64,000 nt of DNA from Aulosira sp. ZfuVER01 (lineage in GTDB: Bacteria; Cyanobacteriota; Cyanobacteriia; Cyanobacteriales; Nostocaceae), in the NCBI GenBank assembly GCA_034530615.2, contig JAVRCV020000049.1, positions 32,001 to 96,000 of the forward strand, given 5' to 3'. This document shows positions 1 to 64,000 of the stretch, one piece after another (position 1 is the first letter of the stretch; each line of letters begins with the position of its first letter). Position numbers and translations under genes: made by a program. The notes under the pieces are model-generated. The model was not told the origin of the DNA. It saw only the letters and a program-made list of their open reading frames with translations, and did no database searches.

Positions 1-2144
1 CTGAATTATTTAAGAGAGTATTTAACTCAACTTTCATTCTCAAACAACAACTTCAAGCAATTACACAGTTACTGCGACAGCCAGAAAACAGGCTATCTGG
101 TTGTGGTGGCGGAAATCTAATCAATCTTTGCCGTTATTTGCAAATCGATTTAACAAACTCTGATTTTTCTGATCTAACAATTTGGCACGCCGATCTGCAA
201 GGAGTAGATTTACATCGAGTCAGCTTTGCCCGTTCCGATCTAGCTAAGTCTACTTTTACTCAAGCCTTTAGCGTTGCTACAACTGTAGCCTTTAGCCCAA
301 ATGGGGAAATTTTAGCGATCGGAGATGGTACAGGGAAAATTAACCTCTGGCAAATTCTCGGCAGCAAGGGACTGACAGTAGAAATAGGTCAACCACTTTT
401 CACTCTCAAAGAACACCAAGCTTGGATTTGGTCAGTTAGCTTCAGTCCAGATGGAAAGACAATCGCTAGCGCCAGTGAAGATTGCACCGTTAGGCTTTGG
501 AATGTAAAAACAGGTGAGAGCTTAAGAATTTTACATGGTCATACTGGGATGGTATCGTCAGTTACCTTTAGCCCCGATGGTCAGATAGTTGCAAGTGGCA
601 GTGCCGATTTAACGATTAGGTTATGGGATGTCAACACAGGTGAATGTTTAAAAATTCTCTGCGGACATAACCATCAAGTACGCACAATCGCCTTTAGCCC
701 TGATGGTCAAACAATTGCTAGTGCTAGTGATGACCAAACGATCGGGCTTTGGCAAGTCAGCACAGGTCAAGTTTTGACAGTTTTAGAAGGACATACCAGT
801 CCGGTATGGGCAGTTGCTTTTCACCCTAATGGCAAGATGCTTGCTAGTGGTAGCCACGACCAAACTGTTAAGTTCTGGGATACTCACACGGGTAAATGCC
901 GGAAAACTTTACAGGGACACGACAGTATGGTGTGGTCAGTCGCCTTTCACCCCAATAGACAAATCCTGGCGAGTGGCAGTGGAGATGCAACTGTCAGACT
1001 CTGGAATACTGACACAGGCCAATGTGTGAAAATTTTGCAGGAACACAACAGCATGGTATGGTCAGTTGCTTTCCACCCCAATGGGCAAATCCTGGCGAGT
1101 GGTAGTGAAGATCGCACTGTAAAACTCTGGGATTTGCAAAGCAACCAAGCTTTAAGAACATTTCAAGGCTATGCCAATCAGATTTGGTCAGTTGCCTTTA
1201 GTCCTAACGAACAAATCCTTGCTAGTGGCGGTACTAATTCTTTAAGGCTCTGGGATACTGATACAGGTGAATGTCTAAAAACATTACAGGGACATACCAG
1301 TTGGGTGACATCTGTTGCCTTTAGTCTCGATGGACAAACCCTTGCTAGTAGCAGTTGCGATCGCACGATTCGCATCTGGGCTGTAGGTACGGGCGAATGT
1401 CTCAAAACATTACAGGGGCATACTAGTTGGGCATCAGGAGTCGCCTTCAGCCCTGTGGAACCAATTCTTGCTAGCGGTGGTTTCGACAAAACTATTAAGA
1501 TCTGGAGTATCCATGACGGTAGATGCATTAATACTTTGCAAGGACATACAAGTTTCGTATGGTCAACCGCTTTTAGTCCCAATGGGCAAACTCTTGCTAG
1601 TAGTAGCTTTGATAAAACTATCAGACTGTGGGACATCAACGATGGTAAGTGTTTGAAAGTTTTACAAGGACATAATAATTGGGTTTGGTCAGTAGCTTAT
1701 AGTCCTGATGGGCAAACTTTGGCGAGTAGCAGTGCTGACCACAGCATTAAATTGTGGGATGCTAACACAGGTGAATGCTTGAAAACTCTACAAGAGCATA
1801 CCAATCAAGTTTTTCAAGTCAAGTTTAGCCCAGACAATCAAACACTTGTCAGTTGCAGTACTGACCAAACAATCAAACTATGGAATGTTAATTCCGGTCA
1901 ATGTCTTGCAACTTTAAAAGGACATACAAATCAGATTCGTTGTGTTGCTTTTAATGGCAATGGACAAATCGTTGCTAGTGGTAGCGCTGATGATACTGTT
2001 AAAATCTGGGATTGGAAAAAGGGTGAATGTCTGAAAACCCTCAAAGCTGAACTACCCTATCAAGATATGAATATTACGAATATTATAGGTTTAACCGCAG
2101 CCCAAAAAGCCACTTTGAAAGCTTTAGGAGCGATTGAGCAATAG
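1..2144 (+). CDS. C-terminal part of an NB-ARC/NACHT-type WD40-repeat protein (5' end lies outside the window)
   Basis: The frame is open from position 3 (ELFKRVF...SGCGGGNLINLCRYLQIDL). It continues through a pentapeptide-like linker and about 14 GH...W-D/N WD40 repeats to the typical cyanobacterial tail PYQDMNITNIIGLTAAQKATLKALGA. The NTPase domain is inferred and not visible here. Confidence 0.85.
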   Translation, partial: ELFKRVFNSTFILKQQLQAITQLLRQPENRLSGCGGGNLINLCRYLQIDLTNSDFSDLTIWHADLQGVDLHRVSFARSDLAKSTFTQAFSVATTVAFSPNGEILAIGDGTGKINLWQILGSKGLTVEIGQPLFTLKEHQAWIWSVSFSPDGKTIASASEDCTVRLWNVKTGESLRILHGHTGMVSSVTFSPDGQIVASGSADLTIRLWDVNTGECLKILCGHNHQVRTIAFSPDGQTIASASDDQTIGLWQVSTGQVLTVLEGHTSPVWAVAFHPNGKMLASGSHDQTVKFWDTHTGKCRKTLQGHDSMVWSVAFHPNRQILASGSGDATVRLWNTDTGQCVKILQEHNSMVWSVAFHPNGQILASGSEDRTVKLWDLQSNQALRTFQGYANQIWSVAFSPNEQILASGGTNSLRLWDTDTGECLKTLQGHTSWVTSVAFSLDGQTLASSSCDRTIRIWAVGTGECLKTLQGHTSWASGVAFSPVEPILASGGFDKTIKIWSIHDGRCINTLQGHTSFVWSTAFSPNGQTLASSSFDKTIRLWDINDGKCLKVLQGHNNWVWSVAYSPDGQTLASSSADHSIKLWDANTGECLKTLQEHTNQVFQVKFSPDNQTLVSCSTDQTIKLWNVNSGQCLATLKGHTNQIRCVAFNGNGQIVASGSADDTVKIWDWKKGECLKTLKAELPYQDMNITNIIGLTAAQKATLKALGAIEQ

Positions 2145-2154
2145 GCGATCGCAT

Positions 2155-2523
2155 TTATGAATCCTGAATGTCCATTCGTCGGATTAGACCATTATCGATA
2201 GTGTAAATATGCTGAACCATTTTATCTATTATTAAGTTTCCGTCTAAATCGCGTACAACTTGATGAACATCAACCACGATTTGTCCGCCTTGATCGAGTT
2301 GAAATTTTTGGGGTTCAACATGAGGATTAATCAATTGCCATTGGCGAGTCCAATAATTACGTACTGCCTCATGTCCGCGAACATACCCGCCTTCCATGCC
2401 ATTTGCCCACTCTACATCAGAGTGCATCAACGCGAGAACGGAATCAATATCACGAGCGTTAAAGGCAGCATACGCTTTTGTGAGTAAATCTTGCTGTATT
2501 TGCATCAGGGTTTGCCACTCCAC
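2155..2523 (-). CDS. SnoaL-like / NTF2-family protein
   Basis: AYAAFNARDIDSVLALMHSDVEWANGMEGG...GHEAVRNYW. The true start may be the internal ATG (MQIQQ). Confidence 0.8.
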   Translation of the reverse strand: MEWQTLMQIQQDLLTKAYAAFNARDIDSVLALMHSDVEWANGMEGGYVRGHEAVRNYWTRQWQLINPHVEPQKFQLDQGGQIVVDVHQVVRDLDGNLIIDKMVQHIYTIDNGLIRRMDIQDS

Positions 2524-3005
2524 TGTTATTTTCTCTATAGCTTTGCCATCGATATAATCCTTTTAACATTTGCAACCCAAACCATGCACAAGGATTTCTC
2601 TCGCCATCACAACATAGAAGTTTAATTTGATATCTCTCCAGATTTATAGAGCTTTTTCAATCAAAACTAGCCCTATATTTTTGCATATTTGCTACTGAAT
2701 AAGCATTGTTACACAAATTTTTATTATTGAGGAGGTTGATTTTCTTAATAAAATGATTAATTATATCATGATTTTACGCTTGCTATATTGGCATGAGTAT
2801 TTATTGGATGACTGGTACTTAATATAGATAGAATAACTAACTTAAGATAGAAGCATAAATGCGATCGCAACATTTATCCTGTTAAGGATTTAAATTTTCA
2901 TAGCCAAGGCAGCTACAGTCAACTTAAATATTTAGCCAGTTCAACTGGAAATATAAAAATATTTATTTAACACTTAGTTCTACCCTCTAATTTAATTCCT
3001 AAACA

Positions 3006-5087
3006 ATGGCATTAAACTCGCTCGTAGATAGTCCAATCATTGCATTTACAATTCTCCTGGCAGTAATCTTTACTGTGCCCCCTTTATTTGAGCGACTGCG
3101 ACTACCTGGATTAGTAGGTTTACTAGTAGCAGGTGTCATCTTAGGGCAAAATGGGTTAAAGCTGTTAAACTCGGAATCCGAAACTATTAAATTGCTCTCG
3201 GATATCGGCAAGATTTACTTGATGTTCGTGGCAGGTTTAGAAATCGATTTAGAACAGTTTCGTAAAACAAAAAATCGTTCAATTGGTTTTGGAACTTTTA
3301 CATTTTTAGTTCCGCTAATTGCTGGCATTATTGCCGGACGTTTATTTAACTTTAGTTGGAATTCTTCGGTTTTAATTGGTTCTTTACTTGCCTCTCATAC
3401 TCTCTTGGCGTATCCAATTGTCAGCCGTTTAGGAGTTGTAACCAATGAAGCGGTGACAGTTACAATTGGTGCCACTATTTTTACAGACACAGGTGCTTTG
3501 CTCGTATTAGCAATTTGTGTAGGCATTCATGGTGGGGATTTTTCTGCCCTCAGTTTAGTAACTTTGTTGGGTGGATTGGCAATTTATTCTGTTGTAGTTT
3601 TATTCGGCTTTGATTGGGCAGGAAAACAGTTCTTTCGCCGTTCTGGAGATGAACAAAGTAACCAGTTTATCTTTATCTTACTGGCATTATTTTTAGCCTC
3701 AGTCGGAGCGCAAGTAATTGGAGTTGAAAAAATTGTTGGGGCATTTCTAGCAGGTTTAGCAGTCAACGATGTTCTAGGACGCAGCCCAGTCAAAGAAAAA
3801 GTAGAATTTATTGGCAGTGCTTTGTTTATCCCTTGTTTCTTTGTGGACATGGGATTATTAATTAATATTCCAGCATTTCTGAAAACTCTCAGTTCAATTT
3901 GGCTGACTGTAGTTATTGTAGGGGCTTTAATTGGCAGTAAATTTATAGCAGCATTATTAGCCAAACTATTTTACCGTTACAACTGGGCAGAAATGTTAAC
4001 GATGTGGTCATTGTCTTTACCACAGGTAGCAGCGACACTAGCCGCAACATTGGTTGCTTATCAAACTGTAAATCCAGCAGGCGAACGACTAATCAATGAA
4101 GGTGTATTAAATAGCGTGATTGTGCTGATGCTAGTTACTGCTATTCTCGGCCCGGTAATTACAGCCAGAACTGCTACTTTGTTGCAGGTTTCTCAGTCAG
4201 ATTTACAAACAGATAAACTGACAACTTGGTGGGAAAATGCTGATGAGCAACTGGTAGAGGAAACACAAGAGCCATTCACCATCATAGTACCAATATACAA
4301 CCCCCAAACCCAACGCTATCTGATAGAAATGGCAGCTTTGATAAGTCGTCATGAATCAGGAAGGATTGTGCCTTTAGCTATTACCAAAGCTCATATCCAG
4401 ATGGACGATCCACAATTAGTAGTAGCGCTAGAAGAAAGTAAAAAACGATTAAATTTAACCAGAGAAATCAGTCAAGAATTTGGTGTAGAAGTGTCACCTG
4501 CAATTCGGATTGATGACGATCCAGCTTTAGGAATTAGCCGCACTAGTCGAGAACAAAACGCTAGTTTAGTGGTGATGGGTTGGTCGCGGACAACAGGCTT
4601 ACGTGCCCGTTTATTTGGTAATGTGATTGATAGCGTTTTTTGGTCATCTCACTGTCCGGTAGCAGTAACACGCCTGTTGAGTAGTCCCGCGACTATCCAA
4701 AGAATTCTTGTACCAGTTGGCGACTTAACACGGCAAACCATAGGCGCTGTCAGGTTTGCGCAAATTTTAGCTGATGTCAATCAAGCAGAAGTAGTACTTT
4801 TACACGTGAGCGATCGCAAAACGCCTCAAAACATAGTAGATAAATTTGCCTTGCAAATGTCTGAAATTGCCGATCAAAGCCAGTTACAAATCAAGACCAA
4901 CATTCAAACAATTAGGGGTGATGATATTGCTAGAAACATCATTCGAGAAGCTGAGAAATTTGATTTAGCCGTGTTGCGTTCTGTTCGTTATCGCACAGCA
5001 GGTGGATTAGCCGTTAGCCATGTGACAACCCAAGTAATTAGAGAATTAAAATGCTCAATTGTGTTGTTAGGAGAACCTAACTCATGA
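3006..5087 (+). CDS. CPA2-family cation:proton antiporter with C-terminal universal-stress-protein domains
   Basis: Multiple TM helices with the motifs LMFVAGLEID, TIFTDT and GAFLAGL, followed by USP-like segments (IIVPIYNP, LVVMGW, ILVPVG). Confidence 0.88.
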   Translation: MALNSLVDSPIIAFTILLAVIFTVPPLFERLRLPGLVGLLVAGVILGQNGLKLLNSESETIKLLSDIGKIYLMFVAGLEIDLEQFRKTKNRSIGFGTFTFLVPLIAGIIAGRLFNFSWNSSVLIGSLLASHTLLAYPIVSRLGVVTNEAVTVTIGATIFTDTGALLVLAICVGIHGGDFSALSLVTLLGGLAIYSVVVLFGFDWAGKQFFRRSGDEQSNQFIFILLALFLASVGAQVIGVEKIVGAFLAGLAVNDVLGRSPVKEKVEFIGSALFIPCFFVDMGLLINIPAFLKTLSSIWLTVVIVGALIGSKFIAALLAKLFYRYNWAEMLTMWSLSLPQVAATLAATLVAYQTVNPAGERLINEGVLNSVIVLMLVTAILGPVITARTATLLQVSQSDLQTDKLTTWWENADEQLVEETQEPFTIIVPIYNPQTQRYLIEMAALISRHESGRIVPLAITKAHIQMDDPQLVVALEESKKRLNLTREISQEFGVEVSPAIRIDDDPALGISRTSREQNASLVVMGWSRTTGLRARLFGNVIDSVFWSSHCPVAVTRLLSSPATIQRILVPVGDLTRQTIGAVRFAQILADVNQAEVVLLHVSDRKTPQNIVDKFALQMSEIADQSQLQIKTNIQTIRGDDIARNIIREAEKFDLAVLRSVRYRTAGGLAVSHVTTQVIRELKCSIVLLGEPNS

Positions 5088-5159
5088 GCAAAGATTAAAC
5101 GGAAGCAGGGAACGGGCGACAGAGAATTAAAATAAGTAGTATCTGTCGCTTTTACACTT

Positions 5160-5867
5160 GTGTTTAACCAGCCTCAAAAGTTAACAGAAAACCACCTGCT
5201 GGCTAACTTTCCACCGCAGGAGCTAAAACGCTTGCATCCTCATCTGGAGCTAGTTTCGCTCTCATTAGGAGAATCTATTATCTTGCCTAATGAGCCTATA
5301 TCTTTTATCTATTTTCCTGTTAACTCATTACTCTCTCTCGTGACAGTGATGGAGGATGGCTCAACGGTGGAATCTGGGTGTGTTGGACGTGAGGGAATGG
5401 CAGGTTTGCCAATTCTTTTGGATGCAACTACAACGCCGATGCAAACGTTGGTACAAATTGTAGGTTTGGCAGTGCGTGTTAAAGCTCAGATCCTCAAAGA
5501 GGCGTTTGATAGAGGCGGCGCACTACAAAAGCTTCTCCACCGTTACATACATACAGTTATTGTTTTAGGTTCCCAAAGTACTGCCTGCAACGCTCTTCAT
5601 CATTTAGAAGCAAGGCTGTGTCGCTGGTTGCTAATGAGCAGTGACGGTGTGAATTCAGAGTCACTTGCCTTGACTCAGGAATTTCTGTCCACGATGCTTG
5701 GTGTTAGGCGTTCTGGAGTTAGCGAAGCTGCTAGTAAACTTCAGAGTAGAGACTTAATTCGTTATCAACGTGGACTTATTCAGATTCTTGACAGAAAAGG
5801 CTTGGAAAAATCTGCCTGTGAATGTTACGGCATCGCCAAAGCAGAATATCAGCGCTTGTTTGGCTGA
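5160..5867 (+). CDS. Crp/Fnr-family transcriptional regulator
   Basis: cNMP-binding fold (VGREGMAG) plus HTH LTQEFLSTMLGVRRSGVS. Confidence 0.88.
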   Translation: MFNQPQKLTENHLLANFPPQELKRLHPHLELVSLSLGESIILPNEPISFIYFPVNSLLSLVTVMEDGSTVESGCVGREGMAGLPILLDATTTPMQTLVQIVGLAVRVKAQILKEAFDRGGALQKLLHRYIHTVIVLGSQSTACNALHHLEARLCRWLLMSSDGVNSESLALTQEFLSTMLGVRRSGVSEAASKLQSRDLIRYQRGLIQILDRKGLEKSACECYGIAKAEYQRLFG

Positions 5868-5897
5868 AGCTGTAACATCACTTTTTGTTGTCTCTAT

Positions 5898-6674
5898 CTA
5901 AGCAAATTTACTCGCAGTTGCAAATCGGTTGTTAATCTCATCCCAATTAACCACATTCCACCAAGCTTCTAAATAATCGGCGCGGCGGTTTTGGTAGTTA
6001 AGATAATATGCGTGTTCCCAAACATCATTACCTAAAATAGGATATTTACCTGCACTGATGGGACTGTCTTGGTTAGCTGTTGTAGTTACTTCTAGCTTGC
6101 CATCTTTGTTACGGACAAGCCAAACCCAACCACTACCAAACTGGGCTGCACCAGCTGCGTTAAATTGTTTTTTAAAGGCAGCAAAATCACCAAAATTTTG
6201 ATTGATTGCAGATGCGATCGCTCCTGTGGGTTCGCCACCACCTTGGGGTTTCATAATTTGCCAAAACATTGAGTGATTCACGTGCCCACCGCCATTATTA
6301 CGTATCGTTTTGCGAACATCTGCGGGCACAGTGTCAAGTTTAAGTAACAGTTCTTCAACAGTTTTGCTTTTAAGCTGTGGATATTTCTCTAAAGCTGCAT
6401 TCAGGTTTTTCACATAAGTTGCATGATGCTTATCGTGATGAAACTGCATTGTTTTAGCATCAATGTGTGGTTCCAGTGCTTCGTAAGGATATGGCAAAAG
6501 TGGTAATTGAATCGCCCCTTTATTAGTATCTGGTGTTGGTTCAGGACTGGTTTGGTTGCCACTTGGAGATTGCTCTGCTAAGGTACAACCTTCAAATGCA
6601 AAAGTACCCGTACCTGCTGCGAGTAAAAACAAGAAATGGCGTCGATTAATAGTCATAAAAATTTTTACAGCCAA
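5898..6674 (-). CDS. sodA: Mn superoxide dismutase with N-terminal twin-arginine/lipoprotein-like signal
   Basis: HHDKHH and DVWEHAYY metal motifs. NNGGGH and TANQD are Mn-type signatures. N-terminus NRRHFL...EGC. Likely start at MTINRR. Confidence 0.92.
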
Positions 6675-6735
6675 TCAATTGAATATCTTGATAGCTTTTA
6701 TTTTCTTCGATTCAGGTTGCAAAAAATCAAGAAAT

Positions 6736-6805
6736 AGGGAATGGGGCATGGGGCATTGGTAATTGTTATTTTCCCCTTGTCCCCTTGTTCCCCTTTTCCC
6801 CAATC
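6736..6805. repeat. Short tandem (STRR-like) repeats TGGGGCA / TCCCCTTG
   Basis: gggaatggggcatggggcattgg and tccccttgtccccttgttcccc between sodA and icd. Confidence 0.7.
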
Positions 6806-6810
6806 TCTAA

Positions 6811-8232
6811 TTAACCAAAATGCTGAATAATTGCTTCGGCAAATTCAGAACACTTGAGGGGTTCTACAGGTGGTTCTAGCAACCGTGCTAAGTCGTAGGT
6901 GACTTGACGATTGGCGATCGCATCCCCTAAACCTTTCTTAACGAGGTCTGCGGCTTCTTGCCAGCCCAGATACTCAAGCATCATCACACCAGACAAAATC
7001 ACTGAACCGGGATTAATCCGGTCTAAGCCGGCGTGTTTGGGTGCAGTACCGTGGGTAGCTTCAAAGATGGCGCAGGCATCGCCAATATTCGCCCCTGGCC
7101 CCATTCCTAAGCCGCCAACAATGGCAGCCGCCGCATCAGATAGGTAATCGCCATTCAAGTTCATCGTCGCCAGAATCGAATATTCATCGGGTCTGGTTTG
7201 GATTTGTTGAAAAATACTATCGGCAATTCGGTCATTGACCATGATTTTTTCTTTCCACTTGCCGTTGCCGTGGCTATCCCAAATTGTGTTAAGAACAGTT
7301 TCAACTTCCTTGACAATTTGCGCCTTTTTCTCTGGAGTTAAGGAATCAAATCCAGGGTCAACTTGATGGGCGTTTTCTTCTAAGGAAATATTTGGGTTTT
7401 TCTCCTTATTGCTCAAAATCCAAGATTCTCGTTCGGTGATGCACTCAGCACGAAATTCGCTGGTAGCCAGTTCGTAACCCCAATCGCGGAAAGCGCCTTC
7501 GGTGTACTTCATGATGTTGCCCTTATGCACCAAAGTCACCTGTTGCTTGTTTTTGGGCAATGTTAGGGCATGTTTGATGGCACGGCGTACCAAGCGCTGG
7601 GAACCTTTTTTGCTGATGGGTTTGATGCCAATACCAGCATCCAAGGGAATTTGCTTTTTGCCGTGTTCGGGGGTGGCGGGGATGAGATCCTCGTTGAGAA
7701 TTTTAATGAGGCGATCGCCGATTTCGCTGCCTTGTCGCCACTCAATCCCCAAATAAATATCTTCTGTGTTTTCCCGATAAACAATTACATCTAGTTTTTC
7801 AGGGCTTTTGTGGGGTGAGGGTGTACCGGCATAGTAGCGACAAGGACGTACGCAAGCATATAAGTCAAAAATTTGTCTTAGTGCCACATTCAAGGAACGA
7901 ATGCCACCCCCAACAGGAGTTGTTAATGGCCCTTTGATAGCAACACCATATTCTTCAATTGCAGTTAGTGTATCTTGTGGTAAATACTGGTATGTGCCGT
8001 ATAAATCGCAGGCTTCATCCCCAGCATAAACCTTAAACCAACTAATTTGACGCTTACCGCTATATGCCTTTGCTACCGCAGCATCAAGTACTTTTTGGGC
8101 AGCAGGCCAGATATCTATACCCGTTCCATCTCCCCGAATAAAGGGGATAATGGGGTTGTCAGGCACAACCGGTTCACCATTTTTGAAGGTAATTTTTGCT
8201 CCAGTTGTTGGGGGGGTAATCTTTTCGTACAT
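6811..8232 (-). CDS. icd: NADP-dependent isocitrate dehydrogenase
   Basis: [50 protein letters not shown]. Confidence 0.97.
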
Positions 8233-8269
8233 AAATCACACATTCCTGATCGATTGGCCATTGGCGTTG

Positions 8270-8360
8270 AGTATTGGGTATGGGGCATGGGGCATTGGGC
8301 ATGGGGCATTGGGCATTTTATCTTCCCCTGCTTCCTTGTTCCCCTCATCTCCCTCATCCC
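8270..8360. repeat. STRR heptamer repeats
   Basis: Tandem tggggca/ttgggca units followed by tcccctcat units. Confidence 0.75.
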
Positions 8361-8553
8361 TAGCTCCTGAAGCGCAGATTTTCCCCTTAATCACCTTGTA
8401 CCTTATTTGGGACTTAAGGTATGGGATTGAGTGAAACGATCGCTATTTTGTACGATCAAAAATAGTAAACTACTTTTCGCTATCAGTCTTTCATCTTTGA
8501 AAACACCCGCATAGCGATCGCTGTTTCACAATCCCGCTAAAACGAGTAATGGC

Positions 8554-9267
8554 ATGACAGACCCAATGATTGTATCAGGCCCTGCTAGTGACATCGACTC
8601 CCTCCGCCTCCAGTTAATCGCTGGGTCTCTTCAAGTCCAACAACAGATAATCCCACAATTAGCTGAATTGGGTAATGAGGGATTGGATGTATTGATGGAA
8701 TTTTTACTGAAACGTTCTGACACCCCAGCAACTTGGCTTGATGGCAAAGCCTACCAAGTACTCTACAACTCTGATGCACCTAAAGCCAAAGAATTTCTAC
8801 AAACAAATTTTCCTGAGGGCATTGTACCTCTAAAATCAGAGTGCGGGATTAATTACAATCCCTTGCAACAGCTACTTGCTGCCCAAGACTTCCAAGCCGC
8901 CGATCGCCTAACCATCCAAAAAATGTGTGAATTAGCAGGACCCACGGCATTACAACGCAAATGGTTGTATTTTACTGAAGTGGATAATTTCCCCTCGGTT
9001 GACTTGCAAACCATTAATCATCTTTGGTTAGTCCACTCTGAAGGCAAATTTGGTTTTTCCGTACAGCGCGAAATTTGGTTAGGCTTGGGAAAAAATTGGG
9101 ATAACTTCTGGACAAAAATTGGTTGGAAAAATGGTAATAACTGGACGCGATATCCTAATGAGTTTATCTGGGATTTGAGCGCTCCTAAAGGTCATTTACC
9201 TCTCTCTAACCAACTACGCGGAGTACGAGTTATTGCTTCTTTATTTGCTCATCCTACTTGGAAGTAG
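8554..9267 (+). CDS. gun4: GUN4 porphyrin-binding Mg-chelatase cofactor
   Basis: N-terminal ARM-like region, then DLQTINHLWLVHSEGKFGFSVQREIW and APKGHLPLSNQLRG. Confidence 0.92.
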   Translation: MTDPMIVSGPASDIDSLRLQLIAGSLQVQQQIIPQLAELGNEGLDVLMEFLLKRSDTPATWLDGKAYQVLYNSDAPKAKEFLQTNFPEGIVPLKSECGINYNPLQQLLAAQDFQAADRLTIQKMCELAGPTALQRKWLYFTEVDNFPSVDLQTINHLWLVHSEGKFGFSVQREIWLGLGKNWDNFWTKIGWKNGNNWTRYPNEFIWDLSAPKGHLPLSNQLRGVRVIASLFAHPTWK

Positions 9268-9423
9268 TCATCATACCAATTTTAGATTGTGGATGAAAAA
9301 TCCTGACCATCAGATAGTTCTAGAAATCTCAAACCATACCAGTTTGGTATCAGTCATGAGTCCTGAGTTATTAAAAGAAAGGACAAATGACCAAGGACAA
9401 ATGACAGAGGACAAAATCGGATA

Positions 9424-10515
9424 ATGGCAAACGTTAAGCTAGAAGACATTAAGCGTAGATTCAACAACGTGACTGCGATCGAGGATATTTCTTTTGAAAT
9501 TCCTGATGGTGAGTTTTGGGTTTTGGTGGGGCCATCTGGTTGTGGTAAATCTACAATTTTACGCACGATCGCCGGTTTAGAGACAGCCACATCTGGCAAA
9601 CTCTTTATTGGCGATCGCTTGATGAATAATATCCCAGCCAGACAGCGTGATGTGGCGATGGTGTTTCAAAACTATGCGCTTTATCCGCACATGACGGTGG
9701 CGCAAAACATCGCTTTTGGGTTGCAAATGCGGAAAGTTGACTCGAAAGTGATTCAAGATAGAGTCAGTACGGTGGCGCGATCGCTTTCTTTGGACAAGTT
9801 GCTAGATCGCAAACCCAAACAACTTTCTGGGGGACAACAACAACGGGTAGCATTAGGAAGAGCGATCGCCCGTCAGCCACAAGTCTTTTTACTAGACGAA
9901 CCTTTGTCTAATTTAGACGCGCAATTACGCGATGATACTAGGGCTGAGTTGAAACAGTTACATCACAATTTGGGAATTACGACCATATACGTCACCCACG
10001 ATCAAGTTGAGGCGATGACTTTAGCGGATAAGATTGTGGTGCTAAATGGCGGTAGAATTCAACAAATCGGCGATCCTCAAACTATTTATGAGCGTCCCGC
10101 TAATCAAATGGTGGCATCTTTTTTAGGTAATCCACCAATGAATATTTTGCCTGCAATCTATCAGCGTGAGGGTTTTGATGTTAGTGGACAGTTATTAGAA
10201 ATTCCGCCAAGTTTACTGGAGAATTTGCAGATGCGTCAGGGACAAAGTGTAGATTTAGGGATTAGGCCGGAGCATATTTATATTAACGAACCACAGAGAG
10301 AAGCAGAGGGAGAATTGGTAGTTGAGGTGAAGGTGGTGGAACCTTTGGGAAGGGAAACATTGATTCGCGTTAGTTTACCTGATTCATCCGCTTTGCTGAA
10401 TGTACAGGTGGGTGGTGGTGTACGTTTGCGTCCAGGCGATCGCCTTTCTCTACAACTAGATTTGAGCCAGTTGTTTGTGTTTGACCCTAATACTGGTGAC
10501 AGAATTTTGCCCTAA
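9424..10515 (+). CDS. Sugar ABC transporter ATP-binding subunit (MalK/UgpC type)
   Basis: GPSGCGKS, VFQNYALYPHM, LSGGQQQR, LLDEPLSNLD, C-terminal TOBE region. Confidence 0.93.
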   Translation: MANVKLEDIKRRFNNVTAIEDISFEIPDGEFWVLVGPSGCGKSTILRTIAGLETATSGKLFIGDRLMNNIPARQRDVAMVFQNYALYPHMTVAQNIAFGLQMRKVDSKVIQDRVSTVARSLSLDKLLDRKPKQLSGGQQQRVALGRAIARQPQVFLLDEPLSNLDAQLRDDTRAELKQLHHNLGITTIYVTHDQVEAMTLADKIVVLNGGRIQQIGDPQTIYERPANQMVASFLGNPPMNILPAIYQREGFDVSGQLLEIPPSLLENLQMRQGQSVDLGIRPEHIYINEPQREAEGELVVEVKVVEPLGRETLIRVSLPDSSALLNVQVGGGVRLRPGDRLSLQLDLSQLFVFDPNTGDRILP

Positions 10516-10558
10516 AAATGACTATAATTTGATTATCAAGACAATTAATTAAAACTTA

Positions 10559-10975
10559 ATGCCTGCTAAGGATATTTACCATGATGCAGTTAAGTTATCT
10601 TTAGTAAAAGATGGATGGACAATTACTAACGATCCACTTTTACTGCAATATGGTGCAAAAGATTTGTTTGTTGATTTAGGAGCCGAAAAAATCCTAGCTG
10701 CGGAGAAAAGCGGAGATAAAATTGCAGTTGAAATCAAAAGCTTTATTAGTCCTTCTCCCATGAACGATTTAGAAAAAGCTATTGGACAGTATATTCTTTA
10801 TAAAAACATCCTTGAAGAAATCGAAACCGATAGATTACTATATTTAGCTGTTACTAACATAGCTTATAAAGATATCTTTGCTGAACCTCTTGGTCAGTTA
10901 GTGATGAATAAAAATCATTTACGATTAATGGTATTTAATTCTAGTAAACAGGAAATAGAACAATGGATAAACTAG
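10559..10975 (+). CDS. xisH: XisH-family protein (PD-(D/E)xK fold)
   Basis: MPAKDIYHDAVK..L.KDGW.IT.DP, IAVEIKSF, AIGQYILY. Overlaps xisI. Confidence 0.9.
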   Translation: MPAKDIYHDAVKLSLVKDGWTITNDPLLLQYGAKDLFVDLGAEKILAAEKSGDKIAVEIKSFISPSPMNDLEKAIGQYILYKNILEEIETDRLLYLAVTNIAYKDIFAEPLGQLVMNKNHLRLMVFNSSKQEIEQWIN

Positions 10976-11298
10976 AAAAATATCGAGAAGTTATAGTTAA
11001 ATCACTTCAAGAATACGCTAAAATACCTTACTCCTATGGCAATTTAGAAAGAAGATTTATTATTAGCGAAGACCACAGTAATTATTTATTAATTACATTA
11101 GGCTGGCAAAATGACCAAAGAGTTCATGGTTGTCTAATTCATATAGAAATTATTAATAATAAAGTTTGGATTCATCGAGATGGAACAGAAGACGGAATTA
11201 CAAACGATTTAGTAGCCGCCGGAATTCCTAAAGCAGATATTGTCCTAGGATTTCATCACCCAGAAATTCGCCAATATACAGAATATGCTATTAATTGA
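10963..11298 (+). CDS. xisI: XisI-family protein
   Basis: MDKLEKYR...GW...RVHG..IHIEI...KVWI..DGTEDGI..DLV.AGIPK.DIVLGF. Confidence 0.9.
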   Translation: MDKLEKYREVIVKSLQEYAKIPYSYGNLERRFIISEDHSNYLLITLGWQNDQRVHGCLIHIEIINNKVWIHRDGTEDGITNDLVAAGIPKADIVLGFHHPEIRQYTEYAIN

Positions 11299-11320
11299 GC
11301 AGTTAAATAAACTTCCCTTA

Positions 11321-11472
11321 GAGGTTGTTTTAAAAGTACTGGGCTGTGATTTGAGGCACTTATTGATCCCCTGAAAAAGCAGTAAGTTAGAATCAAAGTC
11401 CCCCTTACAAAGGGGGATTTAGGGGGATCTAAAAGTATTTGATACATTACTAATGACTTTTAAAACATCCTC
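11321..11472. mobile_element. 152-bp MITE with terminal inverted repeats and TTA target-site duplication
   Basis: Left end gaggttgttttaaaagt versus reverse complement of right end gaggatgttttaaaagt (one mismatch). TTA at 11318-11320 and 11473-11475. Confidence 0.75.
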
Positions 11473-11558
11473 TTAATAATTAGAGCATTACTCAAAAAAT
11501 TCATAATATTCTAATTTTGTAAACCCTTAGTGTTGGAGTACTAGATACTCCAAATTGG

Positions 11559-12023
11559 TCATTTTTGAATCTCCATTTTTGAAATTAAAGATTCTTTTTT
11601 TGTTTTCCCGCAAGGTTCTGCACTTTGACAATCACTCACTGACTCGATTTTATAATCTAAACTAACTTTCTTGTTTAACAAAGTTTCGGGTTTCTCGCAA
11701 ACCTCAAATGTTGCACCTAAATTATGTTTAATTCCCTTTTCATCGACTAGGGTAACGTAGCATTTGAGATCGCCATTAACTACCTCTTTAACTGTGCCAA
11801 TTTTTGGTTGTCCTGTGGCTGATGTCTGAGTTTTATCAGTATTGGCTTTGCTGTTAGATGGTTTTTTGGTAGCTACTGTTTTACTTTGGGTATTTGTAGA
11901 GGTTTGTGGCTGAGATTGCGTTTTTGTGGAAGTTTCTTTTGCAGTATCAGTTTGGGAGTTACTGCAACTGGTAATCCAGATAGAACAAATAATTAACGCA
12001 ATTGTTGGAGCTAACTTTTTCAT
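11559..12023 (-). CDS. Hypothetical lipoprotein
   Basis: Signal peptide ending ITSC, a Ser/Thr-rich linker, and a small C-terminal domain with four Cys. Confidence 0.7.
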   Translation of the reverse strand: MKKLAPTIALIICSIWITSCSNSQTDTAKETSTKTQSQPQTSTNTQSKTVATKKPSNSKANTDKTQTSATGQPKIGTVKEVVNGDLKCYVTLVDEKGIKHNLGATFEVCEKPETLLNKKVSLDYKIESVSDCQSAEPCGKTKKESLISKMEIQK

Positions 12024-12188
12024 TAATGTATTTTTGAAACCTAAAAATTAGGTTAGTTTCACTACTATCAAAAATTTAAAATGAATTTCTCAATAGTGTG
12101 AAATACTAAACCTAGATAAACTACACTTGTCTAGCAAAAGTTTTACCCAAAAACAGCTATAGTACATAAGATTTAATATCCACAGATT

Positions 12189-13250
12189 TTAAACCATTTG
12201 CTTTACCTGAGATTTTGCTAATTCACTAGGAGCAAATGCACCATTTTCTGTGATGATAGCTGTAATCAACTCTGCTGGGGTGACATCAAAAGCTGGATTA
12301 TAAAAGTCAACACCTTCAGGTGTCAAAATGGTATCGCCTACTTGATAAATTTCTGTGGGATTACGCTCTTCAATGGGAATTTGGCTACCATCGGATAGTT
12401 CAAAATCAACGGTAGATAGGGGTGCAGCGACAAAGAAAGGAATATTATGTGCTTTGGCTGCGATCGCTACACTATAAGTACCAATTTTGTTGGCAGTATC
12501 GCCGTTAGCCGCAATTCGATCGGCACCAACAACAACGGCATGAATTAATCCTTGCTTCATGCAGTGAGCAGCCATATTATCAGTGATGAGTGTAACAGGA
12601 ATGCCTTCTTGAACGCATTCCCAAGCAGTGAGTTTTGCACCTTGTAAGCGGGGACGAGTTTCGTCGGCAAATACACGCGCTAAACGTCCTTCTCTCCATG
12701 CGGAACGCACCACACCCAAAGCAGTACCATACCCAGCAGTTGCTAGTGCGCCAGCGTTGCAATGAGTCAGAATTGTTAGCTTAGCTGGGTTTTTAGGTAA
12801 GACTGTCAAGCCATTGTCACCGATCGCTTGACAAGTTTGCAAATCTTCAGCATTGATTGCTTGGGCAGTTTGGAAGAGAGTTTGTTTGAGTTCTGCTACT
12901 GTTCCCAAACTTTCATAGGCAGTTTTCATCATGCGGCTAATTGCCCAAAATAAATTTACCGCTGTCGGGCGTGTAGAACGCAACAATTGGGCAACTTGTT
13001 CTAAGTGTTGTAAAAATTCATTGCGATCGCTGGTTTCAATCTCCCTCGCCCCAAGATAGATTCCATAAGCTGCGGCTACACCAATTGCTGGCGCACCTCG
13101 GACAATCATTGTTGTAATTGCCCTTGCCATATCTTCGCTGCGGTGAATCTCGACAAACGCATACTCGTTAGGTAAGCGGGTTTGGTCAATTAGTGATACC
13201 GAGTCGTTATGCCAAATAACTGGGTAAACTTGGTTGGGGGAATGTGTCAT
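12189..13250 (-). CDS. mtnA: S-methyl-5-thioribose-1-phosphate isomerase
   Basis: [50 protein letters not shown]. Confidence 0.95.
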
Positions 13251-13419
13251 AGAAAGTGAGAATTATTTTAAGAAGGCATTAAATACTAATACCAATTCTG
13301 TATGAAAATGCGCTGACGCGCAAGAAATAAAAACGAACCACGAAGGGCGCAAAGAACGCGAAGATAGGAGATATAGATAGAATTTGAACCTGGTTCACAA
13401 ACAAACGGTATCAATAGCC

Positions 13420-13857
13420 ATGACGGCAGAAAATAAAAGATTGGAAAAGCTGATCGGCAGGCTCCATAGTAGAAGTTTACCTGAAGACGTTTCTCACCAA
13501 ATAATCAAACTTGGTAAGCCAGCATATAATTACTTATTCCAGAAAATAGACGAGCCGACGCTTACAGAATGTCAAGTTATTAATATAATTCGTGTTTTAT
13601 ACGCTATGCGGTGTCATGGCGACATACAAATATTTATTAACAAACTGTTATTGCTTACCAAAAATGAAAGAATATCAGTCCGCTCTGTCGCATCACATTT
13701 GTCAATTTGCTTGGTTCTTATGGCTGAGGCTTTTGAAGAATTAAATATTCCTTTACAACGAGAAATGCTAAAACCATTATTACAAAATGCTTTTGTTATG
13801 GGATTAAACCCTGGGGTTGCAGAATTTACAAAACATTTTCTGAGTAATACAAATTAG
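13420..13857 (+). CDS. Hypothetical helical protein
   Basis: AT-rich ORF. The ATG at 13420 is preferred over the TTG at 13384. No motif recognised. Confidence 0.5.
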   Translation: MTAENKRLEKLIGRLHSRSLPEDVSHQIIKLGKPAYNYLFQKIDEPTLTECQVINIIRVLYAMRCHGDIQIFINKLLLLTKNERISVRSVASHLSICLVLMAEAFEELNIPLQREMLKPLLQNAFVMGLNPGVAEFTKHFLSNTN

Positions 13858-14561
13858 TCTTCAAGTGATATTTCACCCGAGGCGATCGCATCTAATTTCT
13901 TCATATCAAGTATCGTTATCTTACCTCCGCGGCTATAAGCAATTATCGACTTCAGGCTTTTAATTAAACGCAGGCATTCCTCGTAAGAAATGCCAATACT
14001 CCGAGCCATGTGATAGTAAGATAATTTAACTTTTAAACATTCGCCTTCTGGCGTTGATTCAGTTCCAGATTCGGCGGCATAATATTGAATTAACCTCGCA
14101 AGCCTGACAATTGCTCTTTCAGAAACTAATCCATGAACTGTTTCATGCAATTGCTGAATCCGATTGTTAAAAACCATCAACATCCGTAAAGCAATCTCCG
14201 GATTTTGTTGGATAGCTTTTAATAAAGCATCTCGTTCTACAGTGAGAATTTCGCAATCAGATTCAGCAGTTACAGTTGCAGGAGAAATGCCATTTCCTAA
14301 CAAAGCAGGTGCAGCAAAAATTTCTCCATTAGCTAAGGTACGCAGAATCGTTTCTTTGCCTGTAGTTGCTGTTTTGGTAACTTGAATGGCACCACTGACA
14401 ACAGCATATAATTTGGCTGGTAAGCGATCGCCTTCATGCAGAATAATCTCTCCTTTGCTATAGCGTTGTACCTGGGTTTGCGGTTGCAGGCTTACCTTGT
14501 CTGCTGTGTCTAAATCTGCAAACACGGTAATTTGCGAGAGTTGTTCTATAGAGGCTTGCAT
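13854..14561 (-). CDS. Crp/Fnr-family transcriptional regulator
   Basis: The ATG at 14561 overlaps the amidase stop (TAATG). cNMP fold (GEIFAAPALL) and C-terminal HTH. Confidence 0.85.
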   Translation of the reverse strand: MQASIEQLSQITVFADLDTADKVSLQPQTQVQRYSKGEIILHEGDRLPAKLYAVVSGAIQVTKTATTGKETILRTLANGEIFAAPALLGNGISPATVTAESDCEILTVERDALLKAIQQNPEIALRMLMVFNNRIQQLHETVHGLVSERAIVRLARLIQYYAAESGTESTPEGECLKVKLSYYHMARSIGISYEECLRLIKSLKSIIAYSRGGKITILDMKKLDAIASGEISLED

Positions 14562-15958
14562 TATGTCGCCAAGGCTGGACGATGCTGAAGCCAAGGATTA
14601 GCAGCTTCTAGTTGTGCGGCTAGGCTGATGAGTGTTTCTTCCGCACCAGGTTTACCAACTAACTGCACGCTAATGGGTACACCATTACTATCAAAACCTA
14701 CAGGAAGTGCGATCGCAGGTTGTCCCGTCGCATTTGCTGGGGGACAGGGTGCTACCCAGTTAATAATATTTTGGAATGTCTCTTCTGGACTTAAGTCAGC
14801 CCATTCTCCCACCCGAATCGGTGAATGCAGATACACTGGCAATACCAACACATCAACTTCATGGAAAAATGCCACGATTTGCCGTGATACCATCTGCATC
14901 TGTGCTACTGCTTGCAAATATTCCGCCGCAGAACCCGATCGCATCAACAGAAAACGATTGAATGGTTGCAAAATTTCCGCCGGAATTCCCGCAGCACCTA
15001 CCCCAGCTTGCCAGACGATTTGAAATGGTTCGACTAAGCCGCTAAAATCTGGGCATTTCTCTTCAACTTTATGACCAAGTTGTTCCAATAACTTAACTGT
15101 TTGCAAAACTCCTTGCTCGCAGTTAGCATCTGCTTCACCCAAGGGAGGAACGATAGTGCTAAAAGCGATGCGTAATTCTCCCAGTTGTGTTTGAGTAGCG
15201 GCGAGAAATGATGGCTGTGGATCTGCTAACCAGTAAGGATCGCCTGGAAAATAACCAGACATTGTATCTAAAAGTGCAGCCGCATCCGCAACAGTACGGC
15301 CAAGCGGCCCGTTAGTGGCAAGTCCAGAAAGGCGATCGCCTACAGGCGCATGAGTTACTCTTCCCCGTGATGGCTTAATTCCGACAACACCGCAACAAGC
15401 CGCAGGCCCGCGAATCGAACCACCGCCATCAGAACCTTGAGCGATCGCACACAATCCTGCTGCTACTGATGCAGCTGCACCACCACTAGAACCGCCAGGA
15501 GTGTAATCTAAATTCCACGGATTTCTCGCTGGGGGGAATCCCGTAGGTTCGCTGTAAGGAAAAGAACCTAATTCCGAAGTTGCAGTTTTACCCAGCAGCA
15601 CAAATCCCGCTTGTCTAATGCGAGTTACTACCCCATCATCATAGTTCAGGATATTGTTCATTAATGCTGGATTGCCGTAAGTACAAGGTACACCAGCTAC
15701 AGCGTTGAGGTCTTTGATAGAAATTGGGACGCCAAAAAATGGTGGTAACTCTCTTGTATTGGCGAGTACTTCTGTTTTGGCTTGAGCGTCTGCGATCGCC
15801 AAATCCGCCATCACTGTAAAATAACTTCCTAATTGGGGATTTAAGCGCTCAATTCGTTCTAAATAAATATTTACCAACTCTAGCGGCGACACTTCCCGGC
15901 GACGGATTAATTGCGCCAACTCCAGTGCTGGGGTAAAAGCTAAATCAGTTTCATTCAT
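14561..15958 (-). CDS. Amidase-signature family amidase
   Basis: GVPISIKD, PGGSSGGAAA, GSDGGGSIRGPA (Ser-cisSer-Lys triad). Confidence 0.93.
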   Translation of the reverse strand: MNETDLAFTPALELAQLIRRREVSPLELVNIYLERIERLNPQLGSYFTVMADLAIADAQAKTEVLANTRELPPFFGVPISIKDLNAVAGVPCTYGNPALMNNILNYDDGVVTRIRQAGFVLLGKTATSELGSFPYSEPTGFPPARNPWNLDYTPGGSSGGAAASVAAGLCAIAQGSDGGGSIRGPAACCGVVGIKPSRGRVTHAPVGDRLSGLATNGPLGRTVADAAALLDTMSGYFPGDPYWLADPQPSFLAATQTQLGELRIAFSTIVPPLGEADANCEQGVLQTVKLLEQLGHKVEEKCPDFSGLVEPFQIVWQAGVGAAGIPAEILQPFNRFLLMRSGSAAEYLQAVAQMQMVSRQIVAFFHEVDVLVLPVYLHSPIRVGEWADLSPEETFQNIINWVAPCPPANATGQPAIALPVGFDSNGVPISVQLVGKPGAEETLISLAAQLEAANPWLQHRPALAT

Positions 15959-16172
15959 GCCTTAGCTAAGGGGTACTGTGAGCTTTTCTGAAAATCTTTA
16001 AATTCCAGTGTTACTTTAGCAGGATTTCTGGGAACTATATAGCAATCTTATTTGATTTGTGAACTTACTCGTGGAGGAAGGCAATAGGCAATAGATATTT
16101 TTGCTCTCACCTTGCTTCACAGCCATTTTAATTGTTTCATATACACTTTCGACCAATCCCCAAGGGATATTT

Positions 16173-17636
16173 ATGGATAACCTAGACAAGCTTCTACATG
16201 AACTGACAAAACTTGTTGAGAGTCTGAGGCTGACTGTTGGTGATTCTCATACAATTAAGCAAGAAATCATCCGGCTAAATTTTGTTCAGGAACAACTCCG
16301 CAATCTCCAAGGTGCGATCGCTCAAGAAATAGCTGTTGCAAAAATTAATAATCCAGCAGTTAGTGTACTTTCTTTGGGTACAGAAAGCACTATATTTCCT
16401 TCTCACAGCCGTTTAGTAGATCCATTGCTGACAACTGGAGAAAGATTTATCGCTCACAAATTTGGTAATGAACCAACCAAAGTATCTTTAAATGAATTAG
16501 AATCTCAAATTTCCCGTTGGCTGGAATGGGGTGAACTGCTTCAGACAATAGCTGAAGATATTGTAAGCAATTCTCAATTTATTAATCAACTGAATTCTAA
16601 TATCAACTATCCTAGTTTACCAAGTAAGTTACAAGAGCTTGAAGGAAAACTCAAGATTGACTTAGTTTATAATAAAGCGAAAGTTTTACAGCAGCAAATT
16701 CAGCAAATAGGCAAATACCAAGAGGAATTGTTGCAAGTACAGGAAAAGTCTAGCAAAGTATTTGATAGGATTAAAAATACCCAAAATATTCTATTAATAT
16801 TACTGAATTTATCAGCTTTTTGTGGCAGTTCCGGCTTGGAATTAGAATGGTTTGATGATGAATATGGATTCATAATATCTAGTGGTGACAAATGTCAAGC
16901 CTTGGCAGATATTATCTATGATTGCGAATTATTTCAAGAAGAAATTGATGCCTTAGTTGGCGATACTAACAATTTGTTAGAACAGGCAGAAATAGCTATG
17001 AGCAATCTTCCTCAGAGTAAAAATCTGGAACAAATAACAAAATTATTATCACAAAATATAGTACATTCGGCTTTATTTATTAGCTCAAGTTTATTAGTAT
17101 TAGGTTTTGGTACTTGCATAGTTAAAGATAAAATTGTCACTATGCAGCAAACTCAAAATATCAAACAAGAAAAAATTGCCCTAGCTAACTTGAAATCTGC
17201 TAAAAGTCTGGGTATGGAAGCTGCTGTTATCGTTCAAAAAACACCATTGCCACTAAAAGATTGGCAGCAAGCCGAGAGCAAATGGCAAAAAGCAGTAAGC
17301 TTGCTAGAGGCTATTCCTAAAGATACATCTATTTCTCCACAAACCAATAAACAACTAGTTAAGTATCGTGCCTACCATACTGCTATTAGTCAAAGAGTTG
17401 CTTTGGAAAAGAAAGCAGTATCAAACTTAGAAGCTGCCGAAAAGTTAGCATTAGAGGCTGAGTTTATTATTAAAAATGCGCCTGAAAAATCGGCAATTTT
17501 ACAGCAAGCCAAAGATAAATTACAAGAAGCAATTAATTTATTAGAACCTATTTCTGAAAGTACTTTCGTCTCTAAACAAGTGCAAGAAAAACTTGCGAGT
17601 TATAAAAATAAATATGAGGCGATTAAGACAAAATAA
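16173..17636 (+). CDS. Hypothetical membrane protein: coiled-coil N-terminus, one TM, helical-repeat C-terminus
   Basis: ATG at 16173. Hydrophobic segment ALFISSSLLVLGFGTCIV, then two repeats of A..L..EA...W/LQ.A..LLE.I. Confidence 0.7.
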   Translation: MDNLDKLLHELTKLVESLRLTVGDSHTIKQEIIRLNFVQEQLRNLQGAIAQEIAVAKINNPAVSVLSLGTESTIFPSHSRLVDPLLTTGERFIAHKFGNEPTKVSLNELESQISRWLEWGELLQTIAEDIVSNSQFINQLNSNINYPSLPSKLQELEGKLKIDLVYNKAKVLQQQIQQIGKYQEELLQVQEKSSKVFDRIKNTQNILLILLNLSAFCGSSGLELEWFDDEYGFIISSGDKCQALADIIYDCELFQEEIDALVGDTNNLLEQAEIAMSNLPQSKNLEQITKLLSQNIVHSALFISSSLLVLGFGTCIVKDKIVTMQQTQNIKQEKIALANLKSAKSLGMEAAVIVQKTPLPLKDWQQAESKWQKAVSLLEAIPKDTSISPQTNKQLVKYRAYHTAISQRVALEKKAVSNLEAAEKLALEAEFIIKNAPEKSAILQQAKDKLQEAINLLEPISESTFVSKQVQEKLASYKNKYEAIKTK

Positions 17637-17708
17637 AAAATTGCTCGGGGAGATAAATAATTTCTCTTGATTAGGCCTCTTGCATAAGTCGAGGTTTTTG
17701 ATATTGGA

Positions 17709-17758
17709 TCGCAGATAAACACCGATAAATAAATATCAGTGTTTATCTGTGGTTTTTT
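17709..17758. terminator. Hairpin between convergent genes (probable terminator)
   Basis: cgcagataaacaccgat-loop-atcagtgtttatctgtg, followed by a T run. Confidence 0.5.
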
Positions 17759-17776
17759 ATTCTTAAAATATACTTT

Positions 17777-18045
17777 ATATTCTCGTTTGTTGCGATCTAA
17801 GTCAGCTTGTGCAGATGCGATCGCTTGCTGCATTAAATTCGACTCAGCCGCAATTTGAGTTTGTAGTGCATTCAGTTGAGCAGCGATTTGTCTAAGTTGT
17901 AACTTATTCTGCTGGATATTATCTGCAATTTGTTTTTTTTGGTTCATCTCACCAAAATCTTTTTAACAGCACCTTCTCCGGCTGACTGCACTAACCGTAT
18001 ATCTCCGTCAGGATGGATTGTAGCGGGTGCTTTCACAGTGACATC
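17777..18045 (-). pseudogene. Decayed HlyD-family (membrane fusion) secretion adaptor fragment
   Basis: The minus strand 18045-17947 reads DVTVKAPATIHPDGDIRLVQSAGEGAVKKILVR then a stop, resembling the HlyD beta/lipoyl N-terminal motif. A different frame continues as the coiled coil QKKQIADNIQQNKLQLRQIAAQLNALQTQIAAE...DRNKREY. No N-terminal TM and no C-terminal half. Confidence 0.72.
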
Positions 18046-18063
18046 ACTTAACAAATGGCTCAC

Positions 18064-18101
18064 AAAAAAACCTGGAGAGGTAATTTAAAGCACTCTCCAG
18101 G
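18064..18101 (-). terminator. Rho-independent terminator downstream of the two peptide genes
   Basis: 9-bp stem cctggagag/ctctccagg (18071-18101) followed on the minus strand by seven T. Confidence 0.75.
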
Positions 18102-18177
18102 CTGTCATTGTGAATATTAAGCTACATTACACAGAGTTACCGTAATTTAAACCCTGTAGTTCTAGATTTTGCCTTTA

Positions 18178-18306
18178 TCAGTCCAACGCGGGCATCCCAT
18201 AACCACCAGAAACGTTAGACATTTCCTTTTCATCCAGGCGTACAACTGGTAAAGTTCCTGAGTTAGGATTTTTGGTGTCTTTTTTAGCTTGTTTTTTGAA
18301 CAACAT
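18178..18306 (-). CDS. Double-glycine leader precursor peptide A, 42 aa: MLFKKQAKKDTKNPNSGTLPVVRLDEKEMSNVSGG|YGMPALD
   Basis: Hand-translated and below the ORF-track cutoff. AAGGA RBS-like motif upstream, L-x-E-x-E-M-x-x-V-x-GG leader end, TGA TAA double stop, paralogue 237 bp away, adjacent C39 transporter. Confidence 0.82.
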   Translation of the reverse strand: MLFKKQAKKDTKNPNSGTLPVVRLDEKEMSNVSGGYGMPALD

Positions 18307-18420
18307 AAGTCATCCTTGGGTTTTTTGTGAGTGATTTTAAGCTTTTAATACTGTCAATTAAGACTTATATCCGACAAGAGTTTACAAGCTAACACTAGAG
18401 GTCAAAAATTTCCTTTTCAT

Positions 18421-18543
18421 TCAAAGGTAAGCAGGAGGTCCACCACAAACGTTAGACATTTCCTTTTCATTCAAGCGCACAATTGGTAAAGATCCTAAGT
18501 TATGATTTTTGGTATCCTTTTTAGCTTGTTTTTTGAACAACAT
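18421..18543 (-). CDS. Double-glycine leader precursor peptide B, 40 aa: MLFKKQAKKDTKNHNLGSLPIVRLNEKEMSNVCGG|PPAYL
   Basis: Hand-translated. GAGGA RBS-like motif upstream. The 35-aa leader differs from peptide A at 6 positions, with additional synonymous changes; the core is unrelated. Confidence 0.82.
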   Translation of the reverse strand: MLFKKQAKKDTKNHNLGSLPIVRLNEKEMSNVCGGPPAYL

Positions 18544-18634
18544 AAGTAATCCTCGGATTCTGTTTTGCTAATTTTGAACTTTTAATGTTGTCAATGAAGG
18601 CTTGTAGCCTAATTTACAATTTGAATTTAATTCA

Positions 18635-18660
18635 GCAGTGTTTGCTATAAACAACACTGC
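18635..18660. promoter_or_regulatory. Inverted repeat in the divergent promoter region between the peptide genes and the exporter
   Basis: gcagtgtt-N10-aacactgc. Function inferred only from position. Confidence 0.35.
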
Positions 18661-18815
18661 GTTACTTAACTTCATAACTCAAAAAATATTTAAGCGTCAC
18701 TACCTTGAAGAAAACTTTATTCCCAGATTATAATTTAAGTATTTATACGTAATTACTAGTTAATATATACATAGTTATGATTTAGCAGATGTATCCTTCC
18801 AGCTAATTCTGCAAA

Positions 18816-20981
18816 ATGGTCAGATTTGCTAAATATCCATGTGTTTTGCAACTTGCCGAATCCGACTGTGGAGCAGCATCCTTAGCCACTGTTGCAAAAT
18901 TCTACGGTCGTACCCTAACGATGAGTTACATCCGGGAAGTTGTAGGGACTGGGCAACAGGGAACTACTTTATTAGGGCTGAGGAGAGGAGCCGAGGCACT
19001 GGGTTTCAACGCCCAAGGTGTGAAAGCTACACCAGAAATTCTTGAGCAAATCGATATTATGCCTCTACCTGCGATTATTCACTGGTTGGGCTATCACTGG
19101 GTGGTTCTATATGGCAAACGAGGCAACAAGTATGTCATTGCCGACCCAGATCCAGCTATTGGTGTGCGTTATTTATCTCGTGAAGAACTAACCAAAGGCT
19201 GGCAAAACTACATCATGCTGTTACTAGAGGTAGATCAAGTAAGGTTTGAACAACAACAAGACGAGCAAGTTCATGGTTTAGGACACTTTTTGCGCCGTAT
19301 TTTACCTTATAGGCTAATTCTGGCTGAAGCACTGTTGCTTAACTTTGTTCTCGGTCTAATTGCCCTGACTTCTCCCTTCTTCATTCAAATCTTGACTGAT
19401 GATGTGCTAGTTAGGCAAGATACTCGGCTACTCAATGCTGTAGTAATTGCTGTTGCGGTGATGAGCCTTATCAGTAGCAGTCTCAGACTGGTGCAGTCTA
19501 ACTTAATAGCACATTTTGCTCAACGACTGGAGTTAGGTTTAGTTTTGGAATTTGTGCGCCAAATCTTGACACTGCCCCTGACTTATTATGAAACCCATCG
19601 TAGTGGAGAAATTATCAGTCGGCTGTATGATATTCAACGCATTAGAAATGTGATTTCCCAGCTATTTGTTAGTTTACCCAGTGAATTTTTTATTGCTGTC
19701 GCTTCTTTGGGATTACTACTATTTTATAGTTGGAAGTTAATGTTAGCTGTTACCTTCATTATTATTTTAATGATGATATCAACTATTGCAATTTTCCCAC
19801 ATTTGCGGCAAAAAACTAAACATATATTAGCTCAAGAAGGTGAAAAACAAGCAATTTTAGTTGAAACCTTTAAAGGGGCAATTACTCTCAAAACGACCAC
19901 AGCAGCGCCACAACTTTGGGAGGAACTTCAAATTCGCTCTAGCAGTGTAGCAAACTTAACATTTCGTGCTATCCAATTAGCAATTACAAACCAAACCTTC
20001 TCTGATACTACTTCGGTTCTTGGTAGCGTCGGCATACTTTGGTTTGGTAGCCAATTAGTGTTTGCTAAAGAACTTAGTATTGGTCAATTAGTAGCTTCCT
20101 ATAGTTTGACTCAAAATGTGATTCGCTTAATGACTGATTTAGTAGCGATTATTAATCAAATTATTTGGATACGAACAGCTGCTGAACGTCTGAATGAAGT
20201 GATTGATGCTAATCCTGAAGTCCAAAAAGAAGATTATCAAAAACCCTTTGTCAAGATAACTGCTGATGCTGATATAGTTTGCTCAAAAATTAATTTTAAC
20301 TATCCCGGTCAACTTGACTTATTAGAAGACTTTTCCCTGACTATTCCAGGTGGTCGTGTAGTTGCTTTAATTGGTGAATCTGGCTGTGGCAAAAGTACGC
20401 TTTCTAAACTCATAGCCGGACTTTATAACTTGGAATCTGGTAATATCCGTTTTGGTATTTATAACCGCCAAGACCTCTCTCTTGATTGTCTGCGCCAGCA
20501 AGTGATTTTAATTCCCCAAGAACCTCACTTTTGGAGTCGTTCAATTATTGCTAACTTTCGCTTGGGTGCGCCCCACGTGACTTTTGAAGAAATTGTCACA
20601 GCTTGTCAGCTAACAAAAGCAGATGAATTTATTAGTAAACTACCAGACAAATATCAAACTGTTTTGGGAGAATTTGGTGCAAGTATTTCTGGAGGACAGA
20701 GACAAAGATTGGCAATAGCAAGAGCAATTGTTACCGATCCATCAATCCTAATTTTAGATGAATCAACTGCTAATCTCGATCCTGTAACTGAGACTTATGT
20801 TTTGGATAAGCTGTTATTTTATCGCCAAAGCAAGACCACAATTCTAATCAGTCACCGTCCCAGAGTCATCAATCGCGCTGATTGGATTGTGCTATTAGAA
20901 CAGGGTAAAGTAAAAATGCAAGGTACTCCAGAACAGTTGCGCTCAAAATCAGGCGCTCATTTGGATTTTTTAACTCCTTAG
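18816..20981 (+). CDS. Peptidase C39-containing ABC transporter (PCAT, double-glycine peptide exporter)
   Basis: QLAESDCGAASL (catalytic Cys), HW.GYHWVV (His), IADP (Asp). ABC membrane domain, GESGCGKS, ISGGQRQR, LILDESTANLD, ISHR. Confidence 0.95.
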   Translation: MVRFAKYPCVLQLAESDCGAASLATVAKFYGRTLTMSYIREVVGTGQQGTTLLGLRRGAEALGFNAQGVKATPEILEQIDIMPLPAIIHWLGYHWVVLYGKRGNKYVIADPDPAIGVRYLSREELTKGWQNYIMLLLEVDQVRFEQQQDEQVHGLGHFLRRILPYRLILAEALLLNFVLGLIALTSPFFIQILTDDVLVRQDTRLLNAVVIAVAVMSLISSSLRLVQSNLIAHFAQRLELGLVLEFVRQILTLPLTYYETHRSGEIISRLYDIQRIRNVISQLFVSLPSEFFIAVASLGLLLFYSWKLMLAVTFIIILMMISTIAIFPHLRQKTKHILAQEGEKQAILVETFKGAITLKTTTAAPQLWEELQIRSSSVANLTFRAIQLAITNQTFSDTTSVLGSVGILWFGSQLVFAKELSIGQLVASYSLTQNVIRLMTDLVAIINQIIWIRTAAERLNEVIDANPEVQKEDYQKPFVKITADADIVCSKINFNYPGQLDLLEDFSLTIPGGRVVALIGESGCGKSTLSKLIAGLYNLESGNIRFGIYNRQDLSLDCLRQQVILIPQEPHFWSRSIIANFRLGAPHVTFEEIVTACQLTKADEFISKLPDKYQTVLGEFGASISGGQRQRLAIARAIVTDPSILILDESTANLDPVTETYVLDKLLFYRQSKTTILISHRPRVINRADWIVLLEQGKVKMQGTPEQLRSKSGAHLDFLTP

Positions 20982-21042
20982 CTGTAGGAGGCACCTTGAA
21001 TTGGAAGAAGCAATAACTAATGGTCATTGATGCTTGACAAAG

Positions 21043-21831
21043 CTAATTGTTAAAACTCACAATCCCAGACCACTGAACTTTTTTCTGCTGCGATCGGCGA
21101 TAAGAAAAGAAATGCTCTGGAGTTTGGTAAGTACAATAAGGAGCGATCGCAACTTGTTCGCCGCTAATTCCTAGGCTTTCTATCTGTAAAGCATTTACCC
21201 GTCGCACATCCACTCGGACTTTACCTGGGTCAGGGTCGGTAATTAAAGGAGAATTGGGTAGTTCATGTAAAGCATCGACAATCTTTTGTTCGTCTTCATG
21301 TGGCACAATACTAGAGCCAATTTCCGCAGCCACATCTACTGAGACTTGGTACACTTCCCCAGCGATCGCGGGACCCATCGCAATCCGCAAATCTTCAAGC
21401 TTGCTACCTTGTGCTTTCAAACGGGCGATCGCTTGCGGGACAATTTTCTTAGATGTACCCCGCCAGCCTGCATGAATTGCGGCTACCTGTCCGGTTTTCA
21501 CATCGCCAATCAGCACAGGCGTACAATCAGCGCTAGCAACCCACACTGCTTGCAAAGCCTTTTCACTCACTAAACCATCTGCTGATGCTAAAGCCGAATC
21601 ATCATCCCCGCCTGTGCTTAACTTGCTATCAATTTCTTGTGGGGTGAGAACAGTATTGCCATGAACCTGTTTCAAGCGATAAACTGATGCCTCTGGGTGC
21701 AGCACCTGTGTTAACTCTTGTGGTGAACGTGGCCAAAACGGATGGGTAAAGAAGCCGTGTTGCCAAGGTTCTAGGAGACTACAAGTAAGGTAGGGCATTC
21801 CTTGCCAATTGCGCCAGTGCCAAATGTGCAT
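21043..21831 (-). CDS. pgeF: PgeF/YfiH-family protein (peptidoglycan editing factor / purine nucleoside phosphorylase)
   Basis: KQVHG, ADGL, SADCTPVL, AIHAGWRG, FFSYRR. Confidence 0.9.
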   Translation of the reverse strand: MHIWHWRNWQGMPYLTCSLLEPWQHGFFTHPFWPRSPQELTQVLHPEASVYRLKQVHGNTVLTPQEIDSKLSTGGDDDSALASADGLVSEKALQAVWVASADCTPVLIGDVKTGQVAAIHAGWRGTSKKIVPQAIARLKAQGSKLEDLRIAMGPAIAGEVYQVSVDVAAEIGSSIVPHEDEQKIVDALHELPNSPLITDPDPGKVRVDVRRVNALQIESLGISGEQVAIAPYCTYQTPEHFFSYRRSQQKKVQWSGIVSFNN

Positions 21832-21908
21832 CTTAAACCAAACCTAAACAGAAAATCAGAATCAGCCAATTAATGCTAACTTGTACAACGGGATTTGGGT
21901 TAATTTAA

Positions 21909-22721
21909 GTGGGATTTAATCTGCAATATTTGTCAGATGCCCTGAAAGCAGGGTGTCAGTATTCATATTTACCATTTTCTTTACACATTTTTGATAGTGT
22001 AGCTTCAACGAATCAAACTCTCTGGAACTTGCTGAACCAGGGAGCGAAACCAGGATGTGTAGTAATTGCCACACAGCAGACGGCTGGGCGCGGTCAATGG
22101 GGTCGTCAGTGGATTTCGGCGGCTGGGGGATTATATGTTTCGGTAGCAATTAACCCCAAACTCGAGGCTACTGACAGTTACCAACTCACTTTCGCTAGTG
22201 CTTGGGGAATTGCCTCACAATTGCGAAAATGTGGTGTCAACGTAGGAATTAAATGGCCTAACGATTTAGTTTTAGAAGGTCGCAAGCTAGGCGGTATCTT
22301 GACTGAAACCAAAGTAAAGCAAGGAAAGATCGCTCAAGCCGTCATTGGTGTGGGCATTAACTGGGCAAATCCAGTACCAGAAACAGGGATTAACTTGGAA
22401 TCTTGGCAAGCTTCCCAACCCGTCAAACCCATTTCTTGTCTAGAAATGTTAACCTCGAAGATTTTATTGGGAATAGAATCCGGTATTGAGTGCCTTTGTG
22501 AAGAAGGAGTAAACATACTCTTGACTCACTATCTAGATTTACTGACGAATATGGGCGATCGCATACAAGTCAATAATCTTACGGGTACTGTAGTTGGAGT
22601 AACCTCTCAGGGTAATTTACGAGTTAATGTAGAAGCTTATAATACAAAGGAAGTAATAACACCAGAAATTTACATTGAACCCGGTACAATCAGTTTGGGG
22701 TACCAAAAATCTTCGGTTTAA
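21909..22721 (+). CDS. birA: Biotin--[acetyl-CoA-carboxylase] ligase
   Basis: STN, QTAGRGQWGRQW, IKWPND, KLGGILTE, GVGIN. Confidence 0.93.
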   Translation: MGFNLQYLSDALKAGCQYSYLPFSLHIFDSVASTNQTLWNLLNQGAKPGCVVIATQQTAGRGQWGRQWISAAGGLYVSVAINPKLEATDSYQLTFASAWGIASQLRKCGVNVGIKWPNDLVLEGRKLGGILTETKVKQGKIAQAVIGVGINWANPVPETGINLESWQASQPVKPISCLEMLTSKILLGIESGIECLCEEGVNILLTHYLDLLTNMGDRIQVNNLTGTVVGVTSQGNLRVNVEAYNTKEVITPEIYIEPGTISLGYQKSSV

Positions 22722-22813
22722 CTTTTAGGTTTGTTCACAATTTCGCTCTTTGGGCAAGACAAACCACCGGCATCATTCTGTTTAGACTATTTACACAAAA
22801 TTTGAGAGAACAA

Positions 22814-24373
22814 ATGACGCAGCCCAATCACTCTGCCCATAAACGTTTGACAGTGACATCAAAACGCTTTGCTTCTACGCTACCAGCACAGAGCCTCTGT
22901 TGGCTCAGTAGCTTTAGCCTCCTAGGTAACGGCTTGGTGTTAGCTCAAACGGAAACATCTATAGATAACATCGTTCCTACTATTGAAAATTCTCAGCCGA
23001 CTACAGTAATAAATCCCGTTAAAAAAGATACTGTAACACCAGCGGTAACTCAACCACAGGTAGAGTTTTCCGAACGGCGAACCAGACTCAAAAAGAGATT
23101 GCAAAGGGAAAATGTCTCCCAATCATCCCAGCCAGTTAGACAGTCGAAACCGAAAATTGAAGCTGCTGAACCTGTTGTAATTAGACGTTCAAAACCTCAA
23201 GTAGAAACTTCGCAGGTTGCACCAGCTAGGATCAACGAAGAAAAACCCACACCTGCGCCGTTACGCACTTTACCTGAGAAACTCCCAGAAGTTGCTCAAC
23301 CCACCAACAATTCCAATAGCCCTGTCGGTAGCACGGAAGTCAAACCGAAAGATTACAATAACGCCTATATTGACCCCAACGATTATCAAGTTGGTGGTAC
23401 TTATCAAGCACCCAATTCTGTAGTCATCACCGAACGCTCTAGTGGTTGTCGAGCGACTTTGCCCACAGGACAAGCTATATCAGCCAGTCTTTGTGCCAAA
23501 CCTAGTGGTAATCAGCGTGTAGCTGATGGTAATAGTAAAACATCACCCAGTTGGTTGAGAAGAAGCCAAAACGCTAAGTTAGCGACTGTTCCAGTCGTTA
23601 GACCCATCGCAACTACTGGTAACACCAGCAGATGGCGTAGTCCCCAAGTCCCTCCTGATAATGTTGCGACTCGCATTGCTGCTAGTGTCACCAAGAGCGA
23701 ATATCATCCGAATCGGTTTATTCCTAACCCCAGCGAATTCTCTACCACAAAAGTAAGTGCAACTCCAATTGCACCGAGTGGTGGTACTTTGCCAGCACCA
23801 ATGGCAGATGGTAATTTTGCACCCCGTCCTAGCACTGTTGCTTACGACTTTCCACTAGCGTCAACCTTACCGCAAATTCCCTATGTAGGCAGAGTTGCTT
23901 ATAGTGGTCAGGGAATGATGTTTCCCCTGACTATCCCGGCACCAATCACCTCATTGTTTGGCTGGCGAGTTCATCCCATCACAGGCGATCGCCGCTTCCA
24001 CGCCGGTACAGATTTAGGTGCGCCGATGGGTACGCCAGTTTTAGCCGCTGCCAAAGGTCAAGTAGAGACTGCTGACTGGATGGGAGGCTATGGTTTAGCT
24101 GTTACCATTAACCACAGTTCTGCTCAACAAACTCTCTACGGTCACATGTCACAAATCTTTGTGCGACCAGGCCAGTGGGTAGAACCGGGAACTGTAATTG
24201 GACAAGTTGGTAGCACTGGTGCCTCTACAGGCCCTCACCTGCACTTTGAAGTTCGCCACCTAACTGCAAATGGCTGGGTAGCAGTTGACCCAGGTGTAGA
24301 ACTCAATATCGCCTTAAGTCAGTTGGTTCAAGGCTTACAGACAGCTCAGTCAATCAAGCAACCAGGCAGTTAA
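22814..24373 (+). CDS. M23-family metallopeptidase with long low-complexity N-terminus
   Basis: ITSLFGWRVHP, HAGTD, YGHM, STGPHLHFE. Start uncertain (22802 or 22814). Confidence 0.88.
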   Translation: MTQPNHSAHKRLTVTSKRFASTLPAQSLCWLSSFSLLGNGLVLAQTETSIDNIVPTIENSQPTTVINPVKKDTVTPAVTQPQVEFSERRTRLKKRLQRENVSQSSQPVRQSKPKIEAAEPVVIRRSKPQVETSQVAPARINEEKPTPAPLRTLPEKLPEVAQPTNNSNSPVGSTEVKPKDYNNAYIDPNDYQVGGTYQAPNSVVITERSSGCRATLPTGQAISASLCAKPSGNQRVADGNSKTSPSWLRRSQNAKLATVPVVRPIATTGNTSRWRSPQVPPDNVATRIAASVTKSEYHPNRFIPNPSEFSTTKVSATPIAPSGGTLPAPMADGNFAPRPSTVAYDFPLASTLPQIPYVGRVAYSGQGMMFPLTIPAPITSLFGWRVHPITGDRRFHAGTDLGAPMGTPVLAAAKGQVETADWMGGYGLAVTINHSSAQQTLYGHMSQIFVRPGQWVEPGTVIGQVGSTGASTGPHLHFEVRHLTANGWVAVDPGVELNIALSQLVQGLQTAQSIKQPGS

Positions 24374-24375
24374 GT

Positions 24376-24500
24376 TGGGGATTGGGGGATAAGGAGGACA
24401 AGAGGGACAAGGAGGACATGGGGGACATGGGGGACATGGGGGATAATTCTTGGCTCTTGACCAATGCCCAATGCCCAATGCCCCATGCCCCATGCCCATT
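24376..24500. repeat. Short tandem repeats (ggggacatg units and atgccca/atgcccc heptamers) between convergent genes
   Basis: Direct reading of the tandem units. Confidence 0.7.
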
Positions 24501-24505
24501 TTCAA

Positions 24506-25186
24506 TTAAACATAGCCATGTTCTGCTAGGAATTCGGGTGTAATTCGATCGGAAGTAGAATTTTCCCCAGCTTTAGGGTTTTGTTTGCCAGAATAAAGGA
24601 ATTTTTCGACATATTTGCCAAGAATATCTCCTTCGAGATTTACCAAACTGCCAGGAACCAAATAGCGGAGATTGGTTTCGGCATAGGTGAGGGGAATTAC
24701 CGCCACTGTAAATTGGGAGAGTTCTGGCTGATATGTGGCTACTGTGAGGCTAATACCATTAATGGCAATACTACCCTTGGGAACAATGTACCGCGCGATC
24801 GCCTCAGATGCCGTAAAGGTCATTTCCCAAGAAGTTGCTGTTTGTTCTGCTGTCACCATCCGACCAACGCCGTCTACATGACCCATGACAAAATGACCGC
24901 CGACTTTGCTTCCTACCCGCAACGAAGCTTCTAGGTTGACATATTTCTGTGCTGTTTCTTCATCTCCTAAAGTCGTGCGGCGCAACGTTTCTGGTGATGC
25001 GGTGGCAATAAAACCGTCCTTTAAAACTTCTTCCACTGTCAGACAAACGCCATCGACTGCAATACTATCGCCGTAAGCCAAATCTTGCATAATTAAATTA
25101 GATGACTGACTTACAAAAGTAATCTGCCAAGAATCTCCCCCTAAGGGTTTCATGGTTCCTAACGCCTGGATCAATCCTGTAAACAC
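24506..25186 (-). CDS. ribE: Riboflavin synthase (alpha chain)
   Basis: MFTGL N-terminus, GDSIAVDGVCLT, GGHFVMGHVD, KGSIAINGISLT. Confidence 0.95.
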   Translation of the reverse strand: MFTGLIQALGTMKPLGGDSWQITFVSQSSNLIMQDLAYGDSIAVDGVCLTVEEVLKDGFIATASPETLRRTTLGDEETAQKYVNLEASLRVGSKVGGHFVMGHVDGVGRMVTAEQTATSWEMTFTASEAIARYIVPKGSIAINGISLTVATYQPELSQFTVAVIPLTYAETNLRYLVPGSLVNLEGDILGKYVEKFLYSGKQNPKAGENSTSDRITPEFLAEHGYV

Positions 25187-25527
25187 AGCTTTTTTGCCAA
25201 ATTAACTCTATTTATTGCCTAATTTTGCCTAAAATTCACTCGTAATTTCCTCCATAAATGCAGCCAAATTGGAGTATATTTTCTGACGTTATTTAAGATA
25301 GGGATATTATCACATTAACATCATGGACAAGGCATACTTGGGTAAGAGAGATATTGTCTAAGTAGACCACTTTGACTTACTCTGGTGTTCACATCAAGTT
25401 CGGAGTTTAATAGAAGCAATTATAGAGAACAAATGCCTATGTTTATTTCTGTCCCGAGCTTAACCCATCGAGGGTATTATTTGTTACTTATTAACCAAGT
25501 ACTCCAAGGAGCGTAGAGGCTTAGCCA

Positions 25528-26025
25528 ATGATTGAAATGAGAGTCGCTGGCATAGCATTAGATGCCATAACCCGCAGCCCAATTGTTCTTTTGAAAGATG
25601 CTTCCGATCGCCGTGCATTACCAATTTATATCGGTCAGGAACAGGCTAGGGCAATTGCGGGCGCAATAGAAAGTCAAAAGCCTCCACGGCCTTTAACTCA
25701 CGATTTAATTGTGAATATTCTAGAGACGTGGAACTTGACTCTAGAGAAAGTGATTATTCATTCCTTGCAAAAAGATACATTTTATGCAGCGTTAGTTGTT
25801 AAGCAAGGTGAGACTACAAAAGAAATCGATGCGCGTCCTAGTGATGCGATCGCCATTGCCCTTCGCACCAATGCCCCCATTTGGGTAATGGAAGAAGTCA
25901 TTGCCGATGCTTCTATCCCTGTCGATCGCGATGCTGATGAAGCAGAACAACAAGCCTTCCGTGAATTTATTTCTAATCTCCGTCCTGAGGATTTAATTAA
26001 GCGCTTTGGTAATGGCGAAAGTTAG
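25528..26025 (+). CDS. Bifunctional nuclease family protein (DUF151)
   Basis: LPIYIG, PPRPLTHDL, IDARPSDAIAIALR. Confidence 0.92.
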   Translation: MIEMRVAGIALDAITRSPIVLLKDASDRRALPIYIGQEQARAIAGAIESQKPPRPLTHDLIVNILETWNLTLEKVIIHSLQKDTFYAALVVKQGETTKEIDARPSDAIAIALRTNAPIWVMEEVIADASIPVDRDADEAEQQAFREFISNLRPEDLIKRFGNGES

Positions 26026-26285
26026 AAAATTACTGAAGTGCTAAGTACTGAGCTAAAAAGAATCAACAAATTAAACAATAAAGAACTAAGAAGAAAAAGT
26101 AAAGAAAAGCACACAATTTCTTTACTTTTTCTTCTTAAATTTTCACTCGCTTTGCGTGTCATTTGTTATTAGTCAAAAGTCCACACTCAACAGTCCATAG
26201 TCTAGAATTTTTTGACCATTGGCAACCCTCTCCTGCCGGAGACGCTACGCGAACATTAGTATTTTCAGTGTGCCAACCTACTTTT

Positions 26286-27410
26286 ATGCAATATCGACGC
26301 TTTGGCAAAACTAATCTACACTTGTCTGTTTTTTCCTTAGGAACAATGCGCTACCTAGCTGATGCAGAAAATGCCCAGCAAACTATCGAAAAAGCCTTAG
26401 CGTTAGGAATTAATCATATAGAAACTGCCAGAGGTTACGGCAAAAGTGAGGAGTTTTTTGGCAAAGCACTCAAAGCTGGTTTATCTGTACCCCGTTCTCA
26501 ACTTCACATCACTACTAAAATTCCGCCTACAGCCGATGTTGACACCATGCGTCGCTATATTGATGAATCCCTAGAAAGATTGCAGCTAGATTATCTAGAC
26601 TGCTTAGGAATTCATGGCTTAAACACTTGGGAACATCTGGAGTTGGTGCAAGCTGGTTGTATTGAAGCTGTACAGGAAGCGATCGCAGATGGTCGGGTGC
26701 GTCATGTTGGTTTCTCCACCCACGGATCGTTAGATTTAATTCTGGCGGCAATCAAAACAGACTTATTTGAATTTGCCAATCTGCATTATTACTATTTTTT
26801 CCAACGCCATGCACCAGCCATTCAGCTAGCGGCGGAGAAAGACATGGGAATTTTTATTATTTCTCCTGCTGATAAGGGAGGTCGCCTTTACACACCACCC
26901 CAAACCTTGAAAAATTTGTGTCATCCATTTTCACCTTTAGAGTTAAATTATCGCTTTTTACTCAGTGACTCCCGCATTACTACCTTGAGTGTAGGGCCAG
27001 CAAACCCACAGGAATTAATTGAACCTTTGCGAGTTGCTGACAGTGTTAATGAACTCAAACCAGAAGAAATTGCGGCTTTCCAGCGTTTAGAAAATCAACA
27101 AAAAACTACCTTGCAAACTGATAAGTGTAGCCAGTGCTATGCTTGTTTACCCTGTCCAGAAAAGATAAATATTCCAGAGGTATTGCGGTTACGTAATCTA
27201 GCTGTGGCTTATGATATGACCGACTACGGCAAATATCGCTACGGAATGTTTGAAAATGCAGGTCACTGGTTTGGGGGAATGAAAGCCAATCGTTGTACAG
27301 AATGCGGTGACTGTTTACCAATGTGTCCTGAACAGTTAGATATTCCTGCTTTATTAGAAGATACCCACGAAAGATTAAATGGCAAAGCAGGAAGAAGATT
27401 GTGGGGATAA
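26286..27410 (+). CDS. Aldo/keto reductase with C-terminal 4Fe-4S domain
   Basis: MQYRRFGKT start, ETARGYG, GFSTHG, CSQCYACLPCP and CTECGDCLPMCP. Confidence 0.9.
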   Translation: MQYRRFGKTNLHLSVFSLGTMRYLADAENAQQTIEKALALGINHIETARGYGKSEEFFGKALKAGLSVPRSQLHITTKIPPTADVDTMRRYIDESLERLQLDYLDCLGIHGLNTWEHLELVQAGCIEAVQEAIADGRVRHVGFSTHGSLDLILAAIKTDLFEFANLHYYYFFQRHAPAIQLAAEKDMGIFIISPADKGGRLYTPPQTLKNLCHPFSPLELNYRFLLSDSRITTLSVGPANPQELIEPLRVADSVNELKPEEIAAFQRLENQQKTTLQTDKCSQCYACLPCPEKINIPEVLRLRNLAVAYDMTDYGKYRYGMFENAGHWFGGMKANRCTECGDCLPMCPEQLDIPALLEDTHERLNGKAGRRLWG

Positions 27411-27453
27411 GCACGTTACACTGTTCGTGAAATGCGATCGCCCTAACAAAATT

Positions 27454-28065
27454 ATGCAAGTCACACATCAGCGATACTACACGCCAGAGGAATATTTGGA
27501 AATAGAGGAAGCTGCTGAGTACAAAAGTGAATATATTGATGGGCACATAATTCCAATGGCGCATGAATCTGTCAATCATAATATGATTGGGGGAAATTTT
27601 GCGGCTGCGCTAAATTTTGCATTTAAAAAACTAGATTACCAAGTTTTTATTTTTCAGTTGTGTTTGTGGATACCTCAAAAGCGGATCTATACATATCCAG
27701 ATGTGATGATTGTGGCAGGTGAAGTAGAGTGCTACAAAAACCGTACAGATGTCATTTTGAATCCACAGGTAATTATTGAAGTATTGTCTAAATCTACCAA
27801 AGCCTATGACCGCCACGATAAATTTGAGGCTTACCGGACAATTTCTACCTTTCAAGAATATTTATTAATCGATCAAAACCGGATTCATGTAGAGCAATAT
27901 TCCAAAACTGGTAAAAAGCAATGGGCGTTGCGTGAATACGATGAAGAAGATGAAGCGATCGCACTTGTAACCGTACCTTTTGAAATTTCCTTGCAAGATT
28001 TATACAACAAGGTGCAGTTTGAGCTTGTGGAGTCAGAGGTCGAAAGTCCTGATATGGAAGGATGA
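27454..28065 (+). CDS. Uma2-family endonuclease
   Basis: YTPEEYL..E....KSEYIDG, YPDVMIV, IIEVLSKST, EYLLIDQ. The start at 27454 is preferred over 27379. Confidence 0.88.
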   Translation: MQVTHQRYYTPEEYLEIEEAAEYKSEYIDGHIIPMAHESVNHNMIGGNFAAALNFAFKKLDYQVFIFQLCLWIPQKRIYTYPDVMIVAGEVECYKNRTDVILNPQVIIEVLSKSTKAYDRHDKFEAYRTISTFQEYLLIDQNRIHVEQYSKTGKKQWALREYDEEDEAIALVTVPFEISLQDLYNKVQFELVESEVESPDMEG

Positions 28066-28222
28066 GTTAAAGCGAGATCCCCCAGTATTACAAATTCAGT
28101 TATTTACTCTATGTTATGACAGTTACTCACCCAATTTAAATTATTTGTTAAATAATAAGATCTAAAATAATTTATGCCACCACTGCAATTTATGGAAAAT
28201 CACTTGATTTTAAGTCTTACTA

Positions 28223-29722
28223 ATGATAAGACTTACTTACAATAATAGGCATTTACTACAATCTCCAATAAAAAAAATGAAAGACTTACTAAAACAATTT
28301 GTTCTCACAATTCAATCGGTTATTCAGTCTTCGTCTATAAATTTAGAAGTATCTGAAACTATCTACTGTCGTGATAAAATCCTAGAATTCAATTATATTG
28401 ATGATACTCCAACTTGGCAATCACAAAATCAATATATTACTAAAAAAAATTATATTCCTTCAGCAGAAGTTATCAATCTTATTAAAGATTCTACTTATTA
28501 TAAATTAATTTTAGAAGAGACAATAAAGGATGATAGTAAAATAGATAGTATATCATTAGATAGCTTGATAGACTTTTTTACAAATTTCATTTTAAATAAT
28601 AGTGACTTTCATGAAAATCAAATAGATTTATTTATAGAGCAATTTTTAAGTGATATTAATCAAGAACCATTTAAGTGTAGTGCAAATATTGAGCTTTCTG
28701 GAATAATTATAAAGGCTGCACCGATTGAATTCAGTATTAATGGGTTCAAAATTATATTAAGGGAGATTAGAATTCAAGATTTAGAGGAAGACCATATTAT
28801 TTATCCTTACTTAAATCTATCACCCGTAAAAAGTAGTCCTACCTGTGTACCTTCAGCTATTCTAAATATAGAATCATATATACTTGAAAAGTGGAAGCTT
28901 CAACTTGAAATTGAGAAAATAATAGCAATATTAAGGCTTTTTAAAGTATGTAGTGCTAGATATATTTCTTACAAACTAGATTCCGAAGCTATTCTATGGC
29001 AACGCAGAATCGGGGGAACAATTACTAGCTTAAAATATTTAAATGTTGTTCCATATAAGAAGATTAAGATAACCGAGCAAGATGTAGCAAATCTCATCTA
29101 TTTTTATAGGAAAATAGTAAATTATATACCAGAATGCCTATATGAATCTAATATCGAAAATAAAGGAATGGTTCATTTAGCTATTGCTTACAGACATTAT
29201 TGTGAAGCCATACTTAATAATACTACATTAGAGGAAAAGATTACAAATGCAGTAATTGGTTTAGAAGCTCTAATTTTATCTGAAAATCAAGAAATAGCAT
29301 TTCGGTTTTGTATACGTGGAGCAAAGATACTCAGCTTATTTAATTATTCTGCTATTGAAGTCAAAAAAAAGCTGAAAGCTGCTTATAACATCAGAAGTAC
29401 TTTTGTTCATGGTGATGATATTGAGTTGGAGAAAGAGGTAAGAAAACTAGACCAAAATTATCAATCTCAAGATTTCTTGATAGAAATTCTAGATTATCTT
29501 CGGGTATTGATAATTATAATCATTTTCTTATCAAAACAAAATGAATTTGTTAACTCAAAGAGAGGAGTAAATAATTTTGAGAAGAGAAAGTTTCTAGATA
29601 TAGTAGATGATTCTTTAATTGATAAACAACAAGAAAATAAGCTAAATAATATTTTAGAAGAGGTAAAATATTTAATAGATTTATTAATGACTTTCAACCC
29701 AGAAAAAAACTTAAGAACATAG
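28223..29722 (+). CDS. HEPN-domain protein (ApeA-like), putative defence RNase
   Basis: C-terminal IGLEAL...FRF..R...AYNIRSTFVHG carries the Rx4H HEPN motif. Strongly AT-rich. The start may be the later ATG (MKDLLKQ). Confidence 0.65.
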   Translation: MIRLTYNNRHLLQSPIKKMKDLLKQFVLTIQSVIQSSSINLEVSETIYCRDKILEFNYIDDTPTWQSQNQYITKKNYIPSAEVINLIKDSTYYKLILEETIKDDSKIDSISLDSLIDFFTNFILNNSDFHENQIDLFIEQFLSDINQEPFKCSANIELSGIIIKAAPIEFSINGFKIILREIRIQDLEEDHIIYPYLNLSPVKSSPTCVPSAILNIESYILEKWKLQLEIEKIIAILRLFKVCSARYISYKLDSEAILWQRRIGGTITSLKYLNVVPYKKIKITEQDVANLIYFYRKIVNYIPECLYESNIENKGMVHLAIAYRHYCEAILNNTTLEEKITNAVIGLEALILSENQEIAFRFCIRGAKILSLFNYSAIEVKKKLKAAYNIRSTFVHGDDIELEKEVRKLDQNYQSQDFLIEILDYLRVLIIIIIFLSKQNEFVNSKRGVNNFEKRKFLDIVDDSLIDKQQENKLNNILEEVKYLIDLLMTFNPEKNLRT

Positions 29723-29759
29723 TTTATTTATAAATTATTTAACTTAAAAATAAATAATT

Positions 29760-29786
29760 CTATCTTGCCCCGCTATCACTTACCAT
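29760..29786 (-). pseudogene. Possible 8-codon stub of the cognate GNAT toxin (MVSDSGAR-stop)
   Basis: The ATG overlaps the end of the DUF1778 gene, where the toxin start would be expected. The identity is inferred from position only. Confidence 0.35.
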
Positions 29787-30060
29787 ACTTCTCTCTATAC
29801 TTGTGAATAGCAGATTTGAGTTTTCCTTTCAATTCTGGCGGATTTTCCATCACGGACATAAATAAATCTCGATCGCGATTGGATAGTACTAACCTTTCAT
29901 TAGCATCTATATCTTGTTTAGCAGCGGGTAAAACATGAATAAGTGTATACGCACTCAAAGAAATTCCTTTGAGACTCGCAGCACGTTCTAATATTTCTTT
30001 TTGTTCTTGGGTAACTCGTAAATCTATGCGGCAATCTTTTGCAGATGATGGTTCTGACAT
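29776..30060 (-). CDS. DUF1778 / TacA-type RHH antitoxin
   Basis: RIDLRVTQEQKEILERAASLKGISLSAY...LVLSNRDRDLF...ENPP. Confidence 0.88.
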   Translation of the reverse strand: MSEPSSAKDCRIDLRVTQEQKEILERAASLKGISLSAYTLIHVLPAAKQDIDANERLVLSNRDRDLFMSVMENPPELKGKLKSAIHKYREKYGK

Positions 30061-30253
30061 GGCTATTTCCTACTTTTAGCTGAGTCTTTATTAACAGCAT
30101 AGCTAATCGTAGCGGAGAATGTACACACAATAATTTGATAAGAATCTCTAGTTTTTGTCCTTACCTGGGAAATAGCGATCGCTCTTTTCACCCACAATCT
30201 CTAACTAACTTCGATAAGATCGCTATGGTGCTACTTAAACCTTCCCTAGCCTG

Positions 30254-32818
30254 ATGAAAAGCGATCGCTCTCACTCTCCTCAAGCCACCTCATCCACTCT
30301 GCAACGTCCTGAAATCCTCGCACCAGCAGGTAATTGGGAATGTGCCAAAGCTGCTGTCGAAAATGGGGCAGATGCAATTTACTTTGGTTTGGATCGATTC
30401 AACGCCAGAATGCGAGCGCAAAATTTTACTGAGGCGGATTTACCCGAATTGATGGCATTTCTCCACCTGCGGGGTGTGAAGGGCTACGTCACAGTCAATA
30501 CACTCATCTTTCCCCAGGAACTAGCAGAAGTAGAACAATATCTGCGTTCAATTATTAGCGCAGGTGTGGATGCGGTGATTGTTCAGGATGTGGGGATATG
30601 TCGGCTCATCCGTCACCTATCGCCCGATTTTCCGATCCATGCTTCTACTCAGATGACTATCACCAGTGCCGCTGGTGTGGAATTTGCCAAGTCCCTCGGC
30701 TGTCAATTGGTAGTACTTGCCCGTGAATGTTCCCTGAAAGAAATCAATAAAATTCAGCAGCAGATTGGGCAGAAGGAGACTTCTTTGCCTTTAGAAGTGT
30801 TTGTTCACGGTGCTTTGTGCGTCGCTTATTCCGGTCAGTGCTTAACTAGCGAAGCTTTAGGTGGACGTTCTGCTAATCGTGGCGAATGTGCCCAAGCTTG
30901 CCGAATGCCCTACGAGTTAATCGCAGATGGGGAAGTTGTGAATTTGGGGGAACGCAAATATCTCCTCAGCCCCCAAGACTTAGCAGGGCTAGAAGTACTG
31001 CCCGATTTGGTGAAGTCAGGGGTGACTTCTTTAAAAATTGAAGGTCGTCTAAAAACACCAGAGTATGTTGCTAATGTCACCCGCGTTTATCGGGAAGCTT
31101 TAGATCGGGTGATGGAGGGATTAGAAAAGGACGCGGGGACGCGGGGACGCAAAGACCCGGGGAAAGTAACAAAAAACTCGGAGGCTTCTGGGGAACGCTA
31201 CAACTTGGAAATGGCATTTTCTCGCGGTATCTACACGGGCTGGTTTAAAGGAATTAATAATCAAGAATTAGTTCATGCCCGTTTTGGTAAGAAGCGTGGG
31301 GTTTATCTGGGCGAAGTCACCCGCATTAATAATGAACAGGTGGCAATTACGCTAGAAGCACCAGTTAAACCAGGGGATGGAATTGTTTTCGACTCCGGTC
31401 ATCCAGAGGCTAAGGAAGAAGGAGGTCGAGTTTATGCAGTCACGCCCAAGGGTCGAGAAACCTTGCTGACTTTTGGTCGTAGTGACCTAAACTTCCGCCG
31501 TGTGCATGTAGGCGATCGCGTTTGGAAAACTAGCGATCCAGAACTTGATAAACAATTGCGTCAGAGTTTTGCAGGCGAAAATCCGCAATTTCAGCGTCCG
31601 ATTCATCTAGAGATTTATGGCGAAGTCGATCAACCACTAACTGCGATCGCTCGCGATCAACAAGGTCATGTCGTCCAGGTGGATTCTACAATATCACTGG
31701 TGGAAGCGCACACCAAACCCCTGACTACAGAACGATTGCAAGAACAATTGGGTCGGCTGGGTAATACTCCCTTCTGTTTAGGAAGACTAACCAATCACCT
31801 CAGTGGCGCGGTGATGATACCCGTGAGTGAGTTAAACAGAATACGGCGAGATATAGTAGCGAAGTTAGAAGAGTTACGCAGTCAGCCCCAACGCTGGGAA
31901 TTACGTTCTCATTTTTCTTTTAAAGACCTACTCCCCACCTCATCCCTCTTATCTTCCTCATCTCCCTCACTCATCGTCCTAGTACGTAACCTCAAGCAAC
32001 TCCAAGCTGCACTCCAAGCGGGAATCCAGACACTTTACTGTGAATTTGAAGACCCACGCTTCTATCGGGAAGCAGTGCAGATGGTGCGTCAAGGACAAAC
32101 TATTGGCAATCAAACTATTTGGGTTGCACCGCCGCGAATTACCAAACCTGGGGAAAACTGGATTTTACAACAAGTACGTGATTGTAATGCAGATGGTTAT
32201 CTGGTGCGGAACTACGATCAATTACAATTCTTTGCCCAAGACCGTTGTATTGGAGATTTTTCACTCAATGTTGCTAATGCTTTAACAGCAGACTACTTTC
32301 AGCAGCACTATGGCTTAGAACGGTTAACAGCATCCTACGACCTGAATATTACTCAATTAGAGAACCTGCTCACCAGTTGTCCACCCCAGTGGTTTGAGGT
32401 GACAATCCATCAACATATGCCGATGTTTCACATGGAGCATTGTGTATTTTGTGCGTTTCTCTCTACAGGTACGGACTACACTAACTGTGGACGACCTTGT
32501 GAAAAACAGGAAGTGAAATTACGCGACCGTGTGGGTAGCGAACACGTCCTCAAAGCAGATGTAGGTTGCCGCAATACTGTATTTAACAGCACCGCTCAAA
32601 CAGGAGCCGAGTACGTACAGCGACTCATAAATCTGGGATTAAGACAATTCCGCATCGAGTTTGTCAATGAGTCACCCGAGCAAGTGAGTAAAACGATACA
32701 TTGCTACCGCCAACTCCTGCAAGGTGAGATTACAGGCTCTCAACTTTGGCGCGAGTTAAAGCTGCAAAATCAGCTAGGTGTAACTCGCGGCCCTATGGGT
32801 GTGTCTCCTGTCAGGTAA
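30254..32818 (+). CDS. Peptidase U32 family protein (long RlhA-like form, probable RNA hydroxylase)
   Basis: PEILAPAG, GADAIYFG, HASTQM, EVFVHGALCVAYSGQC, NRGECAQACR, LKIEGR. Confidence 0.9.
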   Translation: MKSDRSHSPQATSSTLQRPEILAPAGNWECAKAAVENGADAIYFGLDRFNARMRAQNFTEADLPELMAFLHLRGVKGYVTVNTLIFPQELAEVEQYLRSIISAGVDAVIVQDVGICRLIRHLSPDFPIHASTQMTITSAAGVEFAKSLGCQLVVLARECSLKEINKIQQQIGQKETSLPLEVFVHGALCVAYSGQCLTSEALGGRSANRGECAQACRMPYELIADGEVVNLGERKYLLSPQDLAGLEVLPDLVKSGVTSLKIEGRLKTPEYVANVTRVYREALDRVMEGLEKDAGTRGRKDPGKVTKNSEASGERYNLEMAFSRGIYTGWFKGINNQELVHARFGKKRGVYLGEVTRINNEQVAITLEAPVKPGDGIVFDSGHPEAKEEGGRVYAVTPKGRETLLTFGRSDLNFRRVHVGDRVWKTSDPELDKQLRQSFAGENPQFQRPIHLEIYGEVDQPLTAIARDQQGHVVQVDSTISLVEAHTKPLTTERLQEQLGRLGNTPFCLGRLTNHLSGAVMIPVSELNRIRRDIVAKLEELRSQPQRWELRSHFSFKDLLPTSSLLSSSSPSLIVLVRNLKQLQAALQAGIQTLYCEFEDPRFYREAVQMVRQGQTIGNQTIWVAPPRITKPGENWILQQVRDCNADGYLVRNYDQLQFFAQDRCIGDFSLNVANALTADYFQQHYGLERLTASYDLNITQLENLLTSCPPQWFEVTIHQHMPMFHMEHCVFCAFLSTGTDYTNCGRPCEKQEVKLRDRVGSEHVLKADVGCRNTVFNSTAQTGAEYVQRLINLGLRQFRIEFVNESPEQVSKTIHCYRQLLQGEITGSQLWRELKLQNQLGVTRGPMGVSPVR

Positions 32819-32845
32819 TCAGGTAGAGACAGGTGGAAACTGCCT

Positions 32846-35800
32846 CTAGGAAGCAATAGCAACGTTCTTGCTGACTTCCTGGTGGACGGGAATGCGGATG
32901 ATAAACTCCGCTCCCTCTGTTGGTGCTGAGATACAAGAAAGTGAACCACCATGTTTGTCAGTAACAATTTGGTAGCTAATCGATAAGCCCATACCCGTGC
33001 CTTTGCCGACAGCTTTTGTCGTGAAGAAGGGATCGAACAGGCGTTGTCTAACTGACTCTGGCATCCCCGAACCATTGTCTGCAATGCGAATTTCGACTTG
33101 ATGAGCATCAACCTGTTCAGTGTAAATCGTAATGCTTGGGCTAGTGATTTGTTGTTGATGATTCACTAATGAGTCTTCTAAAGCATCGATCGCATTACTC
33201 AACACATTCATAAACACTTGATTGAGTTCTCCGGCATAGCATTCCACTTTGGGTAGGTTGCCATAATGTTTGCTTACCTCAATCCCAGGATGCTCTGGCT
33301 TGGCTTTGAGGCGATGTTGCAGAATCATCAGAGTGCTGTCAATGCCATCATGAATATTCACCGCTTTCATCTCCGCTTCGTCCATGCGCGAGAAGATTCG
33401 TAGCGAAGCGACAATGTTGCGAATTCGATCTGCTCCAATCCGCATAGAAGACAATAGTTTGGGCAAATCTTCCAGCAGAAATTCCAGATCTATTGCCTCC
33501 GCTTCTTCCTCAATCTCTGGATGAGGAGATGGGTAATGTTTTTGGTAAAGTGCCAGCAGTCTCAATACATCTTGGGTGTAGTTGTTGGCATGATTGAGAT
33601 TGCCAAAGATAAAATTGACCGGGTTGTTGATTTCGTGGGCTACGCCTGCAACTAGTTGTCCCAGACTGGACATTTTTTCAGTCTGCACAAGTTGAGCTTG
33701 GGTTTGTTGTAGTTTGTTCAGGTATTGTTGAAGTTCTTCGGCTTTTTCTCGCTCGCGAGTTTCCGATGCCTGCAAAGCTGCGTTTTTATTTTCGAGTTCT
33801 TGTGAATAAGTTTGGAGATTGCTGTAGAGACGGGCGTTATCAATCGCAATCGACATTTGGGCACTCAATAAACTCAGTACCCTCACTCGTTCTGAAGTAA
33901 AAGCACCAGAAATTAGATTATTTTCTAGATAAATAATACCAGTAAATTTACCGGAGTGAATCAGCGGTAGACACACAATAGATTTAGATTGGTGAGTCGT
34001 AATATAAGCATCAGATGCAAAGTATGAGTCTTTAACAGCATTGTCTAAAACTAGGTATTCTCTGGTTCTTTCAACATAATTAAATAAAGCGAGCGGAAGT
34101 AAAGGTAAATTAGTTTCATCCTCCCAGTTAACAAGAACACTAACGTTCTGACTTTCAACTTTTCCCACTGCTTCTAACATCCATTGATTCTCGTGCTTGG
34201 CAATAAAATAACCTTGTTGAGCGCCAGCATTTTCGATGACAATTTTCATCATTTTTGCGAGCAGGTTAGTTAGCACCATTTCTTCAGACAGAACTTGAGA
34301 AGCTTTCATCACTGTCATCAAGTCGAGAAGGTGGGAACCTCCGGTAGTTGTGGAACTGGTTTGAGTTAGTTCTTTGTAATTTGTTGCAAAGTTTTGTATG
34401 TTTGATGCTCGCGTAATTAATTGCGGGTATTTTGATTCTAAATCTTTGACTTTAGCAGTTGCCCCCCAACGCATATAGGCGTAGTAGGCATCTGTCATGT
34501 AAGTTTTGGCAATGCTTTGTTTATTCCATGACAGATAGAATTTGGCTGCCAGTTCGTAAGCTAATGCTTCTTCGTTGATGTACTCGTTTTCTTTAGCGAG
34601 TGCGATCGCGCGATCGTACATCTCAATTGCTTCTAATTTTTCGCCTAAAACCCGATGCCGTTCTGCCTCTACTAAATAGAATTTATGCAAATGATTCATT
34701 GGGGCATGATGCGCCCATTTTTGCATTTTTTCTTGATTAGCTTGTACGCGCTCGAGAATGCCCTGCTGCTCAGACTCTAAATTATCGCCATATACTGCCA
34801 GCCGTATTAAAGAATCGTATAAATGGAAAATAACAAAAACTACTTGCCCTGTAGCTGCACCCAAATAATTTTCTGCTTGATTGAGATTTTCTAGCGCTTG
34901 GGAGTAGTCTTCAAAGCGATAACAAAGCTCTAATTTGTGAAAGTATACAAATTGAATTGCTACTTGGTCGTTGGTTGAGCGGTGCAGTGGTAGCATTTCC
35001 TCCTCGTCGTAGGTTTCACCTCTTAAAATGCAGGGATTTTGGCTTTTACCCATCATGTTTAAGACAGCTTGCCAATGGATTTCCTGATAATGAAGTGCTG
35101 TTTCTTGTTTGACTCTACTAATAGCATCCCAGTAGGTTGCCATTTCTTGTTCAACGAGAGTTAATTGCTTACCAATCAAATATAGTTGATAGCAGTATTC
35201 AAATGCACCATAGGCAGCATATTCTAAATCTCCAGTTTCCAATCCCCTAAAGTAATTTGACTGCATTGGTTCTAAGGTATTGCTGACGTGTTCTTTCCAA
35301 TGCCGAATCAGTATATTTACTATTTGGTACGTCTTGGTACTGACTTCTTTAGCATTTAACTTTGAAAGCAAACTTAAAGCTAATTGACCAAATTGATAGC
35401 CTCGCTCGATATCTCCCACAACCCCACACAGAAGAAAACCATAAAGGGAGTATGCATAAGGAGACACAGAAGCATTACCATACTGAACAGATAAATTGAC
35501 TTGTTGACATACCACTAGGGGCACTATTCCTGGAGCGCCCAAGTAGGCGGCAATAAATAGACTTGATAGTAGTCTCAAAGCTGCTAGTTTATCCGGGTCG
35601 GTCATTTGAGGTAAGTAGAGCAAGTCCGAAGTTTCCTTTCTACTCAAAATGGATGCCGTTTCCTCTAATGCTTGTCCAATATCTGAAGGGTTCACTGTTT
35701 CGGGAAACTCCACTCCCAGAAGCTTTAAGACTTTTAGTCCTGTATTAATGGCATCAATTAAGTTGTTCTGCCCCATGTAAGCTTGCATCTGGACTTCATA

Positions 35801-38359
35801 CACTTTAATTTTGTCCAGCAGCGTTTTAGCATAGTTTTGGACTATCTCAACTAATCTCTGCATTCCTTGAAAATCACCACTCAAAAAAGCTGCCTCTGCG
35901 GCTTCTGAGTGCAGTGATAATGTCAGTTCATATTGAAACCTCCAGCTTTCTTCTGCTAACAGTCCCAAACCAACTTGCAAATATTTGATAGCAGAATCGT
36001 GCGCTGTAGCTGCTTTTGCTCTTTTACCTGCTATGAGGTTAAGTTGGGCTAGTTCATATTTTTCTGTTTCAGATATCAGTAAATCTGTACCGTAATTGAG
36101 TTGATTAACTAAAGAAAAAATATTTTCTTTGCGTGCTTCTGGTGTAGTGTTTTGTAGCAGTAATTGACCAATTTTTAAGTGAGTTTCTTTTTTCTTATCT
36201 TCTGGAATTAAAGAATAAGCCGCTTGCTGTACTCTGTCATGTAAAAACTTGTAATCAACCTTGACATCAGTTAAGGTAATACCACCTGATTCTTCATGAC
36301 CAAAGACCAAAGGAATTTTGTAATCTTGAGTTAACGGCAAAATTAACCCAGCTTGCAGTGCTGACCATAATTGCGCCGCAGTTGTGAGGAAAGATGCTTC
36401 ATTAACGATCGCTAATACATCTAAATTAAAAGTATTACCAATACAAGCCGCTAGTTTGAGGACTTCTTGGGTCTCTATTGAAAGCTTGCGAATGTTTCTC
36501 GCAGTCAGTTCCACAACATTTAGGTCAGTAATACCAATCGCTTGAATATCTTCAATATCCCACTGCCACACCCCAGACTGGTAGTTGTATGTTAATAGGT
36601 CTTCCTGATGCAGGGTTAAGAGCAGTTGCGTTAAAAAGAACGGGTTCCCTCCAGTTTTATGGAATAATAATTCTGCAAGTTCCTGGCTGCGTTCTATGTC
36701 ATTCAACGTATCACCAACTAACGCTTGCACATCCGTTAACTGTAACGGTGACAGAAAGATGTTATTTACCACCGCATCTGCTGTTTGAATTTTGGACAAA
36801 CTCATCATCAGGGGGTGGGTGGGCGACACTTCATTATCGCGATATGCTCCAATTAATAATAAATATTGGCGTAGCTTGCCGCCGTAGGCATCGCTATCGC
36901 TCATCAATAGCTCAATTAAGTTCAGCGATGCCGAATCTGCCCACTGTAAGTCATCCAAGAAAACAACCAGAGGATGATCTTGGGTTGTAAATACACCAAT
37001 GAATTGCCCAAAGACAAGATTGAAGCGATGTTGAGTTTCAGTTGCACCTAGTTGTGCGATCGCTGGCTGAGTCCCAATAATTAATTCCACCTCTGGAATC
37101 ACATCGATAATGACTTGCCCATTCTCACCCAACGCGGTTAACAGTTTCTCTTTCCATGCTTGGATTTGAGCCGTGCTTTCGGTGAGTAATTGTCTAACTA
37201 AGGATTGGAACGCCTGAATCAACGACGTATAGGGAATATTGCGTTTGAACTGATCGAACTTACCTGCAATGAAATAACCCCTTGCGCCCACAATCGGTTT
37301 ATGAACTTCATTGACAACACAAGTCTTACCAATCCCTGAATAACCAGAAACTAGCATCAGTTCGCTACTACCACTCGCCACACGTTCAAACGCAGCCATT
37401 AAAGTTGCTACTTCTGCTTCCCGTCCGTAAAGCTTTTGAGGAATCAAAAAATGCCCAGATTTATCTCTTCTTCCTGGTACAAAGTTTTCAATCTTGCCAG
37501 TCGTTTGCAGCCCAAACAAGCATTCTTCTAAATCTGCTTTCAGTCCCCAAGCGCTTTGATAGCGCTGTTCTGCTGTTTTCGCTAACAGCTTTAAAATAAT
37601 CGCACCAATCGCCTCTGGCACATCTTCAGATAAGCGACACACAGTTTCTTTACAGGGTGCTTTTGGCATTTTAGCAATGTGACAGTGTACCAACTCCATT
37701 GGATCGGTAGCGTGAAAAGGTAAATTACCCGTCAGCATTTCATACAAAGTCACACCCAACGAGTAGAAATCACTGCGGTAGTCAATCGTCCGGTTCATTC
37801 TACCGGTTTGCTCTGGTGACATATAAGCCAGCGTACCTTCGAGCAAATTCGGATTGCTCAAGCTGGGATTTTCTTTATCGAGGCGCGAAGAGATACTAAA
37901 GTCAATTAGTTTCACTTCCCCAGAATCGGGGTCAATTAGAATATTGTGCGGCTTAATATCTTTATGAATAATCTGTTGGGCGTGGAGTTCTCCTAATGTT
38001 TGTGCCAAATTAATTGCCACTTTCAAGAAAGTAATCAAGCTGGTGGTTTGATTGGCAATCACTTCTTTAAGCAAGCAACCTGGAATGTCTTCCAAAATCA
38101 ACGCCAAACCATGCTGATAATTCTTTAACTCATAAGGTTTAACAATCCCTGGAATTTGCAGCGGCTCAATGATTTGATATTCGTGGCGTAGTCGCGCAAT
38201 GTCTTCCAAGGATGGATGTTCGTCTAGGAGAGTTTTGACAATGACGCTGACGTTATCAGTTTTTCTGCGTCCGCGATAAATTACGGTTTTACTACCGGAG
38301 TGAATAGTGTCTAGGATTTGATAACCAGATAAAGTCGCTGTCATTGTCTTCACTTGCAA
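32846..38359 (-). CDS. Hybrid Ser/Thr kinase - AAA ATPase - GAF - histidine kinase (HstK-type)
   Basis: HKDIKP, YMSPEQTGR, GYSGIGKT, DDLQWAD, TPR-like region, GAF (YLENNL), H-box VAHEINNP, DPFFTTK..GKGTGMGL. Confidence 0.93.
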   Translation of the reverse strand: MQVKTMTATLSGYQILDTIHSGSKTVIYRGRRKTDNVSVIVKTLLDEHPSLEDIARLRHEYQIIEPLQIPGIVKPYELKNYQHGLALILEDIPGCLLKEVIANQTTSLITFLKVAINLAQTLGELHAQQIIHKDIKPHNILIDPDSGEVKLIDFSISSRLDKENPSLSNPNLLEGTLAYMSPEQTGRMNRTIDYRSDFYSLGVTLYEMLTGNLPFHATDPMELVHCHIAKMPKAPCKETVCRLSEDVPEAIGAIILKLLAKTAEQRYQSAWGLKADLEECLFGLQTTGKIENFVPGRRDKSGHFLIPQKLYGREAEVATLMAAFERVASGSSELMLVSGYSGIGKTCVVNEVHKPIVGARGYFIAGKFDQFKRNIPYTSLIQAFQSLVRQLLTESTAQIQAWKEKLLTALGENGQVIIDVIPEVELIIGTQPAIAQLGATETQHRFNLVFGQFIGVFTTQDHPLVVFLDDLQWADSASLNLIELLMSDSDAYGGKLRQYLLLIGAYRDNEVSPTHPLMMSLSKIQTADAVVNNIFLSPLQLTDVQALVGDTLNDIERSQELAELLFHKTGGNPFFLTQLLLTLHQEDLLTYNYQSGVWQWDIEDIQAIGITDLNVVELTARNIRKLSIETQEVLKLAACIGNTFNLDVLAIVNEASFLTTAAQLWSALQAGLILPLTQDYKIPLVFGHEESGGITLTDVKVDYKFLHDRVQQAAYSLIPEDKKKETHLKIGQLLLQNTTPEARKENIFSLVNQLNYGTDLLISETEKYELAQLNLIAGKRAKAATAHDSAIKYLQVGLGLLAEESWRFQYELTLSLHSEAAEAAFLSGDFQGMQRLVEIVQNYAKTLLDKIKVYEVQMQAYMGQNNLIDAINTGLKVLKLLGVEFPETVNPSDIGQALEETASILSRKETSDLLYLPQMTDPDKLAALRLLSSLFIAAYLGAPGIVPLVVCQQVNLSVQYGNASVSPYAYSLYGFLLCGVVGDIERGYQFGQLALSLLSKLNAKEVSTKTYQIVNILIRHWKEHVSNTLEPMQSNYFRGLETGDLEYAAYGAFEYCYQLYLIGKQLTLVEQEMATYWDAISRVKQETALHYQEIHWQAVLNMMGKSQNPCILRGETYDEEEMLPLHRSTNDQVAIQFVYFHKLELCYRFEDYSQALENLNQAENYLGAATGQVVFVIFHLYDSLIRLAVYGDNLESEQQGILERVQANQEKMQKWAHHAPMNHLHKFYLVEAERHRVLGEKLEAIEMYDRAIALAKENEYINEEALAYELAAKFYLSWNKQSIAKTYMTDAYYAYMRWGATAKVKDLESKYPQLITRASNIQNFATNYKELTQTSSTTTGGSHLLDLMTVMKASQVLSEEMVLTNLLAKMMKIVIENAGAQQGYFIAKHENQWMLEAVGKVESQNVSVLVNWEDETNLPLLPLALFNYVERTREYLVLDNAVKDSYFASDAYITTHQSKSIVCLPLIHSGKFTGIIYLENNLISGAFTSERVRVLSLLSAQMSIAIDNARLYSNLQTYSQELENKNAALQASETREREKAEELQQYLNKLQQTQAQLVQTEKMSSLGQLVAGVAHEINNPVNFIFGNLNHANNYTQDVLRLLALYQKHYPSPHPEIEEEAEAIDLEFLLEDLPKLLSSMRIGADRIRNIVASLRIFSRMDEAEMKAVNIHDGIDSTLMILQHRLKAKPEHPGIEVSKHYGNLPKVECYAGELNQVFMNVLSNAIDALEDSLVNHQQQITSPSITIYTEQVDAHQVEIRIADNGSGMPESVRQRLFDPFFTTKAVGKGTGMGLSISYQIVTDKHGGSLSCISAPTEGAEFIIRIPVHQEVSKNVAIAS
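36872..36889. repeat. 18-bp small dispersed repeat inserted in a HIP1 site, in frame within the kinase
   Basis: gcg[tagcttgccgccgtaggc]atcgc. Removing the insert restores GCGATCGC and removes AYGGKL from the protein. Confidence 0.7.
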
Positions 38360-38650
38360 TACTAAGTATCCTTAATATTCCCGTGCAAGTTTTAATTCGT
38401 AATATTTGTTACAAAAGTTTGTAGTATTTGCAACATAAATATGTATGTTTTTCTGCAATATTTACGTATACAATTCACTCAAAAATTTGATTCAGTCATT
38501 CTTAAGCTCAAACTCAATAATCCAGGTAAAAATTAGTAAGTGTATATTTAATGTCAACTCTTCAAAAACTAATTTTATGCAGTCATCGCTGTGGCGCTTT
38601 GAAAAGCGCTTGAGCCACTGTCTACAAGCTCTCCCATTTTTAAGCTAAAT

Positions 38651-39550
38651 TCACCATAAATGAGCAGTTTCTCTAACTATTTCTAGAAATCTCTGTACAA
38701 TTGGGGATTTTTCATTTGTGCGCCAAATCATGGCAATTGGAGCTTTTGGGGTAGACTCTGGGATTTTTTTGTAAACTACTCCAGTTCGTTGGAGGTTTTG
38801 CAAAGATGCAGGGGCGATCGCAACTCCCATGTCTCCAGCTACTAAACTGACAATCGTCTGCATCTGGATCGCTTCTTGAACAACACTAGGACTAAAACCT
38901 GCTTGCTGGCAAAGACTGATAATCAAATCGTAGAGTCCGGGTGCTAATTTTCTGGGAAATAAAATGAACGGTTCATTGGCTAGCGATCGCAAACTCACAT
39001 CAGATTGATTTGCTAGCCAATGTGTTTCCGGAAGCGCTACTATCAGCGACTCTTGAAAAATTGTCTCCCAGCTAAATGTATGATCTTCAACTGGCGGACG
39101 GATAAAGCCGACATCCATGCGCCCTTCCCGCAGCCACTCTAGTTGCTGATCGGTAGTTAGTTCGTGCAACTCTAGGCTCACCCCAGGAACAAGGCTGCGA
39201 AAATTTTTTAAGATAGTTGGCAAAATGTTATACGCTGCTGTACTGACAAAGCCAACTACTAATTGTCCGATTTCACCCCGATTTGTTTGTCGCCCAGTTT
39301 GAATTGCTTGCTGTAATTGCTTGAAAATTTGCTGCACTTCCCCCAGAAATACTTGTCCCGCTTCTGTTAACCGCACATTGCGTTTTGTGCGGTGAAATAG
39401 TTCAAAGCCCAATTCTCGCTCTAATTGGCGAATTTGTTGGCTGAGGGGAGGTTGAGCAATATGCAATTTTTCCGCCGCTTTTCCAAAATGTAGTTCTTCT
39501 GCCAAGGTGACAAAGTAGCGCAGGTGTCGTAATTCCATCGTGTACAGCAA
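38651..39550 (-). CDS. LysR-family transcriptional regulator
   Basis: MELRHLRYF...HFGKAAEKLHIAQPPLSQQIRQLE. Divergent from the methyltransferase. Confidence 0.93.
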   Translation of the reverse strand: MLYTMELRHLRYFVTLAEELHFGKAAEKLHIAQPPLSQQIRQLERELGFELFHRTKRNVRLTEAGQVFLGEVQQIFKQLQQAIQTGRQTNRGEIGQLVVGFVSTAAYNILPTILKNFRSLVPGVSLELHELTTDQQLEWLREGRMDVGFIRPPVEDHTFSWETIFQESLIVALPETHWLANQSDVSLRSLANEPFILFPRKLAPGLYDLIISLCQQAGFSPSVVQEAIQMQTIVSLVAGDMGVAIAPASLQNLQRTGVVYKKIPESTPKAPIAMIWRTNEKSPIVQRFLEIVRETAHLW

Positions 39551-39693
39551 CTAATATCTTTTAAATATTAGTTACAGCATAAAAATATATTGGACACGAT
39601 TAAAAATCTCTTTTACTGTAATGATTAAGCAGTCATCAACTGAAAGCCCATAGTTGAAGACTGACAAGCCCATATTCTGTAATTTCACTACTT

Positions 39694-40473
39694 ATGAATA
39701 GTCTTTCGATACCCAAGCATAATTGGGATACAAATTTGTATGAGGATAAACACGCCTTCGTGTGGCAATATGGCGAGGACTTATTGCAATTACTCAACCC
39801 CAAACCTGGGGAGTTAATTTTAGATCTCGGTTGTGGAACAGGACAACTCACAGAAAAAATTGCCCAAACTGGCGCTGAGGTGATGGGAATTGATAGCGCC
39901 GCCACCATGATTGAGAAGGCTAGACAAAACTATCCCCATATTCGGTGTGATGTTGCTGATGCTAGGAACTTTCAAGTAGAACAGCCATTAGATGCGGTGT
40001 TTTCTAACGCTGTCTTACATTGGGTGCAAGAAGCAGATAAAGCGATCGCATCCATCCATCAAGCACTAAAACCTGGTGGGCGATTTGTGGCAGAATTTGG
40101 TGGTAAGGGAAATATCCAGGCGATCGCAACAGCTTTGTCAAGTGCGCTCGAATCTATTGGTATTCCCCAACCGCAAACACTTAATCCTTGGTACTATCCC
40201 AGTATTGGGGAATATGCTAGCCTACTTGAACAGCAAGGTTTTGATGTCATCTATGCTACCATCTTTGCGCGTCCCACTCCTCTAGCAGACAAAGAAGCAG
40301 GCATAGCCAACTGGATTGAGATGTTTGCCACTAGTTTCTTAGTAGGAATAACTGCTGAACAAAAAATACAAGTAATTCGCAATGTAGAAGAGATCCTGAA
40401 GCCAACTCTGTATCAAGATGGAACTTGGATAGCAGACTACCGACGAATTCGCGTCTTAGCTATCAAAATTTAG
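39694..40473 (+). CDS. Class I SAM-dependent methyltransferase (Tam-like)
   Basis: ILDLGCGTG, DAVFSNAVLHW, LKPGGRF. Confidence 0.9.
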   Translation: MNSLSIPKHNWDTNLYEDKHAFVWQYGEDLLQLLNPKPGELILDLGCGTGQLTEKIAQTGAEVMGIDSAATMIEKARQNYPHIRCDVADARNFQVEQPLDAVFSNAVLHWVQEADKAIASIHQALKPGGRFVAEFGGKGNIQAIATALSSALESIGIPQPQTLNPWYYPSIGEYASLLEQQGFDVIYATIFARPTPLADKEAGIANWIEMFATSFLVGITAEQKIQVIRNVEEILKPTLYQDGTWIADYRRIRVLAIKI

Positions 40474-40538
40474 ATAGATATTGCTTATAAAAATCTGGCA
40501 AGATCAGAACATATTTACCTTGAATGAAGTCTCATTAC

Positions 40539-40682
40539 TTACAGCCGTTTTCAATTGTTTGAAACATAGGTATTTGTCAATGCACGCTTAAGCTTTAGCT
40601 AATAGAACTAAGGCGATCAGATCCCCGGCTTCTTTAAGAAGTCGGGGATATCTTAGCCCAGCAAAGTTATAACTGGCTGTAA
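40539..40682. repeat. Degenerate MITE-like element containing a strong hairpin
   Basis: 8-bp inverted ends ttacagcc/ggctgtaa, with internal hairpin atccccggcttct-tta-agaagtcggggat (40621-40649). Confidence 0.4.
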
Positions 40683-40715
40683 ATAGGAGATAAATCCACA
40701 ATTCAAACTAATAAT

Positions 40716-41252
40716 ATGTTTAGCAAAACAATGTCTTGCCGCAAGACACCATTCCCACTATTACTAACTCTCGGATTGATGACGATTTCTCTTTTACCAA
40801 TCCGAACTTCATTAGCCCAAATTAGCTTTATACCGCAGCCTTCTAATGCGCCTTTGGAACTAAGTTTGTTAACTAAACCAAAAAGCTCTGTAATTACAGC
40901 TACTACAATTAATCAAAGAAACTTGACTATTCCTCGATTATGGTGGGCACAAGACAGCGCGGAGAAAAAACTGTTAGATAATTGGGTAGCATATCCAGCT
41001 TCTAAGGAAGAACCTGCGAGAGTAGATTTAGTAGTAAATCAGCAAATTTGGAGCTTATTAGACTATCTGGAACGCTACGACTTTATCAATCGTTTAGGTA
41101 CTGTAGCACGGAGGGATAATTATAATGTTCGAGTTTTTAATTATCAGCAAGAATTATTAGGAACCTATACTTGTAACTTTAAAGTCAATCCGTCTTTATG
41201 CAATATCCAGATGCCTTCTCAGAATAAGTTAGGTTGGCGGCGTTCGTTATAG
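40716..41252 (+). CDS. Hypothetical exported protein
   Basis: Signal-peptide-like N-terminus, IPRLWW...LLDNW...W..LDYLERY.F. Confidence 0.7.
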   Translation: MFSKTMSCRKTPFPLLLTLGLMTISLLPIRTSLAQISFIPQPSNAPLELSLLTKPKSSVITATTINQRNLTIPRLWWAQDSAEKKLLDNWVAYPASKEEPARVDLVVNQQIWSLLDYLERYDFINRLGTVARRDNYNVRVFNYQQELLGTYTCNFKVNPSLCNIQMPSQNKLGWRRSL

Positions 41253-41260
41253 AAAATAAA

Positions 41261-42412
41261 TTATCCTGCTTTGATTTTGTCAAATAAAGACTCATACTGC
41301 TTTGTTGTTGATGGAGATAAAGGAAGTAAAAATTCACTTTTAGCGAAAACTTCACGATTACTGAGTAACAGATTCCTGAATGATTCTTGAATATCTGAGG
41401 CCACAATATTTGTAGAAATAGGCGAATTAGTTTTGCTTAGTAGCGAAATTTGTTTAGCGATCGCAGGTTGCAAACAAAAATCAATCCATTGATTTGCTAA
41501 AGTATCTTTGTCCACGCCTTTGGGACGTACCCACAGATCTGCCCATACTGCTGTTCCAGCTTGGGGGATAACGGCTTTGAGGTGGGGATAACGCGCCAGC
41601 ACCGGTAATACATCGTCAGACCAGCCAACCGCCAGCCAAGTATCTTCAATAACTAAGGGTTCTAGGTAGGTTTTGGAACTGTAGAACTTTACCTGTTGAT
41701 TTAAGGCGCTGAGTTCTTTTTCCAATTCTGGTACTTGGTCAAGATTTTCTGTATTGTAGGATTTTCCTAATTTCTTTAAAACCAGACCAATTACTTCTCG
41801 TGGTTGATTGAGTAGAGAAATCCGCGATCGCACTTCATCTCGCCACAAATCACTCCAATCTTTGGGCGTCCATCCTAATTCTTGGAATTTTTCACGGTTA
41901 TAGACTATCACCGTACTACCCCAACGGTAAGGAGCAGCCCAAACTTTTCCTTGAGAATCGGGATTACCTTGTTCGTTGCGCGTTACCAGTTGCTTCCACT
42001 TGTCATCTAAAGCTGTCCACTGTTTAATTTGCGCTTCATTTAGTGGTTGAATTAGTTTTTGCTCAATTGCAGCTTTTAGCCAATAATCTCCCAACGTCAC
42101 TAGGTCGGCTATCGGTGTTTTTTGCTCTTGTGCAAGTGGGATAAAGCGACGCCATCCTTGCTCATCGCTGGCTTTTGGCTGTTGCTGCCAATTTTGCAAT
42201 TGTTTAAATAAATCTTGTATCTGCTCCACAGGAGAAAACTTTAATTGCGCCTGTGGCTTCAAGGCTTTCTGAAATTTATTAACTACCTGACCAGGTATAG
42301 AACCTTTTAATAGCTGTACTTTCAGTTGGGTCTGGTTGCTTCCACCACAGCCAATCAACAGTTGTGAAAGTGCTAATGTACCTGTGGCTAATAAGAACGA
42401 GCGTCGATCCAT
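41261..42412 (-). CDS. Extracellular solute-binding lipoprotein (PotD/PotF-like), Tat signal
   Basis: MDRRSFLL...LIGC, PYRWGSTVIVYN, DWSDLW, VWADLW. Confidence 0.85.
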   Translation of the reverse strand: MDRRSFLLATGTLALSQLLIGCGGSNQTQLKVQLLKGSIPGQVVNKFQKALKPQAQLKFSPVEQIQDLFKQLQNWQQQPKASDEQGWRRFIPLAQEQKTPIADLVTLGDYWLKAAIEQKLIQPLNEAQIKQWTALDDKWKQLVTRNEQGNPDSQGKVWAAPYRWGSTVIVYNREKFQELGWTPKDWSDLWRDEVRSRISLLNQPREVIGLVLKKLGKSYNTENLDQVPELEKELSALNQQVKFYSSKTYLEPLVIEDTWLAVGWSDDVLPVLARYPHLKAVIPQAGTAVWADLWVRPKGVDKDTLANQWIDFCLQPAIAKQISLLSKTNSPISTNIVASDIQESFRNLLLSNREVFAKSEFLLPLSPSTTKQYESLFDKIKAG

Positions 42413-43263
42413 CGAATTTGAATATAAATCTTAGATTATAACTATCTTAAGCATTGGCATACCAAGTTTCTCAGGCATCGAATCAAGATGTAGATGCCAA
42501 AGCTCATTGGTAGGCTGAATCCGCACCTAAATCAAATATTTCTGCCTTAGGGCTGTCCTGGGTCAAGAATCAAAGGTTGACTTGGACTTTTGACAACCTT
42601 AGTGCGAAATCTATAATTTAAATGCGTCATAGCTGAGTTTCTCAAATTATAGTTTTATCTCACTTCTGGTAGATGGTGATTATCAGCTGCCCTTGCTTTA
42701 ATTGGCAGTAAGGTCAGTAGCCTAGATCTTAAAAATGCTTGTATTTTTTAATTTGTAATTTTGAATTATTAATTGGCTACTCGTTGGCTGACTCAATGAT
42801 TTTTCCGAGTATTTCTCTGTGAGATTTTCCCTATTTACCTCGATCACTAAAATCTTAATTATTTCTTCAGTTCTTCAGTGAATTGTCAGAGTTCCGTAAT
42901 AACTAGTAGAACACGGCAGAAAGAGAGATAGCTTAAACGGAATTTCCTTAACAACCTCATGTTTACAACCTGAATAAGATGGCTTAACTGGGGCTGATTT
43001 GTCCATATTGCCTAAAAATTACGGACAAAATCGAATATGTTGCTAGCTTTATTCAAGTTACTGAAAATTAACTGCGTTTACCTTGATTTTTCTTAATACT
43101 ATTATTTAGATTTCCTGTCAAACATATTTAGTTATGTTTATAAGTAATGAATTTAATATCACATTCATACAAAGCATGAGAAAAATTAAATAATTCATAA
43201 GTATTTTTAAGGTCGGCAGTAAATTGAATAACATAGAGAAAATATGCGGATTTAGGGTATTAA

Positions 43264-43641
43264 ATGGAGCCATTACAAAAGCAGATCATGACTCTGAGCT
43301 ATAAACTGGATACGCTCTGCCAAGTGATTGAGGAGCTTGACAGTAAAGTTTCTCAAACTTTATCAGAGTGCTCTTTAGCCAGAACGCAGGCAAGAGATAG
43401 TTATTCAGAAACTAACGAAGCCACGCATTACCACCAGTTCAAAGCAAATCTAAATTACAATTCAGAACTGGAACATAAGGATGTATTGGCAGACGGCATT
43501 TATACAGACACGAATCGTCAAGGTGGAGAAAAAAGCCTGACGCCAGAAATTCAAATACAACGACTAACAGCACAATTAACAGCAGCCTATAATCGCATTG
43601 CCGCCTTAGAAGAACAATTACTGCGGGAGAGAATTCACTAA
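43264..43641 (+). CDS. Hypothetical coiled-coil protein
   Basis: Clean ORF with C-terminal IQIQRLTAQLTAAYNRIAALEEQLL heptads. Confidence 0.75.
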   Translation: MEPLQKQIMTLSYKLDTLCQVIEELDSKVSQTLSECSLARTQARDSYSETNEATHYHQFKANLNYNSELEHKDVLADGIYTDTNRQGGEKSLTPEIQIQRLTAQLTAAYNRIAALEEQLLRERIH

Positions 43642-43693
43642 TTTTTAAATAAGTCCAGGAGATTTACCTGAACTTTCTGAGTCTTGGCATCCG

Positions 43694-44899
43694 CTATTGG
43701 TTATTGAATCTGCTCAATCGCTCAAGTTGTTTTTCAATGGCTTCCAAAAGTTGGTGTTGTTGCCAATCTGAACTAAGATAGGCAGCGATCGCAGCTCCTC
43801 CAGCGCCCATACCTTCTTTGACAAAGCCCTGCTCGTAAGCTTGGAGTTGGGGATAACGAGAATCAGTAAAACTCAGTTGAGTAGCTAGTAAGGGTGGGGT
43901 TTTCCCACCCTTAATTATGTCTTCATTACCTAAACTTTGGGCTAATTCCACCGTCCCACCAGTGGGATCTTCTGCTACCCAGCGAGTTGTACCCACAACT
44001 ACTTCTTCGGATCGCCAAGCTAAATTGTAAGTTTGAGCGATCGCATTCATCAGCGCATAAACTGCTAGCATTTGCGTCCCACCCGCCAGCAACACACCAC
44101 AACTACGACTAGCCGCGATCGCCATTCCCGCTACTACCACCTGCATCGGATCGCCCACAGCGGCGACGAGTTGGAGAGGATCGATGAGAGACCGAGGGAC
44201 GGGGGGAGCTTGGGACGCGGAGAAATTTTTCTGGCTCTCCGTGTCGTTGCGTCTTTGCGTCTCCCTGTCCTCCCTCATCTTCTCTAAACCTGCTTGTACC
44301 AATGCCGATTTTTGTCCGTGGTTACAAACAGGATGACTGCTGTTGACTTTCCCCTCGGCGGGTATCCCCAAGCCAGTTAAAATTGCCAAAGCTGTAGTAG
44401 TACCACCAACCACACACTCACTTAAAATCAAATACCCTTGTTGGCTATTAGCCGCTAGTTGAGAACCCCAAAGTAGCCCTTGTTCTAGCAAGTGGTGTAC
44501 CGTTGCTAGTTCCATCGCCTTACCTTGACTTAAACACCTAGCAGGAAATCCCCCTAAATCAATGGTTGGTACTGCTGGGGGCTGAGGTAAACCAGCATTA
44601 AATAAATAAACAGGAATTTTCAGGGCTTCAACTACTGCACGGGAAATTAATACAGGTGAAGCCCCCGCCGTCAGTGGTGGTAGGGCATATTTGGGTTGGT
44701 ATTCTGCACCGTAGTATAAAAATTCAGCATCCGCACAAGCAGTATACTTCCGGTCTTCTGGAGTCAGTCCAGCCGCCGAAATCCCTGGAATTAAACCAGT
44801 TTCAGTAAATCCTAAAATACAGGCAAACACAGGTAAGCGATCGCGGTACTTAGCAATCCAAGCTTCACCCTGTGCTATTTGAGTATAAATATTAATCAT
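43694..44899 (-). CDS. cobT: Nicotinate-nucleotide-dependent phosphoribosyltransferase CobT (cyanobacterial/archaeal type)
   Basis: PGISAAG, ECVVGGTTTA, LAGGTQM, GTTRWV, YEQGFVKEGMGAGG. Confidence 0.88.
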   Translation of the reverse strand: MINIYTQIAQGEAWIAKYRDRLPVFACILGFTETGLIPGISAAGLTPEDRKYTACADAEFLYYGAEYQPKYALPPLTAGASPVLISRAVVEALKIPVYLFNAGLPQPPAVPTIDLGGFPARCLSQGKAMELATVHHLLEQGLLWGSQLAANSQQGYLILSECVVGGTTTALAILTGLGIPAEGKVNSSHPVCNHGQKSALVQAGLEKMREDRETQRRNDTESQKNFSASQAPPVPRSLIDPLQLVAAVGDPMQVVVAGMAIAASRSCGVLLAGGTQMLAVYALMNAIAQTYNLAWRSEEVVVGTTRWVAEDPTGGTVELAQSLGNEDIIKGGKTPPLLATQLSFTDSRYPQLQAYEQGFVKEGMGAGGAAIAAYLSSDWQQHQLLEAIEKQLERLSRFNNQ

Positions 44900-44949
44900 C
44901 GAGAGTAACAGTGATTAGCGATCGGCTAACCACGAATGACCAATGACTA

Positions 44950-45696
44950 TTATTCATAATCCATCAAAACTTGTACCCAACGCGGCGGACGGGGAATGGG
45001 ATTTCCCAGACGATCTAACAGCAGCCATGCGGCTATGTGGACGATAAACAAGTAGATAAAATTGTTGAACAGAATCAAAACCAGCGCCCCGATTTGAATC
45101 CAAAACACACTAGGATTTGCCAATAATTCCAGCTTCAGGAACAACCACTCGATCAGTTCTGTTACCTGGTTAATTGCATAAATCCAAAGATCTTCACCAG
45201 ATAACACAGACAGTAACCATACCCGGAAAAAGGCTCCCAAAGTCCCTAGTAACATACCCAAGGTAATAGAAACTATCCAGGGGACGCGACGATTCCATGT
45301 TGCTCCTAATAGCACGCCCATAAAAGCGTAGGGCATGACAAACAGCAGACTGCGGACTGGCCCCATCAACACTGCTAGCAGCAATCCAGATGTGACTGCT
45401 GCCATCCAGGCTGCTCTCTTGCCCCAACGGAGGTAGACTAGAGCGATCGGTACTGGAAAAAATATCCGCAATACTGGCCCCAAGGGAAAGTAAAAATTAA
45501 TAAACCAAATCAAGCTAGCAGTACTAGCTAAAAATGCCGTTTCCACCATTCTTAGGGGTGCATCAACTTTCAGTTGGGGAGGCCGCAGCGTGCTTTGATT
45601 CCCAAACTTGAGTTGACTTTGGGTAATTTGAGATTCAGAGGATGGGCCTTGCTCTGGCTCATCTGGCAGAGAATCTAAGATGCTCATATTTGACAA
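44950..45696 (-). CDS. DUF2232-type membrane protein
   Basis: MVETAFLAS...FFPVPIALVYLRWG with multiple TM segments. Confidence 0.8.
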   Translation of the reverse strand: MSNMSILDSLPDEPEQGPSSESQITQSQLKFGNQSTLRPPQLKVDAPLRMVETAFLASTASLIWFINFYFPLGPVLRIFFPVPIALVYLRWGKRAAWMAAVTSGLLLAVLMGPVRSLLFVMPYAFMGVLLGATWNRRVPWIVSITLGMLLGTLGAFFRVWLLSVLSGEDLWIYAINQVTELIEWLFLKLELLANPSVFWIQIGALVLILFNNFIYLFIVHIAAWLLLDRLGNPIPRPPRWVQVLMDYE

Positions 45697-45700
45697 GTTT

Positions 45701-46402
45701 TTAAACGATCATTCTTTCCAAGGCTGACAAATCGGGAATATGAATCATATCCTGATCCCGCCTAATCAACCCTTTTTTTTCTAGCCTTGTCAACACTCGT
45801 GTAACTGTTTCCCGCGCCAGCCCACTTAAACTGCTCAATTCTCGGTGCGGTAAATTCGGAATTTCTGTTCCTCCTGTCTGCGCTTTTTTTCCCTGTCCTT
45901 CTGCCAAAAATAGCAAAGTGTCTGCTACCCGTGACTGACTATCAGATTCTCTCAAGCGCAATCTGCGATTGACTTGCCGCAAGCGTCGCGCCATCAGTTG
46001 AGCCAATCGCATTCCTGCCAAGGGTTCTGTCTGAAGTAACTTGACAAAATCTTGAGACGGCATACTACCAATCACTGTAGGCGTTAGGGTAATTACATCG
46101 GTAGAGCGAGGTACTTCATCTAGCGCCGCCATTTCACCAAACAATTCTCCCTTGCCAAGAATATTCAACGTCACCTCTTTACCTTCTAGGTTGTAGGTGC
46201 GAATTTTGACCCATCCATCCACAATGAAATATACAGAACCACCCCAGTCATTTTCCAGTAGAATTACCTGATTAGCTGGGTGTGTACGGGTAACAAGATG
46301 GGTGAGGGCTGATTCGACAACCAATTCTGGCAACCCCTGAAAAAAGGGAGCCGAGATCATCCAGGGATTTGTAGGTGTCTGCAGGCTATATCGGTCTTCC
46401 AT
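45701..46402 (-). CDS. cAMP receptor protein-like regulator (SyCRP1/AnCrp type)
   Basis: GELFGEMA..D..PRS cAMP-binding motif and HTH LSGLARETVTR. Confidence 0.88.
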   Translation of the reverse strand: MEDRYSLQTPTNPWMISAPFFQGLPELVVESALTHLVTRTHPANQVILLENDWGGSVYFIVDGWVKIRTYNLEGKEVTLNILGKGELFGEMAALDEVPRSTDVITLTPTVIGSMPSQDFVKLLQTEPLAGMRLAQLMARRLRQVNRRLRLRESDSQSRVADTLLFLAEGQGKKAQTGGTEIPNLPHRELSSLSGLARETVTRVLTRLEKKGLIRRDQDMIHIPDLSALERMIV

Positions 46403-47112
46403 TACAACATCTTGATTACATATTTTTTAAATAAAGCAGTTGAATACACAACAAACGAGAGCGCTATGTTAAGCCTAAGCTATCAAAGCACAGCCCTTTA
46501 CAAAAATAAAACTAAACTATGTTACACAAAAATCCAGTATGAGCTTTGTTTATCAATAATCCTTACCTATGGGTTTAGACCTAGTGATAATTGTGCATCA
46601 AACAGTCTGTTGCACCTCAAGGTCTTCTTAAAGCACTAACTTCAGAACATAGGTAAACAACCTTAATGATACTCAAGGTAGTTAATTTTTGCTAACCTAA
46701 AACCTTTAGGTGCTGTCAGCAATATACAACTAAGTACAACAAAGCTTCATAATTTGCTTGTTTTTCGGTACCAAAGCGTTGGTTTAACAAAAGTAGTTTG
46801 TTTAGCTGTTACAATTTTTTCTATTTTTTATGCTATGAAGTCTGAGAAGTTACAACGTTGGTTGTCTGGTGAGATGGAACAGCACCCAGTAGGCTGTCGT
46901 GCTGTTGAAACTGCCAAACACCCGATTAGTAGCTGTCAAGCCGATCTTCTCAAATAGGTAGCGATCAACAATAGCCAAAATTCCCAAAATCCATAACATC
47001 AACACCAATTACACTCAAAAGTCCGACGGGTAAAAGCCAAGCCTCATAATTTCAATAATTGTAAATTAATTTAACCAGCAATTGACGTAAATTTCTACAT
47101 AAGGTATCTAAA

Positions 47113-50100
47113 GTGACTTCTCACGCAGATGAAATTCAAAGATTGATCGCAGACATTGACAACCTACTTGCCAATAATGGCAAGCGTCTGTCTAAGCTGT
47201 TGTCTGGTCAGGCGCAGGAACCAAGAGAGGTTTTGGAGCGAACTCGCGACTTTCTCAGTAGACTCCAAGAAAGTGAATTATTGTCCAAGGATGGTCAAAA
47301 CAAACCTTCAGAACCCAAACCACTGTCACCTTTATTAGCAAAATTTGTCGATCAAAATCATCAGCAGTCGTTAACCCAAAACAAGCAAGCCAACGAAGAA
47401 CAGAGTACAGCGACGCTGCTGCAAAAATTAAATAGTGAAGTCTCAGTTTTGCTCCAGCCGTTGCAAGGAGAATTAGCAGGATTATTGCAAGAGCGAGCCA
47501 ATCTGGTGCAAGAAATTCGCCAACTAGAGCAAAGGCGATCGCAAAATTATTCCCTGAGCCAGCAGTTGGCACACCAGGAACAGATCATTAACGACTTTTT
47601 ACAGGTACTTACCAATCGCTTGCTGCCAACTTTAACCTCGCAGTTAACCCAGAAGTTTGCAAATGTACCGATTTCTGCCACAACAAGTAATAACGCCAAT
47701 TCAGACGCCACACTAAGCAGCAATCCAGATGGAGTAGAGCAGTTAACTAGGTTAGGTAGGGAGTTCGATCAACGCCTACTGTCACTGGATGGAACTGTCA
47801 ATGTTGTCTTTGAAGCACTACAGCGCAACATTCATACTTATCAAGAATCCCTATCACAAGCGATCGCCAGAATGCACTCGCAAGGAGTGCAAGGCGAACA
47901 GGTAATGGCCAGCTTTGTGAATAACTTGACGCAGTATTTACAGCAATTTCCTGGGTATCAGCCATCTTTATCGACAATTAAGACAGAAACCATTAATTTA
48001 CAAGCTTTACAGCCAGCATATCCTCAACCGGAGTTAGAAACTCAGCGATCGCCAATACAACCACAAACAGATGCTGCAAACACAGAAGATTTGGATGCAG
48101 TGCTGTTGGAATTTGTCACAGATGCGCCACAATCTTCTCAGACAACTACGGCTGCAACTCCAACTGCATTCCAGCCAGAGAGTTCCCAAGCAGATGAAGT
48201 AGACCAACTTTATGCCAGTTTGTTTGGGACTGAAGATGTTACTCCAAAAGTCGTTGCTAATGAAGTAGTGCCACAAGAAACTGTTACGTTAGCAGATGTA
48301 GATATCACCGATAGCACACCTGTAGCCTCAACCAATCAAGTGCAATCTGTGGATGCTGCTGTGGAAACCGCCGCGAGTATCAAAGAAGCAATTCCTCCTC
48401 AACTAGAAGCAATTCCAGATTCCCCTGCGCAATCAACAGATTCATCACCGGAATGGGAAGATTTGTTTTTTGAGGAGGTTACAGATACAACTAGCTTGCC
48501 AGTAGAAGCAGTCACAGCAACAGAGAGTCAAGCTAGTGTTGAGACAATTACTGCTTTAACAGACTTAGTAGTTGATGTAGCTGCTCAACAGCAAGTCATT
48601 CCAGCTCCATCTCCTGCAAAAGAAGTCATAAAAACTACAACAGTCACACCTGCTGCCCAAAAACCGGAAGTAGTAATTCTCCATGAAGAGCAAGATAAAT
48701 CTTTAGATAGCTATATTGCCGCCTCACCACAGGAAAATTTACTTTCCCCAGAAGTAACCGCTAATATGCCGGATATTTCCTTAGATGATGAGCAGTTACA
48801 GTTATTGGATCAAGATTTGGCTGACTTTGATGGGTTGCTGAATTCTGCTAGTGAAGAATCGACTTTTCCGGAATTAACAGAAAATACTTCCCCTGAGGCT
48901 TTTAATAATACAGAAATGCCACAGCTTGCTTCTGGTAATTTCCCTCAACCAGAAGTTGAGTTAGACTTTAGCCCAATAATTGAAAAAAAAACTGCGCTTT
49001 CTACTGCGCAGGGCGTAAATTATCCAGAAATTTCATCTCAAGATATTCTCAAGTCGCGCTGGTATCTAGGAATTGATTTAGGTACAACAGGGATTTCTGC
49101 GACATTATTAAACAGTTCTACTTGTGTTGTCTATCCTATCTACTGGTCAGCAGAAACCCAAGCAGGAGCAGCTTCTTTCCAGCAATCTTTTCGTTTACCA
49201 GCAGAAGTTTATTTACCTACGGCTTCTGTACCTCAAGGTGAGACTGAAAATACAGAAAACTTGCCTAGCAATGCTGCACCATCCAAAAACACTCCCTACT
49301 CAGCACAATTAAAACCCTATTTACAAGTAGCTATTCCCTACAAAAGTGCTAGACAAAAATGGGAACCTGTACTGCAATTTAATGAGTTTTCTGCGGGGCC
49401 GTTAATTTGGATTGTGCGATCGCTTTCTAAACTACTATTAACTTTAAAATCCGATCGCCAAAGTACTACTCAAGGTTTAACTGCTGCTGCTGTTGGTTTA
49501 AATGAAGCCAGTTTCCGTACCATTATCAATAACCTGGCTGGTGCAATTTGCACTTGTCCATCTAGTTGTTCGGAACAATATCGCTTTAATGTGCGCGAAG
49601 CCTTACTGACAAGCAAATTAGTCCAACATCCCCAGCAAGTATTTTTCATTGAAGAAGCGATCGCTAGTCTTTTAAGTGTACTGAATGCTGCCAACGGTGA
49701 GACAGTACAAATCAGCAGTACCCAAGGTTTGCATCCCGTACAAAACGAGCAACCGCTTTTAGGAAACACTCTGGCGCTGAATATTGGGGCTACCGCTACA
49801 GAAATGACCTTGGTTGATTTGCCAGAAAATTTATCGGAATTTACACATCATGATTTCATGCTCCACAACTTTGCCTATGGTGGCAAGGGTATTGAGCAAG
49901 ATATTATCTGCCAACTGCTCCTACCGCCAAAATCTCGGCGATCGCGGGCAGAAATTTCAGCTGATAGCCAAGTTAGCAGTCAGCCTGGGCTATGGCAATC
50001 GACTATTCCAGGTTTAGACCAGATGCAGTGGCAAAGTTTGGGTTTAGAAGAATTAGAACTTCCACGAGTCGGAGAACCTGATATTAGCGCTCGTGTTCGC

Positions 50101-50919
50101 CTCCAGCAGCGTCTAGAAAGCTCGCTTCTAGGACAAGCAGTACTTGATGCCGCACTGGCTCTGAAGTTGATTTTACAACACCAAGAATCTTTCACTTTGG
50201 ATTTAGCCGACCAGCGATGGATCTTGGAACGGCGAGATTTGGAGAGCCAAGTATTAGTTCCGTTTGTGCGCCGCCTCAACCGCGAACTTAACAAGTTGCT
50301 GGTAGCTCGTGGTATACCCACAGAAGCAATTAATCAGGCTGTCTTGACTGGTGGAGTTGCTTCCATCGCCACAATCAACCGTTGGCTGAAGCAAAAACTC
50401 CCCAACGCCAAAATTATTCACGATTCATATTTGGGTGAAAATGGCGCTCCTAGCTGTAGCCGAGTTGCCTATGGTTTGGCGATGTTACCCTTACATCCCC
50501 AGGTTTTAGACATAGCCAGACAACAATACACCGATTATTTCTTGTTTACAGAATTACTGCGGCTGTTGCCAGACCGACCCCTATCTTTTAGTGAAGTTAT
50601 TCATTTATTTGAGGGACGGGGCGTTAATACCCGCACTTGTCAGCAACGCCTCTTGGCTTTCTTGGAAGGTGAGTTACCTGCGGGTTTAATCCCTAACAGT
50701 CCTGATTCCTCTTGGCTCACCCAAAGTTCCCAAGATAACCCAGACTATCATGCGATCGCCTCAGCCCCACTTTTTGAAAAACAAGGTAATCTCACCTATC
50801 GTCCTAATTCTCAACAACTTTTGTCTCTGCGTCGCTATCTAGAAGCAATCAAGGCTAGTACTCGGCAATCTTTAGAAGAACCATACACACTTAATTTTTT
50901 CTTAGAGGTTGCTCATTAG
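47113..50919 (+). CDS. Large hypothetical protein: coiled-coil N-terminus, acidic linker, Hsp70/actin-like ATPase fold C-terminus
   Basis: YLGIDLGTTG (phosphate-1), IEEAIA, LNIGATAT, VLTGGVASI, VAYGLA. Confidence 0.75.
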   Translation: MTSHADEIQRLIADIDNLLANNGKRLSKLLSGQAQEPREVLERTRDFLSRLQESELLSKDGQNKPSEPKPLSPLLAKFVDQNHQQSLTQNKQANEEQSTATLLQKLNSEVSVLLQPLQGELAGLLQERANLVQEIRQLEQRRSQNYSLSQQLAHQEQIINDFLQVLTNRLLPTLTSQLTQKFANVPISATTSNNANSDATLSSNPDGVEQLTRLGREFDQRLLSLDGTVNVVFEALQRNIHTYQESLSQAIARMHSQGVQGEQVMASFVNNLTQYLQQFPGYQPSLSTIKTETINLQALQPAYPQPELETQRSPIQPQTDAANTEDLDAVLLEFVTDAPQSSQTTTAATPTAFQPESSQADEVDQLYASLFGTEDVTPKVVANEVVPQETVTLADVDITDSTPVASTNQVQSVDAAVETAASIKEAIPPQLEAIPDSPAQSTDSSPEWEDLFFEEVTDTTSLPVEAVTATESQASVETITALTDLVVDVAAQQQVIPAPSPAKEVIKTTTVTPAAQKPEVVILHEEQDKSLDSYIAASPQENLLSPEVTANMPDISLDDEQLQLLDQDLADFDGLLNSASEESTFPELTENTSPEAFNNTEMPQLASGNFPQPEVELDFSPIIEKKTALSTAQGVNYPEISSQDILKSRWYLGIDLGTTGISATLLNSSTCVVYPIYWSAETQAGAASFQQSFRLPAEVYLPTASVPQGETENTENLPSNAAPSKNTPYSAQLKPYLQVAIPYKSARQKWEPVLQFNEFSAGPLIWIVRSLSKLLLTLKSDRQSTTQGLTAAAVGLNEASFRTIINNLAGAICTCPSSCSEQYRFNVREALLTSKLVQHPQQVFFIEEAIASLLSVLNAANGETVQISSTQGLHPVQNEQPLLGNTLALNIGATATEMTLVDLPENLSEFTHHDFMLHNFAYGGKGIEQDIICQLLLPPKSRRSRAEISADSQVSSQPGLWQSTIPGLDQMQWQSLGLEELELPRVGEPDISARVRLQQRLESSLLGQAVLDAALALKLILQHQESFTLDLADQRWILERRDLESQVLVPFVRRLNRELNKLLVARGIPTEAINQAVLTGGVASIATINRWLKQKLPNAKIIHDSYLGENGAPSCSRVAYGLAMLPLHPQVLDIARQQYTDYFLFTELLRLLPDRPLSFSEVIHLFEGRGVNTRTCQQRLLAFLEGELPAGLIPNSPDSSWLTQSSQDNPDYHAIASAPLFEKQGNLTYRPNSQQLLSLRRYLEAIKASTRQSLEEPYTLNFFLEVAH

Positions 50920-50947
50920 TCTGCCGACATAGCCCGAAATTGAGTTT

Positions 50948-50973
50948 GTAGTAAGCACTTAAGTGCTTACTAC
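50948..50973. repeat. Perfect 26-bp palindrome downstream of the large gene
   Basis: gtagtaagcactt|aagtgcttactac. Confidence 0.7.
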
Positions 50974-51170
50974 GAGCTTTCACATATCACGTATTGCTAA
51001 ATTTTACAAAAACATACTGAATATTTACAATACCTTTCCAAATTGAAAGATTGTATAAAGTTGGCGTTAAAAGATAAAAAAATTGTCTATATTAGCACTC
51101 AGTACACATCTCAGTAGAAACTGAAAATACAGTAGAAACGGTAAAATTCAACAAAAACCGAAGGCCAACT

Positions 51171-51878
51171 ATGTCCATGTCTACTTTTACTACTGATGAA
51201 AAAGGCTGTATTGGGGATAATTTAACTTTATTGAGCCATATTGATTCAGTAAATTTATCACCGCAGCCTTTACACCCTTCTATCAGCAGCATAACAAAAC
51301 GATTAATCGATATTTTCGGTGCCATTATCGGACTAGCGATTACAGCCTTAGTAGCAATTCCTGTCGCCATTGCTAGTTTTGTTGATAATCCAGGTCCGAT
51401 ATTTTATTGCCAAGTTCGTTGTGGGCTTGACGGTAAACCCTTCCGTATGTGGAAGTTCCGCTCGATGATTGTCAACGCTGACAAACTCAAGCATCTAGTG
51501 AAAAACCAAGCTCAAGGCCACATTTTTAAATCTGTAGACGACCCACGTATTACTCGCGTAGGTAAATTTCTGCGGCGTACCAGCCTAGACGAATTACCTC
51601 AGTTTTGGAACGTCCTATTGGGAGACATGAGCCTTGTTGGTACTCGTCCACCCACTCCTGATGAAGTTATCAATTACGAACCACACCACTGGAAAAGATT
51701 GCGAGTCAAGCCAGGTATGACTGGCGAATGGCAAGTTAACGGTCGTTCCAGCATTAACGATTTTGAAACTGTCGTCAGCATGGATATCGATTATCAGCGT
51801 AAGTGGTCTATCGGTTACGACCTGAGTCTAATTTTGAAGACTATCCACGTGGTGCTTTTAAAAAGCGGTGCTTATTAA
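51171..51878 (+). CDS. Bacterial sugar transferase (phosphoglycosyl transferase)
   Basis: KRLIDI, KFRSM, DPRITRVGKFLRRTSLDELPQFWNVL.GDMSLVGTRP. Confidence 0.92.
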   Translation: MSMSTFTTDEKGCIGDNLTLLSHIDSVNLSPQPLHPSISSITKRLIDIFGAIIGLAITALVAIPVAIASFVDNPGPIFYCQVRCGLDGKPFRMWKFRSMIVNADKLKHLVKNQAQGHIFKSVDDPRITRVGKFLRRTSLDELPQFWNVLLGDMSLVGTRPPTPDEVINYEPHHWKRLRVKPGMTGEWQVNGRSSINDFETVVSMDIDYQRKWSIGYDLSLILKTIHVVLLKSGAY

Positions 51879-51993
51879 GTTGTTGCCACTCTTACTAACT
51901 AGGGTGCGCCTATCTCAAGAGGAGACAAAGTTCAACATTATGAATTCAAATTCCAGGCATTCTGGGAATTTATAATATTGAATTTTGAATTGT

Positions 51994-52836
51994 TTAACCT
52001 TTAACCCCACTACCAGTTTCCGTAGGTACAATATAGCGTTGCAAGAAGAGAAAAAGTACCAATACAGGGGCAATAGAAATTACCGAACCAGCAGCTACCA
52101 AACGCCAATCAAGAGAAAAAGTACCTGCAAGCTTTGCGACTCCTAGGGGAAGAGTGTATAGATTTTCGTCTTGAATGACAATTAACGGCCAAAGAAAGTC
52201 ACTCCAAGAACCGATAAAGACGAAAATCGCCAGGGTCACAAGTGCCGGACGAATGGCTGGCAACATAATATACCACCACAAACCTAACTCGGAGCTGCCA
52301 TCCATACGGGCAGCTTCTTCTATTTCTTTAGGAACGCTCATAAAGGCCTGTCGCAGCAGAAAAATGCCAAAAGCAGAAGCTAAACTCGGAAAAATCATGC
52401 CCAAATAAGTATTTCTCAAGCCTATTTGGACTGTCAAAATATATAGTGGAATCATCACGATTTGAAAGGGAATCATAATCGTGGAAACAATGGCGATAAA
52501 AATCCAATCTCGCCCAGGAAATGATAGTCGCGCTAAAGGGTAAGCTGCTAAAGCGCAAAAAAGCAGATTTAAAATAACAGTTAGTACCGCTACTAAAGTG
52601 CTGTTATATAAGTACTGTGCAAAAGGTAGAGACTGCCAGACACTAGAGAAATTATCCAGTGTCGGTTGACTGGGTAATAGTTGCGGTGGTGACTGCCAAA
52701 TATTTTCTGTGGGAGATTTTAAGGCTGTACTGATTAGCCAGAGCAATGGGAACAGCGTTAATATTGCGATCGCTCCCAATAGCCCATAAATTCCTAATAT
52801 TTGCAGTCGTGATTTGTGATTTTGCCAATTAATCAT
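51994..52836 (-). CDS. Carbohydrate ABC transporter permease (MalG type)
   Basis: TM helices and EAA motif EIEEAARMDG, WSDFLWP. Confidence 0.92.
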   Translation of the reverse strand: MINWQNHKSRLQILGIYGLLGAIAILTLFPLLWLISTALKSPTENIWQSPPQLLPSQPTLDNFSSVWQSLPFAQYLYNSTLVAVLTVILNLLFCALAAYPLARLSFPGRDWIFIAIVSTIMIPFQIVMIPLYILTVQIGLRNTYLGMIFPSLASAFGIFLLRQAFMSVPKEIEEAARMDGSSELGLWWYIMLPAIRPALVTLAIFVFIGSWSDFLWPLIVIQDENLYTLPLGVAKLAGTFSLDWRLVAAGSVISIAPVLVLFLFLQRYIVPTETGSGVKG

Positions 52837-52970
52837 CTGCTTGGTTTGTGTTATTGATCCGACGGGACAACAAAATAGCCTCTAAAACTTGCGAGTTAAA
52901 GTTACTAATAACATATTTGTCTAATAAAATCTTGTGTAAAATCAAAATAATTAACCAGAAGAATTAAATC

Positions 52971-53291
52971 ATGCAACTCGACGATTACTTCAACTTCCTT
53001 ACCCCTAACGACATTCGTTTAAAAGGTTCTCGAATTGGGATCGAAACCATTTTAAATGAATATATTTATCAGCGTCATTCTCCTGAAATCATTGCCGAAA
53101 CATATCCCAGTCTTACCCTAGAACAAGTTTATGCCACTATTCTCTATTACCTACATAACCAAGAATCAGTTACTCAATATATGGCAGATTGGCTAAAATA
53201 CTGCCAAGAATCTGCAAAACAACAAGATGAAAATCCACCCGAATATATTTTGAGGCTGCGTCAAATCAAAGCCCAAAGAGGGATTGCATGA
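52971..53291 (+). CDS. DUF433 protein (antitoxin-like)
   Basis: IRLKGSRIGIE...PE.IAETYPSLTLEQVYATILYY. Confidence 0.87.
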   Translation: MQLDDYFNFLTPNDIRLKGSRIGIETILNEYIYQRHSPEIIAETYPSLTLEQVYATILYYLHNQESVTQYMADWLKYCQESAKQQDENPPEYILRLRQIKAQRGIA

Positions 53292-53643
53292 CAATTAAAT
53301 ACTTAATTGTCATGCAATCCCTCTTTACCAACAACAATTGTTACGCTATCAACCAGGGTTAACTGTTTTAATGGTTGGAGAACCTGCTACTCCTCCCAAA
53401 GGAACTTTAGACCCAGAAATTTTAATATGGTGCGAGTTACATAACTTTATTCTTGTCACAAATAATCGTACTTCTATGCCCATTCATCTAGCAGAACATC
53501 TCACGCAAAAACATCATATCCCCGGTATTTTTGTGTTACGTCGCAAAGCAACTATCGGACAGATTATCAACGATTTAATTTTTATTGCTCAAGTAAACGA
53601 TTCCGAAGAATTTTTAGACCGTATTACTCACATTCCTCTGTAA
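53288..53643 (+). pseudogene. DUF5615 PIN-like protein, frameshifted near the 5' end
   Basis: The ATGA-coupled start at 53288 gives MTIKYLI. The continuation PLYQQQLLRYQ...DPEILIWC...ILVTNNR is in another frame, with 11 nt between them. Confidence 0.7.
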
Positions 53644-53696
53644 TTTCTAAAATAAAAAGTATTAATCCTGTTTCTGCCAAAAAACCGAACCAAATT

Positions 53697-54293
53697 TTAT
53701 AATTTGCTCAATTTAGTTTCTGTAGCAACAAAGTGTAACGGTTGATCCCAATGTTCAACAGGTAGTTGGGGTAAATAAGCAAAATCAAACACAATTCCGA
53801 TAGTTGGTTTTGTCGCCCATTCTGGTGAACTGAGCAAGCGATCGTAATATCCGCCGCCATAGCCTAAGCGATATCCTTGATAATCGCAAGCAACACCAGG
53901 AACAAGAATCAAATCTACTTCCGCCGGGTTTATAGTTGGCGCATGGGGATGGGGTTCGGTAATGCCATAACTACTGATTGTTACAGAATCTTTGGCAGTC
54001 CAGACGTGCCAATGCATGGATTTGCCAACACAACGCGGAAATCCCCAACGGTATTTATTATCTGCAAACAGCGAACTCAGGTCAGGTTCTTGGCGAAAAC
54101 TGAAATAAGCAAGTATAGTTTTTGCTTGGGTAAATAAAGTAGAGGTTTGCAGTTGCGTACAGATGCGATCGCTTTTTTCTCTCCACTCGTTTATGTGCAT
54201 TGATTGCCGTTTTTTCAGGAGATGACGACGCAGTTTGGTTTTATCTAATTGCGAATAATGTACTGTCATTAGATTCCAGCATTTCTGAGTCAA
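53697..54293 (-). CDS. 5-formyltetrahydrofolate cyclo-ligase
   Basis: YGITEP, DLILVPGVACD..GYRLGYGGGYYDR. Start probably at a later ATG. Confidence 0.9.
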   Translation of the reverse strand: MTQKCWNLMTVHYSQLDKTKLRRHLLKKRQSMHINEWREKSDRICTQLQTSTLFTQAKTILAYFSFRQEPDLSSLFADNKYRWGFPRCVGKSMHWHVWTAKDSVTISSYGITEPHPHAPTINPAEVDLILVPGVACDYQGYRLGYGGGYYDRLLSSPEWATKPTIGIVFDFAYLPQLPVEHWDQPLHFVATETKLSKL

Positions 54294-54422
54294 TTCCTAA
54301 AGCATCGAGTTGTTCAGGGGAAAGATTATGCAACTTCTCGACAATTCTCTCCCGCTTTTTTGGCTATTTAAATTATGAAATTTACTATTTTATTGAAAAT
54401 TTTACCAGGGCACAACATTGTC

Positions 54423-54626
54423 CATTGGTGTCAACTTAAGCTAAAAATAGCCTCTGTGTTAGCTTTGTCGCCCGCCTGAGAATGAATTATCAGGCTAATA
54501 GCCCAAGTCTACTGAAGTAGACTCAAGATTTTGAGGATATTTAGTCATCTTCAGATGACTTTTGCTATTAGCAAGGAACTAAAGTTCCTTGCGGTAACAG
54601 GGTTTCGCGTTAAGTTGACACGTATG
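54423..54626. mobile_element. 204-bp MITE with 17-bp imperfect TIRs and 9-bp target-site duplication
   Basis: TIR cattggtgtcaacttaa / ttaagttgacacgtatg. TSD aacattgtc at 54414-54422 and 54627-54635. Confidence 0.82.
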
Positions 54627-54726
54627 AACATTGTCGTGCCCCTACGAATGGTGTGTATTCTATGGAATTGAGGAAGGGAGATATTTAATAGAGAGGAAGC
54701 GCAAACAGCCTATAAGAAGGTGAACC

Positions 54727-55815
54727 CTAAATACGACTCTTGCCTAAACCAGCTACACTACGGGAATGACCATTCTGAGCAAATCGCTTTTGCAGAATTT
54801 GTCGATAAACTTCTTCATAACTGTCAGTCATTTTTTCCAGGCTAAAGCGGTTTTCCACATACTGCCTACAAGCTTGTCGGTCTAAATCTGTCACTTTATC
54901 AATGGCACTGACGAACTCTTCAACATTTTCGCAGAGGAAGCCGGTTTTTCCGTGGTCAATTACTTCGACTGTAGATCCAAGTTTCATAGCAATCACTGGC
55001 GTGCCTGCGGCCATAGATTCAACCATGACTAATCCAAATGGTTCTCGCCAAGTGATGGGGAATAAAGTTGCTACTGCACCTCCCATGAGGGCATTTTTTT
55101 GATTATGGTCTGCTTCACCCAAATACTCAATTTGTTTGCCGTCAATTAGCGGTTTGATTTCTTGTTCGTAATACTCTACATCAACGACATCTACCTTCCC
55201 GGCGATTTTTAAATGCCAGCCAGCTTGTTTGGCAATTGCGATCGCTAAATGTGTTCCTTTCTCTGGAGATATCCTTCCCAAAAATGCTAAGTAAGGGGGA
55301 TCGCTGGGTTGAGCATGGAATTTATAAGTGCTAACATCAATCCCGTTATATGCATTTCCTACATAATTCAGCCCTAATCTTGGTTCCCGTTGGGCATTGG
55401 AGATACTGATATAAGGTTGATTTTTAGCAAATTTAAACATCTTTTCGTTGTCAGGGGTAAAAATCCCGTGCAAGGTATGAACTGTGGGGGTTTTTACAAG
55501 ATTCGCATAGGGTAGTGCTGCACAACCCATGTGGGAGTGAATAATATCAAACTTTTCTGCTTGCTCGTAAACTAAACCCAATTGCAACATCTCGTAGATG
55601 CCATACTCTTTGATATTAGGATCGAGTCTGAGGGCGCGGGGGTGAACTGATTCTAGTTCTGCCAAACTGATAGAATCTCCCGATGCAAATAGTGTAACTT
55701 CATGTCCGCGTCGCACCAGTTCATCGGTCAGCAACCCCACTACTAACTCTATACCTCCATAAGCTGGAGGCGGTACTCTCTCCCATAGTGGGGCTATCTG
55801 AGCAATTCGCATCAC
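54727..55815 (-). CDS. Glycosyltransferase family 4
   Basis: MRIAQIAP..E.VPP..YGG.E, GRISPEKG, EPFGLVMVESMAAGTPV. Confidence 0.93.
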   Translation of the reverse strand: MMRIAQIAPLWERVPPPAYGGIELVVGLLTDELVRRGHEVTLFASGDSISLAELESVHPRALRLDPNIKEYGIYEMLQLGLVYEQAEKFDIIHSHMGCAALPYANLVKTPTVHTLHGIFTPDNEKMFKFAKNQPYISISNAQREPRLGLNYVGNAYNGIDVSTYKFHAQPSDPPYLAFLGRISPEKGTHLAIAIAKQAGWHLKIAGKVDVVDVEYYEQEIKPLIDGKQIEYLGEADHNQKNALMGGAVATLFPITWREPFGLVMVESMAAGTPVIAMKLGSTVEVIDHGKTGFLCENVEEFVSAIDKVTDLDRQACRQYVENRFSLEKMTDSYEEVYRQILQKRFAQNGHSRSVAGLGKSRI

Positions 55816-56330
55816 AAACCTCCTAAAAATTTAGCTCCTGAAAAGTTTGTCTTGGCTGAGATATGAGAAATTTCTGCTTTGTAAGCTGCGTGTTCCATGA
55901 ATAATTTCAAGCAATGCGATTTGAGCCCAAAGCTATCTTTGAACGCCAAGCAAATTATTAATTACTTGAGAATTCTAGGATTTAACTGCCAGCTTTTTCT
56001 TCTACCTTTGTAGGGAAATTATCTTCTCCTCTAGAGTGAAAATTTATATTTTTGGTTTCAACTGTGCTATATTTATGTATCTATATTTTTTCCCAAAGGT
56101 TTCTCAAATTCATTGATTCTGCGCTAATTCTGCACTAGTTTAATCCTTGATCGAGATTCACAACAAATTGCATTTACTACCTTTTTGGGGAGACTTAAAT
56201 TGAGAATTTCAAGTATATGCAGTTATAATTGCTGATAACTGAATGGCTTATGTATTCGATAGTATTGACTTTTTTAGATAATGCGAATAAAATTATTGGC
56301 TGATTAAAATTAACTAAAAAAATAAATAAC

Positions 56331-57131
56331 GTGAATATTTCTCCATCTTCCAAAAAACCGCGTGCCGCATGGCAGGCGGTTTTATCAGTAATTATATTTA
56401 TCTTTATGTACCTACCTATACTAGTACTGGCTTTTTATAGCTTCAACAAGTCGCCTTACAGTGCAAGTTGGCAAGGATTCACTCTCGATTGGTATCGCCA
56501 ATTATTCAGTGATGAGCGCATTGTGTCGGCTTTGTGGAATAGTTTAATAGTTGCCTTTAGTGCGGTGGCTATTTCCGCCGTGTTGGGAACGTTAATGGCA
56601 GTCGGTTTGGCACGTTATCAGTTTCCACTCAAGAAATTGTATCAGGGCATTTCTTATTTACCGTTGATTATCCCTGATATTGCGATCGCAGTAGCTACCC
56701 TAGTTTTTTTAGCAGCATTTGCGATTCCCCTCAGTTTGTGGACAATTATCGCGGCTCATGTGGTGTTTTGCCTCGCCTACGTTGCACTTGTGGTTACTTC
56801 CCGACTCTCTCACTTAAATCCCCATTTAGAGGAAGCTGCTTTAGATTTAGGTGCAACACCAGTACAGGCTTTTATCAAAGTATTATTACCTCAATTAATG
56901 CCTGGTATTATTGCCGGTTGTCTGCTGGCTTTTGTTTTGAGTTTAGATGATTTCCTCATCGCTAGTTTTACCGCAGGTAGTGGTTCTAACACCCTACCAA
57001 TGGAAATTTTTAGTCGCATTAGAACTGGAGTCAAACCTGATATTAATGCTCTCAGCGTAATTTTAATTTTAGTCTCTGCAATCGTCGCTTTTGTAGCAGA
57101 ATTAATTCGCGCGTACGGAGATGAAATCTAA
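56331..57131 (+). CDS. Polyamine-type ABC transporter permease (PotC-like)
   Basis: YLP...YSFN, GFTLDWY, LEEAALDLGA, LSLDDF, TLPMEIFS. Confidence 0.88.
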   Translation: MNISPSSKKPRAAWQAVLSVIIFIFMYLPILVLAFYSFNKSPYSASWQGFTLDWYRQLFSDERIVSALWNSLIVAFSAVAISAVLGTLMAVGLARYQFPLKKLYQGISYLPLIIPDIAIAVATLVFLAAFAIPLSLWTIIAAHVVFCLAYVALVVTSRLSHLNPHLEEAALDLGATPVQAFIKVLLPQLMPGIIAGCLLAFVLSLDDFLIASFTAGSGSNTLPMEIFSRIRTGVKPDINALSVILILVSAIVAFVAELIRAYGDEI

Positions 57132-57212
57132 ATTTTTTATTTAATTCTCAAGCAAAGCTATTCCAGAAGCTGATTTAAATTTCTTGTATCAAACCTATTC
57201 TTTGATATTAGC

Positions 57213-57228
57213 TGTATTCACAAATACA
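57213..57228 (+). promoter_or_regulatory. NtcA-box consensus match
   Basis: tGTAttcacaaaTACa, followed by TTGACA (57241-57246), an 18-nt spacer and TATTAT, upstream of the kinase pair. Confidence 0.4.
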
Positions 57229-57482
57229 ACACTCATCCCCTTGACAACTTTAGGAATTTGCAATTATTATTCTCTCTGTAATGAAAATGATTGCGCTCAT
57301 ATATACTCATATTTAAAAAGTTACAAACAGAAAACAACAAATAAATAAAAATGCTCTATCTGTATTTACTCACCTAAGTATCTACACAGATTGAGTCAGT
57401 CCATATTTATTTGTCTATACATCTGTTTTCACTTCGATAATATTGGGGCTAACTTTGGACAAGATGCTATCTCCCCTACATT

Positions 57483-59327
57483 ATGCAAATCTGCCAAAAT
57501 CCCAATTGCTCAAATCCATTCAATCATGACGGCAATAGATTTTGCATAAGTTGTGGACAAAGCAACTTTGGCAAACTACTCAGAAACCGCTACCGTGTCT
57601 TAAGGCTATTAGGTGAAGGTGGTTTTAGTAGAACTTATGCAGCAGAAGACGTAGATAGACTAGATGCTCCCTGTGTCATTAAGCAATTTTTTCCGCAAGT
57701 TCAAGGAACTGGACAACGTCAGAAAGCAGCAGAATTCTTTAAAGAAGAAGCATTTCGGCTGTATGAACTAGGAGAAAATCATACCCAAATTCCCCGCTTA
57801 CTAGCTTATTTTGAACAAGGTTCCAGTTTATATCTCATACAAGAATTTATTCAAGGAAAAACACTTTTACAAGAAGTTCAAGAACAATGCTTTACTGAAC
57901 AAGAAATTCGTCAACTTTTAGCTGATTTATTACCTATTCTTGATTTTATCCACTCGCATAATGTTATTCATCGGGATATCAAACCAGAAAATATTATCCG
58001 CCGCGATAGCGATGGGAAACCCGTATTAATAGATTTTGGCGGTGCTAAACAGGTAACACAAACAAGTTTAGCCAGACAAGCTACAGTAATTTATACAATA
58101 GGTTATGCTCCCACAGAACAAATGGCTGGATTTGCTTGTCACGCCAGCGATTTATATGCTTTGGGTGTAACTTGTGTGCGTCTTTTAACTCGATGTTTGC
58201 CCTTACAAAATAGTGATGGACAGATTGAAGACAATCTTTATGATGCTATGAATGCTAAGTGGTTATGGACAGAGCGTTTGCAAGAAAATGGTATTATCAT
58301 CAGCGATGGGTTAGCAAAAATTTTAGATAAATTACTCCAACATTTACCAAAGGATAGATATCAATCTGCAAGCGAAGTTCTCAATAATTTGAAGTCTACA
58401 ACCACATCAGAATTAGAAGCAGAGATTTTGGCAATTTCTCAACGTATATTCTTGCCTGTATCAATGCCAACAAAACCACAGAAAGTCATAAAACCTCTAC
58501 CCTCTCTACAAAGCTTTGAATTTGACGTGGTAACTGTAGATACAGCAGGTAGAGAAGTAAACCGCGATCGCCTGCATAGCAAATATTTTACAGAAGAATT
58601 GGGTAAAGCGATCGCCCTAGAAATGGTAGCAATTCCTGGTGGTACTTTCATGATGGGTTCGCCAGAATTTGAGGGTGATGCTGACGAACGTCCCCAACAC
58701 AAAGTTACAGTTGCACCCTTTTTCATGGGGAAATTTCCGGTAACTCAAGCCCAGTGGAAAGCCGTAGCCGCCTTACCGAAAGTCAAACAACCTTTAAATC
58801 CCAACCCATCGAAAAACAAAGGCCCAAATCGACCAGTAGAAAATGTATCCTGGCATGAAGCTGTAGAATTTTGTCTCAGGCTAGCCGAAAAAACTGGACG
58901 CGACTATCGTTTACCCAGCGAAGCCGAATGGGAATATGCTTGTCGCGCTGGAACCAAAACATCCTTTCATTTTGGCGAAACCATTACGTCAGATTTAGTT
59001 AGCTGTAGTTGTAGCGATAGTAAATCTCGTAAAGAAACCACCAATGTTGGCAGTTTTGAAGTAGCGAACGCCTTTGGATTGTACGATATGCACGGGTTAG
59101 TTTGGGAATGGTGCGCCGATTCTTGGCACAACAATTACAACGGTGCACCCACCGATGGACGTGTTTGGGAAGAAGGTGGTGATATGCATCGCCGGGTGTT
59201 GCGTGGTGGTTCTTGGAGTTTCGGTGCAGAACTTTGTCGCAGCGCCAGTCGTAGTTGGAATGAGTCAGATGGTGGGTTGAGGATTTGTGGCTTTCGAGTT
59301 GTGTTTTCTGCGGAAGGGATGCTTTAA
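57483..59327 (+). CDS. Ser/Thr kinase with N-terminal 4-Cys ribbon and C-terminal FGE-sulfatase (C-type-lectin-fold) domain
   Basis: CQNPNC..CISCG, LGEGGF, HRDIKPEN, DFG, RLPSEAEWEYACRA, GLYDMHG, RGGSW. Confidence 0.92.
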   Translation: MQICQNPNCSNPFNHDGNRFCISCGQSNFGKLLRNRYRVLRLLGEGGFSRTYAAEDVDRLDAPCVIKQFFPQVQGTGQRQKAAEFFKEEAFRLYELGENHTQIPRLLAYFEQGSSLYLIQEFIQGKTLLQEVQEQCFTEQEIRQLLADLLPILDFIHSHNVIHRDIKPENIIRRDSDGKPVLIDFGGAKQVTQTSLARQATVIYTIGYAPTEQMAGFACHASDLYALGVTCVRLLTRCLPLQNSDGQIEDNLYDAMNAKWLWTERLQENGIIISDGLAKILDKLLQHLPKDRYQSASEVLNNLKSTTTSELEAEILAISQRIFLPVSMPTKPQKVIKPLPSLQSFEFDVVTVDTAGREVNRDRLHSKYFTEELGKAIALEMVAIPGGTFMMGSPEFEGDADERPQHKVTVAPFFMGKFPVTQAQWKAVAALPKVKQPLNPNPSKNKGPNRPVENVSWHEAVEFCLRLAEKTGRDYRLPSEAEWEYACRAGTKTSFHFGETITSDLVSCSCSDSKSRKETTNVGSFEVANAFGLYDMHGLVWEWCADSWHNNYNGAPTDGRVWEEGGDMHRRVLRGGSWSFGAELCRSASRSWNESDGGLRICGFRVVFSAEGML

Positions 59328-59529
59328 ATTAGCATTTGCAACTCGTAAACTAACATTTGCGACTCACAAACTTGCTTTTGCAACTCGCAAACTAACATTT
59401 GCGACTCGTAAACTTGCTTTTGCAACTTGCAAACTTGCTTTTGCGATTCACAAACTAACATTTGCAATTCACAAACTTGCTTTTGCGACTCGTAAACTTG
59501 CTTTTGCAACTCACAAACTAACTTTTGCA
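59326..59529. repeat. Tandem 21-bp repeat, about 9.7 copies (aaactWRcWtttgcRactcRY)
   Basis: Contiguous units such as aaactaacatttgcgactcac / aaacttgcttttgcaactcgc, with no spacers. Confidence 0.9.
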
Positions 59530-59607
59530 CCATTCTCAATAACTGCGGGGAATTCTTAGCCTTAACTTTGGGAACCATAAACCAGAAACTCTGAATTACC
59601 CCAAGTT

Positions 59608-61398
59608 ATGCAAATCTGCCAAAATCCCAATTGCTCAAATCCTTTCAACCCTAACGATCATAAATTTTGTATGAGTTGTGGACAAAGCAACTTTGGTAAA
59701 CTTTTGGGAAACCGCTACCGCGTTGTGGAACTATTAGGCGAAGGTGGTTTTGGCAAAACCTATACAGCAGAAGACACAAATAAATTTGATGATGTTTGCG
59801 TCATCAAGCAATTCTTTCCCCAAGTTTCCGGAACAGCAGCATTAAGCAAAGCAGCAGAATTATTCAAGCAAGAAGCGAAACGTCTTTATGAACTGGGAGA
59901 AAATCACAACCAAATTCCCAGATTGTTAGCTTATTTTGAACAAGGCTCAAGCTTGTATCTGGTACAAGAATTTATTCAAGGACAGACTTTATTAACAGAA
60001 CTTCAGCAACAAGCTTTTAGCGAAGAACAAATTCGCCAACTATTAGCTGATTTATTGCCAGTTCTGCAATTCATCCACGATCGCAACGTCATCCATCGGG
60101 ATATTAAACCAGAAAATATTATGCGCCGTCAAAAAGATGGCAAACTTGTTCTCATTGACTTTGGTGGAGCAAAACAAGTAACTCAAACGAGTTTAGCCAG
60201 ACAAGCCACAGGAATTTATACTGTTGGTTATGCTCCCAGCGAGCAAATGAATGGATTTGCTTCACCAGCCAGCGATTTATATGCTTTGGGTGCGACTTGT
60301 GCGCGGTTGTTAACTCAATGCTTGGCTGTATCAGATGTCAATGGTAATCTTTGCGATCCCTTATATGATGCTTATAATGCTCAATGGTTGTGGCGAGAAC
60401 GGTTACAAGATAAAGGTGTTACTATTAGCAACGAATTAGGGCAAATTCTCGATAAGTTGCTGAAACATCTAGCTAGGGAAAGATATCAATCAGCAGCAGC
60501 AGTTTTGCAAGACTTGAATTCTACCAAAGCAATTCAAGCGATTCCACAACTTCAATGCATTCCTGTTCAATCCAGTCAACCCAGTAATACTTCATCCCTG
60601 AAAACTTTTGAATTTGATGTAGTAAGAGTAGACGCAACAGGTAAACAAATTAGCCGTAACCGTCGTAGTACAAACTTCTTTGCAGAAGACTTGGGAAATG
60701 GCGTAATTCTAGAAATGGTGTCTATTCCTGGCGGTACATTTATGATGGGTTCACCGCAAGGAGAAGGATACAATCGCGAAAAACCGCAGCATCAAGTTAA
60801 GGTTCCTGGCTTATTCATGGGTAAATATCAAGTCACCCAGGAACAGTATCAAACAATCATGGGTAGTAATCCCTCGATTCGTAGCGGTGAAAAACAACCA
60901 GTGGAACAAGTAAGTTGGAATAAAGCAGTAGAATTTTGTAAAAGATTGAGTCTGAAGACAGGACGGACTTATCGACTACCCAGTGAAGCAGAGTGGGAAT
61001 ATGCTTGTCGTGCTGGAACTACTACACCTTTTTATTTTGGTGAAACAATCACTACTGATTTAGCAAACTATGACGGCACTTTGACTTACGCTTTTGAAGC
61101 AAAAGGTAAATATCGTTCGGAAACAACATCTGTAGGTTCTTTTTCACCCAATAGCTTTGGTTTGTACGATATGCACGGCAATGTTTGGGAGTGGTGTCAA
61201 GATTACTGGCACGAGAATTACCAAGGCGCACCCACTGATGGTAGTGCTTGGTTAACTGGCGGTGAGAGTAATCTTCGATTACTGCATGGTGGTTCCTGGT
61301 ATATCGGTCCTGGGCGTTGCCGTAGTGCTGTCCGCGATTTCTACTCCCCGGACTATTACGACAGCCATATCGGGTTCCGTATTGTCGTTAGCGCATGA
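59608..61398 (+). CDS. Ser/Thr kinase with N-terminal 4-Cys ribbon and C-terminal FGE-sulfatase domain (paralogue of the upstream gene)
   Basis: Same architecture and identical start MQICQNPNCSNPFN. NSFGLYDMHGNVWEWC, GGSW...CRSA.R...GFR. Confidence 0.92.
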   Translation: MQICQNPNCSNPFNPNDHKFCMSCGQSNFGKLLGNRYRVVELLGEGGFGKTYTAEDTNKFDDVCVIKQFFPQVSGTAALSKAAELFKQEAKRLYELGENHNQIPRLLAYFEQGSSLYLVQEFIQGQTLLTELQQQAFSEEQIRQLLADLLPVLQFIHDRNVIHRDIKPENIMRRQKDGKLVLIDFGGAKQVTQTSLARQATGIYTVGYAPSEQMNGFASPASDLYALGATCARLLTQCLAVSDVNGNLCDPLYDAYNAQWLWRERLQDKGVTISNELGQILDKLLKHLARERYQSAAAVLQDLNSTKAIQAIPQLQCIPVQSSQPSNTSSLKTFEFDVVRVDATGKQISRNRRSTNFFAEDLGNGVILEMVSIPGGTFMMGSPQGEGYNREKPQHQVKVPGLFMGKYQVTQEQYQTIMGSNPSIRSGEKQPVEQVSWNKAVEFCKRLSLKTGRTYRLPSEAEWEYACRAGTTTPFYFGETITTDLANYDGTLTYAFEAKGKYRSETTSVGSFSPNSFGLYDMHGNVWEWCQDYWHENYQGAPTDGSAWLTGGESNLRLLHGGSWYIGPGRCRSAVRDFYSPDYYDSHIGFRIVVSA

Positions 61399-61523
61399 TA
61401 AATTCGTTTTAAACTTTCTGCCTATGGTTGTAAAAACTTTGAAAATTTCTGAGTTATACCTTTGCTAAATTGCCATTTTAACTGTTAGTTCACCATACTA
61501 AGTCATGAAAAGCCTCAATTGTT

Positions 61524-62147
61524 ATGACTCAAGCCTTACCCAAAATATTCACCTTTGATGAATTTATCGCCTGGTATCCAGAAAATGCTGGGATACGCTA
61601 CGAACTGCACAATGGGGAAATTGTCGAAATGTCACAACCCACAGGGAAACATGAAAGAGTAAAAGGATTTTTAGCAAGAAAGCTATCTGTGGAATTTGAT
61701 AGAATAAATCTTCCCTACTTTATCCCCAATCAAGCAATCGTAAAACCACCCGAAAGAGAATCAGGTTATTTCCCAGACGTATTGATATTAAATGACGCGG
61801 CTTTAGCTGATGAACCTCTTTGGGAAAAATCTTCTACCATTATTAATGGTGCATCAATTCCTCTAGTAATTGAAGTTGTCAGTACTAACTGGCGCGATGA
61901 CTACTATCTAAAACTTGCCGACTATGAACAAATGGGTATTCCTGAATATTGGATTGCTGACTATGCAGCATTAGGCGCTAAGAAGTTTATTGGTAATCCC
62001 AAACAACCCACGATTTCAGTTTATCAATTTATTGAAGATGAATATCAAGTTAGTCAGTTTCGCGGTACTGACCAGCTAATATCACCTACCTTCCCACAGT
62101 TGAATTTAACTGTCCAACAGATATTTGACCCAATAAAATACACATAA
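61524..62147 (+). CDS. Uma2-family endonuclease
   Basis: RYELHNGEIVEM, PDVLIL, IEVVSTNWRDDY..K..DY..MGIPEYWI. Confidence 0.9.
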   Translation: MTQALPKIFTFDEFIAWYPENAGIRYELHNGEIVEMSQPTGKHERVKGFLARKLSVEFDRINLPYFIPNQAIVKPPERESGYFPDVLILNDAALADEPLWEKSSTIINGASIPLVIEVVSTNWRDDYYLKLADYEQMGIPEYWIADYAALGAKKFIGNPKQPTISVYQFIEDEYQVSQFRGTDQLISPTFPQLNLTVQQIFDPIKYT

Positions 62148-62183
62148 ATTGATGGGCTATATAATTAATTCGTATTTAAGAAA

Positions 62184-63731
62184 ATGTACCCAACATCTAA
62201 ACTAGACCCAGTTCGTTTAGAAATATTCAAAAACCTCTATCAATTTATCGCTGAACAAATGGGGATTATTCTCCAAAATACAGCCGCATCAGTAAATATC
62301 AAAGAACGCCTAGATTTTTCCTGTGCCATTTTTGATGCTTCGGGATTATTAGTTGCCAACGCCCCCCACATCCCCGTACATTTAGGCTCAATGAGTGAAA
62401 GTGTCCGCAGCTTAATTAACGATCAAGGCGACACTATCAAACCGGGAAATGTTTATTTATCAAATAATCCCTATAACGGCGGCACACATCTACCTGATGT
62501 GACAGCGATTACCCCTGTTTTTGATGAAGAAGAAACCCAAATTATTTTCTACGTTGCTTCTCGCGGACACCAAGCCGATATAGGCGGGATAACTCCTGGT
62601 TCCATGCCTCCCCACAGTACTACAGTAGAAGAAGAAGGAATTTTATTTGATAATTTTCTCTTAGTTGAACAAAGTAATTTTCAAGAAACAGCAGTAAGAA
62701 AGATACTTGGAAATCATCCTTATCCTGCTCGTAATCCTGACCAAAATATTGCTGATTTCAAAGCACAAATTGCTGCTAATGAAAGGGGAGTACAAGAACT
62801 CCAAAAAATGGTTGAGCAATACGGCATCCAAACAGTCCAAGCTTACATGAAATTTGTCCAATATAATGCTGAGGAATCAGTCAGAAGGGCAATTGAAGTT
62901 CTCAAGGATGGTGCATTTATTTATGAAATGGATAGCGGTGCAAAAATTCAAGTTAAAGTAACAATTAACCGAGAGAATCGCTGTGCAATTATTGATTTTA
63001 CTGGGACATCTGGGCAATTAAACAGTAACTTCAACGCTCCCAAAGCTGTCACGCAAGCAGCAGTTTTATATGTGTTTCGGACTTTAGTTGATGATAATAT
63101 TCCTCTGAATGCTGGGTGTCTGAAACCTTTAGAAATTATCATTCCTGAAGGCTGTATGCTTAACCCAACTCATCCAGCAGCAGTAGTGGCGGGTAATGTA
63201 GAGACATCCCAAGCGATTGTTGATGCTTTATATGGTGCCTTAGGTGCGATCGCAGCTTCTCAAGGAACCATGAATAATTTTACTTTCGGTAATCAGCGCT
63301 ATCAATATTATGAAACCATCTGCGGTGGTTCGGGAGCCGGGGCTAACTTTGATGGTAGTGATGCAGTCCACACCCACATGACTAACTCCCGCTTGACTGA
63401 CCCAGAAGTTTTAGAAACTCGCTATCCTGTGTTGGTAGAAAGCTTTAGTTTGCGTCCCGATAGCGGTGGTAAAGGAAAATATACTGGTGGTAATGGAGTG
63501 ATTCGCCGCATTAAATTTTTGGAACCGATGACAGCAAATATTCTTTCTGGACATCGCCGCGTTCCTCCCTTTGGATTAAATGGTGGGGAAGCAGGACAAG
63601 TTGGAAACAACTGGATACAGCGTCAAGATGGAAGCCAAGAGAATTTAGATACTACCGCAACTGTCCAGATGCAACCTGGAGATGTTTTTGTCATAGAAAC
63701 ACCTGGGGGTGGAGGTTTTGGTCAAATATGA
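62184..63731 (+). CDS. Hydantoinase B / 5-oxoprolinase beta-type subunit
   Basis: SVNIKERLDFSCA, HIPVHLGSM, PYNGGTHLPD, RGHQADIGG, TPGGGGFG. Confidence 0.92.
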   Translation: MYPTSKLDPVRLEIFKNLYQFIAEQMGIILQNTAASVNIKERLDFSCAIFDASGLLVANAPHIPVHLGSMSESVRSLINDQGDTIKPGNVYLSNNPYNGGTHLPDVTAITPVFDEEETQIIFYVASRGHQADIGGITPGSMPPHSTTVEEEGILFDNFLLVEQSNFQETAVRKILGNHPYPARNPDQNIADFKAQIAANERGVQELQKMVEQYGIQTVQAYMKFVQYNAEESVRRAIEVLKDGAFIYEMDSGAKIQVKVTINRENRCAIIDFTGTSGQLNSNFNAPKAVTQAAVLYVFRTLVDDNIPLNAGCLKPLEIIIPEGCMLNPTHPAAVVAGNVETSQAIVDALYGALGAIAASQGTMNNFTFGNQRYQYYETICGGSGAGANFDGSDAVHTHMTNSRLTDPEVLETRYPVLVESFSLRPDSGGKGKYTGGNGVIRRIKFLEPMTANILSGHRRVPPFGLNGGEAGQVGNNWIQRQDGSQENLDTTATVQMQPGDVFVIETPGGGGFGQI

Positions 63732-63830
63732 GTGCAAATTTCAATCGAACCGCAGAGGCGCAGAAGACGCAGAGAGAAATGCGATCGCAAATATTATCAT
63801 TGTGGTGTAGCTACACCTCATGGCAGCAAT

Positions 63831-64000
63831 ATGCAACAACTATTTCCCGGTGAAGTATTTGCCAACACTGCTGATTTCGATACGGGGATTCGCCAGCTGT
63901 TACCCCGATACGATGAGATGCTGGAGGTAATTACCGATTGCCTGCCTTCCACAAGTCGTCGCATTTTAGAATTAGGTTGTGGCACAGGTGAGTTGAGTCT
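63831..64000 (+). CDS. Class I SAM-dependent methyltransferase, 5' part (runs off the window)
   Basis: Hand-translated MQQLFPGEVFANTADFDTGIRQLLPRYDEML...RILELGCGTGELS, containing SAM motif I. Confidence 0.8.
   Translation, partial: MQQLFPGEVFANTADFDTGIRQLLPRYDEMLEVITDCLPSTSRRILELGCGTGELS

Follow-up and report, generated by a model that had tools for sequence, protein, structure and literature searches.

Peptide-signal systems mostly keep the signal and its receptor together, which is not so at the locus described here. Mature streptococcal pheromones have about 17–21 aa and act with a cognate histidine kinase and response regulator. RRNPP peptides (Phr, PapR, SHP, arbitrium) are unmodified signals of 5–8 residues which adjoin their receptor and are not GG/PCAT substrates, and in CDI/Rhs systems variable C-terminal modules have downstream orphan copies, the modules being toxins with immunity genes. 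In filamentous cyanobacteria, few of the extracellular signals behind bundling, hormogonia, biofilm formation and partner recruitment have been identified.

Several described double-glycine systems resemble the precursor family presented here. ComC/ComAB shares with it a GG leader with hydrophobic residues at −4/−7/−12/−15, PCAT processing and a (here probably) unmodified product, as far as the accessible part of PMC10885120 describes them; the family differs by cores of 4–8 aa, no linked receptor, up to eight different cores per array and a Gram-negative host. RaxX/RaxSTAB of Xanthomonas (10.1101/442517) likewise combines a Gram-negative PCAT with an adaptor and an unlinked outer-membrane channel, and its GG-cleaved peptide has its receptor in another organism, but there a single 60-aa precursor is cleaved behind Gly-39 and receives its sulfate from a linked enzyme, whereas the family lacks such an enzyme and has much shorter cores in many allelic forms. 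EbfG1-4/PteB of Synechococcus elongatus (PMC4997328) are cyanobacterial GG precursors with a C39 transporter and a non-antibiotic (biofilm) role; their mature proteins reach 6–7 kDa, compared with about 0.5–0.9 kDa for the family cores. PatS/HetC is similar in peptide size, HetC being a Nostoc PCAT whose substrate is not identified in the available part of PMC10986499; the family differs in that HlyD is usually present and RGSGR (the motif as given by the first-pass annotation) occurs in none of 93 distinct database cores and none of 61 locus cores. In the same part, this 2024 paper says that evidence for Gram-negative PCAT functions past toxin export is lacking. The group III clusters of Wang, Fewer and Sivonen 2011 (PMC3140520) are alike in short PCAT plus HlyD, tandem precursors, a conserved leader and diverse cores, and the present family agrees with their definition (short PCAT and HlyD, neither LanM nor a second ABC transporter), although in this window HlyD is a pseudogene. 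The accessible part of that survey lists NHLP, N11P, HetP, DUF37 and other precursors, the first two mostly negatively charged, and by these descriptions they are set apart from a fixed 35-aa leader with a net charge of 0 to +4 and a core of 4–8 aa. No leader motifs were found in its accessible supplements, where Table S3 part 1/4 holds no sequences, so that a member listed there could go unrecognised.

Precursor genes and exporter at the locus

The window, i.e. the whole stretch of 64,000 nucleotides of Aulosira sp. ZfuVER01 that was analysed, harbours the features compiled in Table 1. Other genomes are denoted by handles such as G006. Both minus-strand precursor ORFs proposed by the first-pass annotation were recovered (40 aa with PPAYL, 42 aa with YGMPALD), together with GAGGA/AAGGA motifs 7–11 nt upstream of each ATG and the terminator behind the genes, which a simple terminator scan overlooked because of its 13-nt loop. 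Their leaders are identical in 29 of 35 residues, as had been noted, and in 94 of 105 nt, the codon changes comprising 5 synonymous and 6 non-synonymous ones.

Table 1. Coordinates of the features at the precursor locus (positions within the window)
Feature	Position	Strand	Details
hlyD pseudogene fragment 2: residues 104-159 of a 444-aa homologue, 73% identical	17774..17944	-	tblastn
hlyD pseudogene fragment 1: residues 50-82 of the same homologue, 82% identical	17947..18045	-	tblastn
Intrinsic terminator between precursors and hlyD	18064..18101	-	11-bp stem, -17.2 kcal/mol, 7 T
Precursor 2: 35-aa leader + YGMPALD, probably a derived AWFRVGP allele	18178..18306	-	P0118 and core DNA likeness
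Decayed relic: second leader end + core, orphan module	18373..18424	-	17-nt repeat of leader end
Precursor 1: 35-aa basic double-glycine leader + PPAYL	18421..18543	-	same core in G006 and further records
Divergent intergenic region	18544..18815	.	RBS 18550-18554; NtcA-like GTA-N8-TAC box 18604-18617
Short-type PCAT, 721 aa: C39 + ABC membrane + ATPase	18816..20981	+	clade dedicated to these precursors

The PPAYL core is unchanged in G006 and recurs in further records behind slightly different leaders (three variants among the records), and the related core PSQYL is found in G244 and G399. Within its 90% cluster YGMPALD is found in this genome only, the other member (P0118) being a close variant of the leader with a core starting AWFRVGP. 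In a gapped alignment the YGMPALD core DNA resembles AWFRVGP (182 of 20000 shuffles score as high), which ties for best match among 94 cores. YGMPALD is probably a strain-specific, frameshifted AWFRVGP allele, and on the best-explanation reading of these comparisons PPAYL would be the conserved product of this strain and YGMPALD a recent derivative.

Two features had been overlooked in the first-pass annotation. One is the relic of a leader end, which overlaps the PPAYL stop codon; in G244 its counterpart can still be recognised as copied from the end of the AWFRVGP gene, and in G399 the relic is lost, yet PSQYL and its stop are kept. The other is the HlyD pseudogene (17774-18045) beyond the terminator, whose fragment 2 is the start of ORF 17600-17947. 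This genome has two TolC-family genes. G006 keeps the NtcA-like box, and G244 and G399 have imperfect forms of it; chance alone would give 0.09 such boxes, and the meaning of the box is doubtful. A sigma-70 scan gave matches at chance level, and no shared promoter motif was found across the upstream regions.

The head-to-head PCAT (Pfam domains Peptidase_C39, ABC_membrane and ABC_tran) indeed has an intact triad with Cys18, His94 and Asp110, and all of its Walker A, signature, Walker B and H-loop motifs are present. Among four close copies dN/dS is 0.14–0.17. No LanM, YcaO, radical SAM, ATP-grasp or P450 family was matched in the window, in agreement with the earlier reading, with 47 of the 58 ORFs of at least 100 aa scanned against Pfam and 10 of the other 11 lying inside or across longer genes.

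The precursor family and its PCAT clade

With more than 100 members the family shows that the locus pair is not a chance occurrence. Homologues beside PCAT/HlyD with variable short cores, which had been proposed as a test, do exist: of 106 parsed database homologues, 98 have cores of 4–10 aa and the remaining 8 have cores of 14–48 aa, so that the two genes are not truncated forms of a long-core family. The 35-aa leader shows (96 genes) G-2, M-7 and V/I-4 in all 96 and L-12 in 94, the hydrophobic positions L/M-12 and I/V/L-15 being filled in 96/96; this fits the −4/−7/−12 PCAT recognition pattern as far as PMC10885120 is accessible. A cassette consists of 1–8 precursors, PCAT and HlyD that move together. 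Decay is common: of 21 loci, 15 have a whole HlyD, three (including this one) have a broken HlyD and one has none, while three have a broken or remnant PCAT. Cysteine occurs in none of 61 distinct locus cores and in 5 of 85 distinct short database cores.

Carriers include Nostoc sp. TCL26-01, N. flagelliforme FACHB-838 and Microcoleus spp.; non-heterocystous Microcoleus and Aliterella also carry the family, and it is missing from most heterocystous genomes searched. In a class-wide sample of 401 genomes the present genome was the only match. No relative was found in viral contigs, no precursor match among PLSDB plasmids (PCAT matches there, at 56–63%, fall outside the clade) and nothing in the PDB with the precursor profile. 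The ESM Atlas was uninformative, with unnamed clusters only at scores of 0.89–0.91 and a ComC cluster following at rank 30 with 0.85.

Among the 389 genomes of the family-level survey, with two candidates scored per genome, 11 PCATs share 75–100% identity, followed by a gap to at most 68%. Their genomes are all among the 12 with strong precursor matches, the twelfth having a broken PCAT. A quick IQ-TREE run without bootstrap or clade test places 18 such PCATs together on a single branch (SH-aLRT 99). A model of the leader–C39 complex scored 0.69 against 0.39 for the best control (the runs agree to at least 81%, with a partner pLDDT of 59 or more); the mark applied is reached by 116 of 157 solved pairs and 2 of 215 mismatched pairs. 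Modelled contacts include C39 residues 15–19 and 92–95 and precursor residues 29–37. The model supports binding of the leader to the C39 domain, and its score may reflect solved C39–leader structures. Leader motif, triad PCAT, co-occurrence and complex model are all as in double-glycine/PCAT substrates.

Neither a dedicated Pfam or NCBIfam model nor a paper describing these precursors was found, and the family is apparently previously undescribed. The assumption that the leader is not of the Nif11 or NHLP type held: 65 members compared with NCBIfam (E≤0.1) gave no NHLP, Nif11 or CTB match, only generic GG-leader models, among them the leader-end model TIGR01847 (42/65), besides rSAM-target (7), ATP-grasp-target (2) and weak class I lanthipeptide leader matches (4); TIGR03949 stayed below cut-off. 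Pfam gave no precursor match, ComC included.

Across the neighbourhoods (54 of 140 neighbour ORFs scanned, plus listings) no enzyme or regulator family recurs, and no recurring receptor or immunity gene was seen in the cassette listings, from which very small genes could escape. Some neighbours occur at one site each: G244 has an IQCH-like ATP-grasp, the site common to G279 and G254 has GNAT and M14 peptidase, and G221 has an AMP-binding enzyme; kinases adjoin cassettes at single sites only (G221, G347). The neighbourhoods scanned offer neither the linked cognate sensor kinase/regulator of ComC-type systems nor a recurring tailoring enzyme as in RiPPs, and the long mature peptide and linked immunity gene of class II bacteriocins and microcins are absent as well.

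Several candidates were set aside. We excluded from the family the 28 weaker precursor matches of the 389-genome search (E from 2e-5 to 0.04): six inspected ones are long-core precursors, and the remaining 22 were left out too, as were the weak order-level matches in G683 (long repeated core) and G568. Metagenome loci L089, L091, L093 and L094 (4/15) and L092 are false matches that we take to be YbaB-like. P0035 and P0041 (>150 aa) were dropped as spurious, and P0099 and P0101 escaped the parsing pattern but look like short-core members.

Proposed export and signalling, and competing explanations

Leader cleavage and export of the core appear highly probable, and most likely the dedicated exporter removes the 35-residue leader to release variable, probably unmodified peptides of 4–8 aa. 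The precursors would be transcribed and translated (a weak RNA hint comes from a relative), V/I-15, L-12, M-7 and V-4 of the leader very likely dock on C39 with a cut after Gly-Gly, and the core would leave the cell via PCAT–HlyD and an unlinked TolC; in this strain export would use the periplasm or a paralogous HlyD. The core might then act on a receptor or uptake system outside the cassette, in neighbouring strains or partners rather than in a private quorum loop, as no receptor or immunity gene travels with the cassette. The mobile cassette of precursors, PCAT and HlyD and its short secreted cores are best explained by diffusible signals, to which we assign a probability of about 0.5; the signalling step is suggested by size, variability and the absence of enzymes. 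The likeness to PatS drawn earlier proved weak, since whole HlyD in most loci points out of the cell and not within the filament. A wider scheme is offered tentatively: a mobile, receptor-less peptide code of terrestrial cyanobacteria, with strain-specific sets of up to eight unmodified 4–8-residue peptides leaving through a dedicated PCAT–HlyD and renewed by leader-end duplication and orphan-core swapping; in soil crusts and symbioses the peptides would serve as identity signals towards neighbours or as a means to manipulate them. If true, it would be a form of ribosomal peptide communication for which we found no cyanobacterial precedent, and its PCAT products would be unusually short. Land-dwelling cyanobacteria may use the peptides as a chemical language, although the copy of this strain is partly worn. 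The question is testable, since the family supplies about 90 candidate peptides of predictable mass that are cheap to synthesise and one transporter to delete; it also widens the size range of PCAT cargo and displays a route for the origin of new cores.

The same short cores could undergo RiPP-type modification (e.g., Trp/Tyr prenylation, methylation, cross-linking) by an enzyme whose gene lies elsewhere and which the basic N-half of the leader recruits. Tryptophan, often as the second- or third-last residue, is present in 43 of the 85 distinct short database cores, leader residues 1–17 are conserved though absent from the modelled C39 contacts, and in G154 a weakly related leader end is followed by a phosphotransferase-like gene pair which resembles a class V lanthipeptide-like cluster of this genome (contig C52). 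Such modification is nevertheless unlikely, as no enzyme recurs over more than a dozen neighbourhoods, PPAYL, GLVLSE and GQINAI have no common modifiable residue, and a patchy mobile cassette could hardly depend on an unlinked enzyme. The patchy, mobile, multi-copy and fast-changing nature of the cassette recalls conflict systems, and many cores are Arg/Trp-rich, so a role as weak antimicrobials or enzyme inhibitors, in jamming the peptide signals of other microbes or in binding metals comes into question; TSHHG and SSHHG start X-X-His and GHKWS starts GHK, presumably Cu/Ni-binding N-termini. These His motifs are a minority, however, the name ‘bacteriocin’ of some members probably stems from TIGR01847, no immunity gene is found and 4–8 residues cannot span a membrane, which makes non-signal effectors quite improbable. 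That the family consists of truncated relics of longer bacteriocins or lanthipeptides, with cores as junk or leftover hexapeptide spacers, has in its favour the few long-core homologues and the hexapeptide after GG in two-step lanthipeptide leaders (accessible part of PMC10885120). It is very improbable in view of core length: of the 95 full genes at 28 loci, 94 have cores of 4–8 aa (about 22% from random stops) and none has 0–3 residues (about 24% expected). Moreover, members of separate genera share identical cores (G244 and G399 both have AWFRVGP and PSQYL, G034 and G279 both have GRSWA), a conserved PCAT clade co-occurs with the family and no LanM is nearby.

A functional family is compatible with a dying locus in this strain, where without HlyD nothing would be exported and YGMPALD would be a neutral frameshift. 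The decay of hlyD to two fragments, its loss in G006 too and the restriction of YGMPALD to this genome within a cluster otherwise starting AWFRVGP point that way. We consider it somewhat doubtful: the intact PCAT has a dN/dS of 0.167 versus the likewise HlyD-less G006 (a span that includes time before the loss), an intact HlyD paralogue with 72% identity is encoded on C52, PPAYL persists behind varying leaders, and HetC is a PCAT without an adjoining membrane fusion protein in the available part of PMC10986499.

Core turnover and expression

The diffusible-signal reading includes renewal of the repertoire, which would proceed by tandem duplication, partial duplication of leader ends and core swapping; judged from the gene comparisons, leaders are conserved and cores turn over by duplication and swapping. 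The earlier proposal of selection for new specificities stands in so far as cores vary (pN/pS 0.82 versus 0.29 for leaders) but not in the sense of a ratio above 1. The core value, from pairs picked by 3' flank, many of them non-orthologous and non-independent (7 of 53 were omitted for their unequal length), is equally expected from weak constraint. In a small-share RNA run (X1) of a relative no contig lay on PCAT, an absence that says nothing about its expression, and two low-depth RNA contigs from a relative, another strain, were placed on precursor genes.

The precursor pair and its locus

Both minus-strand genes proposed in the first-pass annotation are present as open reading frames (ORFs), each preceded by a purine run resembling a ribosome-binding site, and their leaders agree, as claimed, at 29 of 35 residues and also at 94 of 105 nucleotides. 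The terminator behind them was recovered, the divergent transporter gene (PCAT) is of the short type with its Cys18/His94/Asp110 triad and ATPase motifs intact, and the absence of tailoring genes held in so far as none of 47 scanned ORFs (58 in the window) matched a RiPP tailoring family. Two features had been overlooked, namely the hlyD fragments and a relic of a second leader end that overlaps the stop codon of PPAYL. The inverted repeat in the promoter region is weaker in G006, a genome with a related cassette. The 511-aa protein, kept in congeners, borders a variable-content slot adjoining pgeF and gave no confident match in Pfam or NCBIfam; two further ORFs (1268 and 499 aa) had no match in Pfam (E ≤ 1e-5) or NCBIfam (E ≤ 1e-3).

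Features of the window and of additional loci (G000, the window's own genome; other G numbers, other genomes; C, contigs; L, DNA loci)
Feature	Position	Description
Precursor 1	18421-18543 (-)	35-aa leader, core PPAYL
Precursor 2	18178-18306 (-)	35-aa leader, core YGMPALD
PCAT	18816-20981 (+)	721 aa
Inverted repeat	18629-18656	divergent promoter region; imperfect, arms 8-9 bp
Terminator	18101-18064	11-bp hairpin, then 7 T
hlyD fragment	17947-18045	beyond terminator; 82% identity to 444-aa HlyD of a relative
hlyD fragment	17774-17944	beyond terminator; 73% identity to 444-aa HlyD of a relative
511-aa protein	16101-17636
ORF	47113-50919	1268 aa
ORF	28223-29722	499 aa
RNA contig	18202-18496
RNA contig	18432-18585
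L145	G000:C38:62068-65436	array of nine double-glycine precursors; PCAT and HlyD-like gene close by
L144	G000:C16:43518-50344	PCAT adjoining filamentous-haemagglutinin-domain protein and proteins of 176 and 184 aa
L143	G000:C52:234610-243100	PCAT, two HlyD genes, LxmK-like phosphotransferase (below cut-off), HopA1-domain protein
L073 (G683)	1492-1719	GG precursor, Gly/Val/Leu core repeated three times
L052	7875-8114	lone precursor, long core starting NVVWGG
L053	7748-7945	lone precursor, long core starting NVVWGG
L049 (G244, C12)	7765-8111	two short-core precursors, one startless, adjoining 37-aa PCAT remnant

A precursor family with short, variable cores

The precursors form a family and are not an accident. 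The leader profile search proposed earlier recovered more than 100 members, most with short variable cores, and homologues lie beside PCAT and HlyD: a 7-row profile yielded 43 representatives among 1.84 billion proteins and a 21-row profile 81 proteins. From 110 distinct ids, 2 long spurious matches and 2 unparsed entries were removed. Among the remaining 106 homologues cores of 4 (2), 5 (39), 6 (30), 7 (14), 8 (10), 9 (2) and 10 (1) residues account for 98 and cores of 14-48 aa for 8, with 93 distinct core sequences overall. The length distribution speaks against the earlier concern that the present genes are truncated pseudogenes of longer-cored ones. At 28 DNA loci, cores of 4-8 residues were present in 94 of 95 full genes and cores of 0-3 in none, where random stops predict about 22% and about 24%, respectively, although these genes are not independent because many of the loci belong to related arrays of the Microcoleus type. 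With a net charge of 0 to +4 the leader is basic, and its nearly invariant end matches the PCAT recognition pattern given in PMC10885120.

Some precursors deviate. The database homologues P0103-P0113 form a subfamily whose leader begins differently and whose aromatic-rich cores of 6-14 residues, some with Cys, may be modified. L052 and L053 share a similar basic leader start and have no PCAT within about 8 kb. The L049 precursors could be served in trans; their genome carries an intact cassette elsewhere.

Pairs matched by their flanks give a pN/pS of 0.82 in cores against 0.29 in leaders. Since pS is also higher in cores (0.32) than in leaders (0.19), the comparison suggests that cores are renewed by swapping rather than by point change alone. 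Orphan modules (a leader end with an old core but lacking the complete leader) follow several genes, as PSQYL in G244 and GRSWA in G279, and in Microcoleus arrays lie repeatedly 3' of RxGxPGG-type cores. The stop of PPAYL and PSQYL derives from an out-of-frame duplicated leader end; in G399 this relic is deleted, with PSQYL and the stop retained. PPAYL occurs with three leader variants, and YGMPALD is known from its own genome only. P0118, cluster mate of the YGMPALD precursor, has a close leader variant and a core starting AWFRVGP; at the DNA level the two cores can be aligned if a frameshift is allowed (of 20000 shuffles, 182 score equally well or better; tied best of 94), and YGMPALD is probably a recent derivative, representing either new specificity or decay.

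Transporter, distribution and expression

When the PCAT was searched in the window's family (389 genomes, two candidates scored in each), 11 matches reached 75-100% identity and the next at most 68%. All 11 belong to precursor-bearing genomes; in the twelfth such genome, G390, the locus carries a fragment of the PCAT. In a quick tree 18 such PCATs share one branch (SH-aLRT 99, stem 0.25), apart from the 19 next closest PCATs and 6 paralogues of the own genome, and a comparison of four close copies gave dN/dS values of 0.14-0.17. The predicted complex of C39 domain and precursor 2 scored 0.69 versus 0.39 for the best control (a mark attained in 116 of 157 cases for solved pairs and in 2 of 215 for mismatched ones), with agreement between runs in at least 81% of contacts and partner pLDDT of at least 59. 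Modelled contacts place precursor residues 18-37 on the domain, including domain residues 15-19 and 92-95; because similar complexes are already solved, the model shows likeness rather than binding.

Strong precursor matches (E ≤ 1e-6) occur in 12 of the 389 genomes and clear members in 2 of 121 of the Microcoleus family, 2 of 28 of the Aliterella family and one genome from a further family; a class-wide sample of 401 genomes contained no carrier besides the own genome. Carriers are named Nostoc, Stigonema, Rhizonema, Microcoleus, Aliterella and one Chroococcidiopsidaceae MAG, largely soil, crust or lichen organisms (general background, not an enrichment statistic). Nostocaceae loci have arrays of 1-4 precursors, and those of Microcoleus-type loci reach 8. 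The cassette is mobile and its site a variable slot, since its flanks are contiguous in four congeners with 1-5 kb of different DNA in between and the G006 cassette, 97% identical, sits among different genes.

Two low-depth contigs of one soil metatranscriptome cover the precursor genes. They stem from a relative, with a likeness of 90-95% in one and under 90% in the other, and give a weak hint of transcription, DNA carry-over being a possible source. One has a loose end, on whose reverse strand a frame terminates in the same PPAYL motif, a hint of a longer allele.

Possible function and related systems

The export route is of a known kind. The leader would very probably be cut after GG and the core exported, in intact loci via PCAT-HlyD-TolC. 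HlyD is whole at 15 of 21 loci, cut by a contig end at 2, broken at 3 (window, G006, G745) and absent at 1, and PCAT is broken or a remnant at 3 of 21. That this strain's copy has ceased to export is a separate possibility, less likely than not. Contig C52 encodes an intact HlyD (72% identical), and the genome has two TolC-family genes and three oligopeptide-binding proteins. The free 4-8-mers may serve as diffusible signals (probability about 0.5) because the cores are too short for pores, strain-variable and unaccompanied by immunity or tailoring genes. As no receptor travels with the patchy cassette and HlyD implies extracellular release, a target in neighbours or partners seems more likely than PatS-like patterning within the filament, by analogy with RaxX. 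The boldest form of signalling, a mobile receptor-less code of unmodified peptides that signals to or manipulates neighbours in crusts or symbioses, is offered tentatively.

Modification of the cores in trans is unlikely. Among 54 of 140 ORFs (at least 150 aa, 19 loci) picked close to the cassette, with PCATs, most HlyDs and duplicates skipped, none of the families of modifying enzymes, regulators or receptors recurred in different neighbourhoods, and IQCH-like ATP-grasp, GNAT, M14 peptidase, TPR-CHAT, AMP-binding enzyme, kinases and TPR proteins were single-site neighbours. The cores could also be read as a cocktail of non-signal effectors, which we regard as quite improbable. The genes, their motifs and their co-occurrence are established, as is the constraint that holds the PCAT, the leader and the length of the core, and it is highly improbable that the entire family is junk.

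Among systems already described, Wang group III clusters, EbfG/PteB, RaxX and ComC come closest. NHLP/N11P precursors are mostly acidic (PMC3140520) whereas the leader here is basic, EbfG/PteB products measure 6-7 kDa (PMC4997328) in contrast with 4-8 residues, and RaxX (10.1101/442517) has its target in another organism, as may be the case here. NCBIfam returned only generic leader-end models for 65 members, and the window's two peptides gave NCBIfam/Pfam matches below cut-off or none. Full-text literature, mostly outside subscription papers and with the 2004 Gram-negative double-glycine screen represented through PMC3140520 only, yielded no description of the family; the 4-8-residue cargo, dedicated PCAT clade and orphan-core arrays appear undescribed.

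Other double-glycine loci were also met. Both of two tested L145 precursors are CTB family bacteriocins (NF038167). The 176- and 184-aa proteins of L144 combine a GG-type leader with a C-terminal Peptidase_S74 (endosialidase chaperone) domain and would be an unusual PCAT cargo. L143, whose 59-aa precursor has a Ser/Lys-repeat core with Cys on either side, looks class V lanthipeptide-like. The gene adjoining the L073 precursor is presumably a radical SAM/SPASM gene.
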